This document shows, in pieces, positions 1-64,000 of a stretch of 64,000 nucleotides of DNA. The notes under the pieces are model-generated. The model was not told where the DNA came from. It saw nothing but the letters and a program-made list of their open reading frames with translations, and searched no databases. Origin of the DNA: Haliotis cracherodii (taxonomy: Eukaryota); the NCBI RefSeq assembly GCF_022045235.1, contig NW_027266267.1, positions 11,780,001 through 11,844,000 on the forward strand, in the 5' to 3' direction. Every line of letters starts with the position of its first letter. Positions within the stretch are counted from its first letter, which is position 1. A program made the translations under genes and the position numbers.

Positions 1-332
1 AGTATATTGTTTTCAGTACATATAAAGCAGAAAATGTGACAAAGTTGCAGGCTATTAGTGCAGTTTTTGCTTTAAGTTACGACAACAAGAGACACGTCGT
101 ATACGCCCTAGACGGTGAGGCAGTCATGCGGATTTCCAATTCGCTTAAATATGAAACAGTTATCAAGTTATCAAATCGACCATGCAGTGTGGCGTATCAC
201 AGTGACAGAATCTATGTATTCAGTGATTCGGGTACGGATGTGTATGCCATGAAAGGAGAGGAAGTTTATCCTTATAAAAATATATCAATGGAACTTCGTT
301 GTAGACGTTTAATCGTTTGCTTTGTGTGGTAA
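1..332 (+). CDS. 3' end of last exon of a PAN/beta-propeller gene paralog (5' part outside window)
   Basis: Open frame to TAA at 332; about 94% identical (19 nt differences by hand) to 14469-14800; AATAAA at ~502. Confidence 0.8.
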   Translation, partial: YIVFSTYKAENVTKLQAISAVFALSYDNKRHVVYALDGEAVMRISNSLKYETVIKLSNRPCSVAYHSDRIYVFSDSGTDVYAMKGEEVYPYKNISMELRCRRLIVCFVW

Positions 333-775
333 TCTTGGTTCAAAATATGTGTGTACTGTCGATGTATGCCGACAGACAACTTTCAGGTAAAACATATGTG
401 TCACGGTGTTGAGGAATGCTCAAGAACTCCTAAGATGATACACTATGGAGACTTTCACCAAATGAACACACAAATATTACATTACTATTGTTATATGCAG
501 AAATAAAGACGTATTCTTATTTAATGTTTCCTATATAATTGATAAAAAATACAGATGTGGGTACCATATCAGATACCACGAGTGAGTTAGTTAATGAGTT
601 AAACTGCCTTGGTAGTGATTTCAGTGATATAAGTTGTCAGCGCAACGAAGAAGGAGAGCCGACAGTAGACGGATCTCACTTTCAGGTAGATCAAGACACG
701 TGAGTATGGCTCTGTCGGACACAGGAGGATAATCTCTTTCCTGATACCCTATACACATACACTTCTTTCGTAATT

Positions 776-2568
776 ATACACTGCAAAAAAGAAACACAAC
801 TAGGAAAATCGTAAATATCTGACAGAGCGTTGTCGATAACCATACACAATTAAAAACAGAAAAATTCAGCATGATTATGATTAATGTTTGTTGAGAATGA
901 GAATGAGGTAGTGCAGAAAGTTGGTGAAAAGAAGAAAAAAACACAACCATGTGAGAGCCTGGCACCCAAACACACTAACATGACATGCACGTGCAACATC
1001 ACTGTTTGGGCTATAAAAACTTTGTGTTTACATTTGCATACCATCACAATCTTACAACAAGTGAACAGCGAAATCATGCCATGCCAGACGGAAGCCCAAC
1101 GCATCAACGCAATACAGGTAAATGATATTCGGCCGTAGCCAGGTTTTTCAAAGAACCATTACAAGACTGTGGGATCGTTATCGGACACACGGGACAATCT
1201 GTGGCATTCACAGATCCGGTTAACCACGTATCACTGCCATGGCACAGGACAGATTCATACGGCTGCATAACCCATGTGAACAAAACACGACGTCCATTTC
1301 TACAGATATAACCATACCAAGATTGTATAGGATATCAGCCCAGATAGTGAGGTACGCGCAAAAGGTATTCGCTTTTGATGGCCATTTCGAAGTGTCATTT
1401 TGACGGACCTGCAACGTCGGCTGCGAAGTCGATGGGTTCAGGGCAACATGGTATGGCCACAGCAGCAAAGAAGGCAAGTTTGGTTTTGTGATGAGTCATG
1501 TTTTATACTTCGTCTTGTTCATAGATATCCAAGGGAACGTTATGCATGAAACTGCATAAAGGAAGTGGACAGATTTTGGGGTGTCAGCGTGATGATGTTG
1601 ACAGCCATCTCCCACACTGGCAGAACAGACTTGGTGCAAGTTCTGAGGAACTATTGAGTGAGTGAGTGAGTATGGTTTTACGCCGCTTTTAGCAATATTC
1701 AAGCATTATCACGGCGGGGGACACCAGAAATGGGCTTCACACATTGCACCCATGTCGGGAATCGAACCCGGGTCTTCGGCGTGACGAACGAACACTTTAA
1801 CCACTAGGCTACCCGACCGCCCCGGGGAACTATTTTTATTCCCCTTCTCCTTATGCAACAAGCAAACGATGTTTTCCAACTCTGATGACACGCCTGAACT
1901 CTGATTGCACGTCCGACAACAGCCTTTTTGATGAACCACAATATCCTTGTACTGCCATGGCACTCCGGGTTTGTTTGTTTGTTTAGCAAATCTGTAAATA
2001 ATCGAGTCCGGACCAGACCATTCAGTTATTGATGTCATGAGCATCTATCCACGAAATTGAGATACGATGACATACATCAACCAAGTCAGAGAGCCTGACC
2101 ACCCGATCACATTAGTCACCTCTTAAGACAATCATAGTTGCCTTTTACGGCAAGCGTAGTTTGCTGAAGACTGGGCCTCCAGATTTAAACCCAATCAAAC
2201 ATTTATTGGATGAACTTGGTCAACGTTTGAGACTACGTCAGCAACAACCACAGAACACACGCAGTTGCCGTTGCCGCAACAACTGCAGGAAGCGTGGGAG
2301 AACATTCCCCAGGCTACAATCCATAGTCTGATTGTTTTTATGGGATGACGATGCTTGTCAGTTTGGAAATCGAGTTGTGGCCATACAAGATATTGAGCAC
2401 ACATCACATTCATCTTGAAAAATCTACTGTTCTACGTGTGCCACATAGAACCTGGGTCAATGAAAATGGTGTGTGCCAATTTCGAACAATTACCATCTGT
2501 TCATTATTTAAGTTATATAAATTAAACATGGAAAAATCATTTGTGCGGAGTTTTGTGGGGTAGAGTAT
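776..2568 (+). mobile_element. Decayed Tc1-like transposon with nested SINE-like insertions
   Basis: Frameshifted Tc1 peptide fragments (MPCQTEAQRINAI, ISAQIV, PDLNP-like); degenerate TA-flanked ends. Confidence 0.7.
1655..1826 (-). mobile_element. tRNA-derived SINE family A
   Basis: A/B-box-like head, (ACTC)n tail, TSD ggaactatt; absent from the duplicate site (~16117). Other copies: 8655-8818, 21287-21449, 25469-25636, 31238-31347, 40322-40440. Confidence 0.85.
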
Positions 2569-4788
2569 ATTTCAGTGACATCAGTAGATTGTAGACACAT
2601 ATCACTTCAAGGTAGAACATGGAGGGCCATGGCAGCACAAGGATATTGTGGTCACAGAGGAGTACAGGATCCACAAACTGGTCAGATTACAACCGCAAAG
2701 GGACCTGCCACACAACTGTCATCACCAGCCAGACTGCCAGACAGATTCTAACTCTCATTTTTAACGTAATATGCACTTGTGCCAGTAAACCTTTTTCCTC
2801 AATGCCAACAAACCTACTGGAAATGTTAATTTCAACTGAGGATGGATTTGGAAGATTCACAGGCAGTGATAGGCGCCTTCGATTCAGCTTGTTATGACAC
2901 GTGGTCTTTGTGTATACGATGCAAGATACAAAATTCAATACTACTGCATGGTGACGATAAATCCAAGATGTAGATAGATCTAAATTGCTGTCATGTATAC
3001 ACTATTTAAACTTAGGGGTTATCCAGTGATGCTTGTGTGTACTGTGTCTCGGGCTCCTTCACTTCTCATGTTTCCTTACTGTAACAAAACCAGCATCTCT
3101 TTACTACATCTCGACCTCCACGATTCTTCACATTTGTTTCTATTGTGATGTGGGTTTTTTCAGGTCAGATGAATATTCAGTCTAGATTGCCGTGCAGTAG
3201 TGTAGCGTTCATTTAGCTTCGTCACAAAGAGTAGAGAAGATACCAGATGTAGTTATACTGGAGTGGAGAAGCCTTTTATGTACACACAAGGGTAGTCAAC
3301 TCGTCAAAGACCCCAATCAGTCATAAACCTGTTGTTTATATTAGTGACTTCATCCTTTGTTAATGTCACTGATGATTATCATTACACGAGAGCGGTCAAG
3401 CTATTGCTGTCCAGAACCGATACTGTAAGTTCAAAAAAAACCTGACCAAATGTCATTGCCGCAAAAACTTCATTCTAATGCAACAATATGTGTTTCAAAT
3501 TAAACGTTATTTAGAATACTTACATGTAGCTGATTTAGAGTGTCAAATGAAAGCTCGCAAACCACATTTCGTGTTTCTATGCATGGAATTGTTTCCTGCG
3601 GCTTTTTAAAGAAATTGCGACAAGACGTTATTGGGATCATACCCGACACATGCTCCGACTGGAAGACGCTTATATCTCCAGCTGAAGTTCTGTAAGCTTC
3701 CTCTTTCACAGTGAACTCTTAATGTCTTAATCATCCTGTTTTTATTCACACTTTAGAATTAATGATTTATTTTCATCTACTACTTTAGTCTGTAAACAAT
3801 AAGCACATAACCTGTTCAATTGATTGTTAAACATCGAAGCAAAAGTACGAATGACCCTTCATCCAGAGGTACATTCTTTTAAATAATGTTGATTTGTATG
3901 TCTCCGATTTACTGACATGTTCGTGTTTTCCAATTCCTACATACCTAACATATAGTTCACTAACTCACCATTGTATCACAGTATTGTGTACTCTCTGCAA
4001 CATTTCTTAAGTGTAACCACATGGCAGTGTAACAATGCTTAATTGTATGGCATCATTGTTGTCACGAATGAGAAGGGTTGGCAACACAACTCTTGATGAA
4101 ATGCTGCATTTCCATGTGTCCTAAGGCGTATTTTAATGTCAGCAATTAGTTAAGGAGAAAAGGGGGAAATATCGAAGGACCTTTTTTCAAGTTTCCCTTT
4201 TATTATATTTGTGTCATTTTTCATATAAATTCATACTTGCGTTCTTCCTAAAGTTAGCCTTTATATTATGTTTCATATCTAAAATAAATCAACAATAGCA
4301 AAATCAAAACTGTACCTGCCGCAACACTCAGACAACACAGACAAACTTTTATTCATATAAGAGGCAATGATGCCAATAGTACAATGTTTATTCAACACAC
4401 GCACATTTGTTCTATGCTTCAAAACGTTCTCTATAAACAGAGGTAGATTTTACAAGATATTTTCCTCGTTTGAAGTACATAAATTTAAATTAGTGCAATG
4501 ATTTGGACATATATAATAACTGAGTGGAACATATTTAACTTTAACATTCAAACATTAAATGTACATAAATGAGAGACTTTTGTCCAGTCCTATTGTGTTT
4601 TGTCACGAAAATATGTTCAAACTAAGTTGGTCACGAATGTAAAACAAGACAGCAACAGGTCTGAATAACCACCACAATCTTATTTTTGTTTTACATGCAA
4701 AAGTTTGCGTGTTTCATTGCAGAGTTGTAACATATAGGAAACAGTCTTCTGGGAAGCATAGTTTAGAGAGAATGGCAGATCATCTAAA

Positions 4789-7653
4789 TTAAGAACAACT
4801 TGAGTTCTCAAAGGTCGGATTTTCTATTCCGTTAGTGCTTCTGTTGGAACATTGCTCATCATCGGTCACTTTACCTCTAGGACGGCATTTCCTGAAGCAG
4901 AGTAATGAATCGTAATATAATTGTATATTTGTTGGTTAACGACTAACACAGCTACACTCAAACTATGTGACTGTCAGAGAGTCCAGTGATTAACACTATG
5001 AGCGTTTGTTTTACACTGTGGAACGATGACATACAATCAAACCTTATCAGCATGCCTGACCAACCGATCCGTTTAGTTACCTCCACCTGGTCACTCCAGC
5101 GTCAAAACGGTGTAAGAAAAATGTAAATGTTTAACACATGATTACTGACCTTGCTGATATACATTAAATCGTGAAATGTGTGCGAGTACAAATTAATATG
5201 TACAAAATGCGAACGTTACATTTGTAACTGGACATATTGGAGTATACTGTTATTTGCAGGTTCTCTGCAAACTGGCGGGACCAATGATATTTACACATAT
5301 TTACATATATATATACATACTGGTCAAATTAAAAACTTAACATTTTAAAAAGTAATCCCATATATGATATACATCGGACAAATGTATCAGAGAAGGTAAT
5401 TTTTAATCATTAATGTCCAAAGAAAGATTTTAATTAAAGGTGGTAACCATAATTTGTACCAAGCACCTACGGTAATTGGTAATAACATCAACAGTGTAAA
5501 TCATAAGACCAAAGCACGAGAATCTGATAGCACACACGTGTATGGCCACCATGTGCGTTGACAACCGCCACACAACGCCTTCGCAATGACCTTGTGATGC
5601 TTGTAAACACATGATTGGGAAGACGACGCCATTGTTGCTGCAAAATTGTGCCAAGATCTTGCAAATTCTGTGGTTGGTTCTGGAGAGAGCTCAGACTTCT
5701 GCCAAGAGCATCCCAGACGTGTTCGATGGGATTGAAGTCGGGAGACCTTGACGGCCAGTCCATTACGTTGACTCCCGCATTCTGAAGGTAATTCCTTGTC
5801 AAAACTGCTGTGTGGGGTCTGGCATTGTCGTGTTGGAAGATCAAACCATGTCCACGTGCTGCCATAAAAGGCAGAAGTTCTGGTGCCAGTACCTGGTCGC
5901 GGTAAGCAGCAGAGTTGAGGTTGCCATGGATGACAAGAAGCCTGGAACGTGCATTGCTACAGAAAGCACCCCACACCATGACACATCCGCCTCGAAATCT
6001 GTCAATATCCTGTACACAGCATTGGACGTAATGTTCATGAAGGCGCCTCCACACCCTCGCCCTACCATTAGCAAATCGTAAATTAAATCGGGATTCATCA
6101 CTGAAGACGACTTGATTCCAATTCCTCTGAGTCCATCGTAAGTGTCGCTGCGCCCACAAATGACTCTGACGTCTGTGTAATTGAGTCAGAATCGGCCAGC
6201 AGTAGGACCGTCATGCTTGAAGGTGAGCAGTTCTCAGACGGTTTCGAACAGTTTGCGCACTCAGTCTACCCCTAAACATTTCATTTCTGGTTGATGTAGC
6301 CGTCAAAAATCGGTTACGGAGGTGACGTAAGACAATAAGACGCGTCTGTAAATCATAAACAGTCCGTCTACTACAACCCATCGACCTTGCGACGTCAGCT
6401 ACGGATGTTCCCGTCTGCAACATGCCGATGGCACGTTCACGTTGCACATCTGAAAGGCGTGGCGTGACAAATGGCCGTAAAGATTTTTATTTTCTCGTGT
6501 TTTTCTTTTTTTGTTAATGACTGCTAACAAGTAAATGACTGCTGAAAACACGTGCGGTTGCACGTGAAAAAACACTTTTGCCAGTATAGTGCAGTGCACA
6601 TAATTTTGATCGATTCATCTGCACAAAAACACAAGGGCCCACAATGATAACTGGTCAAAATGTTAAAATTTTAGGATTGTGAAGTTTTTAATTTGGTTCA
6701 GTATATTATGCATATATATAACGAAGGTCGTAAGTGGGCTCATCTTGTTTACACACGTTGATCAAGCTGTTATGACATTTACCAACCGTGTATGATGGCG
6801 TCTTTTCAGGCAGTCAAACCACTGCTCATCCAGGTCGCGAACATGTACAGCCTAGCAACAACATTAAACTGTGGTATCTTCCAACAATTTTTAATGGATC
6901 TAGATTCAGCAAATTTTGTTCATTTTCATTCACCAATGGCCAGTCTTGGTAGACGACTATATATCTATGGTCGTGGTAAATCATAAGGTATTTCTCTTTG
7001 ACCATCCTTCTAATAATGGTTCATTAACCAGGGAGACGTTGACCTACACTTTTACTTAACACTGAAAACGTTAAGACTAGATCAGTCTTAAACCACTATA
7101 CACAGAACCCGTCCGGAAAGCGGAAGGCCCGGGGTTCGATGCCCGGCCGCGCCATACCAAAATACGTTAGAAGAAAGTACTTGTCGTTACCCTGTCTGGC
7201 GTTAGGCATTACAGGGCTAGAACAAGGACTGGTCTGCTCGGAGTCGCTCTGCTGTGTCTTAATAGGGTATTCATGTTGAAAGGGGTATGTCGTATAAGTG
7301 GGCAAGCACTATAAAACCGACATTAGTCCGGGCTAGTACAAGCAACCACCCGACCACACATGCATGCACGTCGCAATATAAGGACAATACGTTTGGACGC
7401 GACGTTAAACCCCATTTCACCTCACCTCACCATTGTGCACGATGAGCAGAGTAGCATACACACGCTTAGACTTGTAAATATTATTTAGATTTAAGCAATT
7501 AATTCGTTTGAATATCAGAGACAGACATAGAAGGGACTGAGTGTACGTACATATGCAGATGAAGAAGTATTGCCCCGACGATGATCAACACAATAATTAT
7601 GTTACAAGTCACTGCCCCCGCCACCACTGGAGTTGATGTGTCAGGTGCTGCAC
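4789..7653 (-). CDS. Duplicated TM exon (7653-7551) and cytoplasmic-tail exon (4891-4789) of the SRCR-YWTD receptor; orphan or alternative 3' cassette
   Basis: Both 103-nt exons keep AG/GT sites, phase and frame: [32 protein letters not shown] / [33 protein letters not shown]. Confidence 0.65.
5320..6701 (-). mobile_element. Tc1-family transposon with disrupted DDE transposase
   Basis: ~30-bp imperfect TIRs flanked by TA; motifs FSDESRF, FQHDNARPH, SPDFNPIEHVW; start codon mutated and internal stop at 6211. Confidence 0.92.
7095..7430 (+). mobile_element. SINE family D (MetaSINE-like central domain)
   Basis: B-box GGTTCGATGCC, shared body, (CACCT)n tail; copies 21720-22050, 61420-61530, 63387-63658(-), 63753-63985. 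Superfamily assignment is from recollection only. Confidence 0.65.
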
Positions 7654-10600
7654 CTGAAATGATGTTAACAGATTCACAGACTCATTGCAGACTCATTGTA
7701 AACATAACACGCCTGCACTAGGTTTGTGTGTGTTTGTTTAATTTTCAGCAATATTCCAGCTGGCGGTCTGTTAATAATCGAATCTGGACCAGACAATCCA
7801 GTGATTGACATCATGAGCATCGGATCCATGCAATTGGGAAACGGTGACATGTATCAACCAAGTCATGGAGCCTGACCAACAGAACCTGTTAATCGCCTCT
7901 TACCGCTGGCACGAGACTTCACCTCATCAATATCCAACATATTTATATACTAGCACATGCTTCAATATAAGATACTTGTAGTAGCTGTAAGCATCAACAT
8001 AAAAGAATAGTTTCGATGTAAAGGCATTAAAGCCTACATCAAAAGCAGGATAAACAGCGGTGAGATAGCTGTGGTTAGTGTCTGAGTATTCGTGCAATAC
8101 TGAAGAGACTTGCCCCTCACAATGAAACCATGCAAAACTTATGATGAAACAAAGAGTATTTCCCTATGGTTGATGTGCATCGTATAGTCAAAGGCTTAAA
8201 TTGGTTTTACAAACTCACAAGCTTGAGGGCTATTTTTAAAAGCCGATATGAAGAGCGTATTAATTATGTCATCTCGTGACCACTAAATGTGGGCACAATT
8301 GCATTAGAAACCAGGACAAGCGGTTTCTTGCATGGCTTAAGGACGCGTACGCCTCTTGATATTGACAATGGCTCTAACGCTTACACCAATTTTCACATAA
8401 GGAACATGCACTGAATTCGAAAGCGACTTTACCCTTGTCATCATCAAAGGTTACCATAACTACAGCGAGGTAAAGAAATGGTTGCCTGCAAAAGAAACGA
8501 TTCACTACGTCGGTGCACGTGAGTACACATTGAGGTAGGTCACATCTTCTCACCAGACATTGATGCAACACCACAGCAATATGAAATAGTTGGGTTGCAA
8601 AATATTCATTCGAATTAAAGAAATCCATGTTTGAACCTCGGGAATTTGCCCCATGAGTGAGTGAGTATGGTTTTACGCCGCTTTCAGCAATATTCCAGCA
8701 TTATCACGGCTGGGGACACCAGGAATGGGCTTCACACATTGTACCCATGTCGGGAATTGAACCCGGGTCTTCAACGTGACGAGTGAACGCTTTAACCACT
8801 AGGCTACGCGACCGCTCCGATTGGCCACGTGAATCAACTTGTGTTCACATATTTCCTACCACAAGACGCTCTCATTATCCTGGTTGGGACAGGTATCTCG
8901 GTCGAATGAGTGACTATGTAAAGGGCTGACCCACTGGGTAGACTGGACTTCATTGTTTGAAGGTGTAATGTAGCTAAGTTATTGTTTTACGCTGCATTAA
9001 ACATTATGTCAAACACGTTTTTGTTTTTAATAGATTTATCACATACCTATGTCCAAATCTAAAACATTAATAACATGACAGTAATATTCTCCACAATAAA
9101 AAAAATGAAATCAGGACTCGACACGGTGCAGTGTGACTTAATCTAGATGTCCAAAGTTTGAACATTGAACCGAGAGTTACACTTATATTTAGATACTCCA
9201 TAAAAAAAATCAAATGTTTAATCACTTATGGGTGCTATGTTTTTTATGTTAGCATGGGGTTTTTCATCCTCAAACGTGTTAAGTCAAAAGGGACATAGAT
9301 GAATGCGAGTGTCTGATTTACACACTTAATCACTTAAGCCCATCAGGTTCAAAATCAGGTCCCAAGTTTCGTGTGCTTGTAAAAAGCCGATTTAATCGTG
9401 GTTTTGATGGTCAGGTGGGCTGTCCGCATATTAACATCGCGTGAATCAGTATATTTGTTTCAGTATCACTTTGGATTCGTACAGAAATTATTTTTACCAG
9501 CTCTGATTTTAATACAGGGGGCTGAATCATTGCTGGCAGCAGCGTTACACTTCGCCTCACATACGGTCGAATGAATAAGTTAACTGACGAACTAACGAGA
9601 TAAAGATTTAGACATTTTAGCATGGGTGGAGGAGAAGTGGTAGAAATTCAGTTTTGAAGCCATGCTACAGTCCCAGCTTATCTAACCGATCCTCTAAATA
9701 TGAATGTGAAACACACTGATTTCAAGTGAGAAGTGTCACCTCACCTTGTGCTCCCTCTAACCAAGCTATCACTTCAGTGGCTCACCCTGCTTTCAACCCT
9801 GTCTGGTGTTCTGTTGTCTTAAACTTTCTTTACGACTACAGCCTTGAGTCTGTCACACTCCAGAGAGTTGTCATCTCCCAGTGCCTGACTAGGTGTCCGA
9901 CCCATGTATCGTATCCAAGGGAGGTCACTCGAGTGAGCATTTTATTCCTCAACATTGTGTGGTTGGTGCATTAATATAACACTTTGAATGTTTCCTCATT
10001 CAGGTATGGCTCATTACTGTGTTGCCACACCCATGAACAGTGAGATATTATCATTATAGCGGAAGGGAGGGAACTCATCAGACAACGTATATTATTGACG
10101 TTTGATTTTTCCGATTTACTGCTACGTCAGTTGCATAACTAGAAAGATGAGAGATGACAGTGTTGTATCAACGGATCATTGCGCCATGCCCTGTTCCCTT
10201 CAACAAACCACCCAGACCTTGAAAGAACACAACAACACAACACACCCAACATCGTTCATTTCTTTCTGCAACATTTTGTCATGGCCAGCTCGATCTCACT
10301 GGGACCACACTGGTCGTCATTTTAGGACGCAACCTGAGGAACCTGCAAACACGTCGAGTGCGGGCATGTATTTGAAGCCAAAGGTTGACATATGCAAAAC
10401 TGACTACAAGCTCAACAATGTGTTGCCAGTGACAGCATTGTTTGTTGTCAGTATCATTGCTGTATATTTGTGTATGTGATTACATTTAGAATACATCACC
10501 TACTTTTTTAATATATTTTTGTGTGAAGCCTTATATAGTTTGGTATACATAGTTTTGCTCATCAGTGCCTATCAAGGCACGAACGGTAGGATGTAGCTTT

Positions 10601-12348
10601 TGTGTGAATTTCCTTTCTGATAAGATGAGTCATGGGTGAGGGTCAACAATAAAACCAACAAAACCCTTTCCATAATCATAAGAAATACATTGTGCAATTC
10701 ACACTGTTTCATATGCATATGTTTATGAATCATTATCAAATAGTGATGACGACAGGTGTTCGTATCAGTCATAAACCCATGGCAAGGATAGAGAATAACC
10801 AGTCTCGAGTATCCACTGAAACAGTTTACACTTGGGGTGAAAGGTAATATAGCAGTGAAAATTATATGAATGGATCACTGAAACTGGTGTTCGCAAAAAC
10901 AGTATAAATGTCCTGCCCAACCTGTCGCACCTGCCACTCACTGAACTTGTATAAAAGTTGTTTTTATCTGACGCCGTAGAGCAGTACTCCTTCCATGCGA
11001 CGGGAGACAGATGAGACAATCAAGTCATTGACCTTTGAAAATCTTAAAAGTGACACGATAGCCCATTTACTGATTTTGTGGAAAGTTATATTTCTATTTT
11101 GAATTACAGCTGCAGTGTACAAGAGCAGTAATCCCACTGCTTAGAAGTAAACGATAAATGTGGTGTAAGCAATTTTAATGTACTGGTCCAAACATTTCTT
11201 TTGTTGTTGACTTGACATATTATCAATAAATTACTCCTTCCATCAGCAGAAACAAAGAGCAGCCGAAACCAATTGGAATGTATTCATATTGTGTTCGAAA
11301 TGCAGAATGAAAAAATGTTCTTGACCATAAATACATGATGCTGATATTCAAAATCATCATGTAGTTTCTGTTTCTGCTCGTTTGCATTTTTACTTAAACG
11401 GAAGCTGATTTGATGAAGGGCGTTTCGTCCGGTGTTTCCTTACTTAGTTTCCCCTTACTTTCTGGCGCATCCGATCTTAATTCACATCAAACAGCTTCAT
11501 GCGTGCGTTCAGTGAGTGGCAAATAACAAGAAGAATAGATACGTTCCGTTTAATGTGACATTCAAAGGTCAACTCAAATGTCACATTGTATGTTTGAAAT
11601 GCATTATTTATATTTCGGGAGTTGACAGTTGTACGACCTTTCAAAGTTTAGGGAATTAACTTTTTCGAAGGTACTTTAGTCAGTTTCTTGTACATTCAAA
11701 GAACAAAAACATAATCTAGATGAAAAAAACGACATTTTAACAATGCATGAGATTCTAAATCTGAATACTCTGAAACTTTTTCAGTCATTCTTTCGCGGCA
11801 TATACGTTTTGTTTGTATTAAGTTTCACCAGCAATAAAAATTATGACAATTTTTTTTAATTGATTGATGAATTGCCTTTTTGCACGCAGAGCCGTTTGGA
11901 CAGTAAAGGCAATGCCATTGCTTTAGACCAATACACAAGTAAGTCATTAGTCTAGAAATACTACTGGCAGTAGCAAAGATCCACCACATTTGAACAACGA
12001 CGGAGACATCAGTGGCTGGTTGGCGACAATACACAGTGATAAGTATACGTGTGTCTTTGTGTTGTTCGAATCATGTTTTGTTTACAATTACTATACTTTT
12101 TTTCCTTTTAAAATTCGCGTTCGTTTATCCATAACTTTCTGACGTCGAACCATGTTTGTGTCTTGGTCTTATTGATAGATATATTCGCTGACTTTTATAA
12201 TAAGTGTACAGTGGCTCGTTTGCACCCATCCTGTTGATAACATTTGTACTGATCAATTCAGTTTGTGCATAATACCCTTACGGTTGTATGGCAAAGAAAA
12301 TTCTCATTCTCGTGTCCCTGATGCACTTCAGCCAAACGCAATAAGGAG

Positions 12349-14800
12349 ATGGGTGTCATACTGTGGGGACATGTGTATGCAGCATTATCAGCACATTTCA
12401 TTTTCTTTGGGGCTTCGGACACCCTCACGAGGTCACCGTTTGGTATCAGGATGTGTCAAAGGCTGTGCTTGAACGTTGTAGGATGTTCCACGTACTTGTA
12501 TTCAAGTACTAAACATCTCTGTCGTCTGAAGGCTTCTGTAGATGACAAACCTTCCCCTGATGAAGTGGCTTATAATGTTAACATCACACAGGTAAGCAAC
12601 AATGTGTATTGTTATACCTCTCTTAAGAATATTTGAATTGCATTGGTTAATCTATCCCATGTGACTCAACAATACATTTCAATGCTGACATAACAATAGA
12701 AAACTGCGCCGAACAGCTTTGGTTAAATCACGATACTGACACTGACCTCAAATATGGACTCATCACGTAATCACTATTGCTCTTCAGTGATCTGAGGTCC
12801 GATCTGACAACCGTAGGGGTCGAGTACTCGGGGAATCATTATTTGCATAACACACTGACATTCTGGGTATTTTCATTTAACAGAAATATCATAGGCTAAT
12901 ATAATATTAAAAAAATATATGCTTATTTGGTATATATGATTTTTTGTCCCGGAAAAGGTAGGTTTTGCCATATATGCACTATATTTTGCGGACCCGTGAC
13001 GATCCGGTGTTGAATTGGTCTTGCACAAATCATGCTTGTTGTAAAATGCGACTATGCTTGTTGTAAGATCCAAGGGGATCTGGTGGTCAGGGTCGCTGCG
13101 TTGATCGATGCTCATGATGTCAATCACTGGGTTGTCTGGGGGAGAGAGAGAGGAGCGGGAGTCGAAACATGATCAAAGGTTTCTTGCGTGTCCAAGGAAC
13201 ACAACTCAGCGAGAAGCAACAAGGATTTTGAGAAAAAAGACACATATCAAAATGAATTTTATCTGTGGTCTCAAGTAAAAAATCCATAGCCGACTCAGAA
13301 CGACATTCTAAATATGGATCCTATGCCTAACAGACAAATACATAATAGTATAACTGTGTTTCACTTATTCTATGTTTAGGACAGAAACACGGGCATGTGT
13401 CCACACTTTGCGAAGGGTTTTTATGATCGAAAACACCACTGGCATTGTGAGACAATTCAAAAGGAAGGTAAACACTGTAGTTTGATAAACCCTTTAAATT
13501 CGGTCAGAAAACAATAAAGCATTTCGAACTTACATGCTAATAACAAAATTGCCAAACATGTTATCAACTAGATTACCAGGCAACTCTTCCATTTTTACAG
13601 CCGAATCACTGGCCATGTTAACATATATAGCATATATAATTTTGATTTAATTCTTGTTTTTCGAAAAGGAATTGATTGATATGTTTTGTATAAAATAAAG
13701 TACTTTTTGGTAATTGGTACAGTAAATGGGATAACTGAGAATTTTAATGGCTGTACCCGCGAAAGCGGTGTACAATGATTGTCCTTCGGAGAGGCGATGT
13801 AAGACCACATCATTCAAGAATGAAGAATATGTGCTATTATTAGTGTTTGGCGAAATCTGTCAATACTCGCCAACACCTGAAGGGCTGATGTAGATCCTTA
13901 ACATAGATATTAATGTATAATGTTTTCCAGTCACGATATGGATGCAATGTTGCCGATGTTACTATAATCGTTTACTCACACTCCAGACACATATCATGGT
14001 CTGCAAACATTTTATCATTCTGTTTTTCAGTTGATGCAATCAATGGAAAGCCGGAACTCTTCAACAATAAGACAAGACTTTTAGTTTATACAAAGCAAAA
14101 AATTGTTCAGGTTAATTTTCAAAACATGTCGGTTCGGAAGGAACCTTATCTGACCATACGGTTAATGGACGCCATGGCATATAATTCTCGTCTAAAAACA
14201 GTTCTTGTTGCAAAACAACATCAGATCCTATCATATCCTTTAGACATGGATGTTGGTACCGTTTTATTGACAGGAATTAACATCAGGGGGCTGACGGTAG
14301 ATGAAGGTAGACAGCTGATATTTGCTTCAACTCGAAATCGTACAGTGGTCGTGATGACAACAAAGGGCAAACAATTCCATGTTATTCTGCATAGGCAGCA
14401 TTTTAAACGGTTTCCTAGTTCCATAGCGGTAGATCCTGAGAGGAAAATGATGTATGTAAATTGTCAAAAGTATATTGTTTTCAGTACATATAGAGCAGAA
14501 AATGTGACAAAGTTGAAAGCTAAAAGTGTAGTTTTTTCTTTAAGCTACGACAACAAGAGACACGTCGTATACGCCCTAGACGGTCAGTCGGTCATGCGGA
14601 TTTCCAATTCGCTAAAATATGAAACAGTTATCAAGTTATCAAATCGACCATGCAGTGTGTCGTATCACAGTGACAGAATCTATGTAATCGGCGTTTCGGG
14701 TACGGATGTGTATGCCATGAAAGGAGAGGAAGTTTATCCTTATAAAAATATATCAATGGAACTTCGTTGTAGACGTTTAGTCGTTTGCTTGGTGTGGTAA
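12349..14800 (+). CDS. Probable secreted PAN/apple-domain + YWTD-like beta-propeller protein (~366 aa)
   Basis: Exons 12349-12591, 13380-13467, 14031-14800; GT-AG introns in phases 0 and 1 join in frame. PAN pattern CQRLC..GCSTYLYSSTKHLCRL; propeller blades (AMAYNSRLKTVLV, GLTVDEGRQLIF, SIAVDPERKMMY, SLSYDNKRHVVY). Start codon less certain. Confidence 0.78.
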
Positions 14801-15239
14801 TCTTGGTTCAAAATATGTGTGTACTCTCGATGTATGCCGTATTGCTACCAGACAAATTTCAGGTAAAACATATGTGTCACGGGTTGAGGAATGTTCAAGA
14901 ACTTCTGAGATGATATACTATGGAGACTTTCTCCAAATGAACACACATATATTATATTGCTATTGTTATATGCAGAAATAAAGATGTATTCTTATTTAAT
15001 GTTTCCTATATAATTGATAAAAAATATAGATGTGGGTAAGATATCAGATACCACGAGTGAGTTAGTTAGTGAGTTAAACTGCCTTGGTAGTGATTTCAGT
15101 GATATAAGTTGTCAGCGCAACTTAGAAGGAGAGCCGACAGTAGACAGATCTCACTGTCAGGTAGATCAAGACACATGAGTATGACACAGGATCATTATCT
15201 CTTTCCTGATACCCTATACACATACACTTCTTTCGTAAT

Positions 15240-16898
15240 TATACTCTGCAAAAAAGAAACACAACTAGGAAGTCGTAAATATCTGACAGAGCGTTGTCGA
15301 TAGCCATACACAATTAAAAACAGAAAAATTCAGCATGATTATGATTAATGTTTGTTGAGAATGAGAATGAGGTAGTGCAGAAAGTTGGTGAAAAGAAGAA
15401 AAAAAAACAACCATGTGAGAGCCTGGCACCCAAACACACTAACATGACATGCACGTGCAACATCACTGTTTGGGCTATAAAAACTTTGTGTTTACATTTG
15501 CATACCATCACAATCTTACAACAAGTGAACAGCGAAAACATGCCATGCCTGACGGAAGCCCAACGCATCAACGCAATACAGGTAAATGATATTCGGCCGT
15601 AGCCAGGTTTTTCAAAGAACCATTACAAGACTGTGAGATCGTTATCAGACACACGGGACAATCTGTGACATTCACAGATCCGGTCAACCACGTATCACTG
15701 CCATGGCACAGGACAGATTCATATGGCTACATAACTCATCTGAACAAAACACGTCGTCCATTTCTACAGATATAACCATACCAGGATTGTATAGGATATC
15801 AGCACAGATAGTGAGGAACCGTTTACGCGCAAAAGGTATTCGCTTTAGATGGCCATTTCGAAGTGTCATTTTTACGGACCTGCAACGTCGGCTGCGAAGT
15901 TGATGGGTTCAGGGCAACATGGTATGGCCACAGCAGCGAAGAAGGCAAGTTTGGTTTTGCGGTGAGTCATGATTTATACTTCGTCCTGTTTATAGACATC
16001 GAAGGGAACGTTATGCATGAAACTGCATAAAGGAAGTGGACAGATGTTTGGGTGTCAGCGTGATGATGTTGACAGCCATCTCCCACACTGGCAGAACAGA
16101 CTTGGTGCAAATTCTGGGGAACAATTACAATTCTCCTTCCCCTCATGCAACAAGCAAATGATGTTTTCCAACTCTAATGGCACGCCTGAACTCTGATGGC
16201 ACGACAACAGCCTTTTTAATGAACCACAATATCCATGTGCTGCCATGGCCCTCCGGGTTTGTTTGTTTGTTTGTTTGTTTGTTTGTTTAGCAATAATCGA
16301 ACTATACGAAGGCGGTCTGTAAATAATCGAGTCCGGACCAGACCATTCAATTATTGATGTCATCAGCATCTATCCGCGCAATTGAGATACGATGACATGC
16401 ATCAGCCAAGTCAGAGAGCCTGACCACCTGATCACATTAGTCACCTTTTATGACAATCATAGTTGCCTTTTACGGCAAGCGTGGTTTGCTGAAGACCGGG
16501 CCTCCAGATTTAAACCAAATCAAACATTTATGGGATGAACTTGGTCAACGTTTGAGACTACGTCAGCAACAACCACAGAACACACGCAGTTGCCGTTGCC
16601 GCAACAACTGCAGGAAGCATGGGTGAACATTCCCCAGGCTACAATCCACAGTCTGATTGTTTTTGTGGGATGACGATGCTTGTCAGTTTGGGAATCGAGT
16701 TGTGGCCATACAAGATATTGAGCACACATCACATTCATCTTGAAAATCTACTGTCCTACGAGTGCCACATAGAACCTTGGTCAATGAAAATGGAGTGTGC
16801 CAATTTCGAACAATCGATTACCATCTGTTCATTATTTATGTTATATAAATTAAACATGGAAAAATCATTTGTGCGGTGTTTGGGGGGGCAGAGTATAT
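15240..16898 (+). mobile_element. Decayed Tc1-like transposon (duplicate of 776-2568)
   Basis: Fragments such as ISAQIVRNRLRAKGIR; TA-flanked degenerate TIRs. Confidence 0.7.
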
Positions 16899-19454
16899 TT
16901 CAGTGACATCAGTAGATTGTAGACACATATCACTTTAAGGTAGAACCTAGAGGGCCATGGCAGCACAAGGATATTGTGGTCACAGAGGAGTACAGGATCC
17001 ACAAACTGGTCAGATTACCACCGCAAAGGGACCTGCCACACAACTGTCATCACCAGCCAGACTGCCAGAGATTCTAACTCTCATTTTTAACGTAATATGC
17101 ACTTGTGCCAGTAAACCTTTTTTTCTCAATGCCAACAAACCTACTGGAAATGTTAATTTCAACTGAGGATGGATTTGGAAGATTCACAGGCAGTGATAGG
17201 CGCCTTCGATTCAGCTTGTTATGACACGTGGTCTTTGTGTATACGATGCAAGATACAAAACATTCAGTAAGATTATGTGAAGGGACTTTGGCTCGTAATC
17301 GAAAAAGTAAGTTCATCATATTGGCTTGAGAGGAGCGTATAGTTTTAACGTGACACTGATCAATTCGTCCTGAAACGGTTTGACCGAAATCAAAATGTTT
17401 TATTACTTTTGTAAAAGGCATCGACATTCTATCTTCTTTGTCTATTTTATTCAGTTCGAGGAACTCGTACCTTTCTTCCCTCGTCTCCTGCTATAGAAAT
17501 TTATATGTCATTCATATTTTATTTTTCGTAATGCATTGTAAGTATTGTCCAGAAAATGTTAGAATTCAATACTACTGCATGGTGACGATAAATCCAAGAT
17601 GTAGATAGATCTAAATTGCTGTCATGTATACACTATATAAACTTAGGGGTTATCCAGTGTTGCTTGTGTGTACTGTGTCTCGGGCTACTTCACTTCTCAT
17701 GTTTCCTTACTGTAACAAAACCAGCATCTCTTTACTACATCTCGACCTCTGCGATCTTTTCACATTTGTTTCTATTGTGATGTGTTTTTTTCGTGTCAGA
17801 TGAATATTCAGTCTAGATTGCCGTGCAGTAGCGTAGCGTTCATTTAGCTTCGTCACAAAGAGTAGAGTAGATATCAGATGTAGTTACACTGGAGTGGAGA
17901 AGCCTGTTCTGTACACACAAGGGTAGTCAACTCATCAAAGACCCCAATCAGTCATAATCCTGCTGTTTATATTAGTGACTTCATCCTTTGTTAATGTCAC
18001 TGATGATTATCATTACACGAGAGCGGTCAAGCTATTGCTGTCCCGAACCGATACTGTAAGTTAAAAAACAATAACTGACCAAATGATATTGCCGCAAAAA
18101 CTTCATTCTAATGCAAAAATTTGTGTTTTATTTCAAATTAAACGTTATTTAGAATACTTACATGTAGCAGAATTAGATCGTCAAATGAAAGCTCGCAATC
18201 ACGCATTTCGTGTTTTGATGCATGGAATTATTTCCTGTGGCTTTTTAAAGAATTTGCGACAAGACGTTATTGGGATCATACCCGACACATGTTCCGACGG
18301 GAAGACGCTTATATCTCCAGCTGAAGTTCTGTAAGCTTCCTCTTTCACAGTGCACTCTTAATGTCTTAATCATCCTGTTTTTATTCACACTTTAGAATTA
18401 ATGATTTATTTTCATCTACTACTTTAGTCAGTAAACAATAAGTACATAACCTGTTCAATTGATTGTTAAACATCGAAGCAAAAGTACGAATGACCCTTCA
18501 TCCAGAGGTACATTCTTTTAAATAATGTTGATTTGTATGTCTCCGATTTACTGACATGTTTGTGTTTTCCAATTCCTGCATACCTAACATATAGTTCACT
18601 AACTCACCATTGTATCACAGTATTGTGTACTCTCTGCAACATTTCTTCAGTGTAGCCACATGGCAGTGTAACAATGCTTAATTGTATGACATCATTGTTG
18701 TCACGAATGAGAAGGGTTGGCAACACAACTCTTGATTAAATGCTGCATTTCCATGTGTCCTAAGGCGTATTTCAATGTCAGCATAAAGTTAATGAGAAAA
18801 GGGGGAAATATCGAAGGACCTTTTTTCAAGTTTCCCTTATATTATATTTGTGTTATGTTTCATATAAATTCATACTTGCGTTCGTCCTAAAGTTAGCCTT
18901 TATATTATGTTTCATATCTAAAATAAATCAACAATAGCAAAATCAAAACTGTACCTGCCGCAACACTCAGACAACACAAACAAACTTTTATTCATATAAG
19001 AGGCAATTCCCATTGCAACGATGCCAATAGTACAATGTTTATTCAACACACGCACAAAGGCTTAGTGAATGCCATTTGTTCTATGCTTCAAAACGTTCTC
19101 TATAAACAGAGATACATTTTACAAGATATTTTCCTCGTTTGAAGTACATAAATTTACAAATGTTCAATGATTTGGACAAATATAATAACAGAGTGGAACA
19201 TATTTAACTTTAACATTCAAACATTAAATGTACATAAATGAGAGACTTTTGTCCAGTCCTATTGTGTTTTGTCACGAATATGTTCAAACGAAGTTGGTCA
19301 CGAATGTAAAACAAGACAGCAACAGGTCTGAATAACCACCACAATCTTCTTTTTGTTTTACATGCGAAAGTTGTGTGTTTCATTGCAGAGTTGTAACATA
19401 TAGGAAACAGTCTTCTGGGAAGCATAATTTAGAGAGAAAGGCAGATCATCTAAA

Positions 19455-20681
19455 TTAAGAACAACTTGAGTTCTCAAAGGTCGGATTTTCTATTCCATTA
19501 ATGCTTCTGTTGGAACATTGCTCATCATCGGTCACTTTACCTCTAAGACGGCGTTTCCTGAAGCAGAGTAATGAATCGTAATATAATTGTATATTTGTTG
19601 GTTAACGACTAACACAGCTACATTCAAACTATGTGACGGTCAGAGAGTCCAGTGATTAACACCGTGAGCGTTTATTTTACACTGTGGAACGATGACATAC
19701 AATCAAACCTTATCAGCATGCCTGACCACCCGATCCGTTCAGTTACCTCAACCTGGTCACTAAAGCGTGAAAACGGTGTTGGAAAAGTGTAAATGTTTAA
19801 CACATCATTACTGACCTTGCTGATATACATTAAATCGTGAATGTATGCGAGTACGAATTAATATGAACAACATGCAACGTTGCACTTGTAACTTGACATA
19901 TCAGAGTATACTGCTATATATATTTATTACTTGCCCGTGAAGAGATCACCCGTTTAATAAACATACAGCTGTATTACACATTGTGTAATACCAAAACGCG
20001 TACTTATGTACTCTCGGAACACGTTTCACGAAAAATATTGAAAGCTCTCAACATCCCTTGGCTTATTCAACGACATTGCGTGTGGAGATGATAGATCACT
20101 GAGAGGAGCTTAAGCACACTCGATGACCACAGCAACCTTGTTGCTAGGCTGACGTCACATGGCATTGTTTCGCCGAAGGATCTTGCAACAAAATCCCACA
20201 AATTACGTCATCGGGTATTGTGACGTGATTGTAAACTTTGAGGTGCAAGGCCCCGTTCTACAAGGCGATCGTGCTGTAGCGCAACGACAGTCGTTGGTCT
20301 AAGTTTAAGTATGTGAGTTGCGATAACCTTAACGATACGATAATTTTGTGGAACGGACGCCTGAATTCTAAAGGTAGACCGTTGTATGGTATTAAATTCA
20401 TACGTTTCAACTTTTGACGTGTTTGAAGTATTATTCTGTTAAACTCAATTGTATTATGCCGTGGATCGTGTAGGTGTCAGCCTATTTACACTCGACAGTA
20501 TAATTCTAAAAAAGTTTTAAAAGGCAAGTAATAAATAAAATACTAAACTCGCTACCGTGTAAAACCAATTTTATGAAACTCGTGAATAGTTGTGGTATCT
20601 GACTCGCTTTCGCTCGTCAAATACCACAACTATTCACTCGTTTCATAAAATTGGTATTACACGGGAGCTCGTTTAGTATTC

Positions 20682-20717
<36 letters not shown>

Positions 20718-23700
20718 AATACATATATTTTGCATATGTATAACGAAGGTCATAAGTGGGTTCATCTTGTTTACACACGTTGATCAAGCTGTTATGACAG
20801 TTACCAACCGTGTATGATGGCGTCTTTTTAGGCAATCAAACCACTGCTCATCCAGGTTGCGAACATGTACAGCCTAGCAACAACATTAAACAGTGGTATC
20901 TTCCAACAATGTAAGTAGTGTTACGTTTCATCTCTTCTGTGGCATTAATGGCCAATCATTGACACGGTGGTAAGCTTATCAAAATATGTACCACTCTGAC
21001 ATGTCCATTTGGAAGATGGGACTGCAGGTGTTTGTCTTTCTGATCCGTCCAAAGTATTGAATATGGATTTAGGTGGTAATATCAAATACAAATAAAAACA
21101 TCAAATAGCAAAATGTTGCCTGTGTCAGCATGCATAATTTAATACCTTCCTGTACTCAACACACGACATCATAAGCGGTGTCAAGCATAGGCTTAAAGGT
21201 CGTTAACCGCTATTAGATCAAAGGAAGATACATCTATGGCCCAAAGTACCGAGTATCACTAGTTTTTCCTGGGGCGGTATTTCAGTGAGTGAGTGAGTAT
21301 GGTTTTACGCCAATTTTAGCAGTATTCCAGCAATATCACGGCGGGAGACACCAGAAATGGGCTTCACACATTGTACCCATGCTGGGAATCGAACCCGGGT
21401 CTTCGGCGTGACGAGCAAACGCTTTAACCACTAGGCTACCCGACCGCTACGGTATTTCAAAACAATGGACATACTGCAAAACCTTTAAGCAGTCCTAAGT
21501 TAGAAACAGGAATTTATGATTTGTGATCAAATGTATATTTTTAATAGATATAGATTCATTAAAATTTGTTCATTTTCATTCATCAATGGCCAGTCTTTGT
21601 AGAGGACTATATATATATGGTCTTGGTAAATCATACGGTATTTCATTAACCATGGAGACGTTGACCTACACCTTTACTTAACACTGAAAACGTTAAGACT
21701 AGATCAGCCTTAAACCACTATACACAGAACCCGCCCTGAAAGCGGAAGGGCCGTGGTTCGATGCCCGGCCGCGCCATACCCACAAACGTTTAAAGAAAGT
21801 ACTTGTTGTTACCCTGTCTGGCGTTAGGCATTAAGGGGCTAGAATAAAGACTGGTCGGCTCGGTGTCGCTAGGCTGTGTCTGAGTGGGGTATTCATGTTA
21901 AAAAGTGGCATGGTGTATCAGTAGGCAAGCGCTATAAAACCGACATTAGTCCGGGCTAGTACAAGCAGCCACACACCCAAACATGCATACACGTCGCAAT
22001 ATAAGGACAATACGTTTGGACGCGAAGTTAAACCCCATTTCACCTCACCACGGTACACGATGGGCAGAGTAGTATGCACAGTTTGAAACACGGTTAGACT
22101 TTTAAAGATTATTTAGATTTAAGCAATTAATTCGTTTGAATATCAGAGACAGACACAGAAGGGACCGAGTGTACGTACACGTGGAGATGAAGAAGTATTG
22201 CCCCGACGATGATCAACACAATTATTATAATACCAGTCACTGCCCCCGCCACCACTGGAGTTGATGTGTCAGGTGCTACACCTGAAATGATGTCAACAGA
22301 TTCATAGACTCATTGTAAACATAACACGCCTGCACTAGGTGTTTGTTTGTTTCTTTGTTTAATGTTCAGCAATATTCCAGCTATAAGCTGGCAGTCTGTA
22401 CATACTAGCACATGCTTCAATGTAAGATACTTGCATCAACATAAAGAAGAATAGTTTCGATGTAAAGGCATTAAAGCCTACATCAAAAGCAGGATTAACA
22501 GCGGTGAGATAGCTGTGGTTAGTATTCGTGAGACTTGCCCCTCACAATGAAACTTTGCAACACTTATATCAAACAAAGAGTATTTCCCTATGTAACTAAT
22601 GTTATATTTGGGATAACACTTTCTTAGTAAAGTACAGATTCTAGTACTTTTTTGGGTTGACTATGTTAAGGGCTGACCACAAGACGCTCTCATTATCCTG
22701 GGTGGGACAGGCAGGTCGGTCGAATGAGTGACTATGTTAAGGGCTGACCATAAGCGTGAACTTGGTGCCAGGTTTCTCAAAGTGTTACCTGCTTTGGCTG
22801 AAAACAGACACACCAGCGGGTTGCCATAGGGATTCCATTGCCCGGTACCGCTGCAGGTCAGTGTGATGGTCGACAGTGCGTGGTATCCTTCATCACAGGT
22901 CAGTGTGCAGCGAGTGCCGGGTATAAGGTTGGATCCGACGCAGAGACTTGGGAGAATATTGCCATGACTTGGATTTACCAGGGAATGACACGAATTATCT
23001 GTAAAGGAGACCTTTGGTTATGTTTTGATCAACTAATTCATTTACAACGCATCTCGAAAGATAGGAAGTTTTAGACTCTGGAAAGCCTGGCCCCGATTGT
23101 TCGAAAAAAAAGTCAGTTTTTTTACTTTGAGAAATCGGAGCCTGGTGATATATGTGTTTTGTACGAAAAAGGTCCAGCTCGTCTCTTGTAAATGAAGAGT
23201 TACAAGACACATGGCCATATTATTTGCCAACCCTAGTGAGCCGTCGTTCGTTTGCGTCACAGGTGACTTTAGTATCACCAATTTACATTATATTATATAT
23301 ATTGGTTTCTGAGTGAGTGAGTGAGTGAGTGAGTTGGGTTTAACGCCGCTTTTAACAGTATTCCAGTTATATCGCAGTTTGTCAGCTTAATGTGGGAGGA
23401 AAGCCCGAAGTGATGCAGGTCTCAGACGTTTGCCTCTTCGGTGAAACCCACGAGCACGGGTATGGTGCTGACAAACCTAGAAACATAATCGGGGCGAACC
23501 GGGATGCGAACCCACTGTCATAAGTTTCTGGCGTGCCCAAGGGACGCAACTCTGCACAGCGAATGGTGGCACTTAAGCAGACTGGGCCACCCGTGCCCCC
23601 TTCCCTCAATAAACCGTGTTTGTTTATATTCAAGTTGGTATTTCCGTTGTCTGAACAGTGCACTGAGGCCATCATATTGTCATTTTGGGACATAAATGCA

Positions 23701-26700
23701 GGGTTTCATTAAGGCGAAAAAAGACCACTCCCATTTTTCGCATTTAAGTCGCGTATCTATGTATCATATTATCTAGTATTGTTTATATATTAAAACAGCT
23801 AACTATACACATAAATCTGCCAGGTTTAATACATAAACCATATCTGTGTTTTAGTATGCATGTGTGTGGGAAGTATGAGCATTCATAATGATTGCGATAA
23901 GGCGACAAAAACCTACGACGTGTTACAATGCTTGTGTCATTTGCTTTGGCGCAAACAAGCTGTTGTCCTGACCAGCTGCCTTCTTCGCAACGCCTGATCG
24001 TCGTACCACTGACAGGCGTGTAGCCATCTTGACACGCCTGCTCACAAAGCTCCTGATAACTGTAGGGCGTTTCACAACTCAGCAATCTGCCGTTGATTGG
24101 AGTTTCTGGTGCCGGGCAGATGATAGCTGTGAGAAGTTATTTCCATGTCAATGAAGTATATAATTTAGAGGAAAGTACTCCAAGTCTCGGACTAGATATT
24201 GTGTGGGAGACAAACAGGCTTCAAATCTTTATATCATGTTAGGACATTATGCATAATGAATTTTATCATTTTTTTATGACAGTAAGCAACAAGTGGTGTA
24301 CGAATTACTAACGAAAAACTTGACTTTTATCAGAAATACTTGTATGAACAAAACATAAACGATTCAATGAAACTGATGCTATAGAGAATCTCAACACAAG
24401 AGAACACAAGTTTATAAAAGCGCCGAGGAGTTTTCCACTTTTATCAACGAGTGTTGATATATCTGATATCAAAAGACACAAGGGTGAGATTTTATTTATC
24501 AAACATCATTCTTCAAACTTTTTCAGTTTGTAGACAGTAATCAGCTGTGTCTTAAGTGTAAAAAGTACTGCTAACAGCTGCAGTAGAAGATCCATTAGTG
24601 GTGCTATTTGATTGTGACGTCATGGTAACCAATGACGTCACAATGGTCTGCAAAGTATTGTGATGCAATTTCATCACATCGATATCTAAAATGTAGTTTT
24701 TGCTTGATCTCACCCAAGCGATACCTCTTGTGGGAGCCTGTTTGGGATGATAAATTATCTTCAATATATGTATGAGATAAGTGAATCGCCTTTTACCATC
24801 ATCAGAACAACATCTTCGTTATATTGCAACATACGTGCTGAGAAATAGTCTCAGTAGGTTTTTTTAGGATTTCAAGACATTTTATTTTTCAGAATATTTC
24901 ATTGATTCTCCCATTAATAACGTCACGGACCTACACACGTGGTTGGTGTACCAGTTGTCCAGTGAGCTTCCCCAGCAGTACTGATGTCACATGTTATGTC
25001 ACGTGGACCAGACAGAGTGTAGCCTAGGCGACAGTTAATGTGACAAGTAGACCCATAGAAAGACCGACAGCTGGTTGAATCGATATATCCATTTGGAGGA
25101 GGGCTGAGGTCGGCGCATGTCAACACTGCAAACAAAACACACGGAAAAATGTTCGTCAGTGTAACATCATTCAATGGGACCTTTTTGTTATGTGATGTAG
25201 GGGAACATTATGAAACCGTGTTTGACCATATGAGTGAGGGGCGGTCGTGAAGCTGAAGACCTGGTACAATATTGTCAAGCCCATCCGGTGTCCCACGCCG
25301 TGATATTGTTGAAATATATTGGTAAAAGCGGCATGAAACCATATTCACTCTCTCACCCCTTTCCCAATAGTGGGTGGCAGGCTACGAACACCTGTGTTAT
25401 TTACCTCTCACTGGTGACCTTGAAGAAAAGCATCCTTGTATTACACTATATATCCACTGCTCTCATCTGTGAGTGAGTGAGTATGGTTGTACGCCGTTTT
25501 TAACACTATTACAGCAATATCACAGTGGGTGACACCGGAAAATGGGCTTCACACGTTGTACCCTTGTTGGAAATCGAACCCGGGTCTTCGGCGTGACGAG
25601 CCAGCGTTTTATCGAATAGGCTACCCCACCGCCCCGCTCTCACCTGTGACTGATATTTTGAAGACACAAGTAGTGGTAATGCCGGATATGTCCGCTGCGC
25701 CCACTGTAACAGTGTATATTCCCTCGGCTAGGTTAAGTGGTGCCGTCAGACTCTGATATATGGTCACTGCCTCGCCAGTGTTATCGGATGCTGTGGGTTG
25801 TGTCCAGTTGACTATTGCTGTTTCATGTCCTTTAGGTGCTTTCACATCTAGATTATCTGGACAGGTGATGTTGGGACCTTGTGTGTCTGATAACAACAAC
25901 GCGCCATGTCATGTGGAACTTGTTGATGCAATTTACTGTTGGCGAAATGATATCATGTAAATATGCAGAAAAGTTAAATTAATAACTTTAAACAAGCATC
26001 AAGTATTTAAATACAAGTGGTATATCTTCAGTGAGAACTCTCATATCGGGATACCCGGCTAAAGAAGTCCGATAAGAGCCGTAAGTGTGCCTAATAACAA
26101 TACCTTACACTCTGACACTCAAATTGTTGAACACATCTATCATATATCGCTGAATATCAAACTATTTCAAACATCTACTTCTGACACTTAAATACTTAAT
26201 CACATTTATCTCCGACTAACAAAGCATTGATCACTTCTAATTTTTGATGCTCAAAATTTGAAGATATTTATATCTGGTGCTCCATTTATTGAACACATCT
26301 CTTCCTGAGACAATCAAACTTTTGAACACTTTTATCTCTGATGCTTAAAATATTAGACCCATCAACATACATGGACGCTCTATCTGACACCAGTGGCTAT
26401 TGAATGTCCATTTGAGTGTCTTACCCTGACATAACAGCGGAGCTCCCATCAACAAACATGAACGCTCTATCTGACACCAGTGGCTAGTGTATGTCCATTT
26501 GAGTGTCTTACCCTGACATAACAGCGGAGCTCCCAAGTTGTCCCACTGCCCATTGCTCATGCACTGTAGGTTTGTCTGGCCAAGAAGAGAGAAGCCTGGC
26601 GCGCAGGTGACCGTGCAGTACGTCCCAGCCGTAGCCTCCAACTCTGTACAGTTGTGTGGGGATACGGAGCCATACTTCGGAGAAAACAGTGCCGGACATG

Positions 26701-29700
26701 GCTTAGCTGTGCAAAGTACAATATGCGTGATATCCTTCATTGATGAATACATGGTTAACCAAGTAAGTTGTATGAAAAGTAGTGTTGAAATACGAAACGT
26801 GCTTATCTTTCATAAAATACATTACTTAATTACTTAGAGAGTTAACGCTCTCTACTTGAAGTATCAATATGACGCTAAATATGTTGCAACCATAATTGTC
26901 CTGGTGGATGTATCACATCAGACTGGACGCCGTTAACTACCCCTTTTGTAGATACCAGATAATACTGATGTATTATGAGAGATCACACGTAATATAGGAA
27001 TTATTGGTTGGTTGTCCGAACAATATCCGTGCTCGTGGTTTTCATAAAAGTGGTAAACGTCTATGAACTGTAATACTATGAGGAAGAGAATATATGGATG
27101 TCAACGTCTTTATAATGAGGAACACAACGAGTATATTATGCTTACTCCTTCATCAGGTTAATTCATTCATGAAGGAGGAAGCATTTACTCCGAAACGTCC
27201 CTCATAATGACGAAATTGGCATCCATATATTATCTTTCTTATGTGCATCACACACATACACGTATATGCACGTCACTATATAAGTGCAATAATCTTGAAC
27301 GCGATGTTCACCTAACCTTATGCGATGCTAGATTGTATTATCCCGCATCATATATTTGTATTTCTGAACATAAGGACTTAAATCGGTCTGGCATTGTATA
27401 CATTGGTGCATCTTTACAACTGCTTTCTCTACGAACAGACCCGTGAAGATCCGGTGTAGAATAGGTCTTCAGGAACCCAAGCTTGCCGTAAAAGGCGACT
27501 ATGCTTGTCGTAAGAGGGGACTAACGGGATCGGGTGGTCAGGCTCGCTGACTTGGTTTGAAACATGTCATCGTATCCCAATTGCGTTGATCAATTATCAT
27601 GATGTTAATCACTGGATTGTCTGGTCCTTACTCAATTATTTACAGACCGCCGTCATATAGCTGGAATACTGCCGAGTGCGGCGTAAAACAACACACAAAC
27701 AACCACTAGGAACAACTCACTGATGCCACAGGTGAGTCCGTCTGGCTGAAGTGTGAGACCGTCAGGACAAATACAAAAGAAACCGTTGCCAGGGTTGGGC
27801 AAACAGATATGGCTGCATCCACCACGCCCGTTGCTACACGCATTAGTACCTGAAGTAGAGCAAAATACAAAATTGCTAGTTAATGGATAATGCTTATCGT
27901 GACACATCTCCCGCAGATCACTGTCACAACCTCATTGTTCACCTTGTTGTAAAGTGTTGAAGTACGGCAAAATACAAGCGACAAAACACTTTCCATATTC
28001 ATAAGAAATCTCTTCCAAAAGCAAAGTCGATTGTAAGATTCAGACTATACCATGAGCATGTGTTTATGAATCGCTCTCAACATAGTGATGATACCAGGTT
28101 TTCGCGAAAAGGTGAACGGATCCCACCTTTCACATATGGTACAAGTCAAAATAGAGAATTGCATCGGACACCATTCTAGTCATCGATGCCTCAAATTTTC
28201 AAGTGTCCCTGATTAAGAAACTCTTGAGTGGTTTCATCTTCTCTGCAGTCTTCGTGGACACCTGATGCTGGATCTGTTGGAATATTGCTGACATAAACTG
28301 AAAGTTGACAGTTGGGAAGATCAAGTGGACCCTCTTGTCATCCCAGTGTGAGGAAAGTGTTGTGTCACTCTGAATCTTTATGCAGGGTTCTATATATGAA
28401 ACCAGAGAGGGGGTCTCACTGGTCTCCTTTTTCAAGTTCAGTGGAAGGGAATGGGGTGATTGATGGTTATTGAATGATATCAGATCATCGATTTATACCT
28501 GGAGCCTAAGTGGGCACGGGTGGCCCAGTCGTCTAAGGCGCCGCGACTGGCTGTGTAGAGCTGCGTCGCTTGGGCAAGCCAGATATCTATCATATCCGTG
28601 ATATAACTGGAATACTGTTAAAAGCGGCGTTAAACACAACTCACTCACGCACTTACTCATATGCTTACAGGGAACGGACATTTATAATAGTAAGAAAAAT
28701 TGAGGGTGGAACCTGTTTGTCACGATTCTACCAAAATAACTTTCGACCGTACAATGGACTTTGCATTCGCCAGAGACTTCCTGTGATTATGGAAATGGTC
28801 AACATTACAGAACATCACCTGTCTGGACGCTGACCATGGGTGCTGAAAACAGGTTCAACCAGCCCTCCGTACCAGTTTTAAACAATTTTCTAAACATTTG
28901 AACACAAACCCAGCTCCAGGGATGATATTTATTTGATACTGTGTATCATTAAGGTACGTTGTCACAATGTGTCATTCCGTTGAGAATGTACGTCTACACT
29001 GAGATGTGTATGAGATTGTCCCATTACTTGTAATTGACAGACGGTTCTGCATATGATAATAAACAGCTTCACGCCCACTGATATCTCCCGAGCATGACTT
29101 GAAAATGTATAATTCATTTCTGGCATTGTATTTGATCTTTCTTAATTAAACACTCTGACTAATCTGGCGTTACAGGATTGAGAATAATTTAATGAACAAA
29201 ATCATATTCCGCTAAGGACATTGTTGTATTAGTGGATGATGTTGTCTGCGCGTTGTGAGGCAATTAAATTAGCTACTGACATGTCATATAGCGGTGACAT
29301 GGATAGCTTCATGGGTTATAACGAATGTTGTCACATACCTGATGGACCCCAGCCATCTCTGTGGTAGTGGATGTCGTTCAGACGCCCAAACCCACCTGGC
29401 CCCACCGTTGTCAGTCCAGTGCCGTCATCATACATCCGAAATACAGTTCTACATATTCAAATTCAAATTATATAGTGAAAGTTAATAGAAGCTTGAATGC
29501 CGTTTTGGCTGTTAACCGTTTTCACTGTGGCCTGTCACTAAAATTAAGACTATGAAACAATGAAATAGGTTCTCAGCCATGTTATCCAAATAGGATTACT
29601 GTATCAGTGATGTTCATGTTAGATATACTAACACTTTACTGAATAGTAGTTGAATCATCTTCAAATTAGACAAAGTCAGTTATGGAAATACTTCAGTGTT

Positions 29701-32700
29701 ATGTGAGAACCGTATAAGCCATATTAGTCCACTGGATCTCATTAAAACTTCGGTGGTACTACAACGTCAACTTACAGATATATAACAAAACAGTTCAGTT
29801 CTTGTTGATTGCGACTCAGGAGATTGCTGTTATACTAGTAAGCCGTGTAGCTACAGTCATTGGATACTAGCTGAAATATACTTGCTGTTGTCAGATGAAG
29901 GGTCAGTGCCATTCACAAGATGTACCCCTAACTGGAGACTGCTGGTACCTACTGCAGGGACAGTAAGGTGACTGACAAGTATTTACTGAAGCACTGCTGG
30001 CACCTACTGCAGGGACAGGAAGGTGACTGACGAGTGTTTACTGAAGCACTGCTGGTACCTACTGCAGGGACAGGAAGGTGACTGACAAGTGTTTACTGAA
30101 GCACTGTTGGCACCTACTGCAGGGACAGGAAGGTGACTGACAAGTGTTTACTGAAGCACTGTTGGCACCTACTGCAGGGACAGGAAGGTGACTGGCACCT
30201 ACTGCTACCTACTTTTGGGACCAGTCGGTGAAGAAGAGATAGTCACTAAAATATATAATGCCGAAATACTGAGATCCCACGCTGGAAGACAGAACGACAC
30301 GGTTGCGTCCGTCAAGCCGAGATTTTTCAATTTTACCAGAACCCTCATCACACCAGAAAAGCTCATTACCTGCAACAGAAGAACACATGATTACCTGTCT
30401 CCAGAGTCCAAACCAACAAATTCCAAACCAGTGTCTACCCACACCGATCAGTACATCCACTTCACAGTCTCGTTTATCACAGATTACAACATGAGACCTG
30501 TCATGTTTGTTCTTTTAAATTCATCAATCTGACAACAGTTAGAGACAGGGAACAGTTACCGTCTGGGTTGATGGCAATGCCTGTTGGTCGAATCAGTTGC
30601 GTTGTTACAAGAGGAGTTCTCATCGACCCGTCATATGACGCTCTCTCTATCTTTGGACTGTGCCCATAGTCACACCAGTAAACGAGCCTACAGAATACAA
30701 GAACAAAACTTGCTATCCTCCTTTTGATAATCTTCTGCTTCCATGGAAACATTACTAATGCAGGCACTTTTTTATCTTTGAAAGAATCAAGACGGATTCT
30801 TTAGTAATAATCATGACATGGTTTAGCACTCTCCGTATGCTAGTTCATATACAGACAAAATTATCAGATCAATGTTTCATTCATGCCCATTCTGGCAAAA
30901 GAACTGTTACATTCAGAAATAATGTACATATTGGGCTTAAAATGATACATTTTGCTATCACCAACTTTGATAAAGATTCTAATAAAGTAATACGAAATGA
31001 GCTTGCTGTATAATGTAACCCTAGCAATATCAAATAAAGGATGCATGTACCCCGACACTAATAATAGCAAAAGCAATGTCACTGTTGCACTGTAACTGAT
31101 ACATGTGACCTAAAAGCGGCGTTAAACCCAACTCACTCACTCACTCACTCACTCACTCACTGATGCATGTGACCGTTTACAGCAGAACAATATGGTATGT
31201 GTCCCATAATAACAGTTAATACTGTTCCAGGCTGATGGGTGAGTGAGTATGTTTTTTACGCTGCTTTTAGCAATATTCCAGCAATATCACGACAGGGGAC
31301 ACCATGACGGGCGAACGCTTTAACCACTAGGCTACCCGACCGACCCTCTAGGCTGATAAACTATTGACACTATGTTAGAAAAACACAGCGAGAAGATGTC
31401 ATGTGTCACTGTGTCCCTAGACATGTGTATCTTCACATAAATAGTAAAACGCCTTGGTACCTATGTGTTGTGATGCGTTGCAACTATGAAGGAATGGATG
31501 ATAGCATTGTCTGTCAAATCTCAGCCGATGAGCAGAGCTTTAAAATGTACCAGCTCTTGTTTTCTTCAACTTTAGTGTTGCCACTCACAATAAATCATCA
31601 AAAATATCAAAAATAAAAAAATCATTATACGATTCCTGACGTATCGACCTAATAGTACATGAGAGCTACATTGTTGAAAACACTGACACGATGTTCGTGC
31701 ACACTCACCCAGTGGACGGGTCCGACACGATGGCCCTGGGTTCATCCAGTTCTTCCTTGATGATAGTCAGGTGAGCAAAGCCGTCAATAGTCACCAGTCC
31801 AATGATGTCGTTGCCAGTGTCTGTGTAGAAGATCAGGCGTGTCACCGGGTCGACGGAGATACCATTGGGCACAGCCGCTGGCAAGGAATGAAAGGATACC
31901 AGTTTAGTGTCGGATGTTACACATGTGCAAAAAAGGAATGGTTGTGAAATGTGTCAACTGGTTGATTGTGACGGCATGCCCTGATGGTTTGATGGGATCA
32001 CCGGCGACCAACCAATAGTTGGCATCAGCCTATAGAAGGTGTGTCATCAACGTTCTCTATAGAAGGGAGGGGGGGGGGGGGGTTGGGGGGGGGAATTTAA
32101 TACAGAAATTCAGAGTTAACGCAGGCAACCAATTGTAGAAGCCAGTCAGGATCACGAGCATGATGGGCGAAGCATGATAAGACATCCGACCTGGCGGCCT
32201 CCGAGTTGACAGTGGCATGGCGGCAACAACAGAGGCATGAAACAACAAAATCAAAAGCAAGAAAAGGAATATGATAGACTTAATTTGCTGAGAGTCACTA
32301 GATTGTGAAAGTGACTGTGTCGAGTTTAGGTGAGGGCTTATGTAAGAACAAATTGTCTAAATAATCACAGGAAATGTGGATCTATGCCAGTGTAGGCATT
32401 TTGAAGGACACCCAAAAGATGCAGACATACCAGGCATACACGATTATCAAAAGTATGTACAGGATATTTGCATCCAAGTATGTGTCGGGTATTTTTTTAT
32501 GGTCTGAGTAAAGCACAATCACACACACATGCTCCTCACCAATCTCAACAACACAATTGTGAAAGTGTGCAGTGTGTGAGACTCCTGCCTACTTTAGTCC
32601 GAAGCGGAGGTGGAGAATGTCTACAAGCATACAAACATCACAGATTTGTAAAGGAATGTGACTGAAAAGCAAATAAGGCAAGAAAGTATGTTAGGCAATT

Positions 32701-35700
32701 GTGTTGGTTAGCCCTTTAGGGGCCACACCAAATTCAGTGGGCTAAATTTCAAGGGAGACGGTGATGCCACCTATATATTTGACTGCAAATTGTTCTTTGG
32801 TGCAATGAGAGCATCAATGAGTCCAAAAGTATTTCCACTTCTCACCTCAAATCAAAGTATAATGTAACAGTAAGTTCTTGTGGCACTATCCGGCAGTAAA
32901 CTGGAGGGATTTCAAGAAGGAATAGATGACTTTGCGTCCAGAATATGTGCAACTGAACATCAACTGGAAACCCTCATTTTAGCTGAGTTAAGCTGGGATG
33001 GAAGTACAAGGATGTTGTACCTTTCTGTGGCGACTGCCGAAGACAAGGAACTCACTTCTAGATAACAGTGACAAGGTGTTGTTGGATGAGGAATTTAATA
33101 CATGGTGGCATTATTTCCTTAAAACTTTCAAAGGCTTGAAACAGTTCTTAGATAGGAGACCCATATACACAATTCAGACCAGAGAGACGTACCTGCTTTT
33201 ATGCTGAATTGGTGAATATCAACTGGTTATGTGATATGTCAGAAGTGTATGACATGCACATAAACGTGAAGGAAGTACTTGCAATTGTGTTTGGAGTATT
33301 GAGATGGCCAAATGCATTGACTGACAAGCGGAGGCCAAGATTAATAAGGATAAGATAATTAATTAAAGGACCCTTGGCAATTGTCTCCCTCAGCATTCTG
33401 TTTTTGGTGTCAGGCAAGCTATAATAAACAGGAACATGAATATCTGGAAAGATTGTGGACAGTTACCTGTATTAAGCTGCCAAATAACCTTTTCCGTTGT
33501 GCCAGACAGTGTTACACTGCGGATTTGTTTGGAACCAACATCTGTCCAAATGATTCGCCCATCAACGAAGTCATAATCAATTGCCACTGGGGTGTCTGCT
33601 GAGGACACTGGTATGTCGACGTAACTATAGGTGCGGCCATCCATACGGTAGATCTTCTTATCTGCCGAATCTGTTATCAGCAGGAAGTTGTTGGGTAGCT
33701 GTGCTGAAAGTGATGAAGGTATATGCCTTTTATTCCTATGTCTAACAAATTAGTTTAAGTGTATATATACTTGTCAACCACACTCTGTATATCACTTGCT
33801 TGATAACGGTGTTAGCACCTACACCGAAACGTCCCTCTCAATTGTAACAAAGACATTGATCATCCATGAATATTATCCTTACTTGATACTCAAACTTTGA
33901 GGCCGTCGATGGCCATGACGTTAATTAACAGTATCACGAGACAGCTGATGTCCGACCTGATGAGCACGTGACTCCAGCGTCGTGGTTGTGACCACAATCA
34001 TCTGCTCTCCATCCCCCGAGTGGACACTGTGTAATGGTCGCCTCTGACCCAAGACATGTCAAGTTATTTAGCCATATCGGACCTGTGCCTTCGCCAAAAG
34101 CGGCCTGGCGCTGGATAGAACCTCCAGATCTGACAACAACGATGTATAGTCTTTTCAAAACTAAATGAAACTAATCATCCTTCGCACAACATACCTGAAC
34201 TTAATTCTAGCACTAATGACGTATTGTTTTACACCATACCACAGCTAAGAGTAGATATCATTTGTGTACCGTCACACCACACAACACAACAAAGTCTATC
34301 AATGGCCTATCGTCTAACACAGTACAGCAAAGACGCGACGAAATGACGAAATAATCATTGTAAGCAATAAACTAAAATATATTTTCAACGTTGTCGTGAA
34401 TGTGCAATACGACAGTCCAGCACAAAGGATATTGATATAGATATGACGGCACATACCGTTAAGGACACAACTGTGAAGCAGTGTACGTATACAATAGAAT
34501 ACAATGTATACAATACATGAGTTTAATGTACACGGCCTTGGTTTGTGAGGTAGTTAAGTAATTGTGTATTTGGGACAATTCCGAAATCGCATGTTTATTG
34601 GAATCATACCAAAATATTTCATATTCATGAAGAGCTGATTGGATGGATGACTTGTGATGAATAGGTTACATTAAAGCTTACTCATTATTTTAACATGAGC
34701 ACTTCGGTCAAGGAAAGTAGAGACATGCGATCGCATTTCTACCGACCTGTCATTAAGGTGGATCTAGAATTCATCAATATCCAAAATGTCTTGAAATGGA
34801 ATCGTATGACGGTGACGCTAAATATCCCCGAATAATATCGTATGTCCTAGTCATTGATATGAACAAGGTGTAATTTTATTTTATTGTAATTTGTCGATAT
34901 GTGTTAATTCTGACAGTCGTTCATATCATGCGATTGCCTCACTATATAACTATATAGCTGGACCTATTATATTGGTATCAGAGCACCGTTGCATCTGTTG
35001 TCAAATACTTTAGGTTAAAAGTCGTAGGCTAACATTGGCCATACAATCTGTAAAGTGAAATTCCATCATTGTCAGGGCAGAAAGACTTGGTTCTATTCTG
35101 TTTCAACTGTACTGAACACATGTAACCGCCCATACGGCATTCAGGTTGCAAAGATGAATAAAGGCTGTGTTCATTGTGAATTGTTTAAGAAGTTGACGGA
35201 TGACAAAGTAGACACAATTTATGGATCTTTTGGATTGATGGATTAAGGATCTATACCGAGACGTCGCTTTTACAGTAAAAAAGAAGTTATCATTGTCTTT
35301 ACATTGTCTTTATTTATTCGTCAATGTATAGGCCAACGACCCATGGTACATATAATGGTCCACAGAAAATAACACAGATTCACGATAATTAAATAGTTGT
35401 TATCAATAAATTGTGTCTACTATGATTTCATTGTGGTTGTTCGCGTCCACAAAATACATCATCATGCACATGCATCCATGTTAAAGTGAATACGTACACC
35501 TCGGATCGTCCCTGGCATCATCAGAATAAAGAACATGTGTGATGATAAAGGGGAGCATAAAGGACGAGGTGTCATGATTTTTTTCTGCTATAGACACAAA
35601 CACATACATGCAGGCATTGTGAGATAGAATAAAGAATTGGTACTGACGTGAAGTCGGAGTATCCCAGCATGGAACAAATGACGGCAGCATCTTTGACGTC

Positions 35701-36705
35701 CCAGGTCGTGTCACAGACTGTTCCCCACGATCCAAACGCGTACACTTCGACCCGGCCTTGATTGGCAGTAGACCCACCAACAAGACGTACAAATGTCTCG
35801 GCTGGATTTGGCGTTGACATAGGTGAAGGAGACATTCCATCAGTAGTTAGCTGTAATACTATTCAAAAATGTATTTGTTTACACAGAAATGGTTCAATAA
35901 TTTACAGATGATCAAATGCAGATGCGTGTTTTACAATGAATAAACATTGGTAAGTTCAAGTTTAGTAGTATTACCAAGTTGGGATTGTCAGCCATCTGGA
36001 AGATGACCTTAGCATTGACCTATTTTGACTCGAAGACATCACAGCTGAGGTGGAGAACATTCGTGGACAGCCAGAAGGTCTTCTCCGAAACTCGCCCCGA
36101 CAAATGTGTGGGGGTGGCCCAGTCGTCTAAGGAGCTGCGATTCGCAGAGTTGCGTCCCTTGGAAACGCCAGAAACCTGTGATTGTGAGTTCGAATCCCGG
36201 TTCGCCCCGATCCTGTTTCTAGGTTTGTCAGTACCATGCCCGTACTTGTGGGTTTCGCCGAAGTGGTTAACTACTTAGACATGCATCACTTCGGGCTTTC
36301 CTCCCACATTAAGCTGACACGCCACGATATAACTGGGCTACTGTTAAAAGCGGCGTTAAACCCAACTCACTCACTCACTGCGACAAATGTGTATCAATGT
36401 GAAAGGGGACCATATTGAATGTCGTAAGGTCACGTCTTCTGTATGAGGCTCAGAACATACCAATCGGCCCTCTCTGTTATTTGCCAGTTACCGTAATGGT
36501 GATCTACATAAATATTACATCACAATGACACGGCACATCGTTATCTAGCTAACGACTGGCTGGTTGGACTGTACTGTGGCTGCTAATCTGATACAAAACT
36601 ATACGCATTGTGTTGTGTTACATTTGAACTGTGAGACATACCTTGTGTGGGACGCCACAACAGCAACAACACTGTGAGTGGTGACCAACATCTGTGGTAT
36701 GGCAT
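19455..36705 (-). CDS. Type-I membrane mosaic receptor SP-SRCR-YWTD propeller-EGF-CCP-HYR-CCP-CCP-CCP-TM-NPxF tail (~878 aa)
   Basis: 16 phase-consistent GT-AG exons: 36705-36642 (SP), 35858-35648 and 34129-33957 (SRCR: VRLVGG..GRVEV..WGTVCD..GPIWL..C.H.HDAGVTC), 33703-33467, 31877-31709, 30687-30560, 30369-30213, 29448-29339 (IWTD/FYTD/YWCD/FWCD/FFTD blades), 27849-27721 (EGF), 26706-26512 (CCP), 25886-25644 (HYR), 25125-24931, 24126-23917, 22998-22789 (CCP), 22281-22179 (TM), 19557-19455 (tail). Confidence 0.9.
19921..20680. mobile_element. Non-coding insertion with a 15-bp inverted repeat and a 142-nt terminal hairpin (possibly non-autonomous Crypton-like)
   Basis: tatttattacttgcc (19921) / ggcaagtaataaata (20523); palindrome 20539-20680; absent from the duplicate copy. 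Confidence 0.65.
23310..23599 (-). mobile_element. tRNA-headed SINE family B (V-domain-like)
   Basis: Head GGGCACGGGTGGCCCAGTC, core CGTGGGTTTC...TTTCCTCCCACA, (ACTC)n tail; copies 28512-28650, 36110-36378, 36985-37152, 38040-38255, 40043-40321, 41985-42240. Confidence 0.8.
26111..26350. repeat. Decayed ~31-bp intronic minisatellite
   Basis: About 7 degenerate copies of tctgacactcaaattgttgaacacatctat. Confidence 0.5.
27438..27703 (+). mobile_element. Non-tRNA-headed SINE-like retroposon family C
   Basis: Starts GACCCGTGAAGATCC, ends GGCGTAAAAC(AAAC)n; copies 12991-13140, 41720-41950, 55578-55812 (12-bp TSD), 62392-62640, and partial minus-strand copies near 2000, 7740 and 16260. Confidence 0.8.
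28176..28500 (-). pseudogene. Penelope-like reverse transcriptase fragment
   Basis: Degenerate DKR..FPTVNF motif; same family as 60080-60495. Confidence 0.5.
29938..30207. repeat. 55-bp tandem repeat (~4.8 copies) next to an exon donor
   Basis: Units start at 29938, 29993, 30048, 30103 and 30158. Confidence 0.95.
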
Positions 36706-38571
36706 ACTCAGTGGATGGGTACAACTTAGAGATGCACATCAAGGAACAATTCTGTTTGTGGGAATCAGCAACCGATGTCGACACATATCCAAGTATAAAG
36801 ATAGCCGGTGATAACTAGATCAAGATACCAAATCTCTCAACTATGTGATACTGCTGAGTCCCAGAACGCGACCTCGCATCAATCAGTGATTTTTTTTATA
36901 ATGACATGGCTTGTGATAGGAAGACGACTGTTATATAGTTTGACTTAACACTAGCTCGTAGTTTAACGGTTAGACGGTTGGCCACGATTATGTTTCTAGG
37001 TTTGTCAGCACCATACCCATCCTCGTGGGTTTCACCGAAGTGGTAAACGTCTGAGACCTGCATCACTTCGGGCTTTCCTCCCACATTAAGCTCACAAGCC
37101 GTGATATAACGGGAATGATGTTAAAAACGCGGTTAAACCCAACTCACTCACTGTGATAAGAAGACGACTGTTATCTTATTTTGGCTTTACGCTAGCTCGT
37201 AGTTTAACAATTGGACAGCCTACTATGTACACAATTGACGTGTCATAACTTATTTATGAGATATTTTAGGTCTGATTCATGCGGTCTTTTAGGGATGGGA
37301 AACTCGTAAGTTTCGCTTCCATTACGTGCATGTTCAACGCCGTATGACAACATGAACATACGCATCTGCATGCACCAACCACGCGTCTCACAGGCCTCTA
37401 CACCTGTGGTCCAGTTAAATAAAGAAGAATATAATTACTTGTAAATATTATTCATACGTGGAAGCAAATCATTCATGCCTAACCGTCTTTCCTTTAAAAG
37501 ATACGCGTCTGAGACCTGCACAATTTCAGGCCTTCCTCCCCACAATCCAGTGACTGACATCATGAGCATCTCATTTCAAGCATCAATTCATACACGGAAC
37601 AAGCATATGTGCCTAGGGCAAAATGCGTAAACAAATATCAGCTTGAGGCAGTAAAACACTTCGTAGTCTTACTAACATTCATTATGAGGTCACACTGATA
37701 TACTGTTGCCCCATTGTGCAACTGGGGTTCTGTTCAAAGCTGCGTTAAACCCAACGCACTCACCCACAAGTGAGTGAGTTAAGATATATAGTCACATCGG
37801 CAGTAGTTAACCCATATCGTGACAATCAAGAGTTGTGCATAAGATATACATTTAGCAGTAAAAAAGCCTGTCAACAACGGACAGTAAAATAACTACACAT
37901 ATCACAGATTTATGTTTAAAATTAGCATGGAACCATTACAATACATTACTATACATACCAATACATTATTACAACGGACTATAGATTGCAAGCAACTGAA
38001 GGTAGATCACCATGCTAGGGTCCATGGAGACTTACAGGTCGTGTCAGCCTAATGTGGGAGGGAAGCTCGAAGTGATCCCGGTTCGCCCCGATTATGTTTC
38101 TAGGTTTGGCAGCACCATACCGTGTTCATGGGTTTCACCGAAGTGGTAAACGTCTGAGACCGGCATCACTTCAGGCTTTCCTCCCACATTAAGCTGACAC
38201 ACCGTGATATAACTGGAATACTGTTAAAATCGGCGTTAAACCGAACTCATTCACTCCAGGTGTGTTGATTTGTCTTTATAGAAGCAAGTTTTATAATAGG
38301 AGGTCTCGTACCTGATTTGGAGATAAGATGATGGGCCCTCCATTTGTACACCATCTGCAGAATCCAAATCCACTGAAACCCTCATAAAATCTATAACACG
38401 CATATCACTTTCCTCACTTGTATCTCTCATCTGATCTTGAGGCCCATGGATTCTTAACACCCATAAAGTATCACTGAAAAGGTATATGTACTTTTCCAAA
38501 TGTGGATTGACACGCTCATGCTATATGTAGTGCCGTATTGTGCACCTGCACCATCACTTCAAACGTATATG

Positions 38572-38736
38572 GGGGCTGTCGGGTAGCCTAGTGGTTAAAG
38601 CACTGGCTCGTCACGCCGAAGCCCGGGTTCGATTCCCGACATGGGTACAATGTGTGAAGCCCATTTCTGGTGTCCCCCGCCGTGATATTGCTGGAATATT
38701 GCTAAAAGCGGCGTAAAACCATACTCACTCACTCAC
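38572..38736 (+). mobile_element. Full-length SINE family A with 13-bp TSD
   Basis: TSD tcaaacgtatatg at 38559-38571 and 38737-38749; tRNA-like head with GTC at the anticodon position. Confidence 0.92.
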
Positions 38737-41700
38737 TCAAACGTATATGTACTTGTCCGGGTGAAGATTAACACTCATGCAGTATCACTGCAGATGTATA
38801 TGTCCTTGTCCAAATGTGGATTGACACACTCATGCTATCTGTAGTGCCACGGGGATATATTTTACACATCCAGTTTCACTATCGCGGTATATTTATTTCT
38901 CCTTATTTTGGTATTAATTCCTTTGTCACAACTTCTATCGATGCGTGTTTGCCGCCATTATAGGCACGTGATTATACTTGTCATACAGAAGAAGGAAACA
39001 CGGCAGCGGAAGAAATATTAACAATGATATAGAAACCTACCGTGGTGGGAGAACATCGAACAGTATGCGGAGCGGTATATGCACTGTGTCATCTGTTACA
39101 TGTCTCTTATGTTCTGTTCAAGGATAGCAGTATTATTCCTTGTTGAAAACGTCCAACTTTAGCACTTTCACGTACCTTACACAAGGATACTTATAACGAC
39201 AGACTACCCTGCATTAACATGAAGTTTCTCCGTATTCCCAATCTTGCCACTTTGGTTTCATATCCACTGTGCTGACAATTACCGCATTGCTCCCAAAGGG
39301 GATTGGGGGTTAAAATACGTCTCATCAACCTATGCTGGTTGTACGAGGCGACTTATTGGATCCGGTCGTCGGGCTCAGTGACTTGTTTATCGTTCCTCAT
39401 GATACCATTCATTGAACTGTCTGGTCGAGATGCCATTGTTTACAGACCACCGTCATCACACTGTAGGAGAAGGAACAATTTGAGAAACACCTAGTACACT
39501 TGACTGAACTGCAGCCAGTTGTGATCCGAGGTTACAGTACGTCATTTCTCCAATGCACGCGTTACTTACTTACAGGTCAAGACCTTTCAGCAGTACTGTT
39601 TGTATTATGACGATTTCAAATTATTCAACATGATAATTGTTATAATATCTTAACTGTGTAGATGTGTGTCCCATAGATCCTAGGTTTGCAGTGATTGTTT
39701 CTAGGATTGTTTCTAGGAGTGGCCTCACTGGATATAACTGGAATACTGGTCAAAGTGGCGTTAAACCCAACCCACTCAGTCACTACATACCGACCTCTTG
39801 ACAGCTCTAACAACTGGAATCAAGAATTGTTTCGTAAAGAAAGACCGAGTCTGTTCCATATTATCATTTGAAACATGTCCCATACATACACGCTACTCAC
39901 TGAGACATGGCGAGGCGTCATGCATAGTTTTATACCACATCTTTACTGTGATTCACTTTGATTATTTATGAATCCGATACATCTTTCATTCCAGTAATAG
40001 TTTTACAGCTATTGAAACATGGAAAATATTTCCGTTGAAAACTGAGTGAGTGAGTTTGGTGTAACGCCGCTTTTAACAGTTTGCCAGTTATATCGCGGCG
40101 TGTCAGCTTAATGTGGGAGGAAAGCCCGAAGTGATGCAGGTCTCAGACGTTTACCACTTCGGTGAAACCCACGAGCACGGATATGGTGCTGACAAACCTA
40201 GAAACATAATCGGGGCGAACCGGGATTCGAACCCACAATCATTGGTTTCTGGCGTGACCAAGGGACGCAACTCTGCACAGCGAATCGCGGCGCTTTAGAC
40301 GACTGGGCCACCCGTGCCCCCCTATTAGCAATATCACGGCGGGGGACACACGACATGTGCTTTACTCATTTTACCCATGTGGGGAATCGAACCCGGGTCT
40401 TCGGCGTAACGAGCAAACGCTTTAACCACTAGGCTCCCTCATCGTAAGGCAAATTACTTTCGCTTAATTTTCTATGATAAAACACTTTGTTATTTGTTAT
40501 CGCTGCTGTAAAAAATATATATAATTGAAATTTCATCTACATTCCTTCTGTTGCTGTTTACCCTGGATCTGAATTATGGATATTAAAGGAAATATTAATG
40601 TAGAAACCAAACACTTCTGTCATAGTTTCAAATAGCATATCATTGCGTCTATTAATAATACAAGGGTCACATGTAGTTTCGCCTCCTGTTTATAAACGCA
40701 ATATGATAATTAAGGAAATGATTTACTTTGAAAATTGAAACGTCAGCGCCAGAGAAGAACCAGTCTCGATTAATCGCTGAAACATATTCCATTTGTCATA
40801 AAAGATATCCTTGAAAATCAGTGATGACGCCAGGTGTTCGCGATAAGGGTTATCATGTCTTGCCCTTCATCAAATTACTGTAGGAAATAGTATTGACAGA
40901 CTCGTTCATAGCTTAATAGAAAACAGTTCCGTGGGATCGAGTAAAGTTGCGAATCAATTTAAACACTAACATTCCACGAAAAAAAACTCATACCTTAAAT
41001 GCGAATCATTTGTTATAATCGGAGTTCTGAAGGATATCATCCCACTTCACTATCATCGGATAAGACTGTAATATTGCCAATGTGACTTTACATTTTATCT
41101 CACCCCTTCTTTACTAACCAAAAACAAATATATTTACTTTGCTTAATAAACAAATTGTTACCCCTCGATGAATTATATTATAATAATAAATAAATAGGTT
41201 CAACACCTGAGCGTGACATGCTCAATAAGTGCTCGTTCGATTGCAGCTTTAAGTCCCCAAGGAGTATACAACCTGCCCATTAGTCGCTAAAATATTTCTG
41301 CATTCACTTTACTCATCTCAAACTACCGGGTGCCCATTCGCTGCTGAGGCAAGTCCACATGTTTTGTGAGTGGGCAGCACCGAAGCCATAGAAACTCTCA
41401 GGGGTCAATCCTCACACGGGCAATCACCCATCAACCAACTCTCCGCAGCCAGAGTTGCTTAATGTTGCCTGCCTTATGACCTGTCCACCACGCACTATCC
41501 AGTACTTGGGCAATTTCCCTTTCAGCAAAATACTTCATTACGCCTGCACTTGCTATGTTCCCTGGTTGTATCAAACAACACTATCACGAAGTATATTTCT
41601 CCCCCTTGATGACAATACATTCATATACATAATAGGTATATTGCAATCCAGTTTTATTTGGAATCTCTCTGGGGACAAATAATTCAACACAAAACAGGAA

Positions 41701-42704
41701 GAAGACTCTCATCTCATACTCCGTGCAGTTCCGGGGAAGAATAGGTCTTCAGCAACCTACGCTTGCTGTATAAAGCGACTCTGCTTGTCGTAAGAGGCGA
41801 CTAAAGGGATCGTGTTGTCAGGCTTGCTGACTTGGTTGATGCATGTCATTGATCCCAATTGCGTGGATCGATACTCATGGTGTCAATCACTGGATTGTCT
41901 GGTCCAGACTCGATTATTCACAGAGCGCCGTCACATAGTTGAACTATTGTAGAAACTTCCTATTTGTGTCGGTGAATATCAAAAGTCGCTTTTAACAGTA
42001 TTCCAGTTATATCGCGGCGTGTCAGCTTAATGTGGGAGGAAAGCCCGAAGTGATGCAGGTCTCAGACGTTTACCACTTCGGTGAAACCCACGAGCACGGG
42101 TATGGTGCTGACAAACCTAGAAACATAATCGGGGCGAACCGGGATTCGAACCCACAATCATTGGTTTCTGGCGTGTCCAAGGGACGCAACTCTGCACAGC
42201 GAATCGCGGCGCCTTAGACGACTGGGCCAGCCCTGCCCCCTTGTTTTATATTAAGACACACAGTGATAAATATTGATCTACGCATATAGTTGGAGTCATA
42301 TAAACTGTGGCTGAAATTGGAACCATCATAATCATGATTTACGACAAAATGGCAGTTTCCTTATTTCGACACACACAGAAATCAGCACACAAATAACCAG
42401 ACAGGAAACTTTGCATTTTAAGAGACAGATATTATACAGGAAAAACAAAACATGTTTACTCGTTGTCTTAGTATTGTTTATTTGTACAGAGGCATATACC
42501 GTCCCGCAATTGTGAGGATGACCAGATTGATCTCAATTCGTTTCTGTTGACGTAAATGCTACAAGGTTTAAATGAAATGTTTTCAATTAAGAACATATCC
42601 CTTCACAAGTTAAAACGAAGTAATGTTGACATTAGCAACCAACTGAGTCCTCAAATGTTTGGGTCAGACAACATAAGATGACTAATCTACAACAGTCGTG
42701 ACTG

Positions 42705-44005
42705 TGGTATGGCTACAGGTGGTATGCGTGCAGGTGGTATGCGTGCAGGTGTTATGGGTGCAGGTGATGTAATTGCAGGTGGTATGAATAATGCAAGTGG
42801 TATGAGCAGTTGGTATGGGTGTAGTTGGTGTGAGTGCAGTGGTATGGGTACAGGTGATATGAGCGGAGGTGGTATGGGTGCAGATGGTTTGAGTGCAGTG
42901 GTATGGGTACAGGTGGTATGAGCGGAGGTGGTATGGGTGCAGATGGTGTGAGTGCAGTGGTATGGGTACAGGTGGTATGAGCGGAGGTGGTATGGGTGCA
43001 GGTGGTGTGAGTGCAGTGGTATGGGTACAGGTGGTATGAGCGGAGGTGGTATGGGTGCAGGTGGTGTGAGTGCAGTGGTATGGGTACAGGTGGTATGAGC
43101 GGAGGTGGTATGGGTGCAGGTGGTGTGAGTGCAGTGGTATGGGTACAGGTGGTATGAGCGGAGGTGGTATGGGTGCAGGTGGTGTGAGTGCAGTGGTATG
43201 GGTACAGGTGGTATGAGCGGAGGTGGTATGGGTGCAGGTGGTGTGAGTGCAGTGGTATGGGTACAGGTGGTATGAGCGGAGGTGGTATGGGTGCAGGTGG
43301 TGTGAGTGCAGTGGTATGGGTACAGGTGGTATGAGCGGAGGTGGTATGGGTGCAGGTGGTGTGAGTGCAGTGGTATGGGTACAGGTGGTATGAGCGGAGG
43401 TGGTATGGGTGCAGGTGGTGTGAGTGCAGTGGTATGGGTACAGGTGGTATGAGCGGAGGTGGTATGGGTGCAGATGGTGTGAGTGCAGTGGTATGGGTGC
43501 AGGTGATATGAGCAGTTGGTATTCATGCAGGTGGTATGGGTACATGTGGCGTAGGTGCAGGTAGTATGGCTGCAGGTGGTATGAGTGCATCTGGTATGAG
43601 TGCAGATGGTATTGGCGCAGGTGGTGTAGGTGTAGGTAGTATGGCTGCAGGTGGTATGAGCTGGTGGAATGGGTGCAGGTGGTGTGAGTGCAGGTGGTGT
43701 TGTTGGAGTGGTGCAGGTGGAGATAGTGTTTTGGGTGCATGTGGTGTAGGTGCAGGTGGCATGGGTGCAGGTTGTGTCAGTGCAGGTGGTGTGAGTGCAT
43801 GTAGTGTGGGTGCAGGTGGCGTGAGTGCAGGTGGTATGGATGCAGGTGATATAAGTGCAGGTGATATTGGTGGTGTGATGTAGGTGCAGGTGTTGAAGGT
43901 GCAGGTGGTATGAGTGCAGGTGGTATGATTGCATCTGGTATGGGTGCAGGTGGTATGGGTGCTGGTGATATGAGCAGTTGGTATGAGTGCAGGTGGTGTA
44001 GGTGC
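42705..44005. repeat. G-rich 15-bp minisatellite containing a 59-bp higher-order repeat
   Basis: Unit gcaggtggtatgggt; near-perfect 59-bp period over ~42832-43500 (~11 copies). Confidence 0.95.
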
Positions 44006-44009
44006 AGAA

Positions 44010-44425
44010 AAAGAATTTTGTATTTATCATTTTCCATGACGTCCTCTACATATTCCGGGTCGTACCATGGGTGGACCTCTGTGTCAAAACCACAAGCATG
44101 GCGAAGACGGTAATAAAATGATCGAGCTACACCATCATGTCGTTTAAGATACTGTGTTGAGCCAAAGCTGGGCATCCACTCACAATGTGTTGGACAGTCT
44201 TATTATATTCATTACATAATCTACATTCCATATTTACATTTTGATGCAAAATCACACATTGACGGTTTCCAGTTGGAAGTGACTGGTCCTGAGCAGCAAT
44301 CAGAAAGCCTTCTGTTCACTTTTGGGGCCAGACGACTTCATCCAAGCGAAGGACTCCGAGGATTGCTGATCTTCTCAACACACTGCACATAAACTCGATG
44401 CAGTGGTCGTTCAGATAGCCTCTAT
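44010..44425 (-). pseudogene. RLE-type non-LTR retrotransposon fragment (R4/Dong-like)
   Basis: EGFLIAAQDQSL, CRLC..HIVSGC zinc knuckle and YLKRHD motifs, with frameshifts. Confidence 0.75.
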
Positions 44426-45828
44426 GAGTAGTAGTAGTAGTAGTAGTATCATTATTATTATTATTATTATTATTATTGTTATCATTAATCATAAAGAGGT
44501 GTCAAATTGAAACTGCTGTACATTTGTAGTTTGCTCTTTGTTTCAATCTAGACACGGATCGAGTTCATAGTTTGGATGAGCATGTCGTTGTTTCGCTCAC
44601 TCGGATGGATCGTAGTGAGGATATTCTTAAACGGTCATGCAGTTAAACTCCCCAACTTATCCCAATATACATGTATATGCTAAAGAAAACTAACTTTAAG
44701 ATTAAATCGTCTAAATAATCAGAAAGAACGCTTCTATATTTATTCATATTATGGAATTCCCAGAGGTTTCCCCAGCAATGTGAAAGTAGCCGTCAGTGTT
44801 TTCGTCATTTCAAGAATGCAGTTTCGTGAAAAACGCGTGAAGCCAAATGTGTCGATCATAAACATATTAACGCCAGTTTCGCGGTCATGTAAACATCACA
44901 TTACAAATTTATATTCATTAAATCAGATACGCTCTTCGTATTTTTCTTCAAAAGTCTTGAAGGTGTCCACAATTTGAAGTTGCAAAGTCAAGTTGACTGC
45001 CAATACATTGCACTCATGTACGTGTAGTGATAACTAAATCCAGAGATGTTTATGTCATGGCTAAGGTGATAGTAAGATCTCTAAAATGTAGCAAAAAAAA
45101 CGCAAAACGTACAGGTATATGTTTCCACCGGCTGTCCTTATGGTTGGACTTGGACATCTGCGTAACTTTAGGGTATAATTTATGAGGAAAACGTGTTTAC
45201 AGATCCCATTGATGCGAGCGACGATCATGGTGGTATAACATGACATAAACTTGATCTTCAGTTCATCTAATCATCATCCGTGATGAAAAGTTTGATATAT
45301 CAGGAAATATTACGAACAAAAAAATGAAACGAACATTTTAGAAACAAAATGTTTATTATGAAACAATCACATTGATAAGAACACGTAGTCACTTCATGAT
45401 TATATCAGTAATACAGTCAGCAAGAGCCAAGTAGTTTATAGTATAAAGTAAATAGGATTTAGCATTCCCAATTGCATTACTGAGCATGAAAAGGTCATAT
45501 ATTAGTTGCAAAAATATGGAAAAGAACTTAAATGGTAAAATGGTACAAATTATTCCAATGCGTAGGTTTTCATACAGCAGTTAAAATAAATACACATGAA
45601 TAAAACAAGGTACTTGACATCAGTGTTCCCATGTGTGTCACCTTGTATTTTGTATGAACTGATGACTGATTTGTTCTTCATGAAATAATGATTGTACTTA
45701 TTTCAAAAACGTCAAATTAAGCGTTTTGAAATAGCAAATTTGCAAAATATGTTGAAATATATCAAGGATCTATTGATACTCGTATTCTCATTATTGTGGA
45801 GGTACCCGGGTATTCACCGACATGTTAT

Positions 45829-48800
45829 TCAATGCAACTCGCTATCAGATGGATTGTGATCTTGATTCAAAGTAGTATATTCATCATTCTGTGCTTGTCT
45901 TCTAAGATATTCATATTCGTTTCTGGTAACGCAGTCAGCTGCATGCTTTCCCTCAGTCGAGTATAACAGCAAACTATCTGATTCATTAATCACTTGATTC
46001 AATAACACTAAAACGGTATCTGATGATGTGGTAGGAAATGGCATAACCTGCCTTTGATCAAGTATGTCCGTCTGAAGTTCGTCTGTTTGATTAACAGTTG
46101 AACGTGTTTCAGGGACAGTTGTGTTAAAAGCATCAGCTATTGTCAACGGGAAGCTTATTTGACCCGCAGCAAAATCTGAAACTGACTCTTCACAGCATTC
46201 ATCTTCTTCCTCATCTCCAAAACTTGTGCTTCCCTTTTCTTTTTCTGTTTCATCTTCCTTGATTGCTAATTCATCCAGACTTTCTAAATCGACGTTTTTT
46301 AACTCCAGACTGAGAGGCAAAATTCTAACCTCCTGATAATCAACGTCACTTCCTACTGACCTATGTCCAGGGACAGCGATTGAGGCTGACAAATGTGAAT
46401 CCTCTATCACATCATATCCTCGATCTGTCATGTTCTCCAGTGACACACTTATATTGTTTGTTGGTGTCGTAAATGACTGCGGAAACCTGTCAATATATAA
46501 GGCATGCCGTTGTTAACAACACGTAATGCATAATAGTTGCAAGGAACTCGTTTGATATGCGTACATCAATAATCAAATACAATATTTATATACATACGAA
46601 TACATGATATACTACTATGTTCGAGGTCTGAACGCCCGTATGAAGTTAAGGTTATAATCAAGGCATGGGAGAAATTAACTACGAATTAATTATAGCCTGG
46701 TCATCTGCGTCTGCCAGTGACATGATCAGTATGAAACTTTATAGCCTACCTTATATTCCAGTAATCTGTAATAAAACAAGGCAAAACGTAAGGTACATGT
46801 CTGTCTCTAAACCATATAACAAAACTGAAATCGCTTTTACATGAATCCAATGGTTAATGTCTCAGAAATATATATTATTTATGATTTCATCTCACCTCTG
46901 ATATGCTCAACTCGGAAGAGAAAAACAGTAGCAATGCTGATCAAGGCGATAGCTACTATGGAACATCCAATGATAATGGAACTGGTAGAAGAACCTGCAT
47001 TTTCTGAAAAGGGTGTAAAAATGTCTTTCACGGCTAATGCATAGTCTCTATGCCACACGTGTAAAAATGAGCATTTTTTACAACAATTTATGTCAACACG
47101 TCCGATCAATGAAATGAGTTACTACACAAACGTGAGATCAATTTTTCACAATGAATCATTATTCTGTTGTCTTCATATTGCTCACATTTGCATTTAACCG
47201 TTAAGGAAGACGCATACATCGTGTCGCATTCGGAAACGAACAATTATTTGTTCACCTCAGTCTTGTGGCTCATTCATTTTATCACATTTCTTGATGGGAT
47301 TGTCTTCTTCGCTTAAGTCCGTCCTTTACAGTGATAAAATGACCAAAACCTGACAGAAAAGACATGCATTTTTTGTAAACAAAATAAATATATACCTTCG
47401 GGACGTGAAGCGATGATGATAACGTCGATCGTTGCTTCGTCACATTCAAAACTAAAAATATATGCTCCAAAGTCGCTTTCGGTGATGTTGGTAATTGTGA
47501 GTGTAAAGTCATATACGTTATTTGTTGATGGTTTGGTTGACAACTTATACTTTTCACTTGCAGTGATGTCTCTTGGATTTCCATATTTTGCAAAGTACCA
47601 TTTTGTCACTACAGGTTCTGGGTAGGCACAAATGGTGAACTTGACTTTTCCAGAAGGGGGTTTGCCATCAGTTTCATTTTCAATTTCACAATCCTTTGAA
47701 TCTCGTTTCCTTGGCAGAGCTGAAATGTTCAAAACATATGTGTTCTAATGTTCCATACTAATAATACTTTATTTTAAGATTTTGTTTTAACGTGACAGAA
47801 AGAAATCTTAATTGTAAGATTTTGACTTAACGTGACACAAAGATTTTTTTTTACAATGTACATGAAAACTGAATGAAAACCAAAAACAGACCTATGAATG
47901 TACGCCCACTGCTGTAGTCATTAAGAGTTCCTTTTTACGGAAATTAACCTTAGGGAAATGATTGTCAGATGACCAAAAGTGAATGTTTGTGTCTTTCGAG
48001 AAAGTATTTGAAACAAACACAATAATCGTATTTACTTTGCAGAGTAGCCACGTGTGCATTTTCTTCAGATGTACCCATACTGTTGTTGGCTCTACAAAAG
48101 TACTGTCCAAACTGAGAACAGCTTCTGATATGTATCACATGATCAAATACATGTTCTTGTCTTCTGAGCATGCCGACTGAAGACTTGTTGCTCCCAACTT
48201 GAACAACATGCACATGTGGATGTGGGTAACCATCAACCACACACGTGAACTTGGCAGTTTGATTTACACTGAATGTTATCATGAATGTCCCGTTTACAGT
48301 CAGATTCATTATCTCAGGTTTCACTGTAGGAAGAAAACAAAAACAAAGAGACAATGATGGAAACCTTGTCCGACATTCCATGATAATAATTACATGTACG
48401 GAAGTACTTAGACAGAATATTACTGAAAACGATATTTATTCATTCTTTATATTCGGCATACACACATTGCAGTAAGTTTATGACCTTTCAAGATATTTTC
48501 CATACGTATTTCAACCACCTTCCTAAGCATCAAAATGTTACTACCGTGCTCTATAAAGATCTTTGGGCTTTTACCAGACACGGTGTGTATTCACAAACAA
48601 CAGGAACATATTATATATACATCAAAATTATGTAATGTTTATTATTAGTTAAAACGTTCTTAATTGCTGTTCTGTCTGTTTACAGGTGATATTTTGTTTA
48701 CTCAGAGCCAAACAAATAATTGTGTGGTAAGGTAGTCAAGCTAACCTCGTCTTGTATCACTACTGACCATATGATCGTGAAAATCATAGTGTATCATTTT

Positions 48801-50064
48801 GTAAGGAAAAGAAAAGCATTTAAACATATGTTTCCCAATGATGTAGTTAGTTGTATTTACAATTTTGCTATAAATCACGAGACAAACTCATATTGGCAGA
48901 TGTAAATTACAAGAATGTGAAGACATGCGATGCAGGGAATAACGTACGTACATGGCCATTCCATCACACTAAGGAAAAGAAAAGCATTTAAACATATGTT
49001 TCCAAATGATGTAGTTAGTTGTATTTACAATTTTGCTTTAAATCACAAGACAAACTCATATTGGCAGATGTAAAATACAAGAATGTGAAGACACGCGATG
49101 CAGGGAATGACGTACGTACGTGGCCATTCCATCACACTATTATTACTCCATTCCGACTTGAGTCCCTTTTCCTCCGTAGCCTGACATGAATAGTTACCCA
49201 TGTCCTGTCTCTTGAAGCCATTGATTGTCAAGTTAGACCCTACCATCTGATGCCTTCCTCCACTCAGCATCCGGGTGCTGCCTCTTCTCCAGATGTAGGA
49301 CATAGTCAGATTGTGGTCCCTGGGAAGATTCCGTGACGTTGAGGAACATATCAGGGTAACATTCTGACCGACTTGTGGCTTGATAGAGGTAGTGATTTTT
49401 GGTTTTGTAGGTACACCTATATCAACATGATTGACATTATAAATGTTTACTTTCTCATAATAGCAAATATGCATTCATGTTTGTTTCTTTTGCATATCAA
49501 TGTAAATGTGTTTATGATATCACATAGCTGTATTGACGATAATTACAAAACTTTATTTTGCTTTGTCTATGATGGTCTATGATAAAAACATGTAGTTCGC
49601 CCATCAAAATACTTTTCTCTTAATTAGTCTTCTTCGTACTTACGTGCGACAACTAAGACGTGCTCGCAAGTGGTACCCTCACAGAAGTACCTGCCAGCAT
49701 CTGCTACTGTAACGTCGTACAATAGAAACCGAATGACATTCGCCGCAGATGAAGTTATTACTTCGGTGATTATGATTCGTAGCCAGTAGAAATACTCTAC
49801 GTAAATTGCATTAGACTCCAGTCTAAAAATGTACCTGCCAGAGTCTGACTTTACATGATATAAATGTCCATACTGAGGTACTCTCCAGGTTACCGTCGCA
49901 TTGTCACCCACACATAGCACTGTGTAGTTAGTGTCCCCATCTGCGCGATCTGTTGTAGACAAATAATACACATGTATTTATCACCTAATGACATTTACTT
50001 CGTCTTGTGACATCAATGATAATAAAGGTAGTCGGGTCAAGCAAGCAGGTCTCAGACATGTTAC

Positions 50065-50113
<49 letters not shown>

Positions 50114-51868
50114 CACATGTATTTACATGTAGTTACACTGAAGAGCTGTCATGAGACAGCGAAAGTACTATGTCTGAAACTGATATAAGGAAGATGATGG
50201 GCTAACGTGGACTTATTTTATTATATATTACATGTACACCGAGTGAACATTTACCTCATTTTTGTATATATATATTTGTCTATTCGTTAGGTATAAATGC
50301 GTGTAGGTATAAGTATAACTCACATTCCCCATCCAGGACATGACCCAAGCTCCAGTCGGATCGAAACAGATGTTTCAGCACCTCAACCTGACAAGCGTAC
50401 GTGGCATTATCTTCGCTCTTGTCTTTACTGATAGTCAAGGTATTGGTGTAGGATATGGCATAATACGAAAACCACCCATAATCTACGGAAACCTGATATT
50501 TCCCGTCAATAGTCAGTTTGATGCCATTTCTTCTCCAGGTGACTGATACATGTAGATGAGAAACTGGGGATGATCTGATGATGGAGTAACATGTCAGATT
50601 GGCCGTGTCCCTAGGCTGAGCTGTATCCTGTGTCACTATGTAGGGAGCTTGGATATCTGAAAGTATACATTACCCTGTAATATTTAAGTTTCCTATCACC
50701 CCACCATGTAATTCGAACACTTCACTGTTTTGTGAGAAATAAATATTCTGTAGGTGATGAAGAAAACACTTGATTCTTAATTATATGATTAATGACTGTT
50801 ATGCCGATAAGTTGTGATAAGTCTATCACTCACAAATATTACCAATATTTATATGCAGATATGGGGTTAAAAAGTAGCACAAGGGTAATACCTCTTTTAC
50901 CCTAGATTTTACCCTTCTTGTTAGTTTACTCGGTTGATACTCACGTATTACAACAAGCCTCTGACCACACTCAGCAATAATCGTCCCCCTGGAACCAGGT
51001 GAACCGCTGTAACATGAATAATTGCCATCGGCTGACCAAATCCCTGCATCAAACAGTTGGAAACTGAACACTCCTGATCCTGAAGCACTTATGTTTCCTC
51101 TGAATATTGTCCTCAATGTGTATTCATCATTGACTTTCACTTTGTTATAGTCCGTAACGTGAAAAAGATAGTCGGATGAATGTCTCACTGTGAATTCCCT
51201 TATTTCTGGTTTGGGCAAGTTCCACGACAGCGTGGCTGTACGTCCATGCTGAACAAACACAGTTGTCTGGGCTGAAATACAATTACGTCTATTTCGTGAC
51301 AATTGTCTGCTCGTGTTTCATAACCCTCGATTTTACCTCTCAGGTGTCAGTTTTACCAACATTCATATTACCATACCAAAAATGTATATGTGCTGACTGA
51401 TCCGACTTTCAATACACAGGCACATGGGAATATTGTCGAAATATACCTTTAAGGGTATTTTCTAATCCTTTCATTTGATAAACAAGTAAAATGTTTCCGT
51501 AACGAATTGCCTCGATCCATAAGGAATGTATTGTAATCACAAATTATAGGTTTGCGATTTGGAACAATGTTTAGAGACATCTTATCTTAGTATCACAACC
51601 TACGGAAAAAGAAACAGTCTGTTTGCCAGAAATGTTTATAAAACCAAGCGTGTATTTGAAATGATAACAAAACCTCTGGTATAATTTCCTTCTTAGAAAT
51701 CATGTAATGTGTACACGTAATTGCAGTTGAATCGAGATGCGAGGTAAAAAAAGGATCTGAGATTAAAAAAAGCAGCAGTACTTTGTTACCTTTATCTTGG
51801 CAAACTCCTCTTATGCAGCAGCATACAGTGACAAGAAGTCCATAACTAAATGCCAAGGTCATCTTCAT
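45829..51868 (-). CDS. IgSF type-I receptor, V-C-V-C-C-Ig-TM with tyrosine-motif cytoplasmic tail (~911 aa)
   Basis: Exons 51868-51790 (SP), 51271-50945, 50656-50324, 49949-49644, 49416-49120, 48323-48036, 47719-47396 (one Ig domain each, phase 1-1), 47003-46896 (TM), 46765-46750 (16-nt microexon), 46486-45829 (tail); DxGxYxC motifs. Confidence 0.88.
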
Positions 51869-52387
51869 TTTCTTGATAACAGATGTAGGATTATAGTTGT
51901 AGTAATCACTATGCAATAGAAAATGCATGTATCGCTGTCAAAGAACTATTCGTCAGCGACATTTGTTTTTCCGAAGCAACACTTATTGGCAACTGCATTC
52001 TTTGGCCATGGGGTCAAGCACTTATTCCTCTGAACTAAAGTGGATTGTCTCAGATTCTTCGGTTCAGTGCAAATACTCACTGCGTGCTAAATGTGTCCCC
52101 CTGAGGCCAGGTCTTTCGCTCGTGTGCACCCTGGCTGTTAGTCGAGAGTTTCCGTGTACCTCTCGTACTGACACACGGAACACGTGACTATCATACATAA
52201 TTGAACTATAAACTACACACTACAAATGTGCAATTCAGCATGATTTACATGTACATTTCACAAATAATATCACATTAATACTGTATAATACTTACTCAGA
52301 TGTAAACACGGGTGTTATGCTCTTTGTAAGTTAATTGATCAAATTTTCAAAAGGCCCTTGACACTCATTTAATTCTGTGTAGTTTTC

Positions 52388-64000: not shown

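What the first reader, a model, noticed from the sequence alone, without database searches (positions are those of the whole stretch)
45829..46486. Invertebrate six-Ig receptor whose tail has both ITIM-like and ITAM-like motifs
Seen: the acidic ~220-aa tail contains GYDVI, VDYQEV and YEYL-RRQAQNDE-YTTL. Known: VDYQEV fits the ITIM consensus [ILVS]xYxx[LV], and YxxL-x8-YxxL fits ITAM spacing. Inference: a V-domain immune or allorecognition receptor able to recruit both SHP-type phosphatases and Syk/Shark kinases, comparable to Hydractinia Alr or vertebrate paired receptors, here in an apparent mollusc.
Basis: partly seen in the sequence, partly recalled or inferred. Interest (0 to 1): 0.8.

Follow-up and report, generated by a model that had tools for sequence, protein, structure and literature searches.

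The report
Abalone six-Ig receptor, tyrosine-motif tail
A transcribed black-abalone gene encodes a cell-surface receptor with six immunoglobulin-type domains and a floppy tail carrying docking motifs like those of vertebrate immune receptors; it is a new member of a kind already described in oysters, and its immune role is untested.

Summary
Spliced transcript contigs from three public runs confirm every junction laid; the signal-to-Ig1 junction lay outside the stretch.

The tail contains GYDVI, VDYQEV and YEYL-x8-YTTL. It is predicted disordered and has no relatives outside close abalone kin.

In shuffles of the tail, the ITIM-like match arises by chance 32% of the time and the ITAM-like match 0.7%.

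Same-chromosome paralogs give partial conservation:
- Y[DA]VIED and the microexon tyrosine are family-wide.
- The ITIM-like site recurs in five short-tailed paralogs.
- The ITAM-like pair recurs, aligned and with the same spacing, in one long-tailed paralog and is lost in two.

Ig1 folds as a V-set domain. An SHP-2 gene is present; Syk was not located.

The gene is not an ortholog of a known adhesion molecule. I found no evidence that it is a paired or allorecognition receptor.

The best reading is a phosphotyrosine signalling receptor working like human FCRL3 or oyster CgIgR. It is a new member of a known kind. The scan has already noted similar Ig-receptor clusters elsewhere in this genome.

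The parts
51790..51868 (-). Exon 1: start codon (ATG at 51866-51868; a second ATG at 51860-51862) and signal peptide. The donor leaves 1 base of a codon.
   Evidence: Hydrophobic leader followed by a strong GT donor. The junction to Ig1 lay outside the stretch laid, but contig X5-17 runs 317 nt past the Ig1 acceptor.
50945..51271 (-). Exon 2: Ig1, a V-set-like domain lacking the B-strand cysteine. Cysteines at positions 86 and 101 are conserved in paralogs.
   Evidence: No Pfam hit. AlphaFold model pLDDT 82. The best Foldseek matches are antibody VH/VHH, CD8, pIgR D2 and nectin D1. Alignment A2. Joint 50656/50945 seen in X1 and X5.
50324..50656 (-). Exon 3: Ig2, with the canonical Cys pair.
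   Evidence: Pfam C1-set, ig and I-set at or near their cut-offs. Joints 49949/50324 and 50656/50945. It is the most divergent exon between contigs, at 3.6-4.2%.
49644..49949 (-). Exon 4: Ig3, a weak Ig-like match with the canonical Cys pair.
   Evidence: Pfam Ig_2 at E 0.047 only. No match to solved structures by sequence. Phase-1 borders. Joints confirmed.
49120..49416 (-). Exon 5: Ig4, I-set type.
   Evidence: Pfam Ig_3 42.7 bits. Local similarity to contactin-2 Ig1 over 47 residues. Joints confirmed.
48036..48323 (-). Exon 6: Ig5, I-set type.
   Evidence: Pfam I-set 31.6 bits. Best solved relatives are Dscam Ig8 and titin. Joints confirmed.
47396..47719 (-). Exon 7: Ig6, a weak V/I-like match.
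   Evidence: Pfam V-set at E 0.0011, below the cut-off. Joints 47003/47396 and 47719/48036.
46896..47003 (-). Exon 8: stalk and a single uncharged transmembrane helix, followed by basic residues.
   Evidence: a 28-residue uncharged run (small polar and apolar residues) containing a hydrophobic core of about 20 residues, then R-V-E-H-I-R. Joints confirmed.
46750..46765 (-). Exon 9: a 16-nt microexon that moves the frame from phase 1 to phase 2 and adds a juxtamembrane tyrosine (Y-W-N-I).
   Evidence: Fourteen letters lie between 46488 and 46896 in the X1 and X6 contigs. AG/GT borders, and a conserved counterpart in two paralog lineages. Skipping it would give a stop after 13 codons, at 46449-46451.
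45829..46486 (-). Exon 10: 218-aa acidic, disordered cytoplasmic tail plus the stop codon. This is the stretch of the finding.
   Evidence: AlphaFold mean pLDDT 35.7. No Pfam, PDB or distant protein relatives.
46405..46419 (-). GYDVI, part of the family-wide block [GE]Y[DA]VIED.
   Evidence: Conserved in paralogs L026 (twice), L011 and L003-L007. An allele reads GYAVI.
46327..46344 (-). VDYQEV, an ITIM-consensus site within the block DY[QE]EVRxLP.
   Evidence: Aligned to SDYEEV in five short-tailed paralogs. The tyrosine is replaced by Cys in L026 and L011.
45967..45984 (-). ESDSLL, which matches the acidic dileucine sorting consensus [DE]xxxL[LI].
   Evidence: Read from the translation. The consensus comes from general knowledge and was not tested.
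45868..45915 (-). YEYL-x8-YTTL, an ITAM-consensus pair near the C-terminus.
   Evidence: It aligns with YEGL-x8-YEVL at the C-terminus of paralog L026 and is degenerate in L011 and L012. It is the only part of the tail with pLDDT above 50, modelled as a helix.
45420..45828 (-). 3' untranslated region (approximate end), with a polyadenylation signal at about 45357.
   Evidence: Contig X1-1 extends 280 nt beyond 45700. AATAAA/ATTAAA scan.

Best explanation
The stretch is the tail exon of an intact, transcribed black-abalone gene for a type I membrane receptor. The protein has a signal peptide, six Ig-like domains (the first a V-set fold), an uncharged transmembrane helix and a disordered acidic cytoplasmic region of about 230 residues that carries seven tyrosines. 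It belongs to a large family of Ig receptor genes clustered on the same chromosome.

Most likely it is a phosphotyrosine signalling receptor. In this reading, ligand binding clusters the receptor and Src-type kinases phosphorylate the tail tyrosines. The C-terminal YxxL-x8-YxxL pair then docks a tandem-SH2 kinase of the Syk type. The VDYQEV site docks an SH2 phosphatase (SHP-2 or SHIP) or a Src-family SH2 domain. One chain would therefore carry both an activating and a damping module, as in human FCRL3.

Shown here: the gene structure, its transcription, the topology elements, the V-set fold, tail disorder, the presence of the motifs and their partial conservation in paralogs, and an SHP-2 gene in the genome. 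Inferred: phosphorylation, the binding partners, the ligand, the cell type and any immune role.
For: - Splice junctions from Ig1 through to the tail are seen in spliced contigs of three runs from three studies, while a DNA run gives unspliced contigs.
- All Ig exons have phase-1 borders, the hallmark of IgSF exons.
- Signal peptide and uncharged transmembrane helix.
- Ig1 folds as a V-set domain.
- The tail is disordered, as expected for a string of short docking motifs.
- The ITAM-like match is expected in only 0.7% of shuffles.
- It aligns with an equally spaced YxxL-x8-YxxL at the C-terminus of a paralog whose tail is only 24% identical.
- The ITIM-like site lies in a conserved block shared with five short-tailed paralogs.
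- Y[DA]VIED and the microexon tyrosine are conserved across three paralog lineages.
- All tail tyrosines are unchanged in three allelic or sister-species versions, although 10 of 12 base differences in the tail change an amino acid.
- The SHP-2 ortholog's N-SH2, C-SH2 and phosphatase exons lie at C15:9.89-9.908 Mb.
- An oyster five-Ig receptor with an ITAM of the same 8-residue spacing binds oyster Syk experimentally (PMC6994640).
Against: - The ITIM consensus is loose, with a 32% chance match.
- Its tyrosine is lost in two paralogs, and the ITAM-like pair is lost in two others, so neither motif is a family invariant.
- Between close abalone versions the tail changes at about the same rate as the introns (about 2%), with a neutral-looking share of amino-acid changes (P = 0.51). 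The unchanged tyrosines at this depth therefore prove little.
- No Syk or Shark gene was located in this genome, because the search was cut short.
- No tissue or challenge data are available. Three runs labelled as the window's own species hold almost none of the gene.
- The same tyrosines also fit YxxPhi sorting signals.
Confidence: 0.55

Rival explanations
1. The tail is mainly a trafficking signal. The tyrosines act unphosphorylated as YxxPhi motifs for clathrin adaptor complexes. Together with the acidic dileucine ESDSLL and the acidic cluster, they drive endocytosis or phagosome and lysosome sorting of a binding or scavenger-type Ig receptor.
For: Four of six tail tyrosines are YxxPhi (3% of shuffles reach this). 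ESDSLL matches [DE]xxxL[LI], and an EEEDECCEES cluster is present. The tail is disordered.
Against: Sorting signals do not need a paired YxxL-x8-YxxL with fixed spacing kept in a 24%-identical paralog. They also do not need the extended conserved blocks around Y24 and Y50. The two roles are not exclusive.
Confidence: 0.2
2. It is a cell-adhesion or cell-contact Ig molecule whose ITIM-like and ITAM-like matches are chance or lineage noise. The conserved tyrosine blocks would serve other adaptors (Src-family, Nck or Grb2-type) or none.
For: Ig4 and Ig5 resemble I-set domains of contactin, Dscam and titin. The ITIM consensus is common by chance. The motifs are lost in some paralogs. DY[QE]EV is close to the Src-family SH2 optimum, and the microexon tyrosine is followed by x-N, the Grb2 type (both from general knowledge).
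Against: There are no FN3 exons and no GPI signal, and the domains show no collinear similarity to any adhesion molecule. The N-terminal domain is V-set. The family is massively expanded and clustered, which is typical of immune-type receptors. The ITAM-like pair is positionally conserved.
Confidence: 0.15
3. It is a young, drifting member of an expanding family with little or no function of its own. It is transcribed but under relaxed constraint.
For: Exon divergence between abalone versions is about equal to intron divergence, and the mix of amino-acid changes in the tail looks neutral. The neighbourhood is rich in transposons and partial cassettes.
Against: All ten exons are open with canonical splice sites. 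Indels between versions are in frame (12 nt).
Confidence: 0.08

Closest known systems
Human FCRL3 (Fc receptor-like 3) and FCRL2/5
   Same: Type I membrane protein with six Ig-like domains, an uncharged transmembrane segment, and one ITAM-like plus one ITIM-like sequence in the same tail. [quoted passage not shown] It is a member of a clustered multigene family.
   Different: No detectable sequence relationship. The abalone tail is much longer, acidic, and an orphan outside close abalone kin. The V-set first domain lacks the canonical disulfide. Binding partners are untested.
Oyster CgIgR (Crassostrea gigas)
   Same: Mollusc receptor with five Ig domains, a transmembrane segment and a C-terminal-region ITAM with an 8-residue spacer. 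It binds CgSyk and drives ERK signalling and phagocytosis (PMC6994640). The spacer of paralog L026 shares a G-Q-C triplet with the published CgIgR motif.
   Different: Six Ig domains here rather than five, plus an additional ITIM-like site and the YDVIED block. The tail search against 1.84 billion representatives found no oyster protein.
Oyster CgNCAM1
   Same: Mollusc Ig receptor whose tail ITIMs bind an SH2 phosphatase (SHIP2) and damp inflammation (PMC11841013).
   Different: CgNCAM1 has three Ig domains plus an FN3 domain and groups with NCAM. The abalone gene has no FN3 and no NCAM-like collinearity.
Hydractinia Alr family
   Same: An invertebrate, chromosome-clustered family of unusual V-set/I-set Ig receptors. 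The tails are too diverse to align, and some carry ITAMs or ITIMs (10.1101/2022.03.04.482883).
   Different: Alr proteins carry an Fn3-like fold and are allodeterminants of a colonial animal with extreme polymorphism. Here the V exon is nearly invariant between contigs, and abalones are solitary.
CEACAM1 long/short tail switch
   Same: In CEACAM1, a small exon whose inclusion sets the frame decides whether a long ITIM-bearing tail or a short tail is made (PMC4113144, title and abstract). Here the conserved 16-nt microexon has the same frame-setting position.
   Different: Only the microexon-included form was seen in the contigs. A switch is an idea, not an observation.

Membership tests
ITAM-bearing immunoreceptor (functional class) | YxxL/I-x6-8(-12)-YxxL/I in the cytoplasmic part of a membrane protein | tested here: met
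   YEYL-x8-YTTL at 45868-45915, downstream of the transmembrane exon in RNA-confirmed splicing. The chance match is 0.7%.
ITAM-bearing immunoreceptor (functional class) | Motif conserved among homologs | tested here: inconclusive
   Kept in three close abalone versions. It is kept at the aligned position in paralog L026 and lost in L011 and L012. No distant orthologs were available.
ITAM-bearing immunoreceptor (functional class) | Both tyrosines phosphorylated and bound by the tandem SH2 domains of Syk, ZAP-70 or Shark | not testable with these tools
   Needs biochemistry.
ITIM-bearing inhibitory receptor | [ILVS]xYxx[ILV] in the cytoplasmic tail | tested here: met
   VDYQEV at 46327-46344. 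However, 32% of shuffled tails also match.
ITIM-bearing inhibitory receptor | Motif conserved among homologs | tested here: inconclusive
   SDYEEV is at the aligned site in five near-identical short-tailed paralogs. The tyrosine is replaced by Cys in L026 and L011.
ITIM-bearing inhibitory receptor | Recruits SHP-1/2 or SHIP when phosphorylated | not testable with these tools
   An SHP-2 ortholog exists at C15:9.89-9.908 Mb. Binding is untested.
Paired activating/inhibitory receptors (KIR/LILR type) | Near-identical ectodomains combined with opposite tails | tested here: not met
   The best Ig1 paralogs are 59-63% identical. The ITIM-only short-tailed paralogs lie in the C4:12.1-12.3 Mb cluster, where Ig1 exons are about 51-53% identical.
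Paired activating/inhibitory receptors (KIR/LILR type) | Activating partner with a charged transmembrane residue that borrows an ITAM adaptor | tested here: not met
   The transmembrane segment of this gene is uncharged. Paralog transmembrane segments were not surveyed.
Contactin / NCAM / L1-type adhesion molecules | Ig domains followed by FN3 domains (or a GPI anchor), with collinear similarity | tested here: not met
   RNA contigs join Ig6 directly to the transmembrane exon. There are no FN3 hits. Only Ig4 resembles contactin Ig1, over 47 residues. The other exons hit other proteins or nothing.
Hydractinia Alr allorecognition proteins | Highly polymorphic N-terminal V-like domain; Fn3-like fold | tested here: not met
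   Ig1 differs at 2 of 329 bases from the X5 contig. There is no further fold between Ig6 and the membrane. Only a few individuals were sampled.
IgSF V-set domain | V-type beta sandwich | tested here: met
   Model pLDDT 82 and pTM 0.73, with nine strands plus a short helix. The top 50 Foldseek hits are V domains. The Pfam V-set sequence model does not match, and the B-strand cysteine is absent.

The most novel reading that the evidence does not exclude
The gene may be one element of an independently evolved gastropod counterpart of the vertebrate leukocyte-receptor and FCRL complexes. In this reading, about a hundred V-type Ig exons lie on one chromosome. Family members have shuffled tail modules: ITAM plus ITIM here, an ITAM-like pair in L026, ITIM-only short tails in five copies, and motif-less tails. 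All share a 16-nt frame-setting microexon that could switch a receptor between a signalling tail and an 18-residue stub.
Probability: 0.2. Interest if true: 0.7.

Novelty: new member of a known kind. Interest (0 to 1): 0.4.

Why it matters
ITAM- and ITIM-based signalling was long thought to belong to vertebrate immune receptors. Oysters and Hydractinia have shown it is older. This gene adds a gastropod example with both modules on one chain, inside a very large lineage-specific Ig receptor family. The host species, the black abalone, is critically endangered, largely because of the bacterial disease withering syndrome (PMC9709981). A catalogue of candidate haemocyte receptors with a testable signalling logic could therefore serve resistance studies. 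The conserved microexon offers a simple, testable idea for how such receptors might be switched off. None of this is established without expression and binding data.

Tried and rejected
- I stopped that step and ran the shuffle test on the tail exon read from the window file alone.
- **Tail searches.** The tail gave nothing in Pfam or in PDB sequences. Two protein searches gave only one 93-96% identical ORF, P0001.
- **Ig1 word search.** It found only a 99% identical fragment, P0002. Its length window hides full-length kin, so this says nothing about distribution.
- **Closest Ig1 relatives.** I looked at two of them (C4:39.48 and 39.73 Mb) hoping to see their tails. No further Ig, transmembrane or tail exons were recognisable within 9 kb, so that cluster stays unresolved.
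- **Search for Syk.**
  - The tandem-SH2 locus at C1:59.02 Mb is Csk-like.
  - The one at C15:9.9 Mb is SHP-2.
  - The one at C2:35.9 Mb is PLC-gamma-like.
- **Readings rejected.**
  - Contactin ortholog: only one domain matches, and there is no FN3.
  - Strict paired receptor: the ectodomains are too different and the transmembrane segment is uncharged.
  - Allorecognition determinant: the V exon is nearly invariant.
Full report
**What is there**

The finding's stretch (window 45829-46486) lies on the minus strand. Translating it gives one open exon of 218 codons plus a stop. Their coordinates are 46405-46419, 46327-46344 and 45868-45915. The exon is strongly acidic, with 45 D/E against 13 K/R, and has six tyrosines.

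**Gene model**

Stop-to-stop frames upstream on the same strand show a leader exon, six Ig-sized exons and a transmembrane exon. Splice-site reading places the coding exons as follows:
- signal peptide: 51790-51868
- Ig1: 50945-51271
- Ig2: 50324-50656
- Ig3: 49644-49949
- Ig4: 49120-49416
- Ig5: 48036-48323
- Ig6: 47396-47719
- transmembrane: 46896-47003

All of these have phase-1 borders, the usual mark of Ig-superfamily exons. The tail exon's acceptor is phase 2, so it cannot follow the transmembrane exon directly.

Laying public contigs on 45700-51699 settled this. Runs X1, X5 and X6 come from three studies and three organism labels. Between them they give spliced contigs with every predicted joint from Ig1 to the tail. 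Run X15 gives unspliced genomic contigs.

Between the transmembrane exon and the tail exon, X1 and X6 carry 14 extra letters. These resolve to a 16-nt microexon at 46750-46765 with AG and GT borders. It moves the frame from phase 1 to phase 2 and adds a juxtamembrane tyrosine (Y-W-N-I).

If the microexon were skipped, a stop would follow after 13 codons, at 46449-46451. No skipped form was seen.

The signal-to-Ig1 joint lay outside the stretch laid.

**Protein features**

- The leader is a typical signal peptide. The transmembrane exon encodes a hydrophobic core of about 20 residues, within a 28-residue uncharged run, followed by basic residues.
- Pfam recognises Ig2, Ig4 and Ig5. Ig3 and Ig6 match only weakly. 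Ig1 and the tail do not match at all.
- Ig1 was modelled with eight paralog sequences (alignment A2). It folds with pLDDT 82 into a nine-stranded sandwich. Its best structural matches are antibody VH/VHH, CD8, pIgR and nectin V domains. It lacks the B-strand cysteine and keeps two cysteines in the F and G region.
- The tail was modelled with its paralogs and is disordered, with mean pLDDT 35.7. The only part above 50 is a helix over the ITAM-like stretch.

**Is it an adhesion-molecule ortholog?**

No.
- RNA contigs join Ig6 directly to the transmembrane exon, and there is no FN3 domain.
- Against solved structures, Ig4 resembles contactin-2 Ig1 over 47 residues.
- Ig5 resembles Dscam and titin I-set domains.
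- Ig2 and Ig6 match antibody light chains only weakly.
- Ig1 and Ig3 match no Ig protein.
- The matches are not collinear with any one protein.

**Organism**

The assembly has 1,182,234,246 bases in 80 pieces, and its contig C1 is 89,134,964 bases long. The published black abalone (Haliotis cracherodii) assembly has a largest scaffold of exactly 89,134,964 bp and a total of 1.18 Gb (PMC9709981). Earlier notes of this scan use the same name.

**Chance**

In 200,000 shuffles of the tail:
- an ITIM-consensus match appears in 32%
- a YxxL/I-x6-8-YxxL/I match appears in 0.7%
- both appear in 0.4%

The ITIM-like match alone means little. The ITAM-like match is uncommon, but the scan reads many tails.

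**Relatives of the tail**

A full HMMER pass over 1.84 billion representative proteins found one hit, P0001. It is a 202-aa ORF from a public transcript assembly, 96% identical. The word-based search found the same protein only. P0001 keeps all the motifs. It has an in-frame four-residue insertion, also seen in run X5, and gains a Y-N-P-S.

The contigs of X1 and X15 differ from the window at 12 coding positions of the tail exon, all listed. Ten of these change an amino acid, and none touches a tyrosine or a +3 position. One turns GYDVI into GYAVI.

This shallow conservation is weak evidence:
- the share of amino-acid changes is what random mutation gives (expected 79%, P = 0.51)
- the tail differs by about 2%, like the introns

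**Paralogs**

Paralogs are more telling. Searching the abalone genome with the tail found relatives only on the same chromosome, at 10.07 and 12.10-12.32 Mb. Alignment A1 and the translations show four things:

1. The start of the tail (R-F-x-Q-S..T-P-T-x-N) and the block [GE]Y[DA]VIED are kept in nearly all paralogs.
2. VDYQEV aligns with SDYEEV, followed by R-x-L-P, in five near-identical paralogs whose tails stop about 20 residues later. In L026 and L011 the tyrosine is a cysteine.
3. The C-terminal YEYL-x8-YTTL aligns with YEGL-x8-YEVL at the very end of L026, whose tail is only 24% identical. In L011 and L012 the same stretch has lost the tyrosines.
4. The 16-nt microexon, with its tyrosine, is present with good splice sites in L026 and in the short-tailed type.

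The tyrosine modules are therefore old within this subfamily and are kept or lost module by module. That fits function better than chance, but neither the ITIM-like nor the ITAM-like motif is invariant.

**Family size**

The Ig1-type exon has at least 98 matches. Nearly all are on chromosome piece C4, in clusters at 5.9, 10.0, 11.8, 12.1-12.3, 18.4-18.5, 23.1-23.7 and 39.3-41.3 Mb. The best are 59-63% identical. The scan has already described a roughly 55-gene Ig receptor cluster with tyrosine tails 5.6 Mb away (s1-834033). That tail type was not hit by my tail search, so this gene carries a different tail.

**Partners**

An SHP-2 ortholog is present at C15:9.89-9.908 Mb, with recognisable N-SH2, C-SH2 and phosphatase exons. 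Other tandem-SH2 loci turned out to be Csk-like (C1:59.02 Mb) and PLC-gamma-like (C2:35.9 Mb). Oysters do have a Syk that binds an ITAM-bearing Ig receptor (PMC6994640).

**How it most likely works**

It is most likely a single-chain receptor whose disordered tail is a row of phosphotyrosine docking sites. The C-terminal pair fits a tandem-SH2 kinase. The VDYQEV site fits SHP-2 or SHIP, or a Src-family SH2 domain, since DY[QE]EV is close to that optimum (general knowledge). The uncharged membrane segment argues that it signals through its own tail and not through a borrowed adaptor.

The closest functional analogue is human FCRL3. [quoted passage not shown] The closest mollusc analogue is oyster CgIgR.

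The main rival is a trafficking role. Four of the six tyrosines are YxxPhi, and the tail also holds an acidic dileucine (ESDSLL) and an acidic cluster. The two roles can coexist.

The comparisons with paired receptors and with allorecognition are not supported:
- no near-identical ectodomain with an opposite tail was found
- the transmembrane segment is uncharged
- the V exon is almost invariant between contigs (2 of 329 bases)

**Verdict**

The gene is real and the motifs are real. They are partly conserved, and their function is unproven. This is a new, lineage-specific member of a known kind, the Ig-superfamily receptors with ITAM and ITIM type tails. That kind is already documented in oysters and in Hydractinia, and this scan has noted it repeatedly elsewhere in this genome.

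Noticed in passing
window 61526-63030 (minus strand): A second Ig1-like plus Ig2-like exon pair lies about 10 kb upstream of the gene, with no later exons of its own in the window. Its Ig1 is 51% identical to the gene's Ig1. Another such Ig1 lies just beyond the window, at C4:11854593. Transposons and minisatellites fill the gap.
   Followed up: partly
L022:2-1105 (G000:C4:12090001-12091104, minus strand): A paralog gene at C4:12.09 Mb runs into a 368-codon open frame that continues beyond the locus edge. The frame is built from a 17-residue acidic tandem repeat. Five of the 18 repeats counted carry a tyrosine (D-L-Y-E-D-I) where the others have V-D-E-D-I, which may amount to an array of YxxI sites.
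   Followed up: no
L023 and L024 (G000:C4:39478000-39487999 and 39728500-39738499): The closest Ig1 relatives (60-63% identical, in the cluster at 39.3-41.3 Mb) show no further Ig, transmembrane or tail exon within about 9 kb downstream. They may be single-V genes or have very long introns.
   Followed up: partly
L029-L030 (G000:C1:59018000-59037999): A Csk-like tyrosine kinase gene has two consecutive SH2-coding exons 3.8 kb apart, where one would be expected. These could be a tandem SH2 or mutually exclusive exons.
   Followed up: no
window 42690-44200 and 56168-57166: Long coding-looking minisatellites (His/Pro/Thr/Tyr-rich in one frame, Gly/Ala/Met-rich on the other strand) flank the gene on both sides.
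   Followed up: no
window 5491-6486 and 57485-59737: Tc1/mariner-type transposase open frames, one of 240 and one of 226 codons, with adjacent helix-turn-helix parts.
   Followed up: no
window 13907-14797 and 3-329: A 297-codon single-exon open frame is duplicated about 14 kb apart, together with its downstream flank (853-1158 against 15317-15622). Its nature was not examined.
   Followed up: no
window 50100-50299: An AT-rich simple repeat in the Ig2-Ig3 intron attracts very high contig depth in all runs (up to 38,000 in X15). It is a common repeat and not a feature of the gene.
   Followed up: no
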